From a virus, in the IMG/VR virus record IMGVR_UViG_3300025769_000077, positions 1 through 64,000 of that record: DNA of 64,000 nucleotides; one strand, written 5' to 3'. A program made the position numbers and the translations under genes. Below the pieces are notes generated by a model. That model made no database searches. It was given only the letters and a program-made list of their open reading frames with translations, and was not told the DNA's origin. How positions within the stretch are numbered: the stretch's first letter is position 1; every line of letters starts with the position of its first letter. Of the stretch, positions 1 through 64,000 are shown piece after piece.

Positions 1-31
1 CCACCAAGTGCTATCTAGTATTTTTGCGTAT

Positions 32-3000
32 TTAGTCATTATCTGTGTATTTTAGAGATTTTGTTCTTTCTTTACTACGTGGTGTGGTTAAGGTGTTATC
101 AAATATATCTAAACCGTTGTATGGGTGTTGAGGTAAAATTTTATCATCTATAACTAATACATCAGGTAAGCCAGAAATTGTACCATCATTCGTATTGCCT
201 GTAATATCCGTAAATGGTGTAGCTCCATAACCTAAATATTCTGCTTCATTGATTAAATCGCCAGTTAAATCTATTTTAACATTACGGAAAGCTCCTTGAT
301 GTTTGATTGATGCACTATAAAAACCTAGATTAATACCTGTAACAAAAGTACTCCATACAGATAAGTCAACTCCTGTATATTTAACATTAACCCATCTTCC
401 TTTATTTAAGGCATTATAAAATTCTCCCCTATTCGCAGGTGTTGTAAGTATTCCATCTATATATAAATTAGTGTAGCCATTACCTATATTAGTATTAGTA
501 CTACCTTGAGTAGCAATGCCAATAAAGTTATAACCTCCACCACTACCAACACCTCCCAGCAAACAAGTTGAAGTACCATCTAACCATACGTCAAATTCAA
601 TTATTCCACCACTAAAATCTGTTCTAGTAAATGGTATTTGTACTTTTGATGAATTATTATTCCAATACGCATATTCTCTAGGGTCAATATAAACCCCATC
701 AACAAAACAATTAAACACATCTTGCTCTCCTTGATTAAGTGTTATATCTGCTGTTGTAATTGAACCATGATTGTCTCCTACAACATCTTGAACTAAGAAT
801 GAGTTGTTGCCTGCGTATTGCCACCAATGGGTTATAACATCGTTTTTATAATACTTTATGTAGGCTATCGTTGCATCAATAGGGTCTCCTAACGTACCCC
901 CTTTATTACCAATAGTATCCAAATATGCAAAGGCGTTTGCTGTATTATTAGAAGGTAACCCATTAGATTCAAATAAGATATTGCCTTGTAAATCTTGTAT
1001 AGCTAAATAAATATTAGTAACTTGTGGTGCTGAGGATACACTCTCAACTGTCCATTCCCATATAGCAATAAATGGTTCTGTTCTACTAGCTAATCCTAAT
1101 CCACAATCTACTTGATAAATACTACTTCCATTATGCCAAGCTATTACATCACCGAATTGAAATCCAAAAGCTCTGTTCGCCGATAGGCTATTTCCCATAA
1201 TCATACGAGATGAATTATAGTCTATAATAAGTGCTTCAAATCTATTGGTTTGCCCGCCTACATTTCCGTAGTCGTTTCTAACATCAATAGGAGTAAACAT
1301 TGCATAATCCCCATTATTTGTGTCAAATGCAGGAAACCCTTTATCGCTATGATTGTAACTGATAGGAATTAATAGTCTATCTTTTACTACATTTCCGTTA
1401 GCATCTGTTGTATCTCTGTAAAGTTCTTCGTTTGATTCTAAAGCTGTGTCTAGCGTTCTAAAGACTGGGCTTGTGAGTTTTATATCAGATGGTAGGTAAA
1501 CTCCGCTAGGGTTAGTAAGGGTATTAGCGAATATGTCTAAACCGTTGTTGAGTAGGTTGGCAGGAATAACAATCTTTTCTAACCCTACAGGTGTTAGGTT
1601 ATCAGTACCCTGTGTATCCTCCCATGTGTCATTTATACCCGAAGGTGAAATCCAATGTCCTGTTAAGTTACCGCTTGATGTGTAGTCACCAATGTTACTC
1701 GCAAAAGAGTGTTTCAACCCTGCTGTATGTAAAGCAATTAATTCTGACTCTGTAAGTAATGAGTTAAACTTAGCTGCTTGGTATATACTTCCATCTAGCT
1801 CTCTATCAGTATATATAAACCCACTACCTAGTTTAAATGTATTGGTATTGGTTATAGAGTTTCCGTCTTGAGCTGAAATGTCTTTACCAGTGGATGAATG
1901 AACTGTACCATTAGGGGTAACGATTTTAGCAGTTAAATTACCACTTCTATCAAAAGTAGTAGCAGCTAACACCCATTGACCTAGATAGTCATTGTCTAAG
2001 TCCACACCCGTGTCATTATCTGTAGGGTATCTAGTTCCATTGTATACCATTTCACCACGTAATGCTCCGTTGGTTAGATACATGAAGTACCCATATTGAT
2101 TACCAGCTCCTATTGAACCCTTACCTATTATAACTTGGTCGTCTCCAATACTAGATTCAGCACTGTCTCTAATTACTCTTACCCACGATAAGAGTGTAAA
2201 ATCTCCTGTTGTTTCGTCTTGAATGGTATTATTAGCAGCAGCAACTTGCCCACCATCTCTAAAATAGAGAGATTCACTATATCCATCTTTCAATCTACTG
2301 CTGTAAACATCTTGAGTGCCTTGATTAGCGGTTATATTACTTGTGGTTATAGTAGCATGGTTCTTATTAGCTGTTCTATCCCAAATAATAAGAGAGTTGT
2401 TACCTAAGTATTCCCAATGATTGGTTAATACATCATCAACATAAAATTTAATCCAAGGGATATTACCTGTTATGAATCTAGTAGGTGTGGTTGTGTTACT
2501 AGCAAACATCATATTGATGATTGTACCACCACATAACTCTCCTGAAGAAGTGTCTGAAGCTAGTTCATTACCGTCTAAGTCGTAAATGTAAGCTTCAATA
2601 TCAAATGCCGTAATTGATGAACTAGTTCCTGTGAAGTTATGGAGTTTATATTTAACCCTAAAGTTAGATACATCTGATAAGTCAAGAGTAGTATCCACCT
2701 GATATGGTGTATCATTTAATCTTACATACCAACTGTTTGAGTTTAATCCAATTATAAAGTTATCACTAGCTTGGTTTCCAAGAATTGTCCCCGTAGACGC
2801 ATTAGTATAATTAAGTTGTAGCCACTCTATAATATACTCTTCTTCGGCTAAGAACTCATATTGAGACATAGTAGCGTAATCAGTAGAAGTTCCTTTATAA
2901 GCAGGTTCTTGATAAGGAGTTAAAGGAAAGTCTTTTCTGCCTGTGTGGGTTAAAGGTCTGTTAAATATTACATCTGTCACTCCATTACTAGGGCTGTACT

Positions 3001-4468
3001 GCTTTTTCCAAAAATCTTCAATATCGTCAACTGTAATAGCAAGATTAGTTCCTTCATTATTAGTTAGTGTAGTTCCGCTACCATCACTAAACGGAATATC
3101 TGCTATAAGACTAGGTAAAGTTTCTTGTGCCAAAGCAGCATTAACATTTGCAGTACTATATTCACCTAATTGAAATTGTGTAACTGACACTTGTCCTTCC
3201 GTAAATGAAAAAGTGTTAGTTGCATACCCACCAAATGATGTTAATTTACTTGTACTAGTCCAATCTATCTCACTGAAGGTAAGTGTTGGATTTCCACTAA
3301 CTCCATTTAAGGAATAGTTAAGGTCTGTGCCATTCTTGTAAATAACCACATGATTCCATTTCTTAGATTGAAGCACCGTTCCTATTGGTATAGTTTCAGT
3401 TCCACCCCCAATTTTTCTAAACACTATAACTAAACTATTACTTGTATTGGTTTGAATAAAATACCCTGACTGTCCTAAAGTTGCTCTGGTTTGTGCTTGA
3501 ATACCACATATACCCTGCGTAACTCCATCACTGCCATCTTTTCTAAAATAAAAACACAGAACAAAGTCGTCAATTTCTAAATCTGAAACATCAGCAGACG
3601 CGACATTATTTGCATTTTGATTAAAATAACCATAATCTACATCACTAAACCCAACAACATCACCGCTATTAGGCAACAATGGAGCATCTTCTTGTTCTAC
3701 TCTTACTGCATTAATGTTTGATGTGGTTATTGTTCCTTCTGTTCCATCACTAGCATATACAGTTAAACCTGCACCTTCTTCAAAGAGATACTCTGTAGTA
3801 GGAGTTATTTGAACATCAGCATTTTTATAAATAGCTAGTTGTTCTTCTGCTGTAAGAGCATCACCTAAGAATTGTTTTACATTCTTCCAATAGCAATCTG
3901 CTATACCATAACTATCATTTGCCAATCTTAAATTTTGACCATTAGTGCATGGCACATAATCTACACCTGTATTACCTGTTGCTATTTGAACACCATCTCT
4001 AAATACAGTTACATCTCTTAATCCTGTACCACTAAAAGTTATACCATATAGATGCCATTCGTCTAATACTCGCCAGTCTGAGCCAAAATTTATTGAACCC
4101 CCTGCTTGAAATCCAAAATAAACATTACCACCTGCTGGTGAGTACATGTAGTATCCTTCTGAAGGTGCTATACTCGGATTTCTCTTTTGAACTATATAAT
4201 GGTTGTGAGAAACACTATTAAACTTAGCCCAAAATAGTAAAGTGTACCCTGTAGATATTCCTGCTTCTGTTAGAGTTATTTCATCTGTACCGCCTTGATT
4301 AGTTTTAAGACATCTCTTCCACAAATAAGGTCTGTCTGCTTGTCTTGGAATATCTTGTTCAGGTATTAAGGTAGTAGTATTTTCTTCAATTGCTTGTTTA
4401 TTAACTAAATATCTTAAATAACCATTTCTGTTCCATGCAAATTGTCCTCCTTGTCCTTTAAGTAACAT
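32..4468 (-). CDS. Large tail fibre / receptor-binding protein with tandem LamG/concanavalin-like modules
   Basis: 1478 aa, beta-rich; LamG-like motifs (WHLYGITF, WNHVVIYK, FTLLSWVR); internal duplicated module (HWEYLGNNSLIIWD..HATITT vs HWWQYAGNNSFLVQD..HGSITT); lies in tail module. Confidence 0.7.
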   Translation of the reverse strand: MLLKGQGGQFAWNRNGYLRYLVNKQAIEENTTTLIPEQDIPRQADRPYLWKRCLKTNQGGTDEITLTEAGISTGYTLLFWAKFNSVSHNHYIVQKRNPSIAPSEGYYMYSPAGGNVYFGFQAGGSINFGSDWRVLDEWHLYGITFSGTGLRDVTVFRDGVQIATGNTGVDYVPCTNGQNLRLANDSYGIADCYWKNVKQFLGDALTAEEQLAIYKNADVQITPTTEYLFEEGAGLTVYASDGTEGTITTSNINAVRVEQEDAPLLPNSGDVVGFSDVDYGYFNQNANNVASADVSDLEIDDFVLCFYFRKDGSDGVTQGICGIQAQTRATLGQSGYFIQTNTSNSLVIVFRKIGGGTETIPIGTVLQSKKWNHVVIYKNGTDLNYSLNGVSGNPTLTFSEIDWTSTSKLTSFGGYATNTFSFTEGQVSVTQFQLGEYSTANVNAALAQETLPSLIADIPFSDGSGTTLTNNEGTNLAITVDDIEDFWKKQYSPSNGVTDVIFNRPLTHTGRKDFPLTPYQEPAYKGTSTDYATMSQYEFLAEEEYIIEWLQLNYTNASTGTILGNQASDNFIIGLNSNSWYVRLNDTPYQVDTTLDLSDVSNFRVKYKLHNFTGTSSSITAFDIEAYIYDLDGNELASDTSSGELCGGTIINMMFASNTTTPTRFITGNIPWIKFYVDDVLTNHWEYLGNNSLIIWDRTANKNHATITTSNITANQGTQDVYSSRLKDGYSESLYFRDGGQVAAANNTIQDETTGDFTLLSWVRVIRDSAESSIGDDQVIIGKGSIGAGNQYGYFMYLTNGALRGEMVYNGTRYPTDNDTGVDLDNDYLGQWVLAATTFDRSGNLTAKIVTPNGTVHSSTGKDISAQDGNSITNTNTFKLGSGFIYTDRELDGSIYQAAKFNSLLTESELIALHTAGLKHSFASNIGDYTSSGNLTGHWISPSGINDTWEDTQGTDNLTPVGLEKIVIPANLLNNGLDIFANTLTNPSGVYLPSDIKLTSPVFRTLDTALESNEELYRDTTDANGNVVKDRLLIPISYNHSDKGFPAFDTNNGDYAMFTPIDVRNDYGNVGGQTNRFEALIIDYNSSRMIMGNSLSANRAFGFQFGDVIAWHNGSSIYQVDCGLGLASRTEPFIAIWEWTVESVSSAPQVTNIYLAIQDLQGNILFESNGLPSNNTANAFAYLDTIGNKGGTLGDPIDATIAYIKYYKNDVITHWWQYAGNNSFLVQDVVGDNHGSITTADITLNQGEQDVFNCFVDGVYIDPREYAYWNNNSSKVQIPFTRTDFSGGIIEFDVWLDGTSTCLLGGVGSGGGYNFIGIATQGSTNTNIGNGYTNLYIDGILTTPANRGEFYNALNKGRWVNVKYTGVDLSVWSTFVTGINLGFYSASIKHQGAFRNVKIDLTGDLINEAEYLGYGATPFTDITGNTNDGTISGLPDVLVIDDKILPQHPYNGLDIFDNTLTTPRSKERTKSLKYTDND

Positions 4469-5004
4469 TAGAATTCTATTACGTTAATTCTCCATGTAGT
4501 TCCGTTGTACCAAGCTACTACTGAATACGAAGTAGTTTCTGTTCCTGAACCTGGTAGTACAACACCATTGTTAGTACTATTAATCCAGTCTGATTGTATC
4601 TTAGGTGTTCCTACACCTGAGAATATTAACTCATGATTTTGTTCTCCTGATGCAACATCTACATCAATAAATAACTGAGAACCATTTACAGCATTAGATA
4701 CTGTAACTGTTCTATTAGCTGTTAAAGAACTAAAATGAAAGTTTTTAGTATAACCAAAATTAGTAAAATCATGAGATGTGTTGGTATCAAGTATTTCTTC
4801 AAACTCTTGATTCCATTTTAGATTAACTTGTTCAATTGTATAAGTAGAATAAACAAGGGATGTCCAAGCAGTTGAACCATCCCCTATTTTTATCTTACCA
4901 GTGTCAGACTCATGACCCATTTCTCCTGTCTTAAGAGTAGGGTCTTCTGAAGTCCAATTAACTGCAGTATCTGTTCTAATTATTAATTGTCTAGTTAAAC
5001 TCAT
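4468..5004 (-). CDS. Tail fibre protein with Mtd_N/hyaluronidase-N-type anchor domain
   Basis: N-terminus RTDTAVNWTSEDPTLKTGEMGHESDTGKIKIGDGSTAWTSL is the typical Mtd_N pattern. Confidence 0.75.
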   Translation of the reverse strand: MSLTRQLIIRTDTAVNWTSEDPTLKTGEMGHESDTGKIKIGDGSTAWTSLVYSTYTIEQVNLKWNQEFEEILDTNTSHDFTNFGYTKNFHFSSLTANRTVTVSNAVNGSQLFIDVDVASGEQNHELIFSGVGTPKIQSDWINSTNNGVVLPGSGTETTSYSVVAWYNGTTWRINVIEF

Positions 5005-6503
5005 TATGGTATTGGTACTCCGTTAGCATCAAAGTTTGTAGAAGCTGAACCTCCGGATATACCTGTGTTTAGGGTTAATGATGAAAATGAAGCTTGAATA
5101 CGAGCATCTATTTCTTCTGCAGATAATGTTTTTTCTGGATAATCAGGAGTTGATCCTGCTGCATTACCAATAGTGTCGTCTATATTTCCATTACCGGTGT
5201 CAGTGGTTCCTAACTTTAAGTAATCAGTAGTAGAGTCTAAAGTATGGATACCTCCAGTATCATTGTCTGTTATCTTTCTATATACATCAGTTACTGCTAC
5301 AATTAAGTCTACTGTACAATCTTCTCCACCATTTTTAATAAAAGTAGTTTGTCCTGTAACACCTGAAAATGTATCACTTGGATTATATGTTACAGAATTG
5401 TATTCTATTGTATCAGTACCTTGAACAAGGTATAATTCATTTTCAAGAATAGTACTTACTGCTGCAGATTTAACTCTATTGTAAGAGTTATAAATAATTT
5501 GACCTGCTTTAAATCTACTTACTCCGTCATATTCATCAGTCATATGACCTCTTGCAATAGATTGAACATCAGTAGTAAACTGACCTGAGTCAGAATCTGC
5601 ATATAATGGTGTAGTAGGTTCTGTTTGATAAGCCGGTGTAATTAATACGAAAGCTGAACCATTCCAAGCTATAAATGCAGTATTTACAATTGGAGCAGTT
5701 CTTCCATCGATTGAATCAATAGTTTTATTAGCTTTAGGTACAGCAGTACCTCCTGCATCTGCAGTACCGTTTACGGTAACTTGAATTTCTGCTACAAGAA
5801 CTTCGTGTACAGAAGAACCTGCATCTGTTACTGTATCATTAGCTGCAATAGCTGCTTTAATAGCTGCTGAGTTAGTAGCCCAATCATCTACAACAACACC
5901 AATATCGATTAAATCTTGTTCTACAAGTGCAGAAGCATCTGCTCCATTAGCACTATCCATTGATATAATTAGAGCAAGTTTTGTGTTTGCTAAAGCTATT
6001 GCAGTTGGATTGTAACAGTTTTCTACTAAATATAAATCTCCTACAGAAGCATTAGATCTAAGAGTAGCATCTAACAAGTCAGGGTTATCACCTACTTGAT
6101 AAGATTCTAGTCTCATATCTACTGTATCTTTAATAGTAGTAGTACTAGTGTTTACAGACAAATCTAACCAATCGTTTATATTAGAAGTTTCTCCGGAAGC
6201 AATAGATCCACCTTGTCCGTTAGGAAGGACTTTCATGTATTGCTTAATCACAAGTTCTGATACATCAAAAGATGTACTTGCAATTGCGTTAGAATTACTA
6301 TCTTGTGTTAAACCACTTGAGTTAAGTACAGTTACTACCATACCTATATATGTCTTAGGTAAACTCCTAAGAGCTTCAAGATCTGCTACAACTGTTCTTG
6401 CATCAGAAGGTTTCTCTGTATCATGGTTAAATATGATAGGTACTGCTTCTGATTGAGAGCTTTGTAGAAAATCGTATTCTATTCCTTTAATTATAGTTGC
6501 CAT
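5004..6503 (-). CDS. Putative tail/fibre structural protein
   Basis: 499 aa, Thr/Asp/Ala-rich, in tail module; ends GISGGSASTNF. Confidence 0.5.
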   Translation of the reverse strand: MATIIKGIEYDFLQSSQSEAVPIIFNHDTEKPSDARTVVADLEALRSLPKTYIGMVVTVLNSSGLTQDSNSNAIASTSFDVSELVIKQYMKVLPNGQGGSIASGETSNINDWLDLSVNTSTTTIKDTVDMRLESYQVGDNPDLLDATLRSNASVGDLYLVENCYNPTAIALANTKLALIISMDSANGADASALVEQDLIDIGVVVDDWATNSAAIKAAIAANDTVTDAGSSVHEVLVAEIQVTVNGTADAGGTAVPKANKTIDSIDGRTAPIVNTAFIAWNGSAFVLITPAYQTEPTTPLYADSDSGQFTTDVQSIARGHMTDEYDGVSRFKAGQIIYNSYNRVKSAAVSTILENELYLVQGTDTIEYNSVTYNPSDTFSGVTGQTTFIKNGGEDCTVDLIVAVTDVYRKITDNDTGGIHTLDSTTDYLKLGTTDTGNGNIDDTIGNAAGSTPDYPEKTLSAEEIDARIQASFSSLTLNTGISGGSASTNFDANGVPIP

Positions 6504-7555
6504 TAGAAAAATATTTTATATGATGTGTTAGCTGTAACTGTTGATTTACCTATGATAAAACCATATTCTACACTGTTAATGATAGCTCTATCTGAGCTTA
6601 CATTGTACTGGTCAAAAGCAGAAGTAAATCCACCTTTTGAATATCCGTTATAAGCAAGACCTAAACCTGTTATAGCATTTTTAAATGAACCGGTAATAGG
6701 AAACGCTAATCCCCAATAAAAAGGAGTAGCTGCAGAGTTAACTGTATATATCTTATCTCCTTTGTATCTTACTTCTTTAGAACCATTTGCTACTATATCA
6801 GTACCTCTGTCAGTTTCTGATTTAGCTAAGAACGTAGCTCTATCTGCTTGAGTTATTGTAAATACATAGTGAGGATGTACAAAGTCTACATTTTTAGTAT
6901 TAGTTGTAGTTTCTACACTATCTGTTACTTCTCCTCTAAAACTATGTCTGTAGTAATCATTACTAAGAGTTACACCATTTGCGTTATACGTAATACTTTG
7001 TACTGGAGTAACTACAGGTGAAAAAGGTGCAACAGAAGCAACTGTAATATCAGCTGCTGTGTTTACATTTAGTATCTTAGATTGAGTAATAGGATCCCTT
7101 CCTGCAGTTGCTGTAAGAGTAGCAATTATATTTTGTGTAGTTCCTACTTCAACAGGATTACTTACATTTAAAGATAATGATGCTCCTGGAGGAGAATAAG
7201 GATACCATAACTCCATTACAGCTTCCCATAATGTAGCAAATGTAGGAGAATTACCTACAGATGTTAAGTTAGTTATACCTGCGTACCTACCTTTACCGGT
7301 AAGATCTACTCCATTTTTTCTTGGACCAATTCCAAATGAAGGACCTATTGGAGGTAGTTGGTGAGCATAGGTAGCACCATCTCCTATAACGAGATATCTA
7401 TTAACCCTAGTATCATTAGCGTCAGGAGAGTAACCAAATTCATCTGTTGTGATTGTTATGATAGCTGGTTCTCCATCACTAAGAACTGTATTGTTTGAAG
7501 AATAGTTACCTTTAGTATCTTTCCTTAAAACTATTTGTCTTATTTGATTTGCCAT
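6503..7555 (-). CDS. Tail fibre protein with Mtd_N-like N-terminus
   Basis: RQIVLRKDT..VLSDGEPA..LVIGDG resembles the N-terminus of 4468..5004; Ig-like beta region follows. Confidence 0.6.
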   Translation of the reverse strand: MANQIRQIVLRKDTKGNYSSNNTVLSDGEPAIITITTDEFGYSPDANDTRVNRYLVIGDGATYAHQLPPIGPSFGIGPRKNGVDLTGKGRYAGITNLTSVGNSPTFATLWEAVMELWYPYSPPGASLSLNVSNPVEVGTTQNIIATLTATAGRDPITQSKILNVNTAADITVASVAPFSPVVTPVQSITYNANGVTLSNDYYRHSFRGEVTDSVETTTNTKNVDFVHPHYVFTITQADRATFLAKSETDRGTDIVANGSKEVRYKGDKIYTVNSAATPFYWGLAFPITGSFKNAITGLGLAYNGYSKGGFTSAFDQYNVSSDRAIINSVEYGFIIGKSTVTANTSYKIFF

Positions 7556-7559
7556 ATTA

Positions 7560-7567
7560 CAAAATTA
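7560..7567 (-). promoter_or_regulatory. Bacteroidota -7 promoter element TAATTTTG, 4 nt before ATG
   Basis: Minus-strand TAATTTTG-TAAT-ATG. Confidence 0.6.
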
Positions 7568-7568
7568 A

Positions 7569-8804
7569 TTAAAATGTGGTAGATGCACCACCACCAATTA
7601 TACGATTTACTTTTAAATTCTTTATTATACCATTTTTAACTGTAAGTATTTCATCTTCACCTATAGTTAAAATCTTTACATTACCATTCTCATCAGCTAC
7701 TTTTACCTGATTAGGACCATTAAATGTAGCATCATTTTGAGATGAAAGTACAGATTGTATAAGAGCTGTTATTTGAGATGTAGTCAGATGTATGTCTGAA
7801 TTATCTAAATGCGCTCTTAAATTAGCAGCAGTAACTTCATTAACTGTTCCTTGTGCTAACTTAATATCTGTGTTTTGTTCATGATCAGAACCAGTACCGG
7901 TTCCACATGATACTTCTGGATAACCTCCGTTATACACATCATCAGTAGGTGTACTTACACTTAGTTCTGATGTATATTCTTTATCTTTATATTCTTCTAT
8001 AGAATCGATTACTTTCTGTAATTCTACAGTAGTTAAGTAGTTTAGTTGAGTTAGAATAGTATCAGCACTTGTTAGTACATTTAAGTTTTGTGTACTATTT
8101 GTAGCTGTAATGTTCTCTACTATATTAGAATATACGTATACATTTGAACCTCTTACTATAGAGTTTTCTATTTGTAAACCTAAGTTATAAACTCTTTGTT
8201 CATTTGTAAATTCTAAATCCCCTGTTACCGGATTAGAAGAATAAAACTTTAATGTATAGTTTCCATATTCATTATCAGAGTACGTATTAGCAACAATTGT
8301 ATAGGTTCCAGCACTTAATGTAGTTTCAATTAAAGAATCTCTATCTCCACCATCGTCATCACTTGAATCTATTTCTGTATTAGATGCATTTAATAAATGT
8401 AGATAAGCATCTACGTTTTCTGATGTGTCTAAGAAAATAGAAACAGAAGACTCTTCTGCAATTGTAAAAGTATATCTATTAGAAGCAGGTACTCCTGGTA
8501 TATCATTTCTACCTGCAGTGTTATTAAATGATCCTGATGTTATATCTGTATAGAAGTTAGTTGAACCTACAGTTATAATATCAGACTTAGAACATGTTAC
8601 TTTATGAAGTGTTTTAGGTTCTACTTTATAAGGAGTGTAATTAGAAAGTATTCTTTTACATCCTTTTAATACATTGAGATTACGTTTTAATTGAAGTTGA
8701 CGTTTAGTACCATAAGATAAAGAGTTAACAAGGTCAGTTGTTATCTCTTTTATATAGCTATTACAGTTTGTAATAGCTGTATTTATGTCACTTTGGTATA
8801 GCAT
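7569..8804 (-). CDS. Tail hub-like protein with inserted PPC (pre-peptidase C-terminal)-like domain
   Basis: YTFTI..DAYLHLLNASNTEIDSSDDDGGDRDSLIETTLSAGTYTIVANTY is PPC-like; ends IIGGGASTTF. Confidence 0.55.
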   Translation of the reverse strand: MLYQSDINTAITNCNSYIKEITTDLVNSLSYGTKRQLQLKRNLNVLKGCKRILSNYTPYKVEPKTLHKVTCSKSDIITVGSTNFYTDITSGSFNNTAGRNDIPGVPASNRYTFTIAEESSVSIFLDTSENVDAYLHLLNASNTEIDSSDDDGGDRDSLIETTLSAGTYTIVANTYSDNEYGNYTLKFYSSNPVTGDLEFTNEQRVYNLGLQIENSIVRGSNVYVYSNIVENITATNSTQNLNVLTSADTILTQLNYLTTVELQKVIDSIEEYKDKEYTSELSVSTPTDDVYNGGYPEVSCGTGTGSDHEQNTDIKLAQGTVNEVTAANLRAHLDNSDIHLTTSQITALIQSVLSSQNDATFNGPNQVKVADENGNVKILTIGEDEILTVKNGIIKNLKVNRIIGGGASTTF

Positions 8805-9352
8805 TATTCAAATTCAATTATTCTTTGTAATTTAGCTATAATAGCTGATGTATTATTTTGATCACCTAATGCAGCTAATGATTCTAAACCTTGCCATAAT
8901 CCTTCTGCTACGTTACAATCATCTACCCAATGAGCTAAGTCAAAAGAGTTTATCTTATCTTCTATTTTAGCAAACATTTTATCAATACCTTCTCTAATAG
9001 AAGGAGCTATAACATAATAACTATATGCAGAGAAATAAGTAAGAGTAGATGTTTCTACTTTATATCTTACCTTATAAACATCTTGGTTACCGGTTAATAC
9101 TAAAGGTGTATGATTAAATTCACCATTGTAATAAGAAGGATAAGCTGAAGGAAATGAGTTAGTCAAGTCAACTATTGTAAGAGTTCCTTGAGAGTCTATC
9201 ATTTCAATAGAAGCTTTTGTAACATCTGTCAGTTCATCATTAGGTGAACCATATCCTCCTGTGTTACTAGAAGAATAAACACCGGTTTTATCCGATATGA
9301 CATATGTTTTATCTTGTTTTACTTCTAATGTAAATTTAGGTATTAGTGCCAT
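8804..9352 (-). CDS. crAss-type tail (hub-like) structural protein; probable start MALIPKF at 9352
   Basis: D.TGVYS..NTGGYGSPN motif; ORF-track start 9382 lies inside a terminator; promoter 4 nt before ATG 9352. Confidence 0.5.
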   Translation of the reverse strand: MALIPKFTLEVKQDKTYVISDKTGVYSSSNTGGYGSPNDELTDVTKASIEMIDSQGTLTIVDLTNSFPSAYPSYYNGEFNHTPLVLTGNQDVYKVRYKVETSTLTYFSAYSYYVIAPSIREGIDKMFAKIEDKINSFDLAHWVDDCNVAEGLWQGLESLAALGDQNNTSAIIAKLQRIIEFE

Positions 9353-9356
9353 AGTA

Positions 9357-9364
9357 CAAATATA
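9357..9364 (-). promoter_or_regulatory. Bacteroidota -7 promoter element TATATTTG, 4 nt before ATG
   Basis: Minus-strand TATATTTG-TACT-ATG just after a terminator. Confidence 0.65.
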
Positions 9365-9368
9365 AAAC

Positions 9369-9396
9369 AAAAAAGGGAGCAATAGCTCCCCTTTTT
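9369..9396. terminator. Intrinsic terminator (bidirectional)
   Basis: GGGAGC/GCTCCC hairpin flanked by A and T tracts. Confidence 0.8.
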
Positions 9397-9416
9397 ATTT
9401 TTGTTTAATGTTTACA

Positions 9417-10673
9417 TTATGCTCCAAGACCAGAGATTAATGCATTCATAACAGTGTCTAAGTCATCAGTACCACCATCAGCGTAACCAGGACGTGAAGT
9501 TGGAACAGCGATATAAACTTGTTGATCTGCAGTAATGTTTTCAGGTCCGAAAGTAGCTGCATCTGATTTAGTCCAAGAGAAGTAAATCAAATCATAACTA
9601 CCGCTTTGATTAGCATTCAAAGGATTTTCATAGATATGAGGTTCTCCCATTCTATAAATTTCTCCTTTGAAACCAGCAGCCCACCATTCTAGGTCAGCAA
9701 TTTCTTGTCCTGCACCTGAACCTTTAGAAGCTGCAACTGGAGTAGAAACTACACCGTAAGCAGTTCCTGCAACTGGAGTGAATCTTACAACATCGTTGTA
9801 GAATTTACCTAGTTTGTATTTAGGAGCTTGACCTGTCATCTTGATACCAAAGTTACCTAAAGAAGCTTCATCTACTCTGTTAAGAGCTGTGTCATCTACA
9901 GTTTGAGTTGCACCAACGTATGCTGAATCTAATGTAAGAGTGTTAGCTGTAGTATCCATAGCTGCAATTTCATATACAGGGTCAGTAAGGTTTGTACCAA
10001 TTCTTAGGTAATCACCTACTGCTAATACTGTATTAGTTGTAGCATCATCTACGTTTGCAAAACCAGTAACCAATTTACTACCTTTAGTAAATACAATAGT
10101 TGCTGAAGTTGCAGTACCTGTACCTAGTGCTTCACCAGCACCTGAGCATACTCTTTCATAAAGTACTGCTTTGTCAGCTTCTTTAGCTAAGTTAGCATTA
10201 CCGTTTTCCATTAGCTTCAATGCGATAGTTTCTGCAGTATCAGCTGCAGTAGTAACACAAGTAGCGTACAACAAACGTTCAGTAGGTTGTGAACTTACTA
10301 GTGACTCACGAAGAGCTAGTTTAAGTCTAATATCTGCTACAGCACCTGGTGCTATAATAGCATTAGTTGTTCCGTTGTAACCAAAGTAAGAAACTTGAGC
10401 AGCCGGAGCTGAGTACGCTTTGTACTTAGAAGTTTTAATATCTGCTTTGGTAATCATAGGTGAAGTCAATACATCACCGTTAGCTGTTTTCATTCCAATG
10501 AAGAACTTAGTAGCTGCTGAAGCTTCTGATGCTAAAAGCACTGAACCGTCTGCTGCGAATACTCGAACTTCACCGTTAGCTAATCCATTTAAGGAAGCTA
10601 GTGAAGCATTTGCAGTTGCAGCGACACTTGCGCTACCTACAAACACATCTGCAATTTGTCTTGCTTGATACAT
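9417..10673 (-). CDS. Conserved crAss structural protein (auxiliary capsid protein-like)
   Basis: Position after ring protein; G.GAGQEIADLEWWAAGFKGEIYR motif resembles crAss gene-73-type proteins. Confidence 0.6.
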   Translation of the reverse strand: MYQARQIADVFVGSASVAATANASLASLNGLANGEVRVFAADGSVLLASEASAATKFFIGMKTANGDVLTSPMITKADIKTSKYKAYSAPAAQVSYFGYNGTTNAIIAPGAVADIRLKLALRESLVSSQPTERLLYATCVTTAADTAETIALKLMENGNANLAKEADKAVLYERVCSGAGEALGTGTATSATIVFTKGSKLVTGFANVDDATTNTVLAVGDYLRIGTNLTDPVYEIAAMDTTANTLTLDSAYVGATQTVDDTALNRVDEASLGNFGIKMTGQAPKYKLGKFYNDVVRFTPVAGTAYGVVSTPVAASKGSGAGQEIADLEWWAAGFKGEIYRMGEPHIYENPLNANQSGSYDLIYFSWTKSDAATFGPENITADQQVYIAVPTSRPGYADGGTDDLDTVMNALISGLGA

Positions 10674-10677
10674 GTTA

Positions 10678-11370
10678 TTATTGTTTTATTTGTGAAAAAT
10701 TAGTTAATCTAGTTGATTCTGCATTTTCTAATGCTAATAGAACTGCTTCATCTACAATTTCTTGATGTAGTTGGATTGGCAATTCACAATCCGTTGTTCC
10801 TAAGACAATGTCTTCTGGATACCGTACAAATCTAACTAAATATTTAGATATAGTAAAAGCTTCCGAAGAAATTAATTCATGTTGAATTTTATCTCCTGAA
10901 CCTTGACCATGTGAAACTCTAAGATCTAGTCTTACTAGTCTTTTACAATTAGGTTTTCTAAATGGATTATCCATTAAAGTATTGAGTTCATCATGAGTTA
11001 TTGGTCTAACAGATATTTTATTTCCAGATGCATCTTCAGCATGTTCACTTATTACTGTTAATATCTTAGAGTTAAACTCATATAGTTTTGAATATTGATT
11101 GTAAAGGTCTGCTCCATTTTGATCATCATTTGTAATATCTACTATTTCAGATGACCCTGATGTAGTATAGCTAAATCCATTAACTAATGTACTTAACTCT
11201 TTCCTTACAATTTCATTTAGTTCAAAAAAAGGAAGTCTTTTTTTAACTACTCTAAACTGAGCTTGGTTAAGGAATAACTGGATTTCATTATCCTCATATC
11301 CTTTACCGGCATAGTTTGTTATTTTATCGTAGCCTATTAAAAAGGCTTCCTTCATTTCTGAACTAGTCAT
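10678..11370 (-). CDS. Tail ring / adaptor protein (crAss gene-74-like)
   Basis: GYEDNEIQLFLNQAQ and CELPIQLHQEIVDEAVLLALE motifs; synteny. Confidence 0.7.
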   Translation of the reverse strand: MTSSEMKEAFLIGYDKITNYAGKGYEDNEIQLFLNQAQFRVVKKRLPFFELNEIVRKELSTLVNGFSYTTSGSSEIVDITNDDQNGADLYNQYSKLYEFNSKILTVISEHAEDASGNKISVRPITHDELNTLMDNPFRKPNCKRLVRLDLRVSHGQGSGDKIQHELISSEAFTISKYLVRFVRYPEDIVLGTTDCELPIQLHQEIVDEAVLLALENAESTRLTNFSQIKQ

Positions 11371-12215
11371 TATTCAGCATTTTCAATCCTATCTTTTAAG
11401 ATAAGATATAGTTGTTGATTTTCATCACTGAATACGTATTCAATAGCTCCTTCAAGATTATTCATCTTTCCGTCAAACGCTAATTGATCACCTTCAGCTG
11501 TTGTGTACTTACCATCTTTCTTTATAATAGCTCCTACGTGTACTGCATCTTCAATAAATACAATCTTTTCATACTTAGGATTATCGATAATTTTTAAGAA
11601 ACCTTCAATGTCTTCAGTTAGAATCTTTTGTACTTCTGCTTGCATCCAATCAATAGGTTGATTAGTAACTCGTTTACCGTAAGCTCTTAAGAAACTTCTA
11701 AGTTTATGTTTAGAATTTCTCAACTCTCCAAATTTAGCATAAGCTTCAAACATATTGTTTGCTTTTGCAGCTGTCTTTTGAGTTTCAAAATCTTCTGTTA
11801 CTAACTTAAATTTGTGTTCTCTAGAACCATAATCGCTATTCAAGCTTCTGATCACGTTTTTATTTGCTGAAAGAACTAAGTAATTAAGGTATTGTACAGG
11901 ATCACTAAGATCCAATACTTTTATTGATTTATCAAGTGTAATGGTATAGTTACGAAAGTAACTGTCCTTTCCATAAGGATTGAGAGGAATACCTAGAACA
12001 TTCTCTAGGTATTCTTTCTCTTTATCATCATTAAAAGGGTTTACTAACATATCTTTCCCAGTTCTTGATAGTGGTAATGTGACTTTGTAGTTAGAACTAC
12101 CGAACAAGAAGTTAGCTTCATGTCCGATATCCGCAAGTCCATCCTTCCTGAAAATTGGTTTTACTTTAACTTTTACGTTAGGTAATTTACCGTCTTTAAA
12201 TTTGATCTCACTCAT
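11370..12215 (-). CDS. Conserved crAss protein downstream of MCP (gene-75-like)
   Basis: LDLSDPVQYLNYLVL motif; synteny. Confidence 0.65.
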   Translation of the reverse strand: MSEIKFKDGKLPNVKVKVKPIFRKDGLADIGHEANFLFGSSNYKVTLPLSRTGKDMLVNPFNDDKEKEYLENVLGIPLNPYGKDSYFRNYTITLDKSIKVLDLSDPVQYLNYLVLSANKNVIRSLNSDYGSREHKFKLVTEDFETQKTAAKANNMFEAYAKFGELRNSKHKLRSFLRAYGKRVTNQPIDWMQAEVQKILTEDIEGFLKIIDNPKYEKIVFIEDAVHVGAIIKKDGKYTTAEGDQLAFDGKMNNLEGAIEYVFSDENQQLYLILKDRIENAE

Positions 12216-12228
12216 TTTATTTATTTTA

Positions 12229-13704
12229 TTATACTAAGTTACATTTCCAAGTTGCACTTGTTGATGGGTCTCTCATAGCAACACCGCAAGCAGTGAATTT
12301 ATGTTCAGTCCATCCATCTACAGGTGATACAGTAGCACCGGTGTTAACATCTCCTGTGAAAGGATCTCTCATACCTGGGATATATTTGTGAATATCCGCT
12401 TTGAAAGCATTTGGTTTAACCAATTGAATGTTAGGGTCACCGTTGGTAGTACCGATATCAAAGATATCATATCTGTATGATTCAAGTACACCACCATTAG
12501 GGTGTTTAACTTTATTTCTGTCTAGGTCATCGTACATAGAATCTACTGACAATTCAAGTTCTACACCGTTAGGAGCTTTGAACCTAGTAAATTGTCCACC
12601 GTAACTTAAAGAGTTAGAGTTTAAAGGACTAGAATCTTTTTGTACTAAATAGTCTCCTTGTAGTGGAGAATAACCTGCTGTCTCAGCTAAAACAGCTTCG
12701 TGGAATTGTTTTGCACCGTACTCACCAGTTTTTAAAACAAATTTTCTTTGGTCAAATGGTTTTTTACCAATAGACAATTCAAGCATTGTTTCAGTAAGAT
12801 CATCCAAAGAGAATGTTTGATAGTTACGAGTATGTGATACTTCCATTTGTTGACGAATACCAGCACCAATTTTAATTGGATATCCTGAAGTACCTCTCAT
12901 TGAGAATTGACCGTTTTCTAAATTCTTGTTAGTTCTACCGAACATTAAGAATCTGTTTTTCTGCATACGGAATTCATAATCAAAGATGTAAGATTGATAA
13001 TCTTGCCATACAGAGAATGCTTTACCTGATTCCTTGTCATAGATAGCGGTAGTCATCCTACGTTGTTTCATGTTACCTGGGGTTTCATGCTCCATACGGA
13101 AGTGAGTAATACCGTTTCTCATAGAAAGGTTAGTGGTAAATCCAATTTTAGAACCTCTTCGAGAAAGAGTATCTTCAACTGGTGTGAATTCGTAGCTCCA
13201 ACGTGTACCAGGTTCTACTTCAGAATACGGTAGGTATTCAGTAGAATCACCTGTAGAAAGAATACAACGATATACATAGTTACCTCCTTCTGGGGTTGGT
13301 TCGTCTAAAATTTTAACTTGATAGTCATCTGGATGTTCTCCTCCAATTACTTGTTCTTGTGAGAACCAGTTTTCAGAAAATACTAATTCAAATTCTCCAA
13401 AACCTAATCCGATTTGATCTCCATCGGATACTGCTGTTCCATTAACACGACACTCTACTAAACCAAAGTTATTAGGAGCAGATCCCCTAAGTTCCCAAGT
13501 AAAGTCAGTCTCATGTTCAATGTATTTTGTTGGGAATTTAGCAAGCATATTATCGATATTGTTACCGAAGTTAGCTGCTTGAATTTCAGTAACCGTATTA
13601 CTGATTAATTCAGGTTCCCTTCTCCACATAGCTCCCAAGTGGTTATCGGTCGTTAGACCTTTCCAGCTTGTAGCTTCTGTCATTTGATAAGGTGAAAGTC
13701 TCAT
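12229..13704 (-). CDS. Major capsid protein (crAss-like)
   Basis: N-terminus SWKGLTTDNHLGAM, IGAGIRQQME, HPNGGVLESYRYDIFD typical of crAss MCPs; 491 aa. Confidence 0.9.
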   Translation of the reverse strand: MRLSPYQMTEATSWKGLTTDNHLGAMWRREPELISNTVTEIQAANFGNNIDNMLAKFPTKYIEHETDFTWELRGSAPNNFGLVECRVNGTAVSDGDQIGLGFGEFELVFSENWFSQEQVIGGEHPDDYQVKILDEPTPEGGNYVYRCILSTGDSTEYLPYSEVEPGTRWSYEFTPVEDTLSRRGSKIGFTTNLSMRNGITHFRMEHETPGNMKQRRMTTAIYDKESGKAFSVWQDYQSYIFDYEFRMQKNRFLMFGRTNKNLENGQFSMRGTSGYPIKIGAGIRQQMEVSHTRNYQTFSLDDLTETMLELSIGKKPFDQRKFVLKTGEYGAKQFHEAVLAETAGYSPLQGDYLVQKDSSPLNSNSLSYGGQFTRFKAPNGVELELSVDSMYDDLDRNKVKHPNGGVLESYRYDIFDIGTTNGDPNIQLVKPNAFKADIHKYIPGMRDPFTGDVNTGATVSPVDGWTEHKFTACGVAMRDPSTSATWKCNLV

Positions 13705-13718
13705 ATTATTGTGTTAAT

Positions 13719-14795
13719 TTAAGCGTAATTACGTTGACTTAATGATTTCTTTATAATGCTCAATCCATCATTGATAGTTTTAGATCTTTCTTTAGACGGA
13801 ATGTGGTATTCACCTGCATTATATTCATCTTGTAAAGCTTGTTTCCTAAGTTGCTCATCAATGTCTTTTAATGAGTTACTCTTAGCTACTTTGTTTACAT
13901 TACTGAAATCAGTAAATCCTTTTGTTAATACATGGAAATAATGTAACTTGATCTGATAGTCTTCATCAGTATAGTAACTGTTGAATACTTCATTCATCTC
14001 AGTACCATTTACATTAGTTACCGGTTTAACCATTGAGTTAAATACTTCTTCACGAGTTTTCTCTGTAAGCTTCACACCGTCTATAATCTGCTCTGTAGAA
14101 TGTACTTTGTCTTTAAGTTTATCTATACTTTCAGACATTGCTTTTTCTTGAGCGGCACGTCTAGCTTTTTCAGCTTCAATTTTCTTATCTAAAAGATTTT
14201 GATTATGAGCTTTCAACTTATTTACATAAGTCTCTGCTTTATCAACATCTAAAGCTAAATCTTTGAGTTTCGTGATCTCGTCTTTAATCTCTTCTTCATC
14301 AAACTTAGTGAATGTTTTATAGTAGTCTTCTAATACAGTGTCTACTAATTTTTCATTACTTTCTAAGCTTTCTCTGTTTACATCATTGTACTTAACTTCT
14401 GTTTTAGAAGTCTCTACAATTTCTGATTCAGGAATTCCATTCTTGAATGCATCAAGAACTCTTTTCTGTGAATCACTAAGGTTTGCATATTCTCTCTTAC
14501 TCAACTCTTGATCAAGTAGAGAAGCTAAACCCTCCATAGAGTCTAACTTCTCAATCTCTTCTTGATCTATAAATTTAAGGCGACCCTCAGTAACCAAAGC
14601 GGAAGCAAAGGACTTGAGGAGAGGTGAGTGAGAGGAATTCTCTGGTGACGTCGGATCGCCAGGATTTTCTGGTTCTGCAGTAGTTCCATCTTCCTTATTC
14701 CCCTTGGAATCTACTGCTAATAAAGTACCATCTTCGGTCATCTCAAACTGAGGTGACTCGTCAAATGATGCTTTATCAAATACATTTTCACTCAT
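13719..14795 (-). CDS. Putative scaffolding protein; probable start MSENVF
   Basis: Acidic coiled-coil protein between portal and MCP. Confidence 0.65.
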   Translation of the reverse strand: MSENVFDKASFDESPQFEMTEDGTLLAVDSKGNKEDGTTAEPENPGDPTSPENSSHSPLLKSFASALVTEGRLKFIDQEEIEKLDSMEGLASLLDQELSKREYANLSDSQKRVLDAFKNGIPESEIVETSKTEVKYNDVNRESLESNEKLVDTVLEDYYKTFTKFDEEEIKDEITKLKDLALDVDKAETYVNKLKAHNQNLLDKKIEAEKARRAAQEKAMSESIDKLKDKVHSTEQIIDGVKLTEKTREEVFNSMVKPVTNVNGTEMNEVFNSYYTDEDYQIKLHYFHVLTKGFTDFSNVNKVAKSNSLKDIDEQLRKQALQDEYNAGEYHIPSKERSKTINDGLSIIKKSLSQRNYA

Positions 14796-14816
14796 AATTA
14801 TGTTAATAATTTTGTA

Positions 14817-14824
14817 CAAAGTTA
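14817..14824 (-). promoter_or_regulatory. Bacteroidota -7 promoter element TAACTTTG upstream of scaffold/MCP
   Basis: TAnnTTTG consensus in intergenic gap. Confidence 0.6.
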
Positions 14825-14883
14825 AGAGTATAATCTACTCTATTATAAATATTATGCTGATTAGGGAAGATTTAGAGCTGTAT

Positions 14884-17226
14884 TTATGACGCTTTAGGTT
14901 TATTAGCTTGTTTACGTTTAATAGAAATCTCTTCGTCTTTTTGCTTTTCAGCTACTCTATTAGCTCTTTGAGACTCTTTAAACTTTTCCCATTCTAATCT
15001 AATCTTTTCTTCTCCGGATTTAAGTTTATCCATATCTACTTCTGTTCCTTCAGAAGCTATCTTAGCATATAGTTCTTCTCGTTTAAAGTCTAACTCAGCT
15101 TGAGTTATCATTATATCTTTTTCTCTATCTGCTTCTTTAGATTGCTCTTCCATTTGTTTTATCTTCTCATTTGATTGAAGTTGATTTTGCATTTGAGCTT
15201 CTTCTCGTTTACGTCTTTCTTTCTGAGAAGTTTCTAAATATCTAGTCATTGATGATAGAGAAGGTGATGTGTATATTTTAACAAGATCTACTACGTCTGC
15301 TTTATCATTCTGTACAAGAGTAAGAGATAGATTTTTTAAAGTATTAAAGATTTCTTGTTCGTTTTTTATAGATTCTACATGTAAATCAAACTCTGATTCT
15401 ACAAAGTCAGGAGTAACTGTTATTATTTCTAATAGGTTTTCTTCTGATATGTATTGTAGTTTCTTACTAGAAACATTTTTATACTTATATTTAGCTGTTT
15501 CTAAAAGAAGAGTAAGTGTTTCTTTCTTAACATGGTCCTGTAATGAAAACCATTTTTCAGTAATATGAGAAGACTGAGTTAATACTCTTTCTACATTACC
15601 TACCATTTCAGATGTAGACACTTGAGCTTTACGCTGAGGTGGAATACCTGAGATTACTCCCATTTGGTATTCTATATATTCAAGCATAGAAATATGCTGC
15701 TGGATGAATCCACCAAGCTCCATATCTATAACGTGATTATTCTGTTGCATCATACCTGCTAACTTACCTTGAGCTGCTCCTTTATTACCTTCTTTGAATG
15801 CATCATATACAGCTAGTTTTTCAACAAACGCTGTACGTAACCATTGTGACATAGTCCATCCTTCAGGTATCTCATGTAACGGTACACGCATGATCTTACC
15901 AAAGTTTAATGTAATAGCTAACTCTGTTCTATACATAATAGCATTATACAAGTATTGGTAAGGTTTCATTCTATCCATTAAAGACATTGCTTTAGATGAA
16001 TTCACATTCATTATAAAACCAACAATAGGTGGTTTACATATAGAAGGATTATCCATTTGTCTTAACTGAATAGGTCTAGGTCTTAATCTTTTATAGATAT
16101 GTCCACCTATTTTATGACCTTCCCACCATTCAGAGATCCACATTGTCTTAGCTTTTTGTCCTCTTGATGTATCTGGTTCATACTTTTCATCAACTAATTC
16201 TTTTTGTTCTTGTCCCAACTCATCTATGTACGTAAGCATTTTCATCTTACGCATAGACTTCCAAAATACTCTAGTAAGTTTAATGTTACCTTCTGAGTCT
16301 ACATTTTGTTTGTATCCGGAACTGTTTATAGTTTTAGTTATATCGATATATGAATTTAACTCTTGAATATACCAAATAGGTATACTAGAACGATGTGGTG
16401 ATTTCTCACCTACTTCATCAGCGTTAGAATTAGTAAAACCTTGTTCTATTTCATCTATTTCTTTTTGAGTTAGTTCATCATGGTATAAGTCTATGATTTG
16501 ACCTGGGGATTTGTATTCTTCTATACAGATTATATCAGAATCATGTATGAAAGGAGAGTTACCTGAACGAACAGTATATACGTTTAGTGGATCCAGTTTT
16601 TGAAATATAACATCACCTCCCATTACATCACAATAGAATATCTCTTCTCCTGCAATTAATAGGTCCATAAAACCATCAGCTAATTTCTTATCTACATCAT
16701 GACGTTTCATTTCATATTGTAAGATATGGTTAGCTAACTTTTCTCTTTTATCTTGATAAGAAGAATTATCTTTACGAACTTCTTCTAGTTTTTGTTTGAA
16801 TTCATCTTCAGAAACAGATGTTTGTTTTAACATCTCTTCTATAGCCATATCTATGTTCTTTTTAAATACTTCTTCTTTTTCAGAAATAGCATCGAAGTTA
16901 CCTACACGTACAGAGAAAGGAAACTTTCGTTTTAAGTACTCTCCGTAGAGTAAGTCTATGTTAGTGTTAGATATAGGGTGGTTTTGAAGTTTAGCTGGAG
17001 GATCAAAGTCATCTATATCAAAAGGATTCATGATAGTACTCATGTCTCTCTCATCTAGTATATCGTTGTATAGATTATAGTTAGTTAGTTTATTGTAGTA
17101 AGATTGACGCATGTTGTCGTCATCAAAATCAATAGCTTTTTCTGCAGAGTCTACGCATTCTTTACGCCACTCTTTTGTTTTTTTATTTATAGACAACTTT
17201 TGTCTTGGAAACTTAACATTTGCCAT
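14884..17226 (-). CDS. Portal protein
   Basis: FPRQKL..KKTKEWRKECVD, WISEWWEGHKIG, SLMDRMKPYQYLYN motifs; 780 aa next to TerL. Confidence 0.9.
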   Translation of the reverse strand: MANVKFPRQKLSINKKTKEWRKECVDSAEKAIDFDDDNMRQSYYNKLTNYNLYNDILDERDMSTIMNPFDIDDFDPPAKLQNHPISNTNIDLLYGEYLKRKFPFSVRVGNFDAISEKEEVFKKNIDMAIEEMLKQTSVSEDEFKQKLEEVRKDNSSYQDKREKLANHILQYEMKRHDVDKKLADGFMDLLIAGEEIFYCDVMGGDVIFQKLDPLNVYTVRSGNSPFIHDSDIICIEEYKSPGQIIDLYHDELTQKEIDEIEQGFTNSNADEVGEKSPHRSSIPIWYIQELNSYIDITKTINSSGYKQNVDSEGNIKLTRVFWKSMRKMKMLTYIDELGQEQKELVDEKYEPDTSRGQKAKTMWISEWWEGHKIGGHIYKRLRPRPIQLRQMDNPSICKPPIVGFIMNVNSSKAMSLMDRMKPYQYLYNAIMYRTELAITLNFGKIMRVPLHEIPEGWTMSQWLRTAFVEKLAVYDAFKEGNKGAAQGKLAGMMQQNNHVIDMELGGFIQQHISMLEYIEYQMGVISGIPPQRKAQVSTSEMVGNVERVLTQSSHITEKWFSLQDHVKKETLTLLLETAKYKYKNVSSKKLQYISEENLLEIITVTPDFVESEFDLHVESIKNEQEIFNTLKNLSLTLVQNDKADVVDLVKIYTSPSLSSMTRYLETSQKERRKREEAQMQNQLQSNEKIKQMEEQSKEADREKDIMITQAELDFKREELYAKIASEGTEVDMDKLKSGEEKIRLEWEKFKESQRANRVAEKQKDEEISIKRKQANKPKAS

Positions 17227-17230
17227 GTCG

Positions 17231-17238
17231 CAAAATTA
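17231..17238 (-). promoter_or_regulatory. Bacteroidota -7 promoter element TAATTTTG, 4 nt before portal ATG
   Basis: Minus-strand TAATTTTG-CGAC-ATG. Confidence 0.6.
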
Positions 17239-19461
17239 TGAATATTTATTTAAATAGTCCTCATATAATAATTCTCCTTTATTTCTATTAAATCTAGATA
17301 AGAAGAAAGGATCATGATTAAGTCCTGTGTTATCTTCTACTATAGGATTATTTATGTGTTTGAGTTTTTGTTGTCTTAAAATCATTAACATACCCATAGC
17401 TGATATACGGTCAAAGTTACCATCAGGGTTCCATTTAGCACATTCTTCTAAGTAAGCTTTATTTCTTATGTAATGTAGTTTATTTCTAACTACTTCCTCT
17501 TCTTCTCCTTTATCGTTAATCTCAATAGTCATTACCGGTTCTAACATCCAATCTACTTGTAATCTTCTAGCCCACGCATTAACAGCTTGAGTAGCAGGAG
17601 TACCTACAGCTTGGTTACCATAACGCTGTCCTTTAATCATATCTGTATCTTTTAAAATTTCAGGAGTAGGACATAAGTGATGAACTGCTGCTCTGTGTTT
17701 CATAAATACGTAGAAACCTTTCTTGTTGTTTTCGTAGTTTACTAATGCATTATAGTAAATAATAAGGTCGTAACATATTTGATAAAACTCATTTGCAGTA
17801 GTTGGTCTACCGGTATACTCAGCTACTATTTTATCTGTATAGGTATCAAGTATCATAATAGAACCTAGTGAACTTGTAGTACTGTGGTCATCATCGTAAG
17901 GGTCAAGACCGGCTATGTATCTACCAAATGGTACTTTACCATCTTTCTTCTGAGGTAAGGTTATGAGTTCAATAGCTCCTTTTTTATCCTCTTTGTTTTC
18001 TAATGGAAACTTTCTAATTGGTCTATTAGAAGTCTCAGATATAAACTCTCCATTACTTATTCTACCGGTATAGTGAGCTGAAAAAAATCTATCAGCTTTG
18101 GGTTCTATCTCTGCTAATAAGTCATTAATTAATGTAACAGGGAAGAAGTTACCATCTTTTCTCATGATAGCTTCTTGAGGAGTAATAGGTCTTTCAGCTT
18201 TTTCTTGTGATAGAGCATTTGGATCTGAAGTATTGTATTTAATACGAATCCTTTCTCTCATTATTTCTACAAGAGCTTTCGTTACATCAGAATTTCCATT
18301 CTTATCGTAACACCCGTGTCTGTTTAAATATTCTGGAAAGAAGAATGCACACTGTGATAATCCATCTCTGTTCTTATCAAATATATTAGGTAACGCGTGT
18401 ATGTTATAACCATTAGGGTTATAGAACATTTCTCTAGCTCCTGAGAAGTCAGCACCTTCTGTACCACCAGTACCATAAGCTACCATGGTTCCAAATGTAT
18501 CATCGCCATCTTCTACTGAAGGTCTTGCTACTTGCCATGCAGTAAGTATGTTGGGAAACTTACCCATCTCTTCCCATATGATTAATGCACCCCTTTTACC
18601 CCTTGCTTTCTGTGGGTCATTCTTTAATGATACACCCATTACTTTATTTCTAGTTCCTCTCTTACGTCCATCTGAATCAGTGTATCCCATTTCAAACTCC
18701 ATGGTTTGCCATGATTCTTTTAGTCTTAAGTGAGGAAATGGTGTATGATCAGCGCAATGGTTAATGGTATCTTCAAACTTATTTAATACACCATCCTTGG
18801 TAAGGAATTCCTTTTCATTTGCAATAGCGAAAGAAGTTACTTTTCTCTTATTTACAGAGTCATCACCTAATACAAAGTTCTTAGCTTTCTTAGAACCTCC
18901 TTTAAATGAGAATCCTCTACCCCTTGCTTTAAGAACATTACCGTGTGCATTGTTAGCTCTTGCTTGATCTATATAATGGAAATATAAGTAATCTCCATCC
19001 CATATGTTAGGAAATCCTTCAACTCTTCTTGATTTATCAGGATTTGAAGAATCTGTTTTCATGATAGGAGAATAGTTTAAATAGAAGTAGTGGTAACCGG
19101 TAATCCATTCACCATCTTCTCTAACTAAACCTTCTCTACATCTTCTTGCTTCTTCAGCCCAGAACTTAGAATATTCTGAGTGAGGATGACCATTAGGTCT
19201 TATATCTGTATATCTTTCACTTTTTTCATAGCTAATAGCAGGTTGTCTAAAGTAATCCATATCTTCCAGGATATGAGGATTTACTATATCTACTATTACT
19301 CTACCTTTTTTATCGAAGTCACAATCTGTTAATCTTTTTCTTTTAGATGAAATAAGGTTTCGTAAGAAACCTATACTGTTTATAGCATCATTTATTTCAT
19401 CCATCTCTTCTTGAGAGAGATTAGGTAAAGGAGATTGATATTCGTTAAATTCCATCTTCAA
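17236..19461 (-). CDS. terL: Terminase large subunit
   Basis: Walker A LKARGRGFS, Walker B IWEEMG, YGTGG, nuclease AGLDPYD and NFDRISA. Confidence 0.92.
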   Translation of the reverse strand: MKMEFNEYQSPLPNLSQEEMDEINDAINSIGFLRNLISSKRKRLTDCDFDKKGRVIVDIVNPHILEDMDYFRQPAISYEKSERYTDIRPNGHPHSEYSKFWAEEARRCREGLVREDGEWITGYHYFYLNYSPIMKTDSSNPDKSRRVEGFPNIWDGDYLYFHYIDQARANNAHGNVLKARGRGFSFKGGSKKAKNFVLGDDSVNKRKVTSFAIANEKEFLTKDGVLNKFEDTINHCADHTPFPHLRLKESWQTMEFEMGYTDSDGRKRGTRNKVMGVSLKNDPQKARGKRGALIIWEEMGKFPNILTAWQVARPSVEDGDDTFGTMVAYGTGGTEGADFSGAREMFYNPNGYNIHALPNIFDKNRDGLSQCAFFFPEYLNRHGCYDKNGNSDVTKALVEIMRERIRIKYNTSDPNALSQEKAERPITPQEAIMRKDGNFFPVTLINDLLAEIEPKADRFFSAHYTGRISNGEFISETSNRPIRKFPLENKEDKKGAIELITLPQKKDGKVPFGRYIAGLDPYDDDHSTTSSLGSIMILDTYTDKIVAEYTGRPTTANEFYQICYDLIIYYNALVNYENNKKGFYVFMKHRAAVHHLCPTPEILKDTDMIKGQRYGNQAVGTPATQAVNAWARRLQVDWMLEPVMTIEINDKGEEEEVVRNKLHYIRNKAYLEECAKWNPDGNFDRISAMGMLMILRQQKLKHINNPIVEDNTGLNHDPFFLSRFNRNKGELLYEDYLNKYS

Positions 19462-19963
19462 AAGTATTCTTGTCTTTACTACCTCTTACTCCCTTAACAG
19501 CTTCTTGTTCTTTGAGCATTTCTTTCTCAACTGTTTTAAGAGCTTGTATAAGAGCAGGTATTTCTCTAATTGACTGTGTTATATTCTTAAGATTACGATC
19601 ATTTATCTCAGCTTCTTGTAAGAACTTAGATACCTTATTTACAGCTGAATGTGCTTCTTTAAGTAATCTAGAAGATACTGTATGGATACGTTCTGTATAG
19701 TATTCCATAGCTTCTTCTACTACTTTATCTATCTTTATATCAACACTTAAGTCTTTTAGAATTTCTTCTTTTCTTTCTTCTCTATCAAGTATATCAGCAT
19801 AAGGACTCTTAGGGTCTTCCATAAAAGCAATAAAGGAAAGCTCGTTATGAGCCTTCCTTTTATCCTTTGTTCTATCTCTATCTACTAGTTTCTTTAGAAC
19901 CTTAATAGATAAAGCTTCTGGAGTTACTGATATTTGATAATCTTTTATCTCGAATAATTGCAT
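19445..19963 (-). CDS. Conserved protein upstream of TerL (candidate small terminase)
   Basis: Helical, overlaps TerL start; position conserved in crAss-like phages. Confidence 0.5.
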   Translation of the reverse strand: MQLFEIKDYQISVTPEALSIKVLKKLVDRDRTKDKRKAHNELSFIAFMEDPKSPYADILDREERKEEILKDLSVDIKIDKVVEEAMEYYTERIHTVSSRLLKEAHSAVNKVSKFLQEAEINDRNLKNITQSIREIPALIQALKTVEKEMLKEQEAVKGVRGSKDKNTFEDGI

Positions 19964-20259
19964 ATTGTTACTCCGTTATCAATCATTACTTGACAAAAAC
20001 TGTCAAATGTTTCTCTAATTCTACCTACTTCACCGTTCTTGAATTTTACATATAGTCCATCCATTGATCCATATTCATAGAAATCAGATACAGTGTTTAA
20101 GTCAAAACAGAAGTTTCCCCAAGTAGTTGGTAAATCAGGATAAGGAGTATCCGGATTAATCATTGATTCTTGTTTGAACTCTCTTATTAATTCATCGTAT
20201 TCCTCATTCTTATGATCTTCTACGATTACTTTTGTGATGAAGAATTTACTATCTGTCAT
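19945..20259 (-). CDS. Hypothetical protein
   Basis: ORF overlapping neighbours. Confidence 0.6.
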   Translation of the reverse strand: MTDSKFFITKVIVEDHKNEEYDELIREFKQESMINPDTPYPDLPTTWGNFCFDLNTVSDFYEYGSMDGLYVKFKNGEVGRIRETFDSFCQVMIDNGVTICNYSR

Positions 20260-20695
20260 AATATTTCTTTGATCCTTTGTTATGTCCTGGTGCTTTTTGA
20301 GTTAATGGTCCGTTGTAAACTTGATCGTGGTCATGTTGACGACTAATAGCTGAAAGCTTTTCAGCCATTTCTTTTTGCTTTTGCTTAAGATCATCATTTA
20401 AGTAAAAGTCTTCAGGAGCCATTACAGACACCATTTGGTTTTCATCATAGATGTGATACTTTTTACCTTTATAGTTCATCTCAGTTAATCTTCTACATGA
20501 AGCCATAGGTATAGCATACATACCTGGTTTTACATGATTACAATTTTCAGAAGCAAATGCTACTAAAAAGTATTCATTGTCTAAGAACTTATGTCCGTCT
20601 TCTGTTTGTTTTAAAAGAGCTGACTGTGGTAACCATAAACCTGATTCTGTCTTAAGTTCCACTTCTACTGCGAAATAGTTTCTAAATAATTTCAT
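20249..20695 (-). CDS. GroES-like co-chaperonin
   Basis: KTESGLWLP mobile loop, VKPG, YKGKKYHIYDENQM pattern of Cpn10. Confidence 0.6.
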   Translation of the reverse strand: MKLFRNYFAVEVELKTESGLWLPQSALLKQTEDGHKFLDNEYFLVAFASENCNHVKPGMYAIPMASCRRLTEMNYKGKKYHIYDENQMVSVMAPEDFYLNDDLKQKQKEMAEKLSAISRQHDHDQVYNGPLTQKAPGHNKGSKKYYDR

Positions 20696-20910
20696 TTTAT
20701 AAAATTTTTTAAGTTTTTACGTATTCTAAATAATCCAATTTGAGGAATTCTAACTACATTATGTGTATCCTCATCTTCTTTTTTAAATTCTGAGAACTTC
20801 TCTCTCATCATCTTGAAATATAAACTTATCAATTCATCAACTTGACTTAGTATTAAACCTTCTTTATCTGCTACTATCTTTGCTATTTTTCTTACTTTTT
20901 TGGTTAACAT
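20692..20910 (-). CDS. HU/IHF-like DNA-binding protein
   Basis: Small basic protein with VRIPQIGLF arm motif. Confidence 0.6.
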   Translation of the reverse strand: MLTKKVRKIAKIVADKEGLILSQVDELISLYFKMMREKFSEFKKEDEDTHNVVRIPQIGLFRIRKNLKNFIK

Positions 20911-20930
20911 TCATGCAACATTTATCTGGT

Positions 20931-21314
20931 TCACACTTTACCGGTCTCACTTCGCACCATTTTGAAGTTGAAGCTGAGTTTGAAAGTTTCTTCATTTGGA
21001 TATATTAGAAGATCTGTTTTTACTTTATTGTTTAATATAAACCCTTTATTTCTAAGGGATGTTAATGTGTTATTCAACGTAGCCTTTTTAATCTGTAGAT
21101 AAGAAGATATATCTTCCTTAACTTCCGGAGTAAAGACTAACCTCCATCTTAAATCCTCACTAGTTACTTCATTTTTGATAAGATAAGCTTGATAGTTTAA
21201 ATCTGCTAAAACCTTATATTCTATTTCAGTCAATCGATGCTTTTTATCCAGTATAGCATAATACGCTTGGAACATATCACGATCTGTAATATTTGATATA
21301 TCAAAGTTTTTCAT
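20931..21314 (-). CDS. Winged-HTH protein (RepL-like)
   Basis: LTEIEYKVL..ISSYLQIKKATLNNTLTSLRNKGFI. Confidence 0.55.
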   Translation of the reverse strand: MKNFDISNITDRDMFQAYYAILDKKHRLTEIEYKVLADLNYQAYLIKNEVTSEDLRWRLVFTPEVKEDISSYLQIKKATLNNTLTSLRNKGFILNNKVKTDLLIYPNEETFKLSFNFKMVRSETGKV

Positions 21315-21540
21315 ATAATTCTTCGTTTATGTTATACTTACCTCTCACAGATGTTTTAATCAATATATTGCTTTCTTCAAAGAACTTCATAAAACGAAAG
21401 AAGCTGGCTTCTGATATGTTTAACTCTCTCATTACCTCTTCTTTAGCTTCTCTATTTGAATACCACACCATTCTATTTGATGTCCGTATTATGTATTTTA
21501 AGAAACCAGCTTTTGTTTCGTTTAGTGTATCTAGTAACAT
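21301..21540 (-). CDS. RepL-like winged-HTH protein
   Basis: MRELNISEASFFRFMKFFEESNIL..RGKYNIN. Confidence 0.6.
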   Translation of the reverse strand: MLLDTLNETKAGFLKYIIRTSNRMVWYSNREAKEEVMRELNISEASFFRFMKFFEESNILIKTSVRGKYNINEELYEKL

Positions 21541-21558
21541 CCTGGCGATTTAATAGTA

Positions 21559-21566
21559 CAAAGATA
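21559..21566 (-). promoter_or_regulatory. Bacteroidota -7 promoter element TATCTTTG upstream of RepL-like genes
   Basis: TAnnTTTG consensus. Confidence 0.6.
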
Positions 21567-21606
21567 GTATTACTCTCAATATATGCAAGTATTACTCTCA
21601 ATATAT
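21566..21606. repeat. 19-bp direct repeat AGTATTACTCTCAATATAT, 22-bp period
   Basis: Copies at 21566-21584 and 21588-21606, adjoining promoter 21559-21566. Confidence 0.9.
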
Positions 21607-21610
21607 TTCA

Positions 21611-21640
21611 AAAAATAACCCAGGTGGTATTCCTGGGTTA
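21611..21640 (-). terminator. Intrinsic terminator
   Basis: TAACCCAGG/CCTGGGTTA hairpin with U-tract on minus strand. Confidence 0.7.
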
Positions 21641-21686
21641 AAATCTTAAGATAGCGAATCTTGTCAGATTAAAGATGTCATCTTCA

Positions 21687-22166
21687 CTACAAATATAATT
21701 TATCTATTACTTCTTCAATAGGTAAACTTTCAAAATGTTTAATCTTTTTCTTTTCTATTTCCTTCATTTTAGCAGTATCTTGTAGTTCATCATATTTTGA
21801 TTGTAATGCTTCATTGTATCTTTCAGCACCTGTTGAACCGGTATAAAGAGTAATATTAGGAGGTTGATTGAATTCTTCAAGAATTCTTCTCATCTCTTCT
21901 ATATCTAAGTCTGTATATGTACTTTGATTACTCATTTGTTGTAATATTCCGCTTCCTGTTTGGATTTGAAAGTTAGTATCGTTTGTGGTAGATTTTCGAT
22001 CCCATAATATCTGTACAGGAGCGTCACCAATCACATCACTTCCTCCCATATATCTTTGGGACCAATTGTTATCATGACCACTACCTCTTACTATTTGTTG
22101 TCCTATTTGTCTATCTTCAATAACAGGATCTATTATTGATCTCCATACTTCTTCTAATTCACTCAT
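21687..22166 (-). CDS. Hypothetical protein
   Basis: 159 aa ORF; ends EEVIDKLYL. Confidence 0.55.
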   Translation of the reverse strand: MSELEEVWRSIIDPVIEDRQIGQQIVRGSGHDNNWSQRYMGGSDVIGDAPVQILWDRKSTTNDTNFQIQTGSGILQQMSNQSTYTDLDIEEMRRILEEFNQPPNITLYTGSTGAERYNEALQSKYDELQDTAKMKEIEKKKIKHFESLPIEEVIDKLYL

Positions 22167-22178
22167 TTTACTTTAATT

Positions 22179-22206
22179 AAAAAGGACTCTTGGTTTAGAG
22201 TCCTTG
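22179..22206 (-). terminator. Intrinsic terminator
   Basis: AAGGACTCT/AGAGTCCTT hairpin with U-tract on minus strand. Confidence 0.7.
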
Positions 22207-22314
22207 TTGAGATTTCTTAATTGGTAGGATGTTCCCTTCTGGAACAATACAAATATATGAATAATATTTATATACTTACAAATATTTTCTTAATTATTTA
22301 CTATTTAGATATAA

Positions 22315-22572
22315 AAGTTTCTACCTACGGATTAGGGTATTTTTGAAACTAAGAAGATGAACGAGGTTATTGCTATTTGTAAGCTGGTTATGTAGACCAT
22401 ATCTTTCGACTTAGGTCTTGGTTATCTAAAGTCGGGTTCCACCAATTACACTACGCTGAGTACCGACTCACTTACTTATTCACAATATTTTAATCATGCT
22501 TCTCATGGATGCTTGAGAAATCTCGTTTCCTACCAAACCAAACGCATTAAGAAGTCATGAACCATCTGTTCG
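22315..22572. ncRNA. Candidate structured ncRNA
   Basis: ORF-free, several nested stems, minus-strand TATATTTG promoter at 22577-22584; strand uncertain. Confidence 0.4.
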
Positions 22573-22586
22573 GGTACAAATATACT

Positions 22587-22793
22587 TTAAAAGAAGACTT
22601 TGTAAAGAACTCTTTTTAAAAAGTTTTTACTGTATTTGTAAGTCATTGACTTAAAGTAATATAATGCATCTTTTTCTTTTACAAAAAACTTAAATTCTTT
22701 TCCTTTAACTTCAACTAAATAATTGTAATCAGTGTTCTTTCTTGTCTTATCAAATAAAGACACTAAGTTTTCTTTTTTAATTAATTTACTCAT
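22587..22793 (-). CDS. Hypothetical protein
   Basis: Short ORF overlapping the stop of the upstream gene. Confidence 0.45.
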   Translation of the reverse strand: MSKLIKKENLVSLFDKTRKNTDYNYLVEVKGKEFKFFVKEKDALYYFKSMTYKYSKNFLKRVLYKVFF

Positions 22794-23908
22794 TTTACTC
22801 TTTCTTCTATTCCTGAAAATCTTAAATTAACTAGTGTATTATTCACATCTGTTTCAGCAGTAAAATAAAGAACTTCTTTACTTTTTAATACAAATGGTTG
22901 TGAAGGAGAAATGTCAAAACTACTTTCTACTGATGAATCTATATCAAATCTACATATTTCATAATATGTATTAGTAACTCTAGAATAAGTCCATCCTTTT
23001 ATTGTTACAAAAGGTGAATTACCTCCTGATATTTTACGAACATTAATACATAACCAATCAGCTAGAAAGTTATGATTGATTTGAGTATGAAAAATAGCTT
23101 GTTGTGTTACTCCATTTCCATTTGGTATATCTGCTTGAATACCAAATGTAGTACTAGTAGCTGATATAATACCATCATTTGCTTTTAAAGAACCACTTGA
23201 TAATACATTCATTCTATTTATTCCTAACCATGTATTGTCTGTTGCAACTGGAGTTGTACCGTTTAAATTAACAACTTCTTCTTGTACTAAGAAATCTTCT
23301 CCTATACCTATAATATAAACTTGATTAGCTCCTGTACCTGCTAATGTATCATTTGTAGAAGTAGATACAATATTAAGTGTTTCAGCAGTTGTCATTATAT
23401 TAAATGTACCACCAAAATGCGAAATTATTTCTTGTGAACCTGAATCTATATCTGGATTATAACCCCATTTACTCCAAGTTTTTCTACCTTGTCTTTTACC
23501 CATAGCTACTTCATATTTATATTCAGTAGGTCTTACAACAGTAGTATCATAATTTTCAGCTAATGTTTCATTAATAGGAGTTGTTAACTGACCAAATATA
23601 CCATGAGTAGTAGATATTCTTAAATAAGTTTGATCTGTTGAATCATTTACAAATCTTACTCTAAAGTATCTATTTCCTACAGTTAGCACATGAGGAGGAT
23701 TTATTCTAGAAGGATCGTAGTTAAAAGATAAAGATGTATCCCAATTGATTCTATTATGTGAGAATTCAAAGTAGTAAGTACCTATTTGATCTGTAACTAC
23801 ATGAATCATTACATCCGGATAAGGATTCAACTCTGCTGATCCTACAAACTCTTTATTAGCTTCTAATGGAATATTTGTAGAATTAGCAATAGATAGTAAA
23901 TTTTCCAT
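22790..23908 (-). CDS. Hypothetical beta-rich protein, possibly virion-associated
   Basis: KWGYNPDID, STSTNDTLAGTGA, WLGINRM motifs; own promoter. Confidence 0.55.
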   Translation of the reverse strand: MENLLSIANSTNIPLEANKEFVGSAELNPYPDVMIHVVTDQIGTYYFEFSHNRINWDTSLSFNYDPSRINPPHVLTVGNRYFRVRFVNDSTDQTYLRISTTHGIFGQLTTPINETLAENYDTTVVRPTEYKYEVAMGKRQGRKTWSKWGYNPDIDSGSQEIISHFGGTFNIMTTAETLNIVSTSTNDTLAGTGANQVYIIGIGEDFLVQEEVVNLNGTTPVATDNTWLGINRMNVLSSGSLKANDGIISATSTTFGIQADIPNGNGVTQQAIFHTQINHNFLADWLCINVRKISGGNSPFVTIKGWTYSRVTNTYYEICRFDIDSSVESSFDISPSQPFVLKSKEVLYFTAETDVNNTLVNLRFSGIEERVK

Positions 23909-23912
23909 AGAA

Positions 23913-23920
23913 CAAAAATA
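23913..23920 (-). promoter_or_regulatory. Bacteroidota -7 promoter element TATTTTTG, 4 nt before ATG
   Basis: Minus-strand TATTTTTG-TTCT-ATG. Confidence 0.55.
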
Positions 23921-24505
23921 CTACTTTATTTGTCTACCTATAATATCATACACCGGTACATAAGCAACATTGGGTTTAAAATAAGCAACATATGGAAAGT
24001 ATTCTCTATCACTATTGAAATCTATTTGTAAAATCCTATAATATCCTGATTCTTTTAGATCATATTGATATTCTCTTCTCACAAGTGAGTTACCATGAGC
24101 TTGTACAGAATCAACTCTTATACCTGGATATTTTTCTATTACAAAATGAGATGCATTAATTTCTACTTCAGTAACCCAATAAAATGTAGAATCTTCTATA
24201 TAATACTCAGACATAACTACCGGTAATACATTACATTCATTGTTTTCAAAGTTTATTCTTGTACATCCTGATTTGACAGTAATACTCTCTATGAGAGAAT
24301 CTGATTCATATACATAGATAGAACCTACATTTAAGTTATCATATTTCTTAGATGAGTTTAAGAAATGAATAACTACATGTGAGACATCTTTAGATGAAAA
24401 TACAGTTACTTTCTTACATTTAAATTCAACTGTTATAGTTGATTCACATCCTGCTGATAGAAACAAAGGAATGAAAAGGAATAAGGTTGTTAATATGTGT
24501 CTCAT
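23921..24505 (-). CDS. Secreted protein with Bacteroidota T9SS-cargo-type LPVEL Ig-like domain and truncated CTD
   Basis: Signal peptide; LPVVM..W.TEVEINASHFVIEK..AHGNS..Y..YYRILQIDFN; ends VYDIIGRQIK. Confidence 0.65.
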   Translation of the reverse strand: MRHILTTLFLFIPLFLSAGCESTITVEFKCKKVTVFSSKDVSHVVIHFLNSSKKYDNLNVGSIYVYESDSLIESITVKSGCTRINFENNECNVLPVVMSEYYIEDSTFYWVTEVEINASHFVIEKYPGIRVDSVQAHGNSLVRREYQYDLKESGYYRILQIDFNSDREYFPYVAYFKPNVAYVPVYDIIGRQIK

Positions 24506-24668
24506 GTACTGATATATACAACAATAAGGCTATTTTCAAAAATTTTTTATTTTTTTGAATTCGATCTGTATTGTCATGCGTGGGTACTATCTTATTAAAC
24601 ACCCCCAGCTCGACGTTGCCGAACGGCATACCGCCACGGTAATCTTAAACGTATCTAAAAAAAGTAAA

Positions 24669-25010
24669 ATGGATTTATTCAAAGAAATCGGAATCGACGC
24701 GGAAAAAGCACAAGCAGTAGTCTTAACTAAAGCTGAAGAGCTTAAAAAGATTGAAGTAGGAAACGAAATCGTTTCACGCATTACATCTGTTGCACCAATG
24801 CGTCCTGCGAAAGACGGTCGCAGTATCACACGTGCAAAGTGTGTATTTGACGGAATCAACTTCGACTTCGTAATTGACGGTGCTGCGAAAGAGAACAGAG
24901 ACCTCATCGGTGAAAACATTCGCTTAACTTTTCGTGGTATTTCAGACGCTGTTGTTAAGCAAGACGGAACCACTCAAAAGTATGCACGTTGGTCACATGA
25001 GTTTGCGTAG
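24669..25010 (+). CDS. First plus-strand gene, hypothetical; probable start MDLFKE
   Basis: A-rich leader, CpG-rich codons, followed by terminator. Confidence 0.65.
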   Translation: MDLFKEIGIDAEKAQAVVLTKAEELKKIEVGNEIVSRITSVAPMRPAKDGRSITRAKCVFDGINFDFVIDGAAKENRDLIGENIRLTFRGISDAVVKQDGTTQKYARWSHEFA

Positions 25011-25014
25011 AATC

Positions 25015-25036
25015 AAAGGGACTTCGGTCCCTTTTC
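25015..25036 (+). terminator. Intrinsic terminator
   Basis: AAAGGGAC-TTCG-GTCCCTTTT. Confidence 0.85.
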
Positions 25037-25236
25037 TTCTCGAAGCCGCGTAGCGGCATTCTACACTCATACGTTTCAACTCAGTTACGTTACGTTTCGT
25101 TTCCGTTTCTTTCAATTAATTACTTAATTGTCGCATATAAGTTGATAGTGATGTAGATAGACCTTCGGTCTAGCACCTACCACACCACATCAATCACATT
25201 TCAATCTCTTGTCAAATAAAAATAACGTTATAAATC

Positions 25237-25341
25237 ATGACGAAAAGAGAATTAACATATAATCTTAAATTGTATACATTTATTCTATTTATTCTATGTT
25301 TCATCATAGGATTTATAGTAGGATTAGTAACTCATTCATAA
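25237..25341 (+). CDS. Small single-pass membrane protein (34 aa)
   Basis: MTKRELTYNLKLYTFILFILCFIIGFIVGLVTHS; below ORF-track cutoff. Confidence 0.45.
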   Translation: MTKRELTYNLKLYTFILFILCFIIGFIVGLVTHS

Positions 25342-25359
25342 AAAATAAATAACAAACAA

Positions 25360-25674
25360 ATGAAAGTATTTGCATTAAATCTACAAGGTTCCTATTCAGA
25401 TGTATTTGGATGGGATAATGGTATCAATGGTACAATTGGTGCAGAAATATCATTTCAACAAGCTCTTGATGAGAACGAGAGCTTGATGGAATATAACAGT
25501 GATTCATATGGATTACCTGATACTCCTGAACAAGGAGTTTACTTTAACCTTTACGAAGGTCAAGGTAAACGTAATGGTAGTGGTTACGTGATAGCACGTA
25601 ACATTACTGAAGCTAAATCATTATTAGCTGAATTTGAAGAAGAATTCAATGAACAACATGTCATTGAATATTAA
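25360..25674 (+). CDS. Hypothetical acidic protein
   Basis: A-rich Bacteroidota-type leader; 104 aa. Confidence 0.65.
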   Translation: MKVFALNLQGSYSDVFGWDNGINGTIGAEISFQQALDENESLMEYNSDSYGLPDTPEQGVYFNLYEGQGKRNGSGYVIARNITEAKSLLAEFEEEFNEQHVIEY

Positions 25675-25688
25675 ATTGTAACAAATCA

Positions 25689-26470
25689 AAGCTCCTAAGT
25701 ATGGTTTATCCTACTAACACAACTAGCGGACTTAGGAGTTTACTTTTTTGTCGTATTGAGAGACAACTCAATAATAAACCGGTGTCCGAACAAACTAAAG
25801 ACATTAAACTATGGTGGTAAACTCAGCTGGAGAGCGAGCAAGCAAAACTCATTAACTTACCAATTCTAACAGCTATTTATAGTCATCCGAAGGTAGTAGG
25901 GTACGTTGAAAAGGATATACGTACATAGTAAGTTTTTTATTAACCGCTGTAAACCTGTAAGCAATCTAACAATGTGAAGTCAGGTCTCACAAATTATGTA
26001 CTATCAAATCTGAGTACAGACCAATTCTCAGTAAACTGAATACTCAAGGAGATTCAGTTTTAAAGGTCAACAGCTTATCCTAGTTAAACGGCTGAACCAA
26101 GTACTAGGTATTTATCCATTCAATATGCTATCTGTTAGGTGTATTGTCTTATTAACGCGCTTGCTGACGAGTAAGTGTAGCAGACATAGTAGTACAGTAC
26201 TATGAAACTTAAATTAAACAACAAATGATATCTGTACAATATCATAAACGGCAGGGATGTCCATAATATCGTTCTCCATAGGGTTTTGGATATTTAATTA
26301 ACAGGTAAGCGACAATACCTTTAGTCGTGTACGTCAACCGGTCTAACGGTACAATCAGGGTAAGCAGTCCTGTATGAAGGTTAATACATTGTATTTTAAG
26401 ATAAAAGACCTTTGAAGTAAGGTACAAAACATCCCTTACAAAGACAGGGCATCATCAACAATGGTGTCCT
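25689..26470 (+). ncRNA. Array of candidate structured RNA modules
   Basis: About 780 nt without credible ORF; successive closing stems with internal hairpins and loop-loop complements. Confidence 0.45.
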
Positions 26471-26471
26471 T

Positions 26472-26524
26472 CTTTAATGCAGCAATATCAAGTCACAAGC
26501 CTTGTTGAGAAATGCAGAGTGGAG
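26472..26524 (+). ncRNA. Twister ribozyme (type P1)
   Basis: U|AA-UGCA-GC...CAAG-UCACAAGC-CUUG...UGCA-GA-GUG-GAG matches twister P2, P4, T1 (CAC/GUG) and T2; P1 short. Confidence 0.75.
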
Positions 26525-26552
26525 TAAATAACATTTAAAAACAAACAAAATT

Positions 26553-26861
26553 ATGAAGTACTTATTACTATTAATCCCATTCCTATTACTATCATGTGAA
26601 AGAGATTTCAACATAGTAGTAGAAGATGAGAAAGGTAAATTGTGGACATTAACCACAGTTTACGGTTCTTATATGAAAGAAGGAGACACTGTTGTCTTAG
26701 AATACAAAGACATAAAACAAGGTTATCCACCTGAGTTTTATGGTATGTACAAAGGTGTTATGCCTGACGATTATCAAATTAAATCGGCTTCTAATGAACC
26801 GATAAAATATACAGTTAATGTAGTTTACATAAAGGCTAAAGTACTTAATGTAACTCGTTAG
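26553..26861 (+). CDS. Putative lipoprotein
   Basis: MKYLLLLIPFLLLSC lipobox. Confidence 0.7.
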   Translation: MKYLLLLIPFLLLSCERDFNIVVEDEKGKLWTLTTVYGSYMKEGDTVVLEYKDIKQGYPPEFYGMYKGVMPDDYQIKSASNEPIKYTVNVVYIKAKVLNVTR

Positions 26862-26875
26862 TATTTGTTTGTTAT

Positions 26876-26899
26876 AGGGGAGTTATCTCCCCTTTTTTT
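26876..26899 (+). terminator. Intrinsic terminator
   Basis: AGGGGAG/CTCCCCT followed by T-tract. Confidence 0.8.
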
Positions 26900-26919
26900 C
26901 GTCATTTAATAATAAACCA

Positions 26920-27273
26920 ATGTTAATATATAAACTAACCATAGTAAACAAAAAAACAGGTGAAGTAAAGAAATTATATCCTTTTACAAGTGAATCAGAA
27001 ATCAGAAGTGAAGGAAAGAAAATATGTTTAGAAGACTCACCTGAATTGTTTGAGAAACTAAATAAAATTCCAAAAAAGTATCATTCTGTTCTTTTAAGAA
27101 GAAGATATGATATATTCTTGGATACAAAGAGTGTAAGTACAAGACCAAGTACTGATACACCTTTAGGTACAGAAGAACACATTTCTAGACAATTTGTAAG
27201 ATCCAATCTTAATAAAGTTGTTAACAATATTCCTTTTGAATGGGATTCTTTAAGATTTAATACAAATTACTAA
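26920..27273 (+). CDS. Hypothetical protein
   Basis: ORF with A-rich leader. Confidence 0.6.
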   Translation: MLIYKLTIVNKKTGEVKKLYPFTSESEIRSEGKKICLEDSPELFEKLNKIPKKYHSVLLRRRYDIFLDTKSVSTRPSTDTPLGTEEHISRQFVRSNLNKVVNNIPFEWDSLRFNTNY

Positions 27274-27292
27274 TGTTACAAGATAATATAGA

Positions 27293-27652
27293 TTGGTGAA
27301 AAATTTAATAAGTACGTTAATAGTTGCATGTATAGTATTTGCAGCTATTTCTCTTCCATTGTTTGAAACTAAGATTTCATTTAATGTTGAAGACATAACC
27401 GGAAACTTTCCATTTGCCGGTAAAATAGAATTAAATGGAGATAAATACTATGTGAGTACTAAAACTTGTGTAAGTATTTGGATGGATAAACTACATTTAT
27501 CTGATATGCCTGAAGAGAACATACAAAAAGTATATGTTAATGCTAAGTATAGTATTGCAGATTACATTTCAGGTAATTTCTCTACTGGTTACACAAAGTA
27601 CGTATGTGAAAACAACGTTGTCCACATGGATAAACATTCATGGTTAAAATAA
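27293..27652 (+). CDS. Hypothetical membrane-anchored protein
   Basis: N-terminal hydrophobic helix. Confidence 0.5.
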   Translation: MVKNLISTLIVACIVFAAISLPLFETKISFNVEDITGNFPFAGKIELNGDKYYVSTKTCVSIWMDKLHLSDMPEENIQKVYVNAKYSIADYISGNFSTGYTKYVCENNVVHMDKHSWLK

Positions 27653-27733
27653 TGGCTCTTGTTGAAATAACCAGCTACTTAGTAGTTCCTTAAAGTGGAT
27701 TAAAAAAGACAAGTTTTTAAAATATAAACAGTT

Positions 27734-27967
27734 ATGAGCAATCAAATAATTGTACCTTCAAAAAAATTCTTTAAACATGACCATGTCATAGACAGTTTAG
27801 GACATGGAACTCCTTATTTGTATATAAAACATACAGGAGTTGTTGATGGTATTGGTAGACAACATGTTAATCTTTATGGCAGATGTGATATTTGCAATAA
27901 AGAAATAATTGTTGCACGATTACATGTAAATGAAGACGGTATTATTTATCCAGCTTTAAAAAAATAG
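27734..27967 (+). CDS. Small putative Zn-binding protein
   Basis: HDH..CDIC; resembles DUF1660-type small phage proteins. Confidence 0.5.
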   Translation: MSNQIIVPSKKFFKHDHVIDSLGHGTPYLYIKHTGVVDGIGRQHVNLYGRCDICNKEIIVARLHVNEDGIIYPALKK

Positions 27968-27999
27968 GTTAAACCTTATACCTTGTGATTAAAAAAATT

Positions 28000-28392
28000 A
28001 AACATATTTGGGAGAGTCTACTCCAATCACTAAAAAAAGATAGAATATAAATTGTAGTTGCTGCTTATTGTGTCTTAGGACTAATAAAGCTAAGTAAGTG
28101 GACATATTAAATCTATCAAGTGTACCAACTGTATTGTGATATGTTGGAAGGAAAGCATATAGCTTGTAATAATCTAAATACACTTAGGAGTTCACAGCAA
28201 GAGATAAACGGGACATAGCGTTGAGCGTTGAAACATGAATTATCTCGTGACCATTCATTTAAACCTTGTATTTTAAACAAGAACGTTTGTGAATGGTGCT
28301 AAGCATAGTGACAAAAATGCTGAATAAAGAACCCTTGTCATCTGTTCGCTTTAAGAACTGTCTCACACCAAGTAGGTTAAGCTTGGTTTTTT
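28000..28392 (+). ncRNA. Candidate ~390-nt structured ncRNA
   Basis: No plus-strand ORF; multiple closing stems; ends in hairpin plus T-tract. Confidence 0.45.
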
Positions 28393-28408
28393 AAATATAG
28401 AAAAAAAT

Positions 28409-29035
28409 ATGAGAAACATTAATTTACCAAAAGCTAGAGTATACATAAGAAAAGATGCTTGGGAAGAATCTGATAAAGAATTTGAACCAGCTTGGCTAGT
28501 TTCAGTAAGAGCATTAAGAAATAGACCTTTATGTTTTCAAGTTTGGGTAGACAAGTATGCAGCTTGTTACGATAAAATACCTCCTCATTGTTTGTATTGG
28601 TATGCTCCAGAAGAAGATAAACCATTACCACTACACAAAATACAAATGTGGGAATGCTTGTCAGGAGAGATAGAATTATTTATTAAATCTCAACTTGCAG
28701 ATGTTCCTATGGTTGTAAACTTAGGAGAAGGTAAAGTAGCTAAAGGTCATTATTGGTTTACTTTAGATTCAATACCTGAAAAACAAGGTCTTGGTTATTT
28801 AGATATTGGAGACTCTGAACTTTTAGAGGAGCATAAAGAGATGAATGTCATTAAATTGACTAATGGTCAGATAGCTATTTATCCAAACAACAGGTTAAAA
28901 TGGTGTCCTATTTCTTTAACAACAAAAGAAGCAATAACCACTATTCCTAAATGGAAAGTAGCTGAAAATGCCAAGTGGGATGATGAGTGGCAAGACTCTG
29001 ATGAATTATTAGGTGACTCAGATTGGGCATATTAA
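28409..29035 (+). CDS. Conserved phage protein of unknown function
   Basis: EHKEMNVIKLTNGQIAIYPNNRL motif. Confidence 0.65.
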   Translation: MRNINLPKARVYIRKDAWEESDKEFEPAWLVSVRALRNRPLCFQVWVDKYAACYDKIPPHCLYWYAPEEDKPLPLHKIQMWECLSGEIELFIKSQLADVPMVVNLGEGKVAKGHYWFTLDSIPEKQGLGYLDIGDSELLEEHKEMNVIKLTNGQIAIYPNNRLKWCPISLTTKEAITTIPKWKVAENAKWDDEWQDSDELLGDSDWAY

Positions 29036-29377
29036 TTGGTTTTTTTTAAATCTTAAAAACAATGATTAAAATAGTTTTAACAATTATCATTTGGGAAATA
29101 GTTAAGTCTATAGTTCTTAATTTGTGGTATAAATATCAAAACAAATGAAATACGAAGTAGAAAAACCATTGAATAAATATCAATCTACTTGGGTTCAAGT
29201 TAAAGATTGGGAACAAGCTAAAACAAGATCCCGAATATATTGGGGTGTGATGTGGAAACGTCACATTAAAATAGGTTGAAATACCTGAGTCTTATTGACT
29301 CAAAATGCTTACAAGTACAAACCTCCACGTGGTGTAAGTGGTTAACACTAATTGTACATTGAAAACAAACAAATATT

Positions 29378-29938
29378 ATGGAAACTAAATTTATCGAAGG
29401 AACAAACGAACAGTATTCTATTAGAGAAGATGGTGCTGTTATTAGAAATTATAAATTTAAAGGTAGAAAAGAATATGGTCACATTGTATACGAAAGTACC
29501 ATCATGTCATATAAAAGAAATACCAGAAGAAATTGCAAACATATAGTTGTTCGTTCTAATAATTGTACATTTACCTGGTATAAAAATTCATTACTTGCTA
29601 AGTATTTTAATTTTATTATATGTCCTAGATGTAAAGAAAAAATAAAAACTACTAAACACATTAAAGTGTGTAAGAAATGCGTTAAAGAAAAGCAATATAA
29701 TTCTATTATGAAGTGGAGATTTAACAATAAAGATATAGTTTTAAATAGTCAAAAAAAATCATATTTAAAATATAAAGACAAATACAGAAAAAGTGCTAAT
29801 GAAAGAGTAAAGAATTTACATTCTAATTATGTAGCAAGTAAATTAAAAATACCTATATCATTATTACCTTCTGAGATTATTGAAGCAAAACGTACACAAC
29901 TTAAACTACACCGAGAATGGAAAAATTTGAACTATTAA
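29378..29938 (+). CDS. NUMOD4-like / Zn-finger protein (homing-endonuclease-related, no clear HNH core)
   Basis: KFIEGTNEQYSIREDGAV NUMOD4-like start; CPRC..CKKC. Confidence 0.5.
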   Translation: METKFIEGTNEQYSIREDGAVIRNYKFKGRKEYGHIVYESTIMSYKRNTRRNCKHIVVRSNNCTFTWYKNSLLAKYFNFIICPRCKEKIKTTKHIKVCKKCVKEKQYNSIMKWRFNNKDIVLNSQKKSYLKYKDKYRKSANERVKNLHSNYVASKLKIPISLLPSEIIEAKRTQLKLHREWKNLNY

Positions 29939-30177
29939 ATGGTCTTACTAAAGATCTCCTTCAAGACATCAAAGATGTGAGAACTGGAAAAATGAAATCT
30001 GAGAAAGCAAAGAATATTTCTAGATTAGCTTCTAATGCTATTAAATCTATTGCTCAAGTAGCTATTGCTGAAGAAAATATAGCTCTTCAAAAGAAAAAGT
30101 TAATAATGAGAAAATTAGAATTGGATCATAAAAAAGATGAGTTACAGTTTAAAAAATCTCAGAAGAATAAAAAGTAA
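29917..30177 (+). CDS. Hypothetical helical protein
   Basis: Overlaps previous gene. Confidence 0.55.
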   Translation: MEKFELLNGLTKDLLQDIKDVRTGKMKSEKAKNISRLASNAIKSIAQVAIAEENIALQKKKLIMRKLELDHKKDELQFKKSQKNKK

Positions 30178-30194
30178 ATAATTAACATGTTATC

Positions 30195-30569
30195 ATGAAG
30201 AAATATTTAATTTACAAAACACCTTTTCACGAAGGTAACATAGTTGTTACGTGTAGCACGTCAACTTATCCCGTTACTAAGACTGAGTCTTGGAGCGAAG
30301 AAGGTTTTAACAGAGCCTTAGAAGACGACACTGTTCAGATAGTAAAGTTTACTTCTGATGAATTCATAGCTAAAGATCTTAATACATCTGGTCTCACTCC
30401 AATTGGTGCAGACCGTGGTGATGTTATGTATTATGATGCAATGATTTCAATGTTCGGTAAACATGAAAGTGTTGTTGAATATGTTAAAAGAAAAAAACCA
30501 GCCAAAGTATATATGGGTGGCGGTTATTTAAGTTTAAAACAATTTTTAGATGGGACAAAAAGGAAGTAA
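30195..30569 (+). CDS. Hypothetical protein
   Basis: ORF. Confidence 0.6.
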   Translation: MKKYLIYKTPFHEGNIVVTCSTSTYPVTKTESWSEEGFNRALEDDTVQIVKFTSDEFIAKDLNTSGLTPIGADRGDVMYYDAMISMFGKHESVVEYVKRKKPAKVYMGGGYLSLKQFLDGTKRK

Positions 30570-30876
30570 GTATAAAGCAAGTAATGGACTTGTTAAGAAA
30601 AGACAAGCTTTAAAGAATAAAGCAAGAGTAAAGTATTACAGAAATACTAAGAAAGGTAAGAATCCTCATACAGGATTGGAATACTATTTACTTCAACCTC
30701 ATGGGCATGGTTCTTTTAAATTGGTTGATACATATCAAACAAGAGCCGGTGCTGAACAAGCTAAAGGTGAAAAGAAAGGATTGATGATTTATGAATCTAA
30801 AAAAATAGAAGAATTAATGTTTGTATCTGGAGATACATATACATTTTTGAAGATTAACCGAGAAGTGTTGGTGTAA
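30550..30876 (+). CDS. Hypothetical basic protein
   Basis: ORF. Confidence 0.55.
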   Translation: MGQKGSKYKASNGLVKKRQALKNKARVKYYRNTKKGKNPHTGLEYYLLQPHGHGSFKLVDTYQTRAGAEQAKGEKKGLMIYESKKIEELMFVSGDTYTFLKINREVLV

Positions 30877-30964
30877 ACCGCCTTTCGGACACATCCGCGT
30901 TAGAGAGAGAAGTTCAGAAGGAAAATCTCTCTCTTTTTTTGTTAACAAATAAATAAAAAATAAA

Positions 30965-31294
30965 ATGAAATTTCAAACACAATTAGCGAGAGCTAACAAA
31001 ACAATCAGAGAAGAAAGAGCTTTAAGAATTGCTGAAGCAGCAAGTGATGCTCAAACTAAATTAATTATGGATCTAAAGTCTCAGAAGAGAAATCTTCAGA
31101 ATAAATTAGATTCTATGACTGACCTATCTACTGATAATACTAGTACAACTACTAATATTATCTCTGCAGATTGGAATCCAGATTCATTTATGAAAGAGAT
31201 TCAATCTTTGAAAGTAGAAATTGTTCTTGTAGAACAACAGATCAAAGTAGCTGAAACAACTCAAAAAGAATGGTTCGATGAACCTGTATCTTAG
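30965..31294 (+). CDS. Coiled-coil protein
   Basis: Heptad-rich, strong A-rich leader. Confidence 0.65.
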   Translation: MKFQTQLARANKTIREERALRIAEAASDAQTKLIMDLKSQKRNLQNKLDSMTDLSTDNTSTTTNIISADWNPDSFMKEIQSLKVEIVLVEQQIKVAETTQKEWFDEPVS

Positions 31295-31745
31295 TGCGAG
31301 TAATTATATTGAGTATAAAGATGTTAAAACATTAGCAATTGATTTAACTAAAATGGGTCATAATGTAGACTATCACAAACGTGGTAGTGTTTATGACCCA
31401 TCTAAAGTTAGCAGAGCTGATGTTGTTATAGTTTTAACTGAATATGGATGGATGGCTAAAGGTGCTTGTACTGAAGTACGAAAAGCTTTAAAAGAAAGAA
31501 AATCTGTTTTTAACTATCATTGTGTAGTTGATGATTATTTAAAACCAGATGATTATGTTCATGAAGTAACTGGTGTTGAAATAAATGATTCAGAACCTTG
31601 GTCTTCTAAAATGTATGCAGAAGTTTTATTAGAATATGAAAAACGTTCATTTAAAGAACTATTTTTATCTAATTCATCTACTAAATATGATCCTGAAACT
31701 TTTGAACCAGTCAGTAATAAACTACTTTTATTATGCGCGATGTAA
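31278..31745 (+). CDS. Nucleoside 2-deoxyribosyltransferase/TIR-like fold protein
   Basis: LYLSAS..ADVVIVL..KGACTEVRKALKERKSV with catalytic-type Glu. Confidence 0.5.
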   Translation: MNLYLSASNYIEYKDVKTLAIDLTKMGHNVDYHKRGSVYDPSKVSRADVVIVLTEYGWMAKGACTEVRKALKERKSVFNYHCVVDDYLKPDDYVHEVTGVEINDSEPWSSKMYAEVLLEYEKRSFKELFLSNSSTKYDPETFEPVSNKLLLLCAM

Positions 31746-31933
31746 TTAATGCAATGATAGCTCAAGGAGCTAAAGTTGTGAAACAACCGGAAGAATTTGA
31801 ACCAGGTCTTAAAGTAATAAGAGAAAATGGTTCAGATGTGATTATAAGTGATATCAAAGACGAAGCTGACCTATTAGAGTTCACACGTCTTGGTAACTTT
31901 AAACAACGAATATTTTTTAAATGGAAAATTTAA
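31733..31933 (+). CDS. Hypothetical protein
   Basis: ORF coupled to previous gene. Confidence 0.5.
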   Translation: MRDVINAMIAQGAKVVKQPEEFEPGLKVIRENGSDVIISDIKDEADLLEFTRLGNFKQRIFFKWKI

Positions 31934-32006
31934 AACAACTATTCAAGAGAAGTACGGATATAAGATCGACTTAAAAGACATTAACTAACACAGAGTTAGT
32001 TTTCTA

Positions 32007-32059
32007 ATACCTTGATGTCATAGCTCAGCATCATACCCGTGAGCGTAATGGGAAGGTAT
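32007..32059 (+). ncRNA. Candidate three-way-junction RNA with kissing loops
   Basis: ATACCTT/AAGGTAT, GATGT/GCATC, CCCGT/ATGGG; loops GCTC/GAGC complementary. Confidence 0.45.
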
Positions 32060-32070
32060 ATTGTTTAAAC

Positions 32071-32100
32071 AAAAAGGGGTAGGAAACTACCCCACTTTTT
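32071..32100 (+). terminator. Intrinsic terminator
   Basis: GGGGTAG-GAAA-CTACCCC followed by T-tract. Confidence 0.8.
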
Positions 32101-32104
32101 AATT

Positions 32105-32380
32105 ATGTATTTTAGACACTTTCATATAAACCAACATAAAGACACCAGAGTAAATGGTCGCAGTGGTACTGTAGCTATTGAAACAGTTGGTAATAACATA
32201 AGAATTGGTGTAGCAATAACTAACCCTAAAGATAATTTTAATCGTAAACGCGGTAGACAAATATCTCAAGAGAAAATGGAGAAAAACACTTATACTAAGC
32301 TTGAAGAAACTCCTGATTTTATACAACTGTATGATATTGCTCAAGAAGCATTTGAAACAGAAGTAAATAAATTAAACTAA
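32105..32380 (+). CDS. Small phage protein with G.A...PKDNFNRKRGRQIS motif
   Basis: Motif seen in widespread small phage proteins. Confidence 0.6.
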   Translation: MYFRHFHINQHKDTRVNGRSGTVAIETVGNNIRIGVAITNPKDNFNRKRGRQISQEKMEKNTYTKLEETPDFIQLYDIAQEAFETEVNKLN

Positions 32381-32649
32381 TGGACTTTTCTGTTTATGGT
32401 ATAAAGATAGGAATGGAGTTTACCTATACAGAAATGTATAGGTTCCTTCATTCTATTGGTAAATGTGACTCACAATCTAAGTTTGTAGATAATTATGGTT
32501 TTCATAATTGGATTGTTACAGGATTCTCAGAAACAGGAGAGAAAGTCAAAATGAAAGTAGGACGTAGAGCTATTACTGGCAATGCTGAACTACTAGGTAA
32601 GTATTTTGATAAACCTAACTTAAAACTATTATTATGTTTAAATTTTTAA
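32380..32649 (+). CDS. Hypothetical protein
   Basis: ORF; ends NLKLLLCLNF. Confidence 0.55.
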   Translation: MDFSVYGIKIGMEFTYTEMYRFLHSIGKCDSQSKFVDNYGFHNWIVTGFSETGEKVKMKVGRRAITGNAELLGKYFDKPNLKLLLCLNF

Positions 32650-32764
32650 CAATTGCTTTTATAGTAATTATATTCATTGCTCTTTTTCTATTGGTAATTT
32701 ACATAAGAACAATACCTAAAAAAGAAAGAGATGAGATTATTAGAGAAGCTCATAAAAATACATT

Positions 32765-34213
32765 ATGAAAAATATTAAAGTACACGTTCCTACTCCAAAG
32801 ATATCTGCAGTAGTACAAGAGATACTTTTTAAGAATGGTATTAGATGGTCATCAGGTGATAAAAAAGTTAAAAATGCCGATGAACCTTATTTATACATTG
32901 ATGTATCAGATATGTCTTATGGTAGTGATAAAAATTCTTTCAATGAAGATTATAGACAAGAAGTAAAATATCAAGATTTTATTTTAGAAGAAGCTAAAAG
33001 AAGGTATCCTGTTGGTACTAAGTTTAAAGACCATACTATACAAAAAATTTGGACAATTAAAAATACAAATTTTACTTATTCTAATGATTATATTAACAAT
33101 TTAGAAGCAATTTATTTAGAATCTAAAGATATAGTAGAAAGTACTGAAAGTAGATGGGCAATATGTTTAGATGGTAAGTGGGCTGAAATAGTAGAAGATA
33201 CTAAACCACAATTTGAAGTAGGTAAATGGTATATTATTAATTCTGATAATTCTAGGTTTATCAATGTAGTTAAGATTAAAAAAGTATTTTCTAATACTAA
33301 AATTGAAGCTGAAAATGGTTATTATAATATCAAAAGTGATAATGGTGGTTGCAGATGGAATGCTACAACAAATAAACATGTTTGGGAAGATATTAATAAA
33401 GTTACACCATTAACATTAGAAGATGTTCAACAATACTTACCTGGTACTCATCCTGATATTATTGATAAACCTTTACCTAAAACAGTAGAAAAATGGTCTA
33501 AAGGAACTTATGTAGTTTACTTAGAAAAATTCTCTAATTTAATATCTAAGAATCAAATAGATAAAATCACTACAGAATTAAAACCTGGAGATGATTGCAT
33601 TTATACAAAATGTTATGGTTTTTTAATTTTAACAAGAGAACAAGATGGTCAAATTAAATGGTTTGCTACTAAAGAAGAAGCTGAAAAGTTTGTTAAATTA
33701 CAACAATCTATTATACCTGAATATGTAGAATGTATTAGTTCTTGGATTGGTTCATTAGGAAATAGTATAAAAGGTAAGATTTATAAAACTTCTGTACAAC
33801 CAGATTTTACTGCAAATAAATGGGAAAGTATTCTTTTACCTTCTCATTTTAAACCATCTACTAAAGAAGCATATGAAGCTCAAGAAAAATGGATACCTAA
33901 AGTAGGAGATTGGGTAGTAATTACTAAGTCTGATACTAATTGGGTTGATGAAATGGATGACTTTGTAGGTAAATGTGTACGAATTTCTAATATCATAATT
34001 GATGATGAAGTTATATTTCAAGGTAATGGTAAATGGAGTTGGATTTATTCAGATGGTCATTTTAGAAAAGCACTTCCACATGAAATTCCTCGAACTTTTT
34101 TTACACCACGCAAAACAAATGTATTCTTACATGACTTACTACTCCCTACAATAAACCGTCCAACACAACCTGTTAAATCAGAGTACTATTCTGTAGATAC
34201 AAGTATCTACTAA
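32765..34213 (+). CDS. Mosaic protein of short SH3-like modules
   Basis: EAKRRYPVGTKF, GKWAEIV, FEVGKWY, PEYVECI, PKVGDWVVI modules. Confidence 0.6.
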   Translation: MKNIKVHVPTPKISAVVQEILFKNGIRWSSGDKKVKNADEPYLYIDVSDMSYGSDKNSFNEDYRQEVKYQDFILEEAKRRYPVGTKFKDHTIQKIWTIKNTNFTYSNDYINNLEAIYLESKDIVESTESRWAICLDGKWAEIVEDTKPQFEVGKWYIINSDNSRFINVVKIKKVFSNTKIEAENGYYNIKSDNGGCRWNATTNKHVWEDINKVTPLTLEDVQQYLPGTHPDIIDKPLPKTVEKWSKGTYVVYLEKFSNLISKNQIDKITTELKPGDDCIYTKCYGFLILTREQDGQIKWFATKEEAEKFVKLQQSIIPEYVECISSWIGSLGNSIKGKIYKTSVQPDFTANKWESILLPSHFKPSTKEAYEAQEKWIPKVGDWVVITKSDTNWVDEMDDFVGKCVRISNIIIDDEVIFQGNGKWSWIYSDGHFRKALPHEIPRTFFTPRKTNVFLHDLLLPTINRPTQPVKSEYYSVDTSIY

Positions 34214-34253
34214 ACAAGTTTTTAATTAATTAAATCAATAAAAAACAAAAACA

Positions 34254-34703
34254 ATGTCAAACAGAAAATTTTCTCTTGTAACAAAAATTATGGCTATTTT
34301 CAACTTAGGTGAAGAAGGTAAACTTCATTCATTCTTTGAACAAATTGAAAAATCAGCTAAATTGGACATCAAGAAACTTGAACAAAACATTAAGAAAGCT
34401 GAACTTGATTATGAAATCACAATGCAATCATTAAATGATAACATTGAAGATGCAAAACAAGCATTGGATAATGCTTACGTAGACATTAAGATTGAAGAGT
34501 TGGAAACAAACATCTCTCAAAAAAGATACATGGAAACCTACTTAAGAAACATTAAGGATAAGGAACAACGTGTAGAGTCTTTGGAACAAGAAAAGAAAGA
34601 CACAATTGAAGCTTTTGAAAAAAGTGTAGGAGAATTTAGAAAGTCTATTTCTACTATCGAAAGTAGACTTGATAAGATTTTAGCTGAAGAATCAGCTGAA
34701 TAG
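34254..34703 (+). CDS. Coiled-coil protein
   Basis: Heptad-rich; followed by terminator. Confidence 0.65.
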   Translation: MSNRKFSLVTKIMAIFNLGEEGKLHSFFEQIEKSAKLDIKKLEQNIKKAELDYEITMQSLNDNIEDAKQALDNAYVDIKIEELETNISQKRYMETYLRNIKDKEQRVESLEQEKKDTIEAFEKSVGEFRKSISTIESRLDKILAEESAE

Positions 34704-34724
34704 GTTGCAATTTTAATATTCATT

Positions 34725-34752
34725 AAAGGAGTGGGGAAACTCACTCCTTTTT
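34725..34752 (+). terminator. Intrinsic terminator
   Basis: AAAGGAGTG/CACTCCTTT hairpin. Confidence 0.8.
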
Positions 34753-34870
34753 AATTTTAATATTATGGATGAAGTTTATATAGATTCGTATAAAAAGGCT
34801 ATGCAATACTGGAGAATAAGGGAAAAAGCATATTTCAATAGAATATTGAAAACAGGAGATACTAAAGAAA

Positions 34871-35230
34871 ATGAATATTATGAAAAATGAAATAATAAGT
34901 TTTGAAACAGCTAAGTTAGCTAAAGAGAAAGGTGTAAATTTTACATCCGATGGAAAAGTTTATAATGATATAGGATTATTATGTGATAATGGATTTCATA
35001 ATTTAGATGAAATAGATATTGAATATGATATTCCTGCACCAACTCAAAGTCTATTACAACGTTGGTTAAGAGAAGTTCATAATATATTTTTAACAGTAGA
35101 ATATAGTTTATCAAATGATAATTGGTTTTATTATTTATACAAACAAGAATTTAATAAATATATTCATTTTAAAATATATGAAAAAGCTCTCGAAGCTGGA
35201 TTATTAGAAGCATTGAAACTAATAAAGTAA
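34871..35230 (+). CDS. Conserved Bacteroidota-phage protein
   Basis: SFETAKLAKEKG..APTQSLLQRWLREVHNI..EALKLIK. Confidence 0.65.
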   Translation: MNIMKNEIISFETAKLAKEKGVNFTSDGKVYNDIGLLCDNGFHNLDEIDIEYDIPAPTQSLLQRWLREVHNIFLTVEYSLSNDNWFYYLYKQEFNKYIHFKIYEKALEAGLLEALKLIK

Positions 35231-35235
35231 AAACA

Positions 35236-35312
35236 TACCGTAATGTGGAAGTGAGACCCTCATGAAGTCTTTGCGAGAATTCGCCACTGCTGTTCGATTC
35301 AGTAATACGGTA
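35236..35312 (+). ncRNA. tRNA-like element lacking a D-stem
   Basis: Acceptor-like TACCGTA/TACGGTA, T-arm TGCTG-TTCGATT-CAGTA, CAT-containing loop, extra GCGA/TCGC arm. Confidence 0.5.
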
Positions 35313-35319
35313 CTAGACC

Positions 35320-35421
35320 AACCACACTTGGTACGTAAAGAAATGCCTGCAATAAAGCCGGTGGCACGAAATAGGATTGGTCTCCTATGGGTTCCGGTTC
35401 GTACAATGAGTGTGGTTTTTT
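35320..35421 (+). ncRNA. Candidate structured RNA ending in T-tract
   Basis: AACCACACT/AGTGTGGTT and GTACG/CGTAC close TGCC/GGCA and TAGGA/TCCTA hairpins. Confidence 0.45.
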
Positions 35422-35601
35422 AATTAAAAACATTGAAAATGAAAAGATTATTAAATGATTTTAAATTTGGATTTAAAAATCCTGATGAAGTTGTACAAGA
35501 AATTGAAGAAATGTACAAAAAACAGCACTCAGTGTATTTTGTATGTGGTTCGCTATGTACAATAATTATTATGTTAATTGTTAACTTTTTAATAAAATAG
35601 T

Positions 35602-36441
35602 ATGGAAATACGACAAGGACAAAAACATGTTATTTATGATAACAAAGAGTCTAAATTATTGCAAATTCCTATTGGAGCAGAATTAAGAAATGGTTTATCT
35701 TCAGGTTTTTATCAATTAAAAAAAATACCTACTATGATGGGTACTAAAGTACAATTAATTGACCATGAACCTAGAATACCAACTTCATCTATCTTAGTAG
35801 CACAAGAGATAGTTGATTTTAATTATTTAGATGAGTTATTTTCTAACTTATCTAAGAAACTACATGAAAACCTTAACTTGAATAGAAAAGTTGGTTATTT
35901 ATTACATGGTAAACAAGGTAGTGGTAAAACTACTACAATGTATGCTATGGCTAAAAAACTAGTCGATTCTTATGATTGTTGTGTTTTCACTGTAGAAGAA
36001 AAAGAAGATTTTCATTTTTTAATTGATATGATACTTGAGTTTAGAGAAGTTAAAGACTTTAAAGCTGTTATTATATTAGATGAATGTGAAAATGAACTTA
36101 ATAATTACGAGAGTTATTTTAAATCTCTATTAGATGGTACAGATTCATTAAATGACTGTGTGTTTTTAATGTCTACTAATTATATTGATAATATTCCTAA
36201 TACTATAAAAAATAGACCTTCAAGGTTTAAGTATGTACTAAATATAGATGGTATAGAAGAAGAAAGTGTAATTTATGAAATTATGAAACACATGAATGAC
36301 TCTCTTGATGAAAATGTTAGATTAGGTGATGAAAGTATAAGAAGTTATGTAAATGATCTTAAAGGTTCTACTTTGGATGAAATAAAAACTAAATTTATGG
36401 AAATTGCATTTTTTGAAAATAACTTAATACAAATGGTATGA
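35602..36441 (+). CDS. AAA+ ATPase
   Basis: LLHGKQGSGKT, IILDECE, STNY, RPSRF. Confidence 0.85.
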   Translation: MEIRQGQKHVIYDNKESKLLQIPIGAELRNGLSSGFYQLKKIPTMMGTKVQLIDHEPRIPTSSILVAQEIVDFNYLDELFSNLSKKLHENLNLNRKVGYLLHGKQGSGKTTTMYAMAKKLVDSYDCCVFTVEEKEDFHFLIDMILEFREVKDFKAVIILDECENELNNYESYFKSLLDGTDSLNDCVFLMSTNYIDNIPNTIKNRPSRFKYVLNIDGIEEESVIYEIMKHMNDSLDENVRLGDESIRSYVNDLKGSTLDEIKTKFMEIAFFENNLIQMV

Positions 36442-37040
36442 AAATTTACTATAAAAAAGATTACAATGATCATTTTCTTTTAGTAATACATAAACTACCT
36501 GATGAAATTAAAAACAATTTTAATCTTTCTAGTTTAATTTTTAAATGTTATTCTAATTATTTTTTTCAAACAAAATACAATTTTAATGATTATAGTTTAT
36601 TAGAAAAAAATCAAACTGAAGAAATTGTTAATAAAATATTTAATGGTAAAGATATTTCTTATAAAGATAATTTTTTTCAAATAGGAGATATGAAATTAGC
36701 ACGTAATGCACTTTTATATTCTTATACTCTTACTTATTCTCAAGTAATAACTAAAAGAATTGAAAAATCTTGTATTATAAGATATAAATCTCCATTATTC
36801 AAACATCGTTCTATTAATTTAAATACTTACGCAGTTGTCCCTCGTTCTTTTGTTTTATTTAACACAGAAATAATTGGTTCACCTAAAGTAATTAAAAATC
36901 ATGGAATTGAATATTATCTTATAGATAATAATTATACTTCATTAAAAGGACATATATTAAAATTTGCTGAAGTTGATATTAATGAGGTACAATATGAAAA
37001 TTTTAGTCCTGATGATATAGTTGATAAATTATATGTATGA
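36438..37040 (+). CDS. Hypothetical protein
   Basis: Very AT-rich ORF; ends DDIVDKLYV. Confidence 0.55.
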   Translation: MKIYYKKDYNDHFLLVIHKLPDEIKNNFNLSSLIFKCYSNYFFQTKYNFNDYSLLEKNQTEEIVNKIFNGKDISYKDNFFQIGDMKLARNALLYSYTLTYSQVITKRIEKSCIIRYKSPLFKHRSINLNTYAVVPRSFVLFNTEIIGSPKVIKNHGIEYYLIDNNYTSLKGHILKFAEVDINEVQYENFSPDDIVDKLYV

Positions 37041-37323
37041 TAAAATCAAATTATTTGACATTGCACAAACTAAGGATTTAGTAAAAAAAACTACTAAAAT
37101 TAAGAAAAAACCTAAGTTTGTGACTATTGAAAGAACTGAAGAAGAAATAAAAGAAAGGTTTATAAGATTTCTAAAAAATAAAAATAAACAATTTTTATTT
37201 AGTAGTCACTACAATGATTCCAATAGTAAATTATGGAATACCTTTTTAAACTATAACAAAAAATGGTTTAGTTATAAACTAAAAAGGGTTCCCACTCAAC
37301 AAGTTTTCTATAATTTTAAATAA
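37021..37323 (+). CDS. Hypothetical basic protein
   Basis: ORF. Confidence 0.5.
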   Translation: MINYMYDKIKLFDIAQTKDLVKKTTKIKKKPKFVTIERTEEEIKERFIRFLKNKNKQFLFSSHYNDSNSKLWNTFLNYNKKWFSYKLKRVPTQQVFYNFK

Positions 37324-37331
37324 CTTTAAAA

Positions 37332-37955
37332 ATGGATTTATTAAATTCAGGCACTGCATTTGTAAGAAAGTGGTGGGTAAACGAAAACAGTTCTAAAAAC
37401 CAGTGTGGTGTACAATTTGTACAAAAAGTATCTAAACCTGTAGAAGGAGCTTCTTTATTAGTAGCTTTAGCTCAAGGTAATGAAAATGCTGATAGTACAA
37501 TTCCTACTGCTGTAATGTCTTTCAGTAAAGATGTTGTAGTTCAACACTTAGGTAGTGAATCTGGTACTTTCTTAGATGAGAATGACAAACTTAAAGACAA
37601 TGCTATGACAGCAAAAGCTTTATTTTCTGCTATGCTCGGAAAAGAAATTCCAGAAGTAAACATTCAAATAGAAGAAAATTTCTCTTCTGTTACAGACAAT
37701 GATGGAAATATTGTTAGAGATAGTGATAACAATCCTATCGGTAGAAAACAAAATCCATCTACTAATCAAACGGTTCGAGCATTCGATGAGAATGGTGAAC
37801 TTAAAGATGTTTACAGACACACTACTATGGTAGCTGGTCCTGTTGAAAACATATTTGTAAAATCTGCTACTAGAGCTGAGATCAATGCTTATGAACGTCA
37901 AGGTTCACAAGTAGAAGAATCAACTTTAGTTGGTGCAGATGAACATGGTGTTTAA
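37332..37955 (+). CDS. Hypothetical protein with acidic tail
   Basis: ORF followed by terminator. Confidence 0.65.
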   Translation: MDLLNSGTAFVRKWWVNENSSKNQCGVQFVQKVSKPVEGASLLVALAQGNENADSTIPTAVMSFSKDVVVQHLGSESGTFLDENDKLKDNAMTAKALFSAMLGKEIPEVNIQIEENFSSVTDNDGNIVRDSDNNPIGRKQNPSTNQTVRAFDENGELKDVYRHTTMVAGPVENIFVKSATRAEINAYERQGSQVEESTLVGADEHGV

Positions 37956-37958
37956 TTT

Positions 37959-37984
37959 TAAGGGAGTGTAACAACTCCCTTTTT
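37959..37984 (+). terminator. Intrinsic terminator
   Basis: AAGGGAGT/ACTCCCTT followed by T-tract. Confidence 0.8.
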
Positions 37985-38014
37985 TCTAATTTTGTTTAAT
38001 TTAAATTATTAATA

Positions 38015-38341
38015 ATGTCACAGTACTCTGAAAGGTATGTTGCGTTGCATACAAAAAAAGACGCTGCTGCAATTGCACGTCAAAACGCAGAAATCGCATT
38101 AGATGAGATCGAATTAGCTATCTCTAATGCACAGTATCAAGCTAAACAAGCTGAAAGAACTTTGAAAAATTCTGAAAAGAACAGAGATCTTTCTTTGTTA
38201 GATGAGAAATTTTCTTCTAGCACAATTTCTAATTATCTAAGTTTAGATAGTGAAGTGGTTGATGCTCAAGCTGATCTTGAAAATGCAAATGCTGTAATTG
38301 AAAAACTTACAGCATTGAAAACTATGTTTACTGAAGAGTAA
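38015..38341 (+). CDS. Coiled-coil protein
   Basis: Heptad-rich; bracketed by terminators. Confidence 0.65.
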   Translation: MSQYSERYVALHTKKDAAAIARQNAEIALDEIELAISNAQYQAKQAERTLKNSEKNRDLSLLDEKFSSSTISNYLSLDSEVVDAQADLENANAVIEKLTALKTMFTEE

Positions 38342-38351
38342 ACCAAAACAG

Positions 38352-38381
38352 AAGGGGAGAGATTAAACTCTCCCTTTCTTT
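38352..38381 (+). terminator. Intrinsic terminator
   Basis: GGGAGAG/CTCTCCC hairpin. Confidence 0.7.
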
Positions 38382-38384
38382 ACT

Positions 38385-40232
38385 ATGAATTATATTTACG
38401 ATTTAGAACAGTTTAAAAACTTTAACTTAGGATTGTTTAAAAACGGTAATAACTATATAAGTTTTATCATACATGAAAGTAAAAACCAAATAAAAGAATA
38501 TCTAACATTTTTAAATGAATGTAGATTAAAAAATATAGGTATGATAGGATTCAATAACTTAGCTTATGATTATCCTTTATTACATTTTATGTTAGAAAAT
38601 GAAAAAAAACTTAGAAATTTATCAGCTAACGAAATAAACAAACTACTTTATGAAAAATCTCAATCAATAATTGAGCAAGATAATTCTTCTATATGGAATC
38701 CTAAGATTCCTCAGCTTGACTTATACAAAATAAGTCACTTTGATAATGCTGCTAGAAGAACATCTTTAAAACATTTACAAGTAGCTATGAATTGGCATAA
38801 TGTACAAGATTTACCTCTTGAACCATATGCTATGATTGATGAATCTCAGATAAACGATATTGTTTATTACTGTAAAAATGATGTTGATAGTACAGAAGCT
38901 TACTATGAACATTGTAAAAAATCTATTGACTTAAGAAAAGAATTAAGGAAAGATTATGTCATTGGATTAAATTACAATGATGTGAAAATAGGAGAAGAAA
39001 TATTACTTCAAGAGTGTGCTAAGGACATGAAAATTGAGTTGAAAGAACTTAAGAAGCTTAGAACACATAGAAGTTTTATTGAAGTAAAGGAAATAATATT
39101 CCCTTACGTTAAGTTTAAAACAAAAGAATTTCAAAAACTTCATGAATTTTTTAATGATAAAGTTATCAATGCAGATAGTTCTTTATCTTATTCTTTATAT
39201 CATGAAGGTGTTACTTATGATTTTGGTCAAGGTGGTGTACATGGAACTTGTGGTTCCGGAGTATGGAAAAACACTAAGACTAAAAAGTTAATTAATGTCG
39301 ATGTAAAATCTTACTACCCTAATCTTGCAATTAGAAATAACTTTCATCCTGAGCATTTAGGAATGACTTATTGTAAGGTTTATGAGTCCATATATGACCG
39401 TAGACAGCTTGCAAAGCGTGAAGGTAATAAAAGTATCGACAAAGCTCTTAAGTTGAGCTTAAACGGCTCCTATGGTAAATCTAATGATAAGTATAGTGCA
39501 TTGTATGATCCACTTTATACAATGAAAACTACTATCAATGGACAATTGCTTTTAGCAATGTTAGCTGAAGATATCAGTATAGCAGGAATTGAGATAATTC
39601 AAATCAATACAGATGGTATTTTAGTCTATGTTGATACTGATAAAATAGGATTGTTAAGGGAACTTAATGAAAATTGGATGAATCTAACTGGTTTAGAGTT
39701 AGAAGAAGACCATTTTGAAATGATAGCACAAAGGGATGTAAATAACTACTTAGCTCAATTTCAAGATGGTTCTATCAAAGGAAAAGGTGCATATGAAATA
39801 GACAGGGATTGGCATAAAGATCATTCTATGAAGGTTGTAAGAAAAGCAGTTGCTGCTTATTTTACAGAAAAAACTAAAGTAGAAGACTTTATTAAGAATC
39901 ATATAAATTTATCTGAGAATGCTATATATGATTTTTGTTTATCTAAGAGAATAGGTAAACAATTTAAACCTTTAATTAGGTCACTTAATTTAGAAACAAA
40001 TACAATAGAAGAAGATATACTTACTAAGACAACTAGACTTTACATTTCAAATTCAGGCGGAACATTTATTAAACAAAAAGCAGGTAAAGATCAACGATTA
40101 TTTGTTGGTTTTAAAGTAACTAAGTTTAACAAATTTGAACCTGGACCATATGATATTAACTATAAATTCTACATAGAAGAAGCTTATAAGTTAATTAACC
40201 CACTAATACTTCAACAAACTAAATTATTTTAA
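38385..40232 (+). CDS. DNA polymerase, family B
   Basis: ExoI YDLE, ExoII GFNNLAYD, ExoIII YCKNDV; DVKSYYPN, KLSLNGSYGK, NTDG. Confidence 0.92.
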   Translation: MNYIYDLEQFKNFNLGLFKNGNNYISFIIHESKNQIKEYLTFLNECRLKNIGMIGFNNLAYDYPLLHFMLENEKKLRNLSANEINKLLYEKSQSIIEQDNSSIWNPKIPQLDLYKISHFDNAARRTSLKHLQVAMNWHNVQDLPLEPYAMIDESQINDIVYYCKNDVDSTEAYYEHCKKSIDLRKELRKDYVIGLNYNDVKIGEEILLQECAKDMKIELKELKKLRTHRSFIEVKEIIFPYVKFKTKEFQKLHEFFNDKVINADSSLSYSLYHEGVTYDFGQGGVHGTCGSGVWKNTKTKKLINVDVKSYYPNLAIRNNFHPEHLGMTYCKVYESIYDRRQLAKREGNKSIDKALKLSLNGSYGKSNDKYSALYDPLYTMKTTINGQLLLAMLAEDISIAGIEIIQINTDGILVYVDTDKIGLLRELNENWMNLTGLELEEDHFEMIAQRDVNNYLAQFQDGSIKGKGAYEIDRDWHKDHSMKVVRKAVAAYFTEKTKVEDFIKNHINLSENAIYDFCLSKRIGKQFKPLIRSLNLETNTIEEDILTKTTRLYISNSGGTFIKQKAGKDQRLFVGFKVTKFNKFEPGPYDINYKFYIEEAYKLINPLILQQTKLF

Positions 40233-40233
40233 A

Positions 40234-40416
40234 ATGGAAGACTTTTTATTAGTAGAAAAACTACTTAAATTTGAAAAACCTGATGATTCAGTTTTAACTG
40301 AAGAACAGTATGTAGAATTACAAGAAGAATATGAACAACTTAGAAAGATTCATATTGACGAAATTCCACTTATTTACAATTTAAGAGAAGAATATGAAGA
40401 ATTAGCAACATGTTAG
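40234..40416 (+). CDS. Hypothetical acidic protein
   Basis: ORF tightly packed in operon. Confidence 0.5.
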   Translation: MEDFLLVEKLLKFEKPDDSVLTEEQYVELQEEYEQLRKIHIDEIPLIYNLREEYEELATC

Positions 40417-40419
40417 ACA

Positions 40420-41430
40420 ATGAAAGATAGAATCCAAGGAAGAGCTGTAGAGTTAAGTAAAACATATAACAATATGTTACTTATGTGGGCTACCGGTACA
40501 GGTAAATCCAGAGCAGCTTTAAAAATAGCAGAAGAACACGGTGGTAAATGGTACATAGTAGTAGCAGAAACTACACACATAAACAACTGGAAAAGAGAAA
40601 TTAAAGATGCAGGAATAACACTAGATTGTGAAATATTCTGTTATCAAAGTTTACATAAGTATACTGATAAAGCAAATCTCATTCTAGATGAATGTCATCA
40701 TGTTACTGACTTACGTATGAAAACTATACGTGAGATAGCTGACAAGAAGATAGTTGGTTTAAGTGCTACTGTACCTCAAGAGAAACTTGAATTACTACAA
40801 GGATTTAGAAAATTTAAAGAGATCTTTATTCCTTTATCTACTGCTATAAAACTTGGATTGGTTCCAAAACCTGATATTAGGATTGTAAGGTATCATTTAA
40901 CAGATATACAAAAGAAAGTGCTACGTAAGTTTGAACTAAAAATAGATGAATCTGTAGTCAATAAAGATGATTTATCAGCTAAGATTCATGGAAATAAACG
41001 TAAGACATTTTTTGCTAATGTTAAATTACCGGTACTAAAAAGGATTATTAAAAAGAATAGAAATAAAAGAATGATATGTTTTACTGGATCTGTTGATCAA
41101 TGTAAAGAAGTAGGTGGTAAATATATCATTTATTCTAGACTTAAAAAAGAAAGAATTAAGCAAGTAATAGAAAACTTTAATAAACAAACGAGTGATAAAC
41201 TATTTTCTGTAAAGATGTTAAGAGAAGGTGTAAACCTCACTAACATTGAAATAGGAGTTATTACTCAACTTGATAAAAAAGAACTATCATTTATTCAAAT
41301 GTTAGGTAGAACATTACGTGCTGAGTTTCCTTTATTGATAATTATAGTAGTGGCAGATACAAAGGATGAAGACACACTCAAACGTGTAATAAGAGGACTA
41401 AATGAGTATACAACAACTTACGATTTCTGA
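40420..41430 (+). CDS. Superfamily 2 helicase
   Basis: ATGTGKS, DECHH, LSAT, EGVN, QMLGRTLR. Confidence 0.9.
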   Translation: MKDRIQGRAVELSKTYNNMLLMWATGTGKSRAALKIAEEHGGKWYIVVAETTHINNWKREIKDAGITLDCEIFCYQSLHKYTDKANLILDECHHVTDLRMKTIREIADKKIVGLSATVPQEKLELLQGFRKFKEIFIPLSTAIKLGLVPKPDIRIVRYHLTDIQKKVLRKFELKIDESVVNKDDLSAKIHGNKRKTFFANVKLPVLKRIIKKNRNKRMICFTGSVDQCKEVGGKYIIYSRLKKERIKQVIENFNKQTSDKLFSVKMLREGVNLTNIEIGVITQLDKKELSFIQMLGRTLRAEFPLLIIIVVADTKDEDTLKRVIRGLNEYTTTYDF

Positions 41431-41646
41431 TGCATTACAGTTAATAGCATTAGGAATACTTCTTATACTTTTTTTCACTTTTATAAAAAAAGAAAATGAA
41501 GCTCAAGAAAAACATTTTAAAAAGTGGGACGAAAGAAACAAGAAATGTAATGAAGAAAACCAAGAACATAGCTAAACCTATTTATGTAGAATACTATGAT
41601 TCTTATGATAAAGCAGTACATTTAGCTGCTTTAAACCAATTAGATT

Positions 41647-42147
41647 ATGACGGAGATATTAGAGATTTGTAAAAAATTTAATTTAACTGTTAATGAATAT
41701 GCGTTTATTTACTTAAAATTTTATGGCTTTGATATACTTAATTTAGCTGATGTAGGTGACCTTGTAGAAAAAGGTTATGCTTTTAATGATAACACTATCA
41801 ATATAAAAACAGCTAAAAAGATATTAGGTGTAGGAGATATCAACTTTTGGGAGTTTTATAACATATTTCCAAGTAAAGTAGACAGAGGAACACGTATTCT
41901 TAGAGCAGTTAATCCTGATTCTAAGATAGCAGATAAGCATAGAAGGAAATATTTATCTAAAGTAAAAAGTTTAAATGAACACAATAAAGCTTGTAGTCAA
42001 GCTAAGATATTTGTCAGTAGACAAATGAAAAAAGATGGTGGTTTATATATACCTACTTTAGATAGAATTCTTAACAATGCTGAATGGGAATCTTGGGATT
42101 TTAAAGAAGAAACTGGTGGACTAGCTTCTAAAATTAAAATGAAGTAA
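41647..42147 (+). CDS. Putative replication initiator / helicase loader
   Basis: FWEFYNIFP..YIPTLDRILNNAEWE pattern directly upstream of DnaB. Confidence 0.5.
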   Translation: MTEILEICKKFNLTVNEYAFIYLKFYGFDILNLADVGDLVEKGYAFNDNTINIKTAKKILGVGDINFWEFYNIFPSKVDRGTRILRAVNPDSKIADKHRRKYLSKVKSLNEHNKACSQAKIFVSRQMKKDGGLYIPTLDRILNNAEWESWDFKEETGGLASKIKMK

Positions 42148-43070
42148 TGGCTCAGAGAATAAAAAGTTACTACGAAGCGCAACTTGAAGAGAAGGAAATA
42201 TTAGAAAAAATAAGAAGTGGTGAAATTAAACCACTTAGAACTTCTCTTACTAAATTTAACAATGCAACATTTGACGGTATGATAGCTGGTCATATATGGG
42301 GTATAGTTGGTATGTCAGGTGCAGGTAAAACTAGAATAATGTCTCAGTTAATAGATGAGTTTATCAACTTACCTATTAACAGAAGTGAAGCTGTAGAAGT
42401 ATTGAATTTTAATTACGAAATGCAAGCTAGACGACTAGTACTATTAGATATAGCTAGAGAATTAGGTAAAACAACTAGAGAGATATATGGTTTAGGAGAT
42501 GTAGAAAGACTATCAGATGAAGAATTTGATAATCTTATGTCTCGTATGGCTATAGATCACAATGTTAAAGTTTATTTTGTAGATGATCCAGGTAACTCAA
42601 CAGTAATGAGAGAAACTATAGACGAGTTTATGTCAACTAGGCGGAATTCTCGCACAGTTCTAACTCTCGATCATACAGCTCTTACACCTTTTGGTGGACT
42701 GAGTGAGAAAGATGGTATACAAGATATAATGAAAATGTTTAATCAATCTAAGAAAGTTTACCCTAATTCAAGTTATATCATACTGTCTCAGATGAATAGA
42801 GATATAGAATCTAAAGAAAGGATTCTAGATCCTCAACTACATTATCCTAAGAAAGGTGATATATACGGTTCTGATGCATTGTATCAGTTCTCAGATATGA
42901 TTGTAGTTATTCATAGACCTGAGATACTTATGATTGAAAATTACGGACCTAACGGTGTAAATACCGAAGGTAAAGTTTTCTTGCACTTTATAAAAGCAAG
43001 AGATGGAGATAGAGAAATAGCAATATTAGAGAACTCTTTATCTACAGGAAAATTAGTACAAACGATCTAA
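42147..43070 (+). CDS. dnaB: DnaB-like replicative helicase
   Basis: GMSGAGKT, NYEM, LDH, ILSQMNR, IHRPE, KARDG. Confidence 0.9.
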   Translation: MAQRIKSYYEAQLEEKEILEKIRSGEIKPLRTSLTKFNNATFDGMIAGHIWGIVGMSGAGKTRIMSQLIDEFINLPINRSEAVEVLNFNYEMQARRLVLLDIARELGKTTREIYGLGDVERLSDEEFDNLMSRMAIDHNVKVYFVDDPGNSTVMRETIDEFMSTRRNSRTVLTLDHTALTPFGGLSEKDGIQDIMKMFNQSKKVYPNSSYIILSQMNRDIESKERILDPQLHYPKKGDIYGSDALYQFSDMIVVIHRPEILMIENYGPNGVNTEGKVFLHFIKARDGDREIAILENSLSTGKLVQTI

Positions 43071-43094
43071 TTTTCGTATCTTTACAAAGAAGTA

Positions 43095-43781
43095 ATGGCA
43101 AATAAAATCTTAATTTTAGCTGAGTCTGGAAGCGGAAAGACTTACGCTCAGCGTACACTAGACCCGAAATCTACATTTTATATCAATGCTGATCAAAAAT
43201 CTCTTTCATTTAAGGGATGGAGAAAGAATTATGTACAAGTAGATAAACCGGATGGGAAGTTGGATTTAGCAAAATCTAACTTATACTCAACTAAGAACCC
43301 TCAAACTGTTCAAGCAGTACTGAAAGCAATAAGTGACACTAGACCTGAAATAAAGGTTGGAGTAGTGGATACCTTATCTTTATTAATGGTTCATAGTTTT
43401 ATGAGTAAAGCTAAACAGACAGGCTATGGTAAGTTTACTGACATGGCTCTGGATGTTTATAATCTTATAGACTCAATAGATGGTCTTAGAGATGACTTAA
43501 CTGTAGTATTTACAGCTCATATTGAAAAGAATGATCAAGGTGATGTTGATATTGCTATTCCAGGTGGTAAACTATTAAAAGACAAAGCTAAAATAGCTGC
43601 AATGTTTACAATAGTTCTTGGAATGGAAGTGCAATATAATAAAGAAGATAACAAATACTTCTTTAAAACAATGACCGAAGGTTCAGATGTTTATAAGTCA
43701 CCATTTGGAATGTTTCCAAGTAGACTTATAGATAATGATATGAAGAAAGTAATTGAATATATACAGAAATATGAGTCATAA
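43095..43781 (+). CDS. AAA_24 / Sak4-like ATPase
   Basis: ILAESGSGKT, VVDT, FTAH, KSPFGMF. Confidence 0.8.
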   Translation: MANKILILAESGSGKTYAQRTLDPKSTFYINADQKSLSFKGWRKNYVQVDKPDGKLDLAKSNLYSTKNPQTVQAVLKAISDTRPEIKVGVVDTLSLLMVHSFMSKAKQTGYGKFTDMALDVYNLIDSIDGLRDDLTVVFTAHIEKNDQGDVDIAIPGGKLLKDKAKIAAMFTIVLGMEVQYNKEDNKYFFKTMTEGSDVYKSPFGMFPSRLIDNDMKKVIEYIQKYES

Positions 43782-43805
43782 TTTTTTAAAATATAATTCT
43801 AAATA

Positions 43806-44261
43806 ATGTTTGTAGGTTACAAAAGAAGAGCTGTCGTAACAGCTCCAACAGAAACAGAACCGCGTTTTACTTTACATGAGTTTAAAGGAACCGGTACAGC
43901 ACGTAAGTTTGAATTAAACACCGTTGCTGGAGAAGCATTAGGTGTATCACAAGGTGACTATGTTACCTTTGGATGGCAAGAAGATGATGAAAATCTTTAT
44001 CTATATAAAGTAGATAGAGAAGCTCTTGCTGAAGATGAACAAAAATATGCTTTTAGGTTAACTAAAGAGTTAACTTTCTCTAACAAAGGAGCATATGAAT
44101 CAATTGCAGAAGATTATTCTATTAACCCTGAAGAAGGTGGTAATGTGAATGTAGAAATTACTGAAATTGATGGAGTAAATTATTTAAAAATGGTTGTACC
44201 TACTGAAGGTGAACCAGAATTAACTGAAGAAGAAAAAGAAACCTGGAAAAATGGCATTTAG
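43806..44261 (+). CDS. Hypothetical acidic protein
   Basis: ORF; LGVSQGDYVTF is weakly AbrB-like. Confidence 0.55.
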   Translation: MFVGYKRRAVVTAPTETEPRFTLHEFKGTGTARKFELNTVAGEALGVSQGDYVTFGWQEDDENLYLYKVDREALAEDEQKYAFRLTKELTFSNKGAYESIAEDYSINPEEGGNVNVEITEIDGVNYLKMVVPTEGEPELTEEEKETWKNGI

Positions 44262-45060
44262 CGGAAACGAAAGTGGTTCTACGGAATCACGTAAAAGACT
44301 TTATATAGGTCTTGAAAAATTTAAAGTAACAGCATTTAACCCTAACAAAGCTCAATTAGCTGAGATGGGTATAATTGTTGATGATGAACTTAATTACATC
44401 TCTGAAGATGAAGGTGTAAAAACATCAAGAGTTGCAATTTACTTGGATAATGATGATACAGATAACAATGTTAAAACTGTATTGTCTATCTTCTTAAGAG
44501 ATGAACACCAAACTACTATGAGTGGTAAACTCAAGTGGATTAACAATGAAGGTATTAGCTTCTATGGTACTCAAGAAGATATTGATAACAAGAACTTTTA
44601 TGATTGGATGAAACAAGAAGATGAAGAAGGTAATACCAAAGTAGATTTGGAAAGCTTTGTTCCTTGTAAATCTAATCAAGAAGAACTTGTTAATTTCATT
44701 AAAACATTTGCTAACGTAAAGAACGGTGATCCAGCTTATATTGAAAACATGGATGCATTGTTTAATGGTGACTTTAGCGAATTAAATGGTCTATTAGAAC
44801 ATTTTCCTAATAATAAAGTAGGTGTTCTATTAGGAGTTAAGACTAAAGACGATGGTACTTTAGTACAAACTCATTATTTGAAGAAGTTTGAGAGAGGTTT
44901 CTCTACTGACATGTCTTATCTACAAACTAGTGTAAATAGCTGGAGAGAGAATGGTGGTGGATCTAATGTAGACTTTGGTAACTTCCCTTATAACTTTAGA
45001 GAATATGTTCCAACTGCAGCAGGAGTTGATTCTTCTGCAGAAGACGATATACCTTTCTAG
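44251..45060 (+). CDS. Putative single-stranded DNA-binding protein
   Basis: C-terminal DDIPF; position between AAA ATPase and primase. Confidence 0.7.
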   Translation: MAFSGNESGSTESRKRLYIGLEKFKVTAFNPNKAQLAEMGIIVDDELNYISEDEGVKTSRVAIYLDNDDTDNNVKTVLSIFLRDEHQTTMSGKLKWINNEGISFYGTQEDIDNKNFYDWMKQEDEEGNTKVDLESFVPCKSNQEELVNFIKTFANVKNGDPAYIENMDALFNGDFSELNGLLEHFPNNKVGVLLGVKTKDDGTLVQTHYLKKFERGFSTDMSYLQTSVNSWRENGGGSNVDFGNFPYNFREYVPTAAGVDSSAEDDIPF

Positions 45061-46038
45061 ATGTTTAAAGGTAGTGTAATCAAAACTGTAACAGAAGAGT
45101 TAATATTATCACATACGACTGATTATGATATATATAATTATTACTTACCGGATTATACTCCAGGTAAAGGTTGTACAAACAGTCCTCTGAGAAATGATGG
45201 TATTCCTTCATTTGGTGTATTTTACGCTGACCGTTACAGTATATGGATGCACAAAGATCTTTCTACTGGAGAAAAAGGAAACTGCTTCACTTTTGTAAGA
45301 GATTTATTCTCTTATGGTACGTATTATGAAGCATTATTAAGAATAGCTCAAGACTTTGGTATAGCTGAAACAAAGGTAAAGTTAAAACCAAAGGTTAAAC
45401 CTAAACCTTCTTATTCTTATGGGTCTATACAGATAAGTGTAGTAAACAAAGAATTTGAAGAATATGATTTAGAATATTGGGATCAATACAAGATATCGAA
45501 AGATGTACTTAATCTATATAAGGTTGAGTCAGTGAGATATCTTGTATTCTCATCCCATTTCTCAACATGGTCTAAACCAGTGGATAAATATGCTTATGCA
45601 TATCCTGAAACTAAAGATGGTAATATTTGCTATAAGATATACCAACCTTATAGTAAAGACAAATGGATTAATAATTATAAACCTGGAACACATTCCGGAT
45701 ATGAACAACTACCTTCAACAGGTGAACTCCTTATAATTACCAAATCTTTAAAGGATGTAATGAGTATATATGCTACTACTGGTATTCCAGCTATAGCTGT
45801 TCAAAGTGAAAGTGCTAGTATAAAACAAGAAGTATTCGAGGAATATAAATCTAGATTTGCTAACTTAAGACTACTGTTTGATAATGACAAAGCAGGTAGA
45901 AAACTATCTAAAAAGTTTAGTGATAAGTATGATATTCCTGAAATGATTATACCTGAACAGTTTAAAAAAGATTATTCAGACAACGTCAAAGAATACGGAT
46001 CTAAAATCAGTAAAAATATTTTAATTGATTTAATATGA
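45061..46038 (+). CDS. DNA primase (DnaG/TOPRIM)
   Basis: SPLRND..PSF, IITKSLKDVM, FDNDKAG, KDYSD. Confidence 0.85.
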   Translation: MFKGSVIKTVTEELILSHTTDYDIYNYYLPDYTPGKGCTNSPLRNDGIPSFGVFYADRYSIWMHKDLSTGEKGNCFTFVRDLFSYGTYYEALLRIAQDFGIAETKVKLKPKVKPKPSYSYGSIQISVVNKEFEEYDLEYWDQYKISKDVLNLYKVESVRYLVFSSHFSTWSKPVDKYAYAYPETKDGNICYKIYQPYSKDKWINNYKPGTHSGYEQLPSTGELLIITKSLKDVMSIYATTGIPAIAVQSESASIKQEVFEEYKSRFANLRLLFDNDKAGRKLSKKFSDKYDIPEMIIPEQFKKDYSDNVKEYGSKISKNILIDLI

Positions 46039-46325
46039 ACGTTGGAATAAGAAATGTAAGTTATTTTAACGGCTTATATGATAATAAAAGTGAAGAAATA
46101 ATACTTCCTACTAACTTGTCTACCAAGTTAGATCTAAGTGCTGTTAAAATAATAAGAATGATGGGTTGCGTATATATGATTCCAACTAAAGAAGGATATT
46201 CTGTAAGGAATCATAAGATATCAATGCCTAGACAAATATTTAAGTTGTATTTTGGAACAACTAAAAAAACCAAGCTAAAATTAATTTTTAAAAAGAATAA
46301 AATTCAAATAACATGTCAAAATTAG
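46035..46325 (+). CDS. Hypothetical basic protein
   Basis: ORF overlapping neighbours. Confidence 0.5.
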   Translation: MNVGIRNVSYFNGLYDNKSEEIILPTNLSTKLDLSAVKIIRMMGCVYMIPTKEGYSVRNHKISMPRQIFKLYFGTTKKTKLKLIFKKNKIQITCQN

Positions 46326-46561
46326 TAACAATTTATTCATCAGTAGGAGAGTCTAAAAAAGAAGTTAGAACTGATGCTGAAAACTGGGGAGAACTTCAAG
46401 TAGACCTTAATGGAGCAGGTGTATCTATTGATGGAAAAAAAGTAATTCTTAAGCAAACAAAAGCAACTTTAGAAAGTTCTGAAGCTGTATTACCGACTAC
46501 AGATTTTGCTATTATGCTTATTCCAGGTAAAGTAAAATCTGGTAACGAAAAAAAGCACTAA
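46313..46561 (+). CDS. Putative ubiquitin-like (beta-grasp) protein ending KVKSG-NEKKH
   Basis: Size and strand-strand-helix pattern (VTIYSS/KEVRT/WGELQVDL); Gly near C-terminus; first gene before E2, JAB and E1. Confidence 0.6.
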   Translation: MSKLVTIYSSVGESKKEVRTDAENWGELQVDLNGAGVSIDGKKVILKQTKATLESSEAVLPTTDFAIMLIPGKVKSGNEKKH

Positions 46562-46637
46562 GTCCTTGTCGTACTAGAAAAGTCAATGATAATATTGCTA
46601 AGTTATTTAGTAGTATTCCTAGACAAGACGATAAGGA
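46549..46637 (+). promoter_or_regulatory. Candidate -1 programmed ribosomal frameshift signal
   Basis: In-frame A_AAA_AAG (46549-46555), 7-nt spacer, stem TCCTTGTCGT/ACGATAAGGA; -1 frame open to TAG 46695. Confidence 0.6.
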
Positions 46638-46684
46638 AGATAAAGATGCTCAAGCAGTTCTAAAAAGATTGAAGGAAGAATTCA

Positions 46685-47701
46685 ATGTCGACTAGTAATC
46701 AAAGATATGAAGGGAGTTATACACTCCCTTCTTCTTATAACAAGGATAATTATGATAAACTAATAGATTTACTGAACTTATATTTTAAGGATAATTGGTG
46801 TTTTAATAATGATGGTGTTGAATTTACAGGTATTGAGTTAGTTATTAAGTTTGATAGATTGACTATAAGTAATTCTAGAAATAGATCTCATACTATTAAT
46901 GATTTATATGTATTTTTATATATAAATGAACAAGGAATTCTTAACACTGCTAGTATTAAAGGTGGTCGTGGTAAATTAAGTTCAAGTGAATATGCTAGTA
47001 ATTATAAACATTCTCATTTAAGTGGAAATGTTTTAAAAAAAACATGGTTTTGTACCGGAAGTGGTCACATTAATGAAGCTTTAGCTAACTGTTGTGATGA
47101 ATTTAATATAGATAATTTTGATATTCTATTTGCTAATTTATTATCATTTGTTGAATGGGAATCCTTAGAAGGAGTTCCTTATAAATATATGAGTAATATT
47201 AGATTAAATGACGGAGTATCTTATTTATGTATTGATCAAGATTTAACACGTAGAATTATAGAAAAATTAAAAAAAGATGACTTTGATTTAAGTATTAGAA
47301 CTAATCCTACTGTTGTTATAAATCAGAAGTTTATAGATGCTTGTGTTAAAAACGGATGTCCTTTAGGTTACGAAGCAGATAATGGTAATTGGTGTACTGA
47401 TATATCACAACAATCTAGTAATAACTCATTAAAAACAGATTTTTCATTTAAAAACAAAAAAGTTATTTGTGAAATAACTTCAGATATAAATGATAAAAAA
47501 GAAATTGAAAAAAAACCATATATTAAACAAATAGAAAATGTTGCAAGAACAATTGAAACAAGAATCAAGCTTGAAAGAATCAAAGATTCCTTCTACTCCA
47601 GCTCTGAGGTTAGTGAATTCTGGAAAGAAATTCAAATTAGTGATTTCACAAGAACTGAAGTTGACAATAGAGAAACTATGCAAAGAAATTTCGCATATTG
47701 A
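46685..47701 (+). CDS. Prokaryotic E2-like conjugating protein
   Basis: YKHSHL..FCTGSG, the His..Cys arrangement of prokaryotic E2 families; operon context. Confidence 0.6.
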   Translation: MSTSNQRYEGSYTLPSSYNKDNYDKLIDLLNLYFKDNWCFNNDGVEFTGIELVIKFDRLTISNSRNRSHTINDLYVFLYINEQGILNTASIKGGRGKLSSSEYASNYKHSHLSGNVLKKTWFCTGSGHINEALANCCDEFNIDNFDILFANLLSFVEWESLEGVPYKYMSNIRLNDGVSYLCIDQDLTRRIIEKLKKDDFDLSIRTNPTVVINQKFIDACVKNGCPLGYEADNGNWCTDISQQSSNNSLKTDFSFKNKKVICEITSDINDKKEIEKKPYIKQIENVARTIETRIKLERIKDSFYSSSEVSEFWKEIQISDFTRTEVDNRETMQRNFAY

Positions 47702-48614
47702 GTGGTCAGGACCTATCTTTTACGAGATATTAGAAGGAAATATGAAAGATCCTTCTAAGTTGGTTATTAAAGCATTTGACTTTAGATTAATGGATATTGG
47801 TACTTCAGGATATACAGAGTATGAAACTGATGCTGATTTAGGTATGTTTATGTTTGATAATAATTACGTAGATAATATTAAGATGGGTCATATGCACTCT
47901 CATCATACTATGAAAGCTTACTTTTCTGGTACAGATAATGGAGAATTAATTGACAACGCACCTAACCATAACATCTACTTAAGTCTTATTGTAAATAATA
48001 AGATGGAAAACGTAGCAAGAATTGCTTATGTTGTTAAATCAAATATAGGTGGAACAGTAACAGTAAAAGATATAGATGGTTCTGATTTAGTTCAAGGATA
48101 TCAAGACGAAGATTACATTGAGTATTTAGATGCTGATATTGAATATGAGCAACCTACAATGGATTTTACAGATCTTGAAGCAAGAATTAAAGAATTACGT
48201 CCTAAACCTAAATCTTATGGTACTTTTATAACACCTGGAAAACATCGTCAAAGTGTATATGGTTTACAACAAACTTTAAAAGATACTCCTGGATTTGAAA
48301 TTGATAAGACTATAAAACTTAAACAATTTGTATCTAAGTTTCTTAAAGGAGTGAGTTTTAGTGGTACACTACAAGACGCAATGAGAGAATTAGCTCTAGC
48401 TTATCCTAGTTCTACTAGTTTTACTCCTTATGTGGAAAAACAACATAGAGAAGGATTTGGTAGAAGAGCTTATGAAACAGTATTTGGATTACCTTATAAA
48501 CAACAAGAGTATTACATAATTTTACTTGAAGCTATAATGATGATGGATGATTTAACTTATTGTCAATATCATTTTAACATGTTAATGTCTTGTTTTGAAT
48601 CATTTACAGACTAA
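47538..48614 (+). CDS. JAB/MPN metalloprotease (deubiquitinase-like)
   Basis: EWSG..GHMHSHHTMKAYFSGTD JAMM motif. Confidence 0.85.
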   Translation: MLQEQLKQESSLKESKIPSTPALRLVNSGKKFKLVISQELKLTIEKLCKEISHIEWSGPIFYEILEGNMKDPSKLVIKAFDFRLMDIGTSGYTEYETDADLGMFMFDNNYVDNIKMGHMHSHHTMKAYFSGTDNGELIDNAPNHNIYLSLIVNNKMENVARIAYVVKSNIGGTVTVKDIDGSDLVQGYQDEDYIEYLDADIEYEQPTMDFTDLEARIKELRPKPKSYGTFITPGKHRQSVYGLQQTLKDTPGFEIDKTIKLKQFVSKFLKGVSFSGTLQDAMRELALAYPSSTSFTPYVEKQHREGFGRRAYETVFGLPYKQQEYYIILLEAIMMMDDLTYCQYHFNMLMSCFESFTD

Positions 48615-49276
48615 TGAGTAGATTTGAAAGATTTAAAGAAGCAGCATGGTTCGGTATGAACGAATTACCTGTTGTTGTAGGTGGAGTAGGTGGAATCGGT
48701 TCTTGGGTAGCTTTATTGTTATCCAGAACCGGTTGTAACCTTATAATCTATGATATGGATATTGTAGAAGAAATAAATATGGCAGGACAATTATACAGTA
48801 CAGATAGTATAGATCAGTTAAAAATAGATGCTGTTACAGATATTGTAGATAAATTTAGTCCTGGCACTGAAATCGATTCTTTTGAAGAATACGATGAAGA
48901 AGGAATGGTAACTCCTATTATGTTTTCTTGTTTTGATAATATGAAAGCTAGAAAGCAAATGTTTGAAAACTGGAAGAAACAAGAAGATAGAGAGTTATTT
49001 ATAGACGGTAGACTTTTAGCTGAACATTATCAAGTGTTTGCTGTAAGAAAAAGTCAAGAAAAAGAATACGAAAAACACTTATTTTCTGATGATGAAGTAG
49101 AAGAAGCTCCTTGTTCGTATAAACAAACTTCACATTATGCTGCAGGAATTGCATCTAAAATGGTTGCTTGTTATACAAATTACTTAGCTTTAAAAGCAGA
49201 AGATGAAACTGCTGAAGTTCCTTTCTATCATGAGTTTATGGGTAAAATATTTTATTTAGAATGTTATTACGTATAA
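48614..49276 (+). CDS. ThiF/E1-like adenylating enzyme
   Basis: GGVGGIGS, YDMDIVEEINMAGQ, CFDNMKAR, IDGR, candidate catalytic Cys in APCSYK. Confidence 0.9.
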   Translation: MSRFERFKEAAWFGMNELPVVVGGVGGIGSWVALLLSRTGCNLIIYDMDIVEEINMAGQLYSTDSIDQLKIDAVTDIVDKFSPGTEIDSFEEYDEEGMVTPIMFSCFDNMKARKQMFENWKKQEDRELFIDGRLLAEHYQVFAVRKSQEKEYEKHLFSDDEVEEAPCSYKQTSHYAAGIASKMVACYTNYLALKAEDETAEVPFYHEFMGKIFYLECYYV

Positions 49277-49839
49277 ATAATAGTAACTATTCAAATATTG
49301 ATAGCAATACTTATTCTTTATGTAATTTTGCATTAAAACCTACAGATGATTATATTCCTTTACATTATCTAGTTAACATAGTGAATTTAAAGAGTAATCA
49401 TCACATAATTAACGTAGTTAAGCGTATTATTCCTTGTATATTTTCAATATCTGCAGTTGATTCTATGATTAACTTACATTATATGTATGCTCCTTTTAAT
49501 TATACAGTTAAAAATGTAAATTATAACGTTAATCCTGGTTTAATATTTGACAACAATGATAACATTATTGCATTAACTGTTGTAAAGAACATAGAAAACT
49601 TCTATAAAAAAACAGAATACACAATTCTTTTAAATGATGAAGTAGGTAAATCTATGATAAGCAGATTAATCAATAAAATGAAATCTAATATATTAACAGG
49701 AAAAGTAGTTATTGAGTATAAAACTCAAGAAGAATTGAATTTATTTAAAAAGTTACCAGAGAAAGTTAAGATAAACACATTAAAACAAAAACAAGAATAT
49801 GCTGAAAAGCTAAAATCATATGCATTCAGGAATAGTTGA
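49261..49839 (+). CDS. Hypothetical protein coupled to E1
   Basis: Overlaps E1 stop. Confidence 0.55.
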   Translation: MLLRINNSNYSNIDSNTYSLCNFALKPTDDYIPLHYLVNIVNLKSNHHIINVVKRIIPCIFSISAVDSMINLHYMYAPFNYTVKNVNYNVNPGLIFDNNDNIIALTVVKNIENFYKKTEYTILLNDEVGKSMISRLINKMKSNILTGKVVIEYKTQEELNLFKKLPEKVKINTLKQKQEYAEKLKSYAFRNS

Positions 49840-50386
49840 AAAGGGTGAAGGGTACGTTAAAATCACGTACCCTTTATATCCTGTCCACGTTCAAATTAAT
49901 GAACCTAAAAAAAACACTACTAAGAAAAAGTTTAAAAAAGTAAGTGGACAAAACATTTATTCACAAGGATCTCCTTTCTTTAGAAAGATAATAGTGCAAA
50001 AAATGCACGAATTCCTTTCTAACATAGAGAAGTTTGATTTGAGTTCATATCCAGTAGAAATAGAAATGGAATGGCACATGATACCGAACTTTCAAAGTAT
50101 AAGAATGATTGGGGAAAAACTATCATTAGGTAAACAAAAAGATCACTACAAACCTACATTTGATTGTATCAATCAATGGTTATGGGTGAAAACCTTTGAA
50201 GATGTCCTTGTTAAAGATTTAGAAATTTTACAGGATGATAATGTATCTTTTATATCATCAAGTGGTAAGATAACATTTGTACCTGTAGAAGAGTATGAAG
50301 ATCGTAAATTGGTATTTATTATTAAAGAAAGTGATTTAGAAACAAGAGAAAAATGGTTAAATTTGTTCAACTATGAGTATGACTAA
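49820..50386 (+). CDS. RusA-like Holliday junction resolvase
   Basis: FDCINQ..KTFEDVL..ILQDDNV pattern. Confidence 0.6.
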   Translation: MHSGIVEKGEGYVKITYPLYPVHVQINEPKKNTTKKKFKKVSGQNIYSQGSPFFRKIIVQKMHEFLSNIEKFDLSSYPVEIEMEWHMIPNFQSIRMIGEKLSLGKQKDHYKPTFDCINQWLWVKTFEDVLVKDLEILQDDNVSFISSSGKITFVPVEEYEDRKLVFIIKESDLETREKWLNLFNYEYD

Positions 50387-50448
50387 AAGACTTATTGAGT
50401 TAATAGAGTCAGGACTCAGTGAGAGAGAAGCAGTAAATAAATTATATA

Positions 50449-51378
50449 ATGACCGATTATCGAAAAGTAGACGCGCTGAATCAAAGCAGTCTAAAATTAC
50501 TACAAGCAGATCAGGATCCTTTGCTATTCAAAAAAGAACGAGATCCTAGTATCGCACCATGGTTTATATTTGGACAACTAGTTGATGTCCTTTTATTAGA
50601 ACCAGACAATTTTACAGATTATTTTTTTACCTGTAAAGATTATGAAGTACCTTCAGATACAATTAGAAAGATTGTAGATAATGTTTATGCTAATTCACCA
50701 GAAGGTGAATTGAAAGATAAAGATATAGATACAGTACTTAATAATATCGATTGGTATAACAATTGGAAACCTGCAACTAGAAAGAAGAAAGTTATTGATG
50801 AAGGAACTACTTATTTCAACAATTTGAAAAGTGGTAAACTTATAGTTAAAGCTTCTGAAGTAAGATATGCAGGACAGTGTGTTGAGAAAATTAAATCAAA
50901 TCCTTATTGCTCTAGTTTATTGAATTCATTTGAACCTAAAGTTCAGATATATTTCAATTATAGAGATATAGATTGTAAAGCGGAACTTGATTTTATAGTA
51001 AGAATCAACAATACAATAATACCTGTTGATGTTAAAACAACAAGTAAAGGTATTTATGACTTTAAGTATAGTTTCTATAAATATAGATACGATGTACAAG
51101 CAGCATTCTACACCTTAGCATTGGAAAAACAATTTCCTGATGCTATAATTGCACCTTATGTTTTTATTGTGGTAGATAAAGATACACAGGATGTAATGGT
51201 CTTTGAAACAACAAAGAATGTTATTAAAGGTGGTAAAGAAGGATTCATGTCTAAAACCGGTAAAATATATGAAGGTTACGACAAAATGATTGACAGATAT
51301 ATATTTCATGAAGAGTTTGGATATGATTATCCAATGGAGTATATGGTCAATGGTGTTAGTACAATTGATTTAATATGA
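50449..51378 (+). CDS. PD-(D/E)XK exonuclease (DUF3799/RecE-like)
   Basis: LNQSSLK, KAELD, VDVKTT, YDVQAAFY. Confidence 0.8.
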   Translation: MTDYRKVDALNQSSLKLLQADQDPLLFKKERDPSIAPWFIFGQLVDVLLLEPDNFTDYFFTCKDYEVPSDTIRKIVDNVYANSPEGELKDKDIDTVLNNIDWYNNWKPATRKKKVIDEGTTYFNNLKSGKLIVKASEVRYAGQCVEKIKSNPYCSSLLNSFEPKVQIYFNYRDIDCKAELDFIVRINNTIIPVDVKTTSKGIYDFKYSFYKYRYDVQAAFYTLALEKQFPDAIIAPYVFIVVDKDTQDVMVFETTKNVIKGGKEGFMSKTGKIYEGYDKMIDRYIFHEEFGYDYPMEYMVNGVSTIDLI

Positions 51379-51905
51379 GAAGAACTAAAACTTATGGATT
51401 TTTACTACCTTTATTAAAAATAAGTAAATTATCTTTTCAAAACAGGGTAATAAATGCTTATTTAGGAGATGATGAGTTCGACGGAGATCCTACTTATCGT
51501 ATTTTTGTAGTTCACAGTAACTACCAAGATTCAAAGTTTTCCGAATGGGAAAACCAATTAATGAATTTAGATCATATTGTAGCAAGCTATGATATAAATG
51601 AATCACAACAGTGTGTCAAAGTATTTGACATACCTGAAGAATTCCATAGGGATTATGAAAAGTTTTTATCGGGGAAATATTCTGAAATGTCTTTAGCTGC
51701 ACAGAAAACAGTTGAATCATTTCATGGGGATAAATTCTATACAATGGTCTTTACTAAAGACCCTAAAAGAAAAGCTTATGTAGAAGCTTTAATAGGACAA
51801 AAAATAGGAAAACAAGAAGTACACAGTATACCCAATATACAACAAGAGACTCTAGATAAAGAAAAGAAAACAAAAATTAAAAATATATCACATGTTAAGT
51901 CATGA
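51375..51905 (+). CDS. Conserved hypothetical protein
   Basis: FLLPLL..NAYL..FLSGKYSEM. Confidence 0.6.
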   Translation: MRRTKTYGFLLPLLKISKLSFQNRVINAYLGDDEFDGDPTYRIFVVHSNYQDSKFSEWENQLMNLDHIVASYDINESQQCVKVFDIPEEFHRDYEKFLSGKYSEMSLAAQKTVESFHGDKFYTMVFTKDPKRKAYVEALIGQKIGKQEVHSIPNIQQETLDKEKKTKIKNISHVKS

Positions 51906-52602
51906 ATTTTATGAAAACAAGATTCATAAGAATTGGTTGTCTAAATACGATGACTTCTTCTTAGGTGACGACATGCAAAAAGCATTTAAAGACGTTGTAA
52001 CGGACGCAAAACAGTTTAAGATATATCCAAAGTCATTGGATATGTTTAACGCGTTTAAATACGATCCTAACAACGTTAAAGTCGTAATCTTAGGACAAGA
52101 CCCTTATCATAATTTTATGAATGGTAAAGCAGTAGCTCATGGTCTTTCCTTTTCGTATAAAAAAGCTTCTAATATAGATGCATACGAACCACCTTCTCTT
52201 CGTAATATACTTAGAGAAGTAGAAACAGATATTTATGATGGTATGCAATTAGTACCTGGAGATACTAATTTAACAAGGTGGGCTGAACAAGGAGTATTAC
52301 TTCTTAATACAGCATTAACCGTAAGAGCAGGTCAAGCAGGAAGTCATACAAATATTTGGAAAAAACCTATAAAGTTATTTATAGAACAATTTTCTAAAGA
52401 TAATCCACATGTTATATGGATGTTATGGGGAAATCATGCTAAATCATTTAAGGATATAATTACACCTGGTCATATACTTGAATCAGGTCATCCTTCTCCT
52501 TTATCAGCTAATAAAGGATTATGGTTTGGTAATAAGCATTTCAGTAAAGCAAATGATATAATAGAAAAGCAAAATGGAAAAGATTACATTATTAAGTGGT
52601 AG
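51892..52602 (+). CDS. ung: Uracil-DNA glycosylase, family 1
   Basis: VKVVILGQDPYH, PPSLRNI, QGVLLLNTALT, HPSPLS. Confidence 0.95.
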   Translation: MLSHEFYENKIHKNWLSKYDDFFLGDDMQKAFKDVVTDAKQFKIYPKSLDMFNAFKYDPNNVKVVILGQDPYHNFMNGKAVAHGLSFSYKKASNIDAYEPPSLRNILREVETDIYDGMQLVPGDTNLTRWAEQGVLLLNTALTVRAGQAGSHTNIWKKPIKLFIEQFSKDNPHVIWMLWGNHAKSFKDIITPGHILESGHPSPLSANKGLWFGNKHFSKANDIIEKQNGKDYIIKW

Positions 52603-52936
52603 TGAATTAGTATTTGACAAACACATTACTCTCGTTGACAAGAACAACAACAAGACTAATTTAGGTTTTATTACCGGTGATACTTATTTTAAAAATGAAA
52701 AAGAATCTGGTAAACTTAAAAGACCTACTCTTGCTTGGACTGTATTAATGGAGATATATGAGAAGGTAAATCGTGTAGTATACGTTACTGATAAGTACAC
52801 ATATACTTTTGATAAACCAGCTCATGATAATCCTATTATTAGAACATATCAAGGAGAGAGAAAAATAGTAATTCCAATTAAAAATTTTAAAGTAGAAGAC
52901 AATGTTAAGGAAGCAAGTACAAGTAGTCAAGGTTAA
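52574..52936 (+). CDS. Hypothetical protein
   Basis: ORF. Confidence 0.55.
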   Translation: MEKITLLSGSELVFDKHITLVDKNNNKTNLGFITGDTYFKNEKESGKLKRPTLAWTVLMEIYEKVNRVVYVTDKYTYTFDKPAHDNPIIRTYQGERKIVIPIKNFKVEDNVKEASTSSQG

Positions 52937-53120
52937 TACCATGGCTGATGGAACAGTTCGTCTAACCATAGACTTATTAAGTGGTGATGGAGATGACATG
53001 AAAACAGCTTATGAGATGATTAATGAGGGAGAAGTAACAATGATACTTACTCCTACTGAAACATTACCTCAAGCTATTATTGATGTAGGAAGAAGTTTAA
53101 GTGATGAAGAATCACACTAA
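52902..53120 (+). CDS. Hypothetical protein
   Basis: TMADGTVRLTIDL motif. Confidence 0.55.
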   Translation: MLRKQVQVVKVNTMADGTVRLTIDLLSGDGDDMKTAYEMINEGEVTMILTPTETLPQAIIDVGRSLSDEESH

Positions 53121-53376
53121 GTTATACCTAGATACGTTTAATTATTCAACTGCAGATTGGATTCCGTGCGAAATGTGCGGATCCACTGCTGTTGATATTC
53201 ATCACATCGATGCAAGAGGACAAGGTGGAGATCCACAAGGTAAAAAAGATGTTATAGAAAATCTTATGGCAGTTTGTAGAAATTGTCACATCAAATATGG
53301 TGATAAAAAACAGTATAAACAATTATTAAAAGAAGTACATGGGAAATTCATGGAGAAGAAAATACGCAGAAGCTAA
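53101..53376 (+). CDS. Small HNH endonuclease
   Basis: CEMC..DIHHI..NLMAVCRNCH. Confidence 0.85.
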   Translation: MMKNHTKLYLDTFNYSTADWIPCEMCGSTAVDIHHIDARGQGGDPQGKKDVIENLMAVCRNCHIKYGDKKQYKQLLKEVHGKFMEKKIRRS

Positions 53377-53432
53377 GAAAAAGTTTACGCGTGAGAATCG
53401 TGGTAGAAAAATAGTAATGAAAAAAGACAGAG

Positions 53433-53756
53433 ATGATAACAGCCAAGGATCCAAACAATTTAAAGTGGGTGGTTAATTTTAACCATCTTACTGATAGACA
53501 AAAAGCTGTAGTTGCTTACTATAATGCTATTGTACATTTTATGGGAAATACTCCTAATGATTCTACTTTAGGAGCTAAAATAAGAACATTATTTCAAGAA
53601 AAAGATGTAGTGGTATTAGGAAATAATTTATATAAAGAAAGTAAAACTCCTTGTACTTGTGAATGTCATTCATCTAATGAAACAATTGTTCATTTTACAG
53701 CATGTTGTAACAATGAAGAAGTAGTTACTTATTTACCTTTAAATGAAATAATATGA
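53433..53756 (+). CDS. Hypothetical protein with Cys/His cluster
   Basis: CTCECH..HFTACC. Confidence 0.55.
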   Translation: MITAKDPNNLKWVVNFNHLTDRQKAVVAYYNAIVHFMGNTPNDSTLGAKIRTLFQEKDVVVLGNNLYKESKTPCTCECHSSNETIVHFTACCNNEEVVTYLPLNEII

Positions 53757-54136
53757 AAAAAATATACTTAGCAATACCTTATACTGGTATGGAAGAATCT
53801 GCTTATAAACAAGCAACTGAGATTACAGCATTGTTACTTAAATTAGGTAACTTAAATGTATTTAGTCCTATTACTCATTCACACCCTTTACATGCTGATT
53901 ACGGAGTAGAAGGTACATGGGATTTTTGGTCTAAGATTGATTACCAATTTATAGATTGGTGTGACGAAGTATGGGTAGTTCACCCTAGAGAAGGTTTATC
54001 TAAAGTATTTTCATCTACCGGTGTAACAGCTGAAGTTAAATATGCAGAAGAGAACAATAAACCTGTAAAGGTATTACACATAGAAACAGTAATTGAAATG
54101 CTTAGAATTAAAGAACAAATTGAACAAGATGAGTAA
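53753..54136 (+). CDS. DUF1937 / deoxyribosyltransferase-like protein
   Basis: IYLAIPYT, VFSPITHSH, WCDEVWV, STGVTAEVKYA. Confidence 0.75.
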   Translation: MKKIYLAIPYTGMEESAYKQATEITALLLKLGNLNVFSPITHSHPLHADYGVEGTWDFWSKIDYQFIDWCDEVWVVHPREGLSKVFSSTGVTAEVKYAEENNKPVKVLHIETVIEMLRIKEQIEQDE

Positions 54137-54440
54137 AGGAAGTAGATTCAATATTAATAAACCTAAATACTCTATTCTTAGTTTAAAAGAGTTAGAACCA
54201 GGTGTAAGAGTATTGGAATTTGGTGCAGAAAAATATTCAAGAGACAATTGGAAAAAAGGATTAAAGTTTTCTGAAATACTTGATTCTATGATGAGACATA
54301 TTTCTGCATTACAATCTGGTGAATGGTTTGACCAAGAATCAAAATTACCTCACATTGGTCACATCCAATGTAATGCTTTATTTTTGGGTTGCAAGAATAA
54401 CACGATAGATTTAAAATTTGAAGATGGAAACAGTATATAA
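54129..54440 (+). CDS. dATP/dGTP diphosphohydrolase-domain protein (DUF5664-like)
   Basis: VLEFGAEKYSRDNWKKG..SMMRH..DQESKLPHIGHIQCN. Confidence 0.8.
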   Translation: MSKGSRFNINKPKYSILSLKELEPGVRVLEFGAEKYSRDNWKKGLKFSEILDSMMRHISALQSGEWFDQESKLPHIGHIQCNALFLGCKNNTIDLKFEDGNSI

Positions 54441-54522
54441 ACGGGATAGTAAGGGTAAACTACGTTATCTTAAGGTTTATACAGAAGTGGTGAACAACAT
54501 GGTATGCTATCAAGGTAAATAG
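54424..54522 (+). pseudogene. Possible remnant of an ATP-dependent DNA ligase N-terminus
   Basis: METVYKRDSKGKLRYL resembles the N-terminal module of phage DNA ligases; stops after 32 aa. Confidence 0.4.
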
Positions 54523-54529
54523 ATTTTTT

Positions 54530-55393
54530 ATGAATTACAAACATCAAAAAACAAAAACACTTACAATTAAAAATAATGGTAGGAGTAGCGATTTTGTTAC
54601 TCCTAATTTTATACTAGGTTGTGAAGGCGGATGTCAGTATTGTTACGTAGAAAGATGGAATAGACCATCTATTTACTTTAACAGTAACGTTGATCAAATA
54701 CTTCAGAGTATTAAAACTCATAGTGAGAGTTTAAGTCAAAAGCAACCAAATCAAGTAGATCCTAAATACTGGACTTACGATATTGGTTGTTCAACTGATG
54801 TTACTCTTTATTGGAATAAATATCCATTTGATAAAATTCTTAAGTACTTTAGGGATAATGGAATAAAATCTACATTCGCTACTAAGTATGTGAACAAGAA
54901 GATGTTAAGAGAAGCTCAAGCTAATGAGCAAAATCGAATAAGATTCAGTTTATCTCATGAACGTGTAAGAATGGGACTTGAACCTAAAACTACATCTATT
55001 CCATTACGTATTGATGCTGTAAATTATGCAGTTGAGCATGGTTGGGATACTCATCTTAATTTTAGTCCTATTGTTTACTTTTCGGGTTGGTTAGATCTTT
55101 ATCGAGAATTGTTTATAGATCTCGATAGAAATGTTATTAACAAGAAGAATGTAAAATGCGAATGTATTTTTCTTACTCATCATAAAGGACTTCATGAAAG
55201 AAACATTTTAGATCCTCAAAAAGCAAAATTTGAATCTGTTTTATGGAACGAGTCTATTCAACAAAATAAAGTTTCAAATTATGGTGGAGAAAATGTTCGA
55301 TACAAGTACATCTTAAAAAATGAGATGATTGAAGAATTTAAATTTCTTCATCAAGAACTTATACCATGGTGTGAAATAAGATACATTTTTTAA
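54530..55393 (+). CDS. Spore photoproduct lyase-like radical SAM enzyme
   Basis: GCEGGCQYCY CxxxCxxC, YDIGCSTD, FATKYVN, RIRFSL, HLNFSP. Confidence 0.8.
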   Translation: MNYKHQKTKTLTIKNNGRSSDFVTPNFILGCEGGCQYCYVERWNRPSIYFNSNVDQILQSIKTHSESLSQKQPNQVDPKYWTYDIGCSTDVTLYWNKYPFDKILKYFRDNGIKSTFATKYVNKKMLREAQANEQNRIRFSLSHERVRMGLEPKTTSIPLRIDAVNYAVEHGWDTHLNFSPIVYFSGWLDLYRELFIDLDRNVINKKNVKCECIFLTHHKGLHERNILDPQKAKFESVLWNESIQQNKVSNYGGENVRYKYILKNEMIEEFKFLHQELIPWCEIRYIF

Positions 55394-55420
55394 TGAAATT
55401 TTAATTAAGAGCTGAGATAG

Positions 55421-55603
55421 ATGAACGCTTATAAACTTAATTCTAAATCTAATTACTACATAAGATCTCTAATATGTAAACATTTTAACATTGGATTTTC
55501 TGAAGTCTATAGACAAATTAAAAGTATTGAAGTTAAAGAAGACATAATTGTAGAAACTAAAGACTTTGGTAAATACAAATTAATGTTAGAAAGATATGAG
55601 TAA
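55421..55603 (+). CDS. Hypothetical protein
   Basis: ORF. Confidence 0.45.
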   Translation: MNAYKLNSKSNYYIRSLICKHFNIGFSEVYRQIKSIEVKEDIIVETKDFGKYKLMLERYE

Positions 55604-55808
55604 AAGAGTACTAATTAAAGTACAAAATCCTGATAATAATCCTCCTCCAAAGAAGGGTTATTACCAAGGTATTGTAACAGTAGGTGATAAAAAATCTGTA
55701 GAAACAGTATATTGGACCGGTAAGATATTCACTCAAGAAGAGTGGAAGTCATGTAAAGTTATAGGATGGTTTAATGCTAGTGATATATTAGAAAAATATG
55801 CACCTTAA
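55596..55808 (+). CDS. Hypothetical protein (DUF551-like)
   Basis: PPKKGYY..YWTGK..VIGW. Confidence 0.5.
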   Translation: MSKRVLIKVQNPDNNPPPKKGYYQGIVTVGDKKSVETVYWTGKIFTQEEWKSCKVIGWFNASDILEKYAP

Positions 55809-56028
55809 CGAAGAAATTCTATTTATGGCATTTAGATATGCTTTAGGTAGACAAACATATGTAGTCAGTGATGTAGTTGAAACAATTATTAGAAATTGGG
55901 ATGAATTATCATCTAATGTACAACGCAGGATTAAAATGGAGATAGAAGAAGCTATATCAAAGAATATGGCTGGTCATGAAATGGATGTAAAAGAATGGAA
56001 AAAAATATTGAAATGTATTTTAAAATAA
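55798..56028 (+). CDS. Conserved phage protein
   Basis: AFRYALGRQTY motif. Confidence 0.65.
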   Translation: MHLNEEILFMAFRYALGRQTYVVSDVVETIIRNWDELSSNVQRRIKMEIEEAISKNMAGHEMDVKEWKKILKCILK

Positions 56029-56146
56029 TAGCATCAATAATTATTTTAATATGTTATTTTTTAATAGTTTTTGATGTAAATATTGATACTGAAGAAGGTT
56101 TTATTATTTATTACACAGTTAATTTTAAACGTAAAAGTTACAAGTT

Positions 56147-56821
56147 ATGGTAATATGGCATATTAGTGATACACATGGAATGCATAATTATTTAACTGTT
56201 CCTAAAGGAATAGATATGATTATTCACAGTGGAGATGCTTCTAATTATATGGATCCTATTATAAATCACAATGAAATGTGGGATTTTAAAGAATGGTGGA
56301 ACAATTTAGAAGTAAAGTATAAGATCTATGTAGCAGGTAATCATGACACAAGTATTGAAAAAGGAATATTTAGTAAAAATAATTTAGAAAACAATGATAA
56401 TTCTTTTTATCTTGAAAACGATGAAGTAGAGATAGAAGGATTAAAATTTTATGGTAGTCCTTATCAACCTTTATTTGGTAATTGGTCATTTCAAAGAGCT
56501 GATAATAAGTTATTTAAGATGTGGGAAAATATACCGGAAGATACTGATATTCTTATTACACATGGACCACCTAAAGGTATACTTGACTTAGCTGAAAAAC
56601 CTAACCATACTTTAGAATACTGTGGAGATAAACATTTATTTAATAGAGTGATAAAAATTAAACCTAAATACCATCTATTTGGACATATACATAATAATGG
56701 AAACCAAATAAATGTTGGTAAAAGAGTTTACAATGATATTACTTTTGTTAATTCAGCAGCAGTTACAGATAGAAAATTTGATTTAGGTATAACTTATCAT
56801 GGAACAACAATAGAATTATGA
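56147..56821 (+). CDS. Metallophosphoesterase
   Basis: ISDTHG, HSGD, AGNHD, THGPP, FGHIH. Confidence 0.9.
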   Translation: MVIWHISDTHGMHNYLTVPKGIDMIIHSGDASNYMDPIINHNEMWDFKEWWNNLEVKYKIYVAGNHDTSIEKGIFSKNNLENNDNSFYLENDEVEIEGLKFYGSPYQPLFGNWSFQRADNKLFKMWENIPEDTDILITHGPPKGILDLAEKPNHTLEYCGDKHLFNRVIKIKPKYHLFGHIHNNGNQINVGKRVYNDITFVNSAAVTDRKFDLGITYHGTTIEL

Positions 56822-57123
56822 GTATAAAAAATATAGTAAAGTTTAAAAAGCTTTTAAAAGAAGATGAAGAAGCTAAAGAATTTAATGAAAAACTTTATAA
56901 AGACGAATCAAGTTTTTATATGGACTATTTACTAAAAGATACTGTACAATTTAGTTTATGTTACATAAAAAATTATCACACTTTAGTATTACATAATCGT
57001 TACTCTTCACTAATTATTTTAGATGAAGAAGATAAGCAGTATTTTTTAAAAAAATATGTGACTCCTAAAGTACTTGAGTATGAAAGATTACAGAAAAAAT
57101 TAAATGATTTGAATGAAGATTAA
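56818..57123 (+). CDS. Hypothetical protein
   Basis: ORF. Confidence 0.5.
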   Translation: MSIKNIVKFKKLLKEDEEAKEFNEKLYKDESSFYMDYLLKDTVQFSLCYIKNYHTLVLHNRYSSLIILDEEDKQYFLKKYVTPKVLEYERLQKKLNDLNED

Positions 57124-57126
57124 ATT

Positions 57127-57525
57127 ATGAAACAAACAGATTTAGAAGAAGTAAGAAAGTATAGGTTTTTTCAAGAATTTGATGAACCTATACTTTATGA
57201 ACCACATGATACAAATACAGGAGAATCTTTATTAATATATGGTATATTTCCTTATCACTCAGTTACTTTAATTGGAGATAAAGTTACTAACCACACTAGA
57301 GATGAATTTGCTGATATAGAATATCATTTAAGTAAGAATACTAAATATTTTATTACTAATAAATACTTAATAGTAGGAGATAAATATTGTATATATTGTC
57401 ATGATGGTCATGCTAGAAAAGGTGACTACACTAATATTAAAGATTATGACAATAGACATATAAGACCTATATATGTAGATGAAGATTGGAGTGAATATAA
57501 AAAGAAATTTAATTTAAAAAAATGA
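57127..57525 (+). CDS. Hypothetical protein
   Basis: ORF. Confidence 0.5.
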   Translation: MKQTDLEEVRKYRFFQEFDEPILYEPHDTNTGESLLIYGIFPYHSVTLIGDKVTNHTRDEFADIEYHLSKNTKYFITNKYLIVGDKYCIYCHDGHARKGDYTNIKDYDNRHIRPIYVDEDWSEYKKKFNLKK

Positions 57526-57701
57526 GAACAATTTTAATTTTAGTACTTTATTTATTCCTTATTATAGGAGAAATAAGATGTATTGTGAAAGCAATACAAT
57601 GTAACTGGGAACCAATTGGTAAAGCAGAAGTAATTTATACTGGAGCAGCTTTAACCGGATTAGGTTCAATTATAGGATGGTTTAATATTGAAGACAAATA
57701 A
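57522..57701 (+). CDS. Small membrane protein (59 aa)
   Basis: MRTILILVLYLFLIIGE..GLGSIIGWFNIEDK; fills gap, coupled at both ends. Confidence 0.55.
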   Translation: MRTILILVLYLFLIIGEIRCIVKAIQCNWEPIGKAEVIYTGAALTGLGSIIGWFNIEDK

Positions 57702-58226
57702 ATGGAAATCAAAGATTATCAAAAGATTATTGAGCAAACAGCTGTGTATCCGACAACAGTACATAACTTTGGATTAGCTTATGCATGGTTAGGTCTTATA
57801 GACGAGACTGATGAGTTTCTTAATTCTTTATCAGAAGAAGATGAAGATGCATCTATTAAAGAAATGGGTGATGTAATTTGGTACATTACTGCTATCTGTA
57901 AAGAATGTGATATTGAATTAGAAAATATAATGGAGTTAGTAGAAGATGAAGCTTTCTATATGTCTATAGATGAAGAAATAACTCCTATTCCTGGTTATAC
58001 CGGTAAAATCAAAAAGCATTACAGAGATAAGAAAGTAATTGATATTGAAGAACTTACTGAAGTATTAGCTCATCACATTCTAACTTTAGAGAATCAGTTT
58101 GAAGGAGTTTATGATGATGTGTTTGATTACTCAGACGTATTAAATAGAAACTACGACAAACTTATAGCTCGTAGAGCAACTAATACTCTTCACGGAGATG
58201 GTGATAATAGAGAATTAGAAGCTTAA
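57702..58226 (+). CDS. MazG-like NTP pyrophosphohydrolase
   Basis: YQ..TAVYP, LGLIDETDE, KEMGDVIWY, LHGDGDNR. Confidence 0.8.
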   Translation: MEIKDYQKIIEQTAVYPTTVHNFGLAYAWLGLIDETDEFLNSLSEEDEDASIKEMGDVIWYITAICKECDIELENIMELVEDEAFYMSIDEEITPIPGYTGKIKKHYRDKKVIDIEELTEVLAHHILTLENQFEGVYDDVFDYSDVLNRNYDKLIARRATNTLHGDGDNRELEA

Positions 58227-58319
58227 ATTTAATTGCGTCATTAATTTAGACTGAAGTTTTTAGTTTATTGGGAGTAGAAGGTACGGAAACGTACCTTTGC
58301 TATCCTTAAAAATTAATAA

Positions 58320-60170
58320 ATGCAATTAAACAATGAAATTTTATCGGATATTATTGTGCATATGAAATATGCTCGATATATCCCAGAACTACAACGTAGA
58401 GAGACTTACGAAGAGATTGTTAATCGGAACAAAGAAATGCATATTAGAAAGTTTCCAAACTTGGAAAGTGAAATTAACGAAGCATATGAATTTGTATACC
58501 GAAAAGAAATCCTTCCAGCTATGCGATCTTTTCAATTTGCGGGTAAACCTATTGAATTAAACAATGCACGAATGTTTAATTGTAGTTACGCACCTATAGA
58601 TGATCATAGAGTATTTTCTGAAGGTATGTTTCTACTATTAAGTGGTTGTGGATTTGGATATTCAGTACAAAAAAGTCACGTTGAACAATTACCTGAAATA
58701 CAAAAACCTACTAAAGAACGTAAATTTGTTATAGGTGATAGTATTGAAGGATGGAGTGATTCAGTTAAGTATCTAATTAAATCTTATATGGGAATGGGTT
58801 CTAAACCTAGATTTGTATTTGATGATATTAGAGAAAAAGGAGCATTACTTGTAACATCAGGTGGTAAAGCTCCTGGTCCGGAACCATTAAAACGTTGTCT
58901 AAATGAAATTGAAATGATTTTAGATAGCAAAGAGAATGGTTCTAAGTTAACTCCTATTGAATGTCATTCTATTATGTGTCATATAGCAGATGCAGTATTA
59001 GCAGGTGGTATTCGTAGAAGTGCAATGATAGCTCTATTTTCATTTGATGATGAAGACATGCTTACATGTAAGTCAGGTAACTGGTGGGAGTTAAATCCTC
59101 ATTTTGGTAGAGCTAACAATTCTGCTGTTGTATTGACAAACAGAGTAACTAAATCTGAATTTGAAAACTTTTGGAAAAAAGTTGAAGCATCTAAAGCAGG
59201 TGAACCTGGTATCTATTTTACTAATGATCCGGAGTACGGAACCAACCCTTGCGTTGAGACCAGTCTTAGACGTAATACATTCTGTAACTTAGTAGAGATT
59301 AATGGAGCTAATGTAGATAATCAAGAAGACTTTAATGCAAGATGTAAAGCAGCATCTTTTATTAATACTCTTCAAGCTTCTTACACAGACTTTCATTATT
59401 TAAGAGAGATATGGAAACGTAATACAGAGAAAGATGCTCTTATTGGAGTTGGAATAACCGGTATAGCAGCAGGTAAATTAGATGAAATAAATATTCAAGA
59501 AGGAGCTGCTATTGTTAAGTTAGTCAATGAGATAACAGCTGAGAAAATAGGTATTAGACCTGCAGCAAGAACTACTGTTATTAAACCTGCAGGAACTTCA
59601 TCTCTTGTATTAGGAACTTCGTCTGGTATTCATGACTATCATGATAAATATTGGATTAGAAGAATTAGAGTAGGAAAGAATGAAGCTATTTATTCGTACT
59701 TATCAATTAATCATCCTGAAATATTAGAAGATGAAATATTCAGACCAACGGAACAAGCAGTTATTTCTGTTCCACAAATGGCTCCAGAAACGGGTACTAC
59801 CCGTCATGATTCTGTTAACAGTTTACTTAATAGGATATACAGATTCAATGAAAAGTGGGTACGAGCAGGACACAATACTGGTCCTAACTATCATAACGTA
59901 TCTGCTACTGTCAACATTAAGGATGATGAGTGGAATCAAGTAGGAGAATGGATGTGGACGTTTAGAGACAAATTCCACGGATTAAGTGTTTTACCTTTTG
60001 ATGGGGGAACTTATCAACAAGCTCCTTTTGAGTCTTGTACAAAAGAGACTTATGATGAATTGGTTAAACAATTACATTCAATTGACTTAACTAAAGTAGT
60101 TGAGTTACAAGATAATACAGACCTCAAAGGTGAAGCTGCGTGTGCAGGTGGAGCTTGTGAGATAGTATAA
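58320..60170 (+). CDS. nrdJ: Class II (B12-dependent) ribonucleotide reductase
   Basis: FNCS, GGIRRSA, TNPCVE, IKPAGT, C-terminal CAGGACE; no beta subunit nearby. Confidence 0.88.
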   Translation: MQLNNEILSDIIVHMKYARYIPELQRRETYEEIVNRNKEMHIRKFPNLESEINEAYEFVYRKEILPAMRSFQFAGKPIELNNARMFNCSYAPIDDHRVFSEGMFLLLSGCGFGYSVQKSHVEQLPEIQKPTKERKFVIGDSIEGWSDSVKYLIKSYMGMGSKPRFVFDDIREKGALLVTSGGKAPGPEPLKRCLNEIEMILDSKENGSKLTPIECHSIMCHIADAVLAGGIRRSAMIALFSFDDEDMLTCKSGNWWELNPHFGRANNSAVVLTNRVTKSEFENFWKKVEASKAGEPGIYFTNDPEYGTNPCVETSLRRNTFCNLVEINGANVDNQEDFNARCKAASFINTLQASYTDFHYLREIWKRNTEKDALIGVGITGIAAGKLDEINIQEGAAIVKLVNEITAEKIGIRPAARTTVIKPAGTSSLVLGTSSGIHDYHDKYWIRRIRVGKNEAIYSYLSINHPEILEDEIFRPTEQAVISVPQMAPETGTTRHDSVNSLLNRIYRFNEKWVRAGHNTGPNYHNVSATVNIKDDEWNQVGEWMWTFRDKFHGLSVLPFDGGTYQQAPFESCTKETYDELVKQLHSIDLTKVVELQDNTDLKGEAACAGGACEIV

Positions 60171-60437
60171 AAACATACAGGTGTTACCACCTGTTTTTTA
60201 AATTAAATAAAATGGAAAAGAATAAAGAATTTAATTGTGCTGATAAAGACATGGGTTTACGTAAATGTTCGGTACAATGTAATTATTGTAAAAAAAGAAA
60301 CTAATGTTTAACAGATTACCCAAACATTTCAAAGTTGAGGATATTATCCCTAATTCTCAAAAAGCTCTGTCTAATAATGACATAGAGTTATATGTACAGT
60401 ATGTAACGTTTTATAAATATTTTATAGCTTAATCAAA

Positions 60438-61364
60438 ATGGAAATGATTTTAAATTTAACACCAGGATTCAATCCTACAAATGCACTAGAAGAAGAATGT
60501 ATCGATTTTAAACATTTTAAGTTTGCTAGTGGTGAACATCACATAGTTATCAAGGATGACTTTAATGAGTTCGGTGAACCAACTGATGTGAATATTACTA
60601 CTAGAATTAATTCTATGGATGATTTAGGTAAGCTTATGGTAGCTGTAGATGCTTTAAGTCAAACTGGATGGTTGGGTAACAAGTGGTTAACTATACCTTA
60701 TTTTCCTGGTAGTAGACAAGACAGAAGAAATCAATACGGAGAACCTTTAACTGTTAAGATTTATGCTGATATTATTAATGATATGGAATTTGATGGTGTA
60801 AGTATATGGGATCCACATTCAGATGTAACTTCTGCTTTACTTGAAAACGTATCAGTAATAAACAATCACAAATTTGTAGATAGATGTTTAACTGACATGG
60901 ATCCAAATGATACAACAGATTACTTAATTGTATCTCCGGATGCAGGTTCTCTTAAGAAAGTTAATTCTTTATTAAAGCATTTCAATTTTGGTAGTAATAG
61001 ATTACTAAAGTGTGATAAAGATAGAAACCCTCTTACTGGTAAAATAGAATCATTTGAAGTACATTCTCCGGATTTAACCGGTAAGACATGTGTCATAGTA
61101 GATGATATATGTTCAGGCGGTGGTACTTTCATAGGATTAGCTAAAGAACTTAAAGAGTTAGGTTGTCATGATATATATCTTATTGTAACTCATGGTGAGT
61201 TCGGTAGAGATGTATCTTCAACCTTAAATAAACTTAGTGATCATTTCAATAAAGTATACACATCTAATTCAATTAGAGATTACAATAAGAAATGGCATGA
61301 AGCTATAGAACATTACAACGGAACTAATTATTCAAACTTTTTGATTACTAAAGACTATGTCTAA
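60438..61364 (+). CDS. Ribose-phosphate pyrophosphokinase-like protein (Adps-like, NARP1)
   Basis: PYFPGSRQDR, DPHS, VSPDAGS, IVDDICSGGGTF, VTHG. Confidence 0.85.
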   Translation: MEMILNLTPGFNPTNALEEECIDFKHFKFASGEHHIVIKDDFNEFGEPTDVNITTRINSMDDLGKLMVAVDALSQTGWLGNKWLTIPYFPGSRQDRRNQYGEPLTVKIYADIINDMEFDGVSIWDPHSDVTSALLENVSVINNHKFVDRCLTDMDPNDTTDYLIVSPDAGSLKKVNSLLKHFNFGSNRLLKCDKDRNPLTGKIESFEVHSPDLTGKTCVIVDDICSGGGTFIGLAKELKELGCHDIYLIVTHGEFGRDVSSTLNKLSDHFNKVYTSNSIRDYNKKWHEAIEHYNGTNYSNFLITKDYV

Positions 61365-61734
61365 TCCTGTCAACGATCTACTTACTGTGTATGAAGAACA
61401 CGGTACTATAATCGTTGGAGTTGATTTTGATGACACAATATTCCCTTATAATAAGCGTAGTAAAACACAATGTGAAACTGTAAGGGAAGTATTGTTGCAA
61501 GCAAGACCTTACATTACTATATGTCTATATACAATAGCAGATGAACAATCTCTAAAGTACAAATTAGCACTTATGGAAATGTGGGGTCTAACTCCCGATT
61601 ATGTAAACGAATCACCGGTAAAGATGTCCGGTCCTAAACCTTATTTCAATTTACTATTGGATGATAAAGCAGGTTTATTTGAAGCTACATCTACTTTACG
61701 AAAATTTAAAAATATGATAAATGAAATTAACTAA
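61357..61734 (+). CDS. HAD-superfamily phosphatase-like protein
   Basis: GVDFDDTI and LLDDKA motifs. Confidence 0.7.
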   Translation: MSNPVNDLLTVYEEHGTIIVGVDFDDTIFPYNKRSKTQCETVREVLLQARPYITICLYTIADEQSLKYKLALMEMWGLTPDYVNESPVKMSGPKPYFNLLLDDKAGLFEATSTLRKFKNMINEIN

Positions 61735-62158
61735 CATGCAGTTAGATATACTAACTGATGAAATATACAAAAGTGTATTAGATAAAATAAACACTATTAA
61801 ATCAAGTAAGAAGTTTCAAGCTTTACTTAAGAAAGTAAAGAAAGACTTTAAATTTGATCAATTAAATGAAATTATTGAAAAAAATAATTCACTTTCGGAT
61901 CAGATAAATAAACTTAGAGATGAACAATCTAAGTTGAGAAAAGAGTATTGCGATATATTAGGGACATCTCTTCATTATCGCAATGTAGATTCAGATACCT
62001 CTCGTATAGAACAAGATTGTAAAGATAAAGCATTAAAAGAATTAACTTCTGATTTGCCTACTAAGAATTCAATCAAGTCAGCTATTGTATTAGAAGCAAT
62101 GTCTGGTAGTAATAATATCCTTGAAGCTATAAAAACTAAATTTGAATTAAATGATTAA
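61721..62158 (+). CDS. Hypothetical coiled-coil protein
   Basis: ORF overlapping both neighbours. Confidence 0.55.
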   Translation: MKLTNMQLDILTDEIYKSVLDKINTIKSSKKFQALLKKVKKDFKFDQLNEIIEKNNSLSDQINKLRDEQSKLRKEYCDILGTSLHYRNVDSDTSRIEQDCKDKALKELTSDLPTKNSIKSAIVLEAMSGSNNILEAIKTKFELND

Positions 62159-63692
62159 TCCATTTTTACTTACTGATGGTTATAAGACAAGTCATCATAA
62201 GATGTATCCAGAAGGTACAACTTTAGTATTCTCTAATTTCACACCTAGAAGTGAAAAACATGCTTTAGTTAAGACCGGTTACATATTACACTTTGGTTCT
62301 CAAATGGTAATACAACAAATTCATGAACTATTTCAAGAAGGTTTCTTTAATAGAAATAGACAAGAAGTTCTTGAAGAAATTAATAAAGAGTATTCTGCAT
62401 ACTTAGGTACAGATTATGATGTAAGTCATATAGATGCATTACATCAATTAGGTCACTTACCAATAAGTGTTCAAGCTCTTTCTGAAGGTGTACTAGTTCC
62501 TATAGGTATACCTGTAATGAAGGTATGGAATACTCATCCTGATTTCTATTGGATAACTAACTTCCTTGAAACTATTATTTCTAACTTATATTGGAAACCT
62601 ATAACCTCAGCAACTATAGCATATGAATATCGTAAGTTATTACAAGATTATGCTTTAGCTACTGATAAAGACAACTTAGGTGTAGTTGCTTTCCAAGGTC
62701 ATGATTTCTCTATGAGAGGTATGGATAGTGTAGAAGCTACTATGAGTAGTGGATTAGGTCATGCTGTATCTTTCTTAGGTTCTGATAGTTTACCTGTTAT
62801 ACATGCAGCACGTAAGTATTATGAAGCTGATGGAGATGTAGTGTATTCTGTACCAGCATCTGAACACTCAGTAATGTGTGCAGGTACTAAAGACGATGAG
62901 ATAGAAACATTAAGATACTTAATGAAACAATATCCTACTGGTATTCTTTCAGTTGTGTCAGATACTTGGGACTTATGGAAACTTATTACTGAATACCTAG
63001 TAGAGCTTAAAGATGAAATCTTAGCAAGAGATGGTAAACTAGTAATTAGACCTGATTCAGGAGATCCAGTAGATATTATTTGTGGTACATTTAATTTTTC
63101 TAAAGATAAAACAATATTTGGAGCAGATCCTACTTTAGATACAGTAAGAATTACTGAAGAAAAAGGAGTAGTAGAACTTCTTTGGGATATATTTGGTGGT
63201 ACTGTAAACGAACAAGGTTACAAAGTGTTAGATTCACATATTGGATGTATCTATGGTGATTCAATTACCTTAGCAAGAGCTGAAGATATCTGTAGTAGAT
63301 TAGAAGCTAAAGGATTTGCATCTACTAATGTTGTGTTAGGTATAGGTTCTTACACTTATCAGTATAACACAAGAGATACATATGGATTTGCAATGAAAGC
63401 TACTTATGTAGAGGTTGAAAATCCAAATATAATGTTGATGTCTAACCCTCCTCAACCTAAAATTGAAGGTAGAGAAATCTTTAAAGATCCTGTTACTGAT
63501 GATGGTACTAAGAAATCTGCTAAAGGTTTGTTAGCTGTACATGACAAAGACGGAATTTATGAACTTAAGCAACAATGTACTTGGGAAGAAGTTCAAGAAG
63601 ACGATACCATTTTAATATACAAAGATGGTAAGATCTTAGAGAGAGTGTCATTAAATGATGTTAGAAATCGAGTATCTAAGTTACTTGAGTAA
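62151..63692 (+). CDS. Nicotinamide phosphoribosyltransferase-like protein (Namat-like, NARP1)
   Basis: LTDGYKTSH, HDFSMRG, VPASEHS, VSDTWD, IRPDSGDP, IYGDSI, KDPVTD. Confidence 0.9.
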   Translation: MINPFLLTDGYKTSHHKMYPEGTTLVFSNFTPRSEKHALVKTGYILHFGSQMVIQQIHELFQEGFFNRNRQEVLEEINKEYSAYLGTDYDVSHIDALHQLGHLPISVQALSEGVLVPIGIPVMKVWNTHPDFYWITNFLETIISNLYWKPITSATIAYEYRKLLQDYALATDKDNLGVVAFQGHDFSMRGMDSVEATMSSGLGHAVSFLGSDSLPVIHAARKYYEADGDVVYSVPASEHSVMCAGTKDDEIETLRYLMKQYPTGILSVVSDTWDLWKLITEYLVELKDEILARDGKLVIRPDSGDPVDIICGTFNFSKDKTIFGADPTLDTVRITEEKGVVELLWDIFGGTVNEQGYKVLDSHIGCIYGDSITLARAEDICSRLEAKGFASTNVVLGIGSYTYQYNTRDTYGFAMKATYVEVENPNIMLMSNPPQPKIEGREIFKDPVTDDGTKKSAKGLLAVHDKDGIYELKQQCTWEEVQEDDTILIYKDGKILERVSLNDVRNRVSKLLE

Positions 63693-63695
63693 ATT

Positions 63696-63727
63696 AAAGG
63701 AGAGTATAATTACTCTCCTTTTTTTTA
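63696..63727. terminator. Bidirectional terminator between convergent genes
   Basis: AAAGGAGAGTA/TACTCTCCTTT followed by T-tract. Confidence 0.85.
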
Positions 63728-63733
63728 TACGCC

Positions 63734-64000
63734 TTATCTATTAAAGTATTTTAGTTTTTCATCCGGATCAAACCAGTCTTCTACTGTATCTACAATAGGA
63801 ACAGTTTTCTTAAGTGAATGCCAGAAATAAGTATCTCCTGCATTAGGACCTGATTTGTATTCTCTGATAAAAGGATCATCTGAAAATATAGAATTTAAAT
63901 CAAAAGATTTCGTAATTAAACCAATTGTAGTGTTTAACATGTCTACACCTGCAGCTGGTGATTTAAGTAACTTAGGTAATTCAGTAGGGTTCCAAAAGAA
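63734..64000 (-). CDS. 3' end of a large virion protein (partial), probably of the crAss giant-protein/RNAP cluster
   Basis: Frame open to window edge (FFWNPTELPKLLKSPAAGVDML..YKSGPNAG). Confidence 0.5.
   Translation of the reverse strand, partial: FFWNPTELPKLLKSPAAGVDMLNTTIGLITKSFDLNSIFSDDPFIREYKSGPNAGDTYFWHSLKKTVPIVDTVEDWFDPDEKLKYFNR

Follow-up and report, generated by a model that had tools for sequence, protein, structure and literature searches.

A candidate ubiquitin-like protein conjugation cassette among the replication genes of a crAss-like phage

What would a phage do with a set of genes resembling a ubiquitin-like conjugation machinery, placed among its replication genes? To our knowledge, work on such kits for tagging with a ubiquitin-like protein (Ubl) has so far been confined to cells and to bacterial defence against phages. 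The window analysed here comprises 64,000 nucleotides (positions 1 to 64,000 of the IMG/VR record IMGVR_UViG_3300025769_000077) and belongs to a 98-kb crAss-like phage genome. The original prediction had described four adjacent co-oriented genes, and all of them were located as described on the plus strand (Table 1). The genes for the Ubl, the E2 candidate, the JAB protease and the E1 form a tightly packed block at 46313-49276. The E2 and JAB genes overlap by 164 nt, the JAB stop and the E1 start have 1 nt in common, and the E1 gene overlaps the next ORF by 16 nt. No published description of this phage cassette was found. We favour the view that these genes form a ubiquitin-like protein conjugation system which the phage encodes and expresses together with its replication genes, and we put the probability of this explanation at about 60%.

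Table 1. Positions and distinguishing features of the cassette genes and the adjoining elements.
Feature	Coordinates	Strand	Characteristics
Ubl precursor, 82 aa	46313-46561	+	C-terminal end ...GKVKSG77-NEKKH
Candidate -1 frameshift region	46546-46695	+	slippery heptamer, stem-loop, 46-codon -1 frame
E2 candidate, 338 aa	46685-47701	+	Y107-K-H109-S-H111 ... F-C123-T-G-S-G
JAB/JAMM metalloprotease, 358 aa	47538-48614	+	complete JAMM motif: E55, H120-x-H122-x7-S130-x2-D133
Minimal E1, 220 aa	48614-49276	+	single ThiF-type adenylation domain, invariant Cys167
Fifth-position ORF, 192 aa	49261-49839	+	follows E1

A synteny survey, which had been proposed together with the original prediction, was carried out on 80 related IMG/VR loci retrieved as contigs with the E1 profile. 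About 75 of the 80 loci show the order Ubl-E2-JAB-E1 with its contiguity kept, and the exceptions are mostly truncated at a contig end. The same order is also found in crAss001 (Gp79-76), cr106_1, bajarodcaudo virus 1 and Flavobacterium phage FpV4. With the same four families standing in the same order in so many loci, the arrangement is far more regular than chance would produce. The primase adjoins the cassette in every locus with this order. UDG and similar neighbours switch sides among the loci, but the four cassette genes stay together. No E3, target or reader protein could be identified for the cassette.

The first gene product had been expected to adopt a beta-grasp fold, and the prediction was made to depend on it. 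The AF2 model (pLDDT 81.9) agrees, with the topology beta-beta-alpha-beta-beta. Foldseek matched the model to ubiquitin, NEDD8, SUMO and MoaD (prob 1.00, TM about 0.6), and VIA returned 50 ubiquitin-fold chains with Z values of 9.2-7.4, the best of which aligned 70 residues at 2.0 Å. The protein also matches phrog_15560 (5.5e-10). The predicted beta-grasp domain spans residues 1-77 and ends with K75-S76-G77, followed in the zero frame by the five-residue tail NEKKH. Gly77 is conserved in 66 of 66 relatives, and Lys75 and Ser76 in 57 of them. In all relatives this glycine is never C-terminal, and from 1 to about 250 residues lie beyond it. Since the glycine is invariant and always followed by further residues, the trimming after Gly77 that had been proposed earlier is strongly implied by the sequence comparison.

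The tail of the Ubl is variable. In relatives, it is either fused to the Ubl or encoded by its own small ORF. Many of the tails are long and have a common helix-extended-helix-like motif (LSYxEL...KNYT..T..L..LL), and therefore may have a function of their own. In several relatives the tail consists of only 1-3 residues, so that the tail seems dispensable but the glycine does not. In the phage, the 123 nt that separate the Ubl gene from the E2 gene are not empty. A slippery heptamer, A_AAA_AAG (46549-46555), is followed by a stem-loop (46563-46637) and by an open -1 frame of 46 codons, the stop of which, TAG (46693-46695), overlaps the E2 start. The RNA fold of the stem-loop has an energy of -21.5 kcal/mol (z -4.2), and none of 200 shuffles was equally stable. 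The -1 frame has no ATG or GTG, and its sole TTG is codon 39. With this candidate -1 frameshift, the Ubl would carry a long tail, for which homology is not significant.

Such tails raise the question of whether the Ubl is activated without classical protein tagging. In that case, the UBC-fold protein would be a non-catalytic partner or a terminal acceptor, or the acceptor would not be a protein; or the JAB would control the release of a tail domain, the Ubl being a removable chaperone, a role suggested earlier for tail assembly protein I of lambda. The long tails with a common motif, whether fused, split into a small ORF or reached by frameshift, are consistent with this explanation. JAB release of a Ubl has also been proposed for phage tail modules (Iyer et al. 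2006, PMC1779556): the tail assembly proteins I and K of lambda and T1 (Ubl and JAB/NlpC, respectively) combine a Ubl, a conserved glycine and a C-terminal domain with a JAB peptidase predicted to cut there (PMC1779556). However, those genes lie in a tail module without E1 and E2, whereas the phage cassette lies in a replication module with both. Besides, a full adenylating E1 would be pointless in a bare cleavage module, and the tails of 1-3 residues do not fit well.

The E2 candidate bears on the same question. Its product had been predicted to have a UBC fold, and the AF2 model (pLDDT 81.5, pTM 0.71) supports a UBC-like core at residues of about 15-175, containing H109/H111, then C123, then E159-S-x-x-G-x-P165. 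The topology of the model is alpha1, four strands, active-site loop, Cys, alpha2 and alpha3. Among the top 50 VIA matches, most were E2, UEV or RWD chains (Z 6.6-4.4, model residues about 15-172), and bacterial BubB (9eav_D, Z 5.4) and Cap2 (Z 4.7) were included. The Foldseek result was concordant but weak (E 0.2-0.9), with UFC1 among the matches. The UBC assignment thus comes from a predicted model with a VIA Z of at most 6.6, and its strength is middling. In the model, Cys123 is placed between the strand 92-99 and the helix 128-138, and the His and Cys residues appear in the canonical order and place, past strand 4 and ahead of helix 2. Y107, S110, H111, C123, G125, E159 and P165 are invariant or near-invariant among 58-70 sequences. 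The best structural matches, UEV and RWD, are non-catalytic, which speaks for the explanation without tagging. Unlike UEV and RWD, however, the phage family keeps Cys123 in 69 of 70 sequences and His111 in 70 of 70 (His109 in 57 of 70). We consider activation without classical tagging unlikely.

No sequence method ties the E2 candidate to any E2 family. No Pfam family was matched at E<=0.1 by any of 58 members, with UQ_con and Prok-E2_A..E included, and no sequence match was obtained in the PDB. The C-terminal domain (residues of about 185-320) has no assigned fold, and the N-terminal region varies in length between about 15 and 310 residues from one relative to the next. Since the family comprises 3368 representative clusters, it is regarded as old and under selection.

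The third gene was said to encode an intact JAMM protease, and the full zinc site E...HxHx7Sx2D was indeed found: E55, H120, H122, S130 and D133 are kept in 72-73 of 73 sequences. The catalytic domain covers residues of about 30-165, and the C-terminal half is without assignment. The score against Pfam Prok-JAB (1.3e-3, 19 bits) lies under the cut-off of 25, and that against the PADLOC JAB model is 4.8e-3. The protein matches phrog_16107 and phrog_21448, and its homologue in crAss001, Gp77, is annotated as a metalloprotease.

The fourth product was confirmed as a ThiF/E1 protein with nucleotide-binding motifs. It scores 4.4e-17 (62.5 bits) against Pfam ThiF, above the cut-off of 28.1. A profile of seven sequences (the phage E1 and six phage or viral relatives) was searched against the PDB. 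UBA5 was the best match (1.7e-14), and PaaA, MccB, ThiF, UBA3, MoeB, Cap2 and BubCD (6e-10) came next. Residues R6, G24xGGxG29, D47, D49, N55, Q59, K70, D108, R113 and C167 are kept in at least 68 of 72 sequences. The adenylation residues among them pair one-to-one with G35/37/40, D59, K83, D127 and R132 of E. coli ThiF and likewise with UBA5, where R6 is aligned to the Arg of 'LKRM'. Cys167 is present in 72 of 72 sequences and stands opposite ThiF Cys184 in a global alignment that is itself weak (z=1.8). The second half of the E1 gave no HMM alignment to ThiF. The four zinc cysteines of ThiF/MoeB are missing, and R73 of the MoeB/ThiF NLxRQ motif is replaced by Gly. With the Cap2-type E1-E2 models of PADLOC, the E1 aligns solely in the generic adenylation domain (best E 5e-9). 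The PRTRC system, which has a ParB-related partner, was considered for the cassette and rejected: PRTRC_ThiF scored 30.7 bits where the NCBIfam cut-off is 144.75, and PRTRC_A 16.2 where it is 101.8.

The resemblance of the E1 to ThiF could point to a sulfur carrier. The E1 would adenylate the Ubl for thiocarboxylation in the style of ThiS, MoaD or CysO, the sulfur would go to a small molecule, tRNA or phage DNA, and the JAB would unmask the glycine as Mec+ does on CysO. The E1 sequence is nearest to the ThiF type (NCBIfam PRK08644 1.6e-16, TIGR02354 2.3e-13), although all ThiF/MoeB scores are far under the cut-offs, and public records label the gene 'thiamine biosynthesis protein'. The sizes are similar (220 vs 251 aa), and the partner is likewise a beta-grasp protein with an end Gly. 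Bacterial sets of JAB, E1 and Ubl without E2 are known to perform sulfur chemistry (Iyer et al. 2006, PMC1779556). However, the phage operon adds the JAB and, in nearly all loci, an invariant UBC-fold His/Cys protein, and the E1 has no ThiF/MoeB zinc site. The absence of thiamine and molybdopterin genes nearby, as first reported, extends to the whole genome: ThiG/ThiH, MoaE, rhodanese and cysteine desulfurase are absent from the 98 kb in a search of the phage genome that was positive on control genomes, although the host may supply such enzymes. ThiS and MoaD typically end in GG, whereas the phage Ubl ends in KSG. Therefore, a sulfur carrier is very unlikely.

From the predicted folds, catalytic motifs, conservation, precursor architecture and synteny, we infer the following chemical steps for a conjugation system, including its targets. 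At first, the Ubl would be made as a precursor, and the JAB would cut after Gly77. The tail taken off would measure 5 residues when read in the zero frame and about 50 residues after a -1 frameshift. Second, the Gly77 carboxylate would be adenylated with ATP/Mg by the minimal E1, which probably forms a homodimer as ThiF, MoeB and UBA5 do. Third, the Ubl thioester would be handed, possibly through Cys167 of the E1, to Cys123 of the UBC-fold protein with the help of His111. The E2 would then move the Ubl onto lysines of one or more targets. Since no E3 is encoded, the variable N- and C-terminal regions of the E2 would pick the target. The JAB may reverse the tagging as well.

The closest parallel is Bil (BilABCD, types I and II), a bacterial anti-phage ubiquitination operon with the order Ubl-E2-DUB-E1, in which a JAB protease trims the Ubl beforehand so that the Gly is exposed, and the E2 works without an E3 (Chambers et al., bioRxiv 10.1101/2023.09.26.559546; PMC11601596). 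The phage cassette matches Bil in its four parts and their order, in a Ubl C-terminal extension that the JAB would remove, in the lack of an E3, and in an E2 Cys with a nearby His. In contrast, the Bil E1 is multidomain (IAD-AAD-CYS) with a zinc site, but the phage E1 is one domain without the zinc cysteines. The Cys comes first in type II BilB (C138, E144, H146, H151), unlike in the phage protein (H109, H111, C123, E159), whose His residues lie 12-14 positions before the Cys, like the eukaryotic HPN...C and not like the CEHH of BilB. Moreover, Bil belongs to a bacterial defence island and the phage cassette to a lytic-type replication module. As for CBASS Cap2/Cap3, E1 and E2 are fused in Cap2 but separate in the phage, and a CD-NTase was not seen among the neighbours. 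Thus, of the comparison with Bil and Cap2/Cap3 made in the original prediction, the analogy of mechanism holds but membership does not, as the E1, the E2 and the fusions differ.

Two other systems resemble single parts. The BubCD E1 of Bub (6E/DUF6527) also lacks a separate Cys domain (Ye et al. 2024, PMC11601596), and the phage E2 candidate has BubB as one of its best structural matches. On the other hand, Bub uses serine oxyesters, Ubl-E2 and JAB-E1 fusions and the serine protease BubE (PMC11601596), whereas the phage genes are separate, their cysteines are invariant, and no DUF6527 match was found on the neighbouring ORFs. UBA5 of the UBA5-UFC1-UFM1 system, the best solved-structure match of the E1 profile, likewise has a single adenylation domain and forms a homodimer, and the UFM1 precursor is also trimmed. 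However, the N-terminal Rossmann half alone aligns with UBA5, and a sequence relation of UFM1 and UFC1 to the phage Ubl and E2 is undetectable. The enzyme trimming UFM1 is a cysteine protease, whereas the putative trimmer of the cassette is a JAMM metalloprotease.

The same chemistry could serve another purpose outside the replication programme, namely as an accessory conflict system, either for attacking co-infecting phages in the manner of Bil or for counter-defence by tagging host immune proteins. The bacterial relatives characterised so far (Bil, CBASS Cap2/Cap3 and probably Bub) all take part in conflict between phage and host (PMC11601596; 10.1101/2023.09.26.559546), and the variable length of the E2 N-terminus is as would be seen for target recognition in an arms race. 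However, the cassette keeps its position between the primase and the exonuclease/UDG in dozens of divergent genomes and is not found in variable islands. The Ubl and the E2 match no defence model by sequence, those of PADLOC included, and the E1 match there is only generic. Hence, we regard an accessory conflict role as quite unlikely. Since the cassette belongs invariably to the primase-exonuclease-UDG block and not to a variable accessory island, our best guess for the conjugation system is the control of a phage or host protein in genome replication.

Among crAss-like phages, at least 500 related viral contigs carry the cassette in addition to crAss001 and DAC15. We give roughly even odds to the broader proposal that many crAss-like phages and the FpV4 group use their own Ubl tagging as a core part of genome replication, with a minimal E1, an E2 family sequence-unrelated to any described, and a removable tail supplied interchangeably by fusion, by a separate overlapping small ORF or, in the phage analysed here, by a programmed -1 frameshift. 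If true, this would be the first ubiquitin-like conjugation system of a virus of bacteria and a new regulatory layer for phage replication.

The ORF behind the E1 gene had been taken as a coupled fifth gene, maybe a specificity factor. This view was not supported, and the ORF is a sequence orphan. It has no homologue in the 80 loci and no match in Pfam, NCBIfam, PHROG or PADLOC, and a protein atlas search was uninformative. Its alignment with the family usually found after E1 is full-length but weak (hhalign P=0.016, 176 columns). Among 5.8 billion proteins, a single one, with 98% identity, was retrieved.

The four co-oriented genes that the original prediction took for a ubiquitin-like (Ubl) conjugation operon were present in the window with the claimed coordinates and motifs, namely those of a Ubl, an E2 candidate, a JAB and an E1. 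They follow one another without intergenic space, except for 123 nt between the Ubl and E2 genes. The IMG/VR record is 98,405 bp long and estimated to be 98% complete; the window is its first 64 kb, in which the + strand is gene-bearing from about 26 kb onward. Replication and recombination genes surround the cassette in the window (table below). Near-identical DNA was not found among 50,697 phage records. The E1 was detected at the protein level in 79 phage records, from crAss001 with its relatives, DAC15 and several 'cr' phages of the gut to the FpV4 group of Flavobacterium psychrophilum phages; a few jumbo phages of Xanthomonas and Erwinia are also among them. When IMG/VR was scanned with a profile, at least 506 contigs were obtained. 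The crAss001 cassette consists of Gp79, Gp78, Gp77 ('metalloprotease') and Gp76 ('thiamine biosynthesis protein ThiF'), and is located directly after the primase Gp80. Among 80 fetched IMG/VR loci, Ubl-E2-JAB-E1 appeared in the same order and orientation in about 75, and the rest were mostly cut at a contig end. Therefore, chance or non-coding ORFs were rejected as an account of the cassette. The primase always adjoins it in the fetched loci. The UDG homologue is found on either side of it, which indicates that the cassette moves as a whole.

Locations of the genes and elements discussed (window positions; an L-number before a colon denotes a fetched relative locus)
Feature	Location
DnaB-like helicase	42147-43070
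Sak4-like annealing protein	43095-43781
Primase	45061-46038
Ubl, 82 aa	46313-46561
Candidate programmed -1 frameshift region directly after Gly77	46546-46695
Slippery heptamer	46549-46555
Stem-loop	46563-46637
E2 candidate, 338 aa	46685-47701
Hairpin in E2 gene	46709-46731
E2/JAB frame overlap	47538-47701
JAB	47538-48614
E1, 220 aa	48614-49276
Fifth gene, 192 aa	49261-49839
ORF after fifth gene, 188 aa	49820-50386
Exonuclease VIII-like PD-(D/E)XK protein	50449-51378
Homologue of the annotated UDG genes of crAss001 and FpV4	51892-52602
Small ORF before E2, short-Ubl relatives	L008:3292-3438, L009:1527-1682, L032:2762-2911, L082:3083-3190 and others
E1 with extra N-terminal region	L004:5536-6693, L003:4482-5693, L050:5419-6675
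PhiXhv-15 hypothetical protein and E1	L006:2247-5621
JAB and E1 on 126-kb contig	L007:4961-6681
CRISPR array	L113:11636-18760
Truncated Ubl gene and the genes after it	L113:18689 to L114:4095

The E1 matched Pfam ThiF with an E-value of 4.4e-17 and passed the cut-off. A profile of this E1 and six phage or viral relatives was searched against the PDB, and UBA5, PaaA, MccB, ThiF, UBA3, MoeB, Cap2 and BubCD were obtained at 1.7e-14 to 1e-9. Alignment with E. coli ThiF through the phage-family HMM paired the active-site residues one-to-one: G24, G26 and G29 with G35, G37 and G40, D47 with D59, K70 with K83, D108 with D127, and R113 with R132. The N-terminal Arg6 is placed opposite an Arg of UBA5 in the alignment. 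The adenylation residues and Cys167 are kept in at least 68 of 72 relatives. No HMM alignment with ThiF was obtained for the second half of the E1. In a global alignment Cys167 stands opposite ThiF Cys184, which is not significant (z=1.8), and the four zinc cysteines of ThiF are absent from the phage E1. The crAss001/cr106 clade and some others have an E1 with an extra N-terminal region of 110-195 residues, which is absent from the E1 of the window. The JAB scored below the Pfam cut-off; it carries the full JAMM signature, E55...H120-x-H122-x7-S130-x2-D133, kept in 72-73 of 73 relatives.

The Ubl matched no Pfam, NCBIfam or PADLOC model and only PHROGs of unknown function, and its family profile gave only chance coiled-coil matches to PDB sequences. 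The result was the same for the E2 candidate in Pfam, NCBIfam, PADLOC and PHROGs; moreover, none of 58 relatives had a Pfam match and the family profile matched no sequence of a solved structure in the PDB. Because sequence models gave no identity, the structures of both proteins were predicted from alignments of 58-60 relatives from IMG/VR loci. The Ubl model (pLDDT 81.9) has a beta-beta-alpha-beta-beta topology and resembles ubiquitin, NEDD8, SUMO, FAT10, UBX and MoaD chains (Foldseek probability 1.00, TM about 0.6; VIA Z 9.2 to 7.4), in agreement with the beta-grasp fold that had been predicted for it. Its Gly77 is invariant (66/66), usually in the context K-S-G, and is never the last residue, the tails ranging from one residue (KSGK-stop) to about 250. 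From this invariant, non-terminal glycine, the Ubl is predicted to be made as a precursor.

The E2 model (pLDDT 81.5, pTM 0.71) runs from a helix at 20-34 through four strands at 38-99, a loop with Y107-x-H109-S-H111, and Cys123 to two helices at 128-157, which is the element order of the UBC core. When the model was compared exhaustively with 48,161 structure chains, E2, UEV or RWD proteins made up most of the best 50. The best match was the Tsg101 UEV domain (Z 6.6, 127 residues aligned), and bacterial BubB (9eav_D, Z 5.4) and Cap2 (Z 4.7) were also among them. Foldseek returned the same families with weak E-values. His111 is invariant (70/70) and Cys123 is present in 69 of 70. The uniform matches, the two conserved residues and the operon context, taken together, suggest that the protein is a UBC-fold E2 candidate as originally proposed, with moderate structural scores and middling Z values. 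Clustered at 50% identity, the family has 3368 representative clusters, of which 3170 fall below 1e-10; none of these matches carries a name, and no source names the family. By these searches it appears large, discrete and self-contained, with no visible bridge to other E2s. The E2 and JAB frames overlap by 164 nt; in crAss001 and FpV4 the overlap, annotated or seen, measures 60-125 nt. Because roughly the last 18 residues of the E2 model have a pLDDT below 50, the ends given here for the E2 and JAB genes are provisional.

A conjugation scheme of four steps accounts most simply for all of the conserved features and is the most likely reading. At first, the JAB would cut the Ubl precursor at Gly77. 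Second, the minimal E1 would adenylate Gly77. Third, the Ubl would move as a thioester, perhaps via E1 Cys167, onto Cys123 of the E2. Fourth, the E2 would transfer the Ubl to target lysines without an E3; its flanking regions, which are highly variable among relatives, may choose the target. A sulfur-carrier role of the cassette is unlikely because ThiG, MoaE, rhodanese and cysteine desulfurase are all absent from the 98-kb genome, in line with the earlier claim that no thiamine or molybdopterin genes are nearby, and because it leaves the His/Cys UBC protein without explanation. Thiamine or molybdopterin biosynthesis was also rejected. As for the purpose of conjugation, the constant position among replication genes speaks for involvement in replication of the phage itself or in host takeover, and a role in conflict may be considered as the alternative.

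Many of the long Ubl tails open with a recurring motif resembling a helix-extended-helix DNA-binding element; Pfam gave only a weak SAP match on the long tails (0.052, one locus). The E2 gene starts within 100 nt of the Ubl gene in 61 loci, all with long-tailed Ubls (134-326 aa). Short-Ubl loci have a space of 150-250 nt before the E2 gene, holding a small ORF of 36-61 codons, and in five of them its ATG overlaps the Ubl stop as TAATG. Therefore, the tail can exist either as part of the Ubl or as a separate ORF, and the equivalent sequence, fused in the former loci and separate in the latter, indicates gene fission or fusion exactly at the predicted JAB cleavage site. The window fits neither layout. 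Right after Gly77, it has a slippery heptamer, A_AAA_AAG, and, after a 7-nt spacer, a stem-loop of -21.5 kcal/mol (z -4.2; no shuffle out of 200 reached this stability). The -1 frame has 46 codons without ATG or GTG and a sole TTG at codon 39; it fills the Ubl-E2 gap exactly, and its TAG stop overlaps the E2 ATG. This candidate frameshift would add a tail of about 50 aa to the Ubl, for a product of 127 aa, and so give it a tail like those of most relatives. Compared with the relatives' tails, the -1-frame product gave E-values of 0.57 and 0.29, which placed second and third among 1502 frames and are not significant. The alternative to a programmed frameshift is an assembly error in the A7 homopolymer at 46547-46553. 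A perfect 9-bp hairpin with five G-C pairs lies within codons 9-16 of the E2 gene, and a T-rich stretch comes after it. A simple scan scored the hairpin as terminator-like, and it may act in attenuation or in modulating translation.

The fifth gene, directly after the E1, had been proposed as a specificity factor. Neither this role nor membership in the cassette was supported: jackhmmer found no homologue in 80 loci, and a full-length alignment to the post-E1 family reached P=0.016 only. Among 5.8 billion proteins a single near-identical one was found, and neither hhalign nor Atlas gave a significant relative. Most relatives do have a gene after the E1; its subfamilies, linked by profile-profile comparison at 92-96% probability, span 56 of 84 loci and have no Pfam match. 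Judged from the sequence, the fifth gene may be a fast-evolving member of this family. Homologues of the next ORF occur in 11 related loci, and their position varies from upstream of the Ubl in some to well downstream of the E1 in others; the ORF is a small mobile gene inside the replication module.

To our knowledge, prokaryotic Ubl conjugation has been shown only for cellular systems acting against phages, Bil and CBASS Cap2, and has been inferred for Bub. A complete Ubl kit on the phage side reverses this picture. Bil is the precedent for JAB pre-processing, E3-less transfer and the gene order (10.1101/2023.09.26.559546; PMC11601596). By analogy, the cassette would work like Bil, but it is not a member of the Bil family: the phage E1 is a single small domain whereas that of Bil is IAD-AAD-CYS, the His precedes the Cys in the phage E2 in contrast to the CEHH order of Bil, and no sequence model links the two. 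The cassette also differs from Bub, which has fusions, serine catalysis and BubE, and it is not Cap2/Cap3, PRTRC or the lambda gpI/gpK pair. In Iyer et al. (2006), the description was limited to Ubl and JAB in phage tail modules. A 2026 virome preprint mentions in passing a gut-phage family resembling UBA5 (10.64898/2026.03.05.709809). A description of the Ubl-E2-JAB-E1 cassette was not found in the literature searched; it is real, widespread and, as far as found, unpublished. Its place in the replication module is fixed, both in a phage group that ranks among the most abundant of the human gut and in aquatic Bacteroidota phages, and the proposed conjugation, if true, would point to an unrecognised step in phage replication or host takeover. 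Besides, the very small E1/E2 pair is material for studying the evolution of ubiquitination. Public records name the E1 'thiamine biosynthesis protein' and list the Ubl and E2 as 'hypothetical', and this widespread misannotation is corrected here. Since crAss001, DAC15 and FpV4 are in culture, the cassette is directly testable.

Cellular copies were sought with the motif WESLEGxPY, which covers one clade only. The scan gave 22 matches, three of them real, and no clear cellular operon. Two of the three are on contigs of 2.7 kb and 54.5 kb binned into MAGs, and the third is a truncated fragment beside a CRISPR array on the Bacilli MAG contig JBMNLZ010000002.1. Two loci have a reduced or different form of the module. 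In the Xanthomonas jumbo phage PhiXhv-15, the E1 comes after an 892-aa hypothetical protein, and the Ubl, E2 and JAB profiles gave no match; a 126-kb IMG/VR contig has JAB and E1 only. The CRISPR array (98 repeats, Rfam CRISPR-DR7) ends exactly at the start of a 5'-truncated Ubl gene, which is followed by E2, JAB, E1 and UDG homologues. No other genes resembling the phage genes of the window were found near the fragment on JBMNLZ010000002.1, where the next genes encode four paralogues, each of about 1100 aa, that carry Ig repeats and an amidase domain. Either the long-read assembly is chimeric here, or a phage fragment was oddly inserted at the end of the array.

Follow-up and report, generated by a model that had tools for sequence, protein, structure and literature searches.

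In the phage DNA analysed here, the 123-nt gap between the gene for a ubiquitin-like protein (Ubl) and the E2-like gene that follows it is spanned by an open -1 frame, which is coding sequence between 46555 and 46683, now or until recently. We put at about an even chance the reading in which this gap represents the C-terminal tail of the Ubl, displaced to the -1 frame and read by recoding. Since the -1 tail is coding and is reachable only via an A_AAA_AAG heptamer at the end of the Ubl gene, the likeliest interpretation of the locus is a frameshift by which both a short and a long precursor arise. The window, by which we mean the whole 64-kb stretch that was analysed, is the first part of a 98,405-bp IMG/VR virus record and has a G+C content of ∼30%. 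Unless otherwise stated, positions are those of the window and all features lie on the plus strand.

The Ubl operon and its -1 reading frame

Around the site the genes run in the order primase, small ORF, Ubl, E2-like, JAB-like and ThiF/E1, and Flavobacterium phage FpV4 and a crAss-like phage share this gene order. The Ubl operon is phage-encoded and lies within the replication module. The host is probably a member of the Bacteroidota, and no tRNA gene was found within the 64-kb phage window. We also observed that the 269-aa protein encoded at 44251-45060 has the C-terminus …AEDDIPF, which we take to be the acidic tip typical of single-stranded-DNA-binding proteins and which fits a replication module.

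The Ubl gene (46313-46561) has an 82-aa zero-frame product with a predicted beta-grasp fold. The product belongs to no Pfam family and has no sequence match to the PADLOC or Pfam Ubl models; its own family is PHROG 15560, of unknown function. In an AF2 model of it (pLDDT 82.8) the elements follow the order beta-beta-alpha-beta-beta, and Foldseek matched this model to ubiquitin, NEDD8 and SUMO at TM values of 0.6-0.69. The protein runs through K-V-K-S-Gly77 and then NEKKH to the stop. Gly77, encoded by GGT at 46541-46543, is the presumed conjugation and cleavage glycine; it forms an invariant column across three alignments and is invariant among 76 homologues. The gene ends in the codons GGT (Gly77), AAC, GAA, AAA, AAG, CAC and TAA, so that the string GAA AAA AAG CAC TAA, which the original prediction had placed directly after the glycine codon, is present but stands one Asn codon (AAC) further on. 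The zero-frame stop, TAA at 46559-46561, ends the short Ubl precursor.

The downstream genes are assigned with differing degrees of confidence. The putative E2-like gene (46685-47701, taken from the ORF list) shares its reading frame with the Ubl gene, and its product falls into PHROG 15310, of unknown function. The protein has no Pfam or PDB sequence match and no PADLOC match, and its identity as an E2 is suggested only by a weak lead to Prok-E2_D. The next gene (47538-48614) would encode a JAB/JAMM-like protease, with an E value of 0.0013 for Prok-JAB, which is below the Pfam cut-off, and of 0.0048 for the PADLOC JAB model. The assignment of the ThiF/E1-like gene (48614-49276) as an E1 is clear from its profile matches, to PF00899 at an E value of 4.4e-17 and to PADLOC E1-E2 models at values down to 5e-9.

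No gap between 35 and 54 kb is larger than the 123 nt that follow the Ubl stop. It had been predicted that the -1 frame would run open through this gap to TAG 46695 and overlap the E2 ATG (46685), and the sequence is exactly so: the -1 ORF that is the candidate tail (46555-46695) comprises 46 codons and the stop TAG at 46693-46695, and it overlaps the E2-like gene by 11 nt. An overlap of 11 nt is the typical gene junction in this phage. The ORF contains no ATG and no GTG, and its sole TTG lies eight codons ahead of the stop.

To judge its coding character, we scored the -1 frame of 46555-46683 (43 codons) by codon log-odds, with the genes of the phage itself as the training set. The -1 frame scores 31.1, as compared with 30.9±9.5 for true 43-codon gene windows, whereas the remaining two frames of the same segment score -46.9 and -96.8, values like those of off-frame sequence, and the maximum among open off-frame windows is 5.1. 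A frame of 43 codons stays open by chance with a probability of ∼0.014 (1.4% of first-order Markov sequences), and only two of 3000 open Markov sequences reach a score of 31.1. In sliding windows the coding signal passes from frame 0 to frame -1 at the heptamer and back to frame 0 at the E2 start. Thus, the -1 frame of this segment is, or was until recently, coding sequence.

Comparison of the -1 peptide with the C-terminal tails of related Ubl proteins gave no detectable similarity. In BLAST searches against the family tails the best scores were equal to those of shuffled sequences, and profiles built from 158 or 130 family C-termini matched the peptide with E values of 17-44, at which it was not the top scorer among the 1502 ORFs of the window. 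An hhalign comparison with the family tails returned a probability of 0.2, and a search of PHROGs found no match. A post-hoc count of end-to-end BLAST matches was higher than expected (11 as against 1.75±2.1), to which we give little weight. We also noted by eye that the end of the tail (…LKEEFNVD) looks like the family C-terminal motif (…REF.D[VI]), a likeness that did not reach significance. With respect to other uses of the gap, Rfam gave no family above chance and no promoter signal in the gap exceeded those of shuffled sequences.

Slippery heptamer and downstream RNA structures

The first point to note is that entry into the -1 tail is confined to a very short segment. A -1-frame TAA (ggT AAc, 46543-46545) closes the -1 ORF upstream and bounds the shift window on its 5' side, and the zero-frame stop bounds it on the 3' side; what is left is five codons (46546-46561), which consist of the heptamer and its flanks. 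Because of this upstream TAA, and because the ORF has no usable start, the tail can be entered only within these five heptamer-holding codons. The A_AAA_AAG heptamer (46549-46555), which is also the A7 run, has its first A at codon position 3, and is thus in the slippery phase, as had been claimed for a dnaX/IS3-type signal. A_AAA_AAG is the heptamer most prone to shifting in Escherichia coli. A deletion that turns A8 into A7 makes the same in-phase heptamer, and its phase and position therefore carry equal weight for a programmed shift and for a plain indel.

The bare heptamer is common, with 48 occurrences in the window as against 42 expected. In phase, it is rare, with five occurrences across the 98-kb genome as against 18.3±4.2 expected. 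We considered this scarcity as a sign that the sequence is shifty in the host and dropped the idea: in the same whole-genome test A_AAA_AAA, A_AAA_AAC and T_TTT_TTA are equally depleted in phase, and the depletion therefore reflects a generic avoidance of homopolymers. Two of the five in-phase heptamers are carried by a single ORF of 13,431 nt (∼4,470 aa), which lies outside the window on the minus strand, at 70222-83653 of the full record.

A Shine-Dalgarno-like stimulator of the dnaX type was not seen in the 15 nt 5' of the heptamer; such an element is not required in all members of this class of sites. Slippage of the polymerase offers a second way into the same frame. Bacterial transcriptional slippage usually needs at least nine A or T residues, whereas the run here is A7 and falls short of such a long homopolymer; low-level polymerase slippage may nevertheless take place at it.

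Downstream of the heptamer, the predicted 10-bp stem with one G-U pair was found as described. Its 5' arm (46563-46572) begins 7 nt 3' of the heptamer and pairs with a 3' arm at 46628-46637, and the stem is part of the minimum free energy (MFE) fold. A second, inner hairpin of 10 bp (46592-46616) lies within the outer stem and appears in both the MFE and the centroid structures. The MFE fold has an energy of -27.1 kcal/mol (z -2.18), and four of 200 shuffled sequences fold equally well. A stem of at least 10 bp starting 4-9 nt downstream arises with a probability of 0.014 in shuffles and of 0.036 in random genomic windows. When the comparison is made by synonymous resampling, the fold has a z of -2.98 as against an average of -1.27±1.33 for ordinary genes of the phage. 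The stem is thus only modestly unusual, and its fold does not stand out from those of control genes.

A further structure lies beyond the -1 ORF. A very strong, G+C-rich terminator-like hairpin at 46709-46731, with 9 bp of which five are G-C, is followed by UUCUUAU (the U-rich segment being 46732-46739) and covers codons 9-16 of the E2-like gene. It folds at -16 kcal/mol with a z of -5.5, which none of 200 shuffled sequences equalled. The hairpin starts 14 nt past the -1 stop and 148 nt past the zero-frame stop. A strong hairpin is likewise present in 36 of 52 distinct relatives, mostly starting 8-30 nt past the stop of the tail and with a T run next to it in most rows; in the relatives it sits between the Ubl-tail gene and E2. 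The distance of 14 nt in the window falls in that range and fits a tail that ends at the -1 stop. In the window the E2 start has moved 5' of the hairpin, which gives the E2-like protein an N-terminal extension of ∼15 residues relative to that of locus L004.

The tail in relatives and on other contigs

A profile search with the Ubl domain returned 1529 clusters at E <= 0.001. In this family the domain ends in K[VT]KSG, with an invariant glycine, and among the best 150 of the 1529 representatives most proteins continue for 60-280 aa in frame past that motif. Short forms, with one to six residues past the glycine, make up 19 of the best 150 representatives (∼13%). The same picture emerged from genomic context, where the tails of 79 IMG/VR loci and two metagenome loci are mostly fused in frame.

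The short forms are instructive, since nine of the ten short-form loci carry, directly behind the Ubl gene, a small ORF that begins with an ATG of its own. Five of these loci (L039, L064, L065, L072 and L085) start the tail ORF at a TAATG that overlaps the Ubl stop, in the -1 frame; these ORFs encode 46-51 aa, and the tail in the window has 46 aa in the same frame. Separate small tail ORFs with their own ATG, of ∼40-125 aa overall, were also observed in L022, L023, L026 and L042. Some of the separate tail ORFs resemble, by eye, the short in-frame tails of other loci. One locus (L051) has no tail ORF at all, and since tail-less forms exist the tail may be dispensable. A shifted tail with no start codon of its own was found in none of ∼80 more distant loci, which leaves the window as the sole case.

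Judged from these sequences, the tail is nearly universal in the family and is either fused or split off. The separate tail ORFs suggest fission of a Ubl-tail fusion and a tail that works as a free polypeptide. A model of one of the fusions (pLDDT 85) starts with the Ubl and a flexible linker that contains the glycine; a helical domain follows, then a disordered segment, and a long helix closes the chain. In the family the helical domain carries the pattern …SY.E.R..I…HF…KNYT…, and the C-terminal helix ends in a motif like L..EA..L.R.F.D[VI]. The paper library that was searched holds no description of this family that we could find.

The exact 82-aa Ubl occurs on nine contigs, which come from JGI, Logan and ENA. 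Beside this identical Ubl the E2 gene has three alleles, which differ by up to 12 residues (11-12). An 83%-identical Ubl from another contig, known as a protein, ends in ...SGNEKK. The tail peptide, alone or fused, is absent from a collection of ∼15 billion proteins. In scans of viral contigs (with the E2, with a close pair of Ubl sequences, and with an exact DNA pattern allowing A6-A8) and of genome contigs, no match exceeded 55% identity.

Proposed decoding of the tail and alternative readings

In the recoding reading, most ribosomes would end at the TAA at 46559 and produce the 82-aa precursor (Ubl followed by NEKKH). A fraction would slip one base back on A_AAA_AAG, with the stem-loop 7 nt 3' of the heptamer raising the slip rate, and would produce a precursor of 127 aa (Ubl, NEKK and 46 further residues) whose coding end lies 11 nt within the E2-like gene. 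By an alternative route, a polymerase that adds one A to the A7 run would give rise to the same 127-aa protein. If the JAB-like protease cleaves past Gly77, as the analogy with Bil systems would predict, the long precursor alone would free a tail peptide of ∼50 aa. That shifting occurs, and at a useful rate, is inferred, as are the JAB cleavage and any coupling to E2.

These considerations bear on the proposal, made from the sequence at the outset, that there are short and long pro-Ubl isoforms with two alternative tails. The anatomy of the candidate recoding site, the coding -1 ORF and the position of the tail in the family all speak for two precursors. Should JAB cut after Gly77 as in Bil systems, however, the same mature Ubl would result from both isoforms, and the shift would then control the supply of tail peptide, and perhaps the expression of E2, rather than provide two Ubl tails. 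The accompanying suggestion that translation couples the Ubl to E2 is speculative, and the element that can now be added to it is the hairpin 14 nt past the -1 stop. One elaboration would be a frameshift-gated attenuation, in which slipped ribosomes interfere with the hairpin or start again at the E2 ATG, or do both, so that the slip rate would set the amounts of E2, JAB and E1 per Ubl, together with free tail peptide after JAB cleavage. We think this more elaborate scheme rather unlikely.

The main competitor to programmed recoding is an unprogrammed homopolymer indel, whereby an ancestral in-frame A8 fusion lost one A, the short pro-Ubl works, and the tail, which is either untranslated or made by adventitious leakage, has simply not yet decayed. 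We hold this to be possible, at well under an even chance. Among frameshift mutations, homopolymer indels are the most frequent, and the step from A8 to A7 yields exactly the in-phase heptamer; short forms account for 19 of the best 150 representatives and L051 lacks a tail ORF altogether; no homology between the tail and the family tails could be detected, the stem is unexceptional against control genes, and none of the relatives examined has the same arrangement. On the other hand, the -1 ORF is undecayed, with 46 codons free of stops and a codon score at the mean of live genes, and its end overlaps the E2 start in the manner of live gene junctions. The truncated product is moreover fixed on nine contigs, beside E2 alleles that differ by 11-12 residues, and the 83% relative likewise stops right after NEKK. 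If that relative was truncated by the same event, the event is an old one, and a dead ORF would then, on a rough estimate, probably have gained stops. The tail is also retained as a separate gene in nine of ten short forms, and it therefore seems to matter.

The other readings carry less probability than the indel. The tail might be a separate small gene, translated by reinitiation past the Ubl stop at a non-canonical start and requiring no frameshift; the five relatives that start a -1-frame tail ORF at TAATG, in the same frame and with a length similar to that in the window, point in this direction, but the absence of ATG and GTG from the -1 ORF, the position of its only TTG eight codons before the stop and the lack of a near-cognate codon beside the zero-frame stop (the use of ATT being without support) make it improbable. 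An assembly or sequencing indel, with A8 as the true sequence and an ordinary 127-aa Ubl-tail fusion as the product, would account for a break within a homopolymer, and repair would give the gene the majority architecture of the family. Assembly error is nevertheless unlikely, because three independent sources gave the exact 82-aa product, on nine contigs in all; the diverged relative ends at the same place, and neither a fused product nor the tail peptide occurs in the 15-billion-protein collection. We therefore rate this reading as highly improbable. Finally, the gap might be a non-coding spacer with RNA signals only, open in the -1 frame by chance, and it would suit this reading that the bare heptamer occurs no less often than expected; a joint probability of ∼1e-5 (0.014 for the open frame and 2/3000 for the gene-like score) leaves that reading practically negligible.

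Recoding at the heptamer has its closest parallel in the -1 frameshifting of E. coli dnaX and the IS3 elements. These share with the present site the same in-phase A_AAA_AAG, a stem-loop 5-9 nt downstream and a zero-frame stop soon after the site, and their short and long products have a common N-terminal body. In dnaX, by contrast, the shift yields the shorter product and is aided by an upstream Shine-Dalgarno-like stimulator, of which none was seen here, and the structure here, unlike those of dnaX and IS3, is a 75-nt irregular hairpin of modest significance.

In eukaryotes, ubiquitin-ribosomal protein fusions are separated by deubiquitinases. As in those fusions, the Ubl is the N-terminal part of the precursor and, after the predicted cleavage, the C-terminal partner would be a separate polypeptide, although the tails are not homologous. 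In the Bil systems, the JAB protease BilC exposes the glycine of BilA, from which overhangs of 1-9 residues extend (10.1101/2023.09.26.559546; 10.1101/2023.09.04.556158). The phage locus resembles them in its beta-grasp Ubl with a conserved glycine, in its order of Ubl, putative E2, JAB-like and E1 genes, and in its 5-aa overhang, which falls within the 1-9 range. It differs in that the tails of the phage family are mostly 60-280 aa and in being phage-encoded, within a replication module.

Two cases of slippage illustrate opposite outcomes. In Shigella, homopolymer slippage in spa13 adds a C-terminal extension (112 aa) that overlaps the next gene, spa32, and affects its expression (PMC5009743). 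There, as proposed here, a fraction of the product is extended, with the coding end of the extension running into the gene that follows; the difference is that spa13 relies on polymerase slippage and belongs to a secretion-system operon, whereas in the phage either ribosome or polymerase would act on a run of seven A. In the 'savior' or compensated indels exemplified by the G-run of herpesvirus thymidine kinase, low-level shifting at a homopolymer partly corrects a one-base indel in the same run (PMC5009743). The unshifted product is useless in that case, whereas the 82-aa precursor that the phage makes without a shift is a complete pro-Ubl.

If the recoding is real, a classical type of -1 site would be found in a context that is new for it, namely a phage Ubl modifier precursor, and the ratio of Ubl to tail peptide, and perhaps of Ubl to the conjugating enzymes, would be fixed at decoding. 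The family tail is variously fused, split off or, in the window, placed in the -1 frame, which suggests that it has a role independent of the Ubl. If the arrangement is just a recent indel, it would be an ordinary mutation of no wider interest.

A second unusual junction was observed further along the operon, where the E2-like gene shares 164 nt (47538-47701) with the JAB-like gene; the two are read in different frames, with some coding signal in both. Overlaps of 125-170 nt between the two genes are also present in L004, L005 and FpV4, and one of 50 nt in cr128_1; the long E2/JAB overlap thus seems to be a conserved feature.
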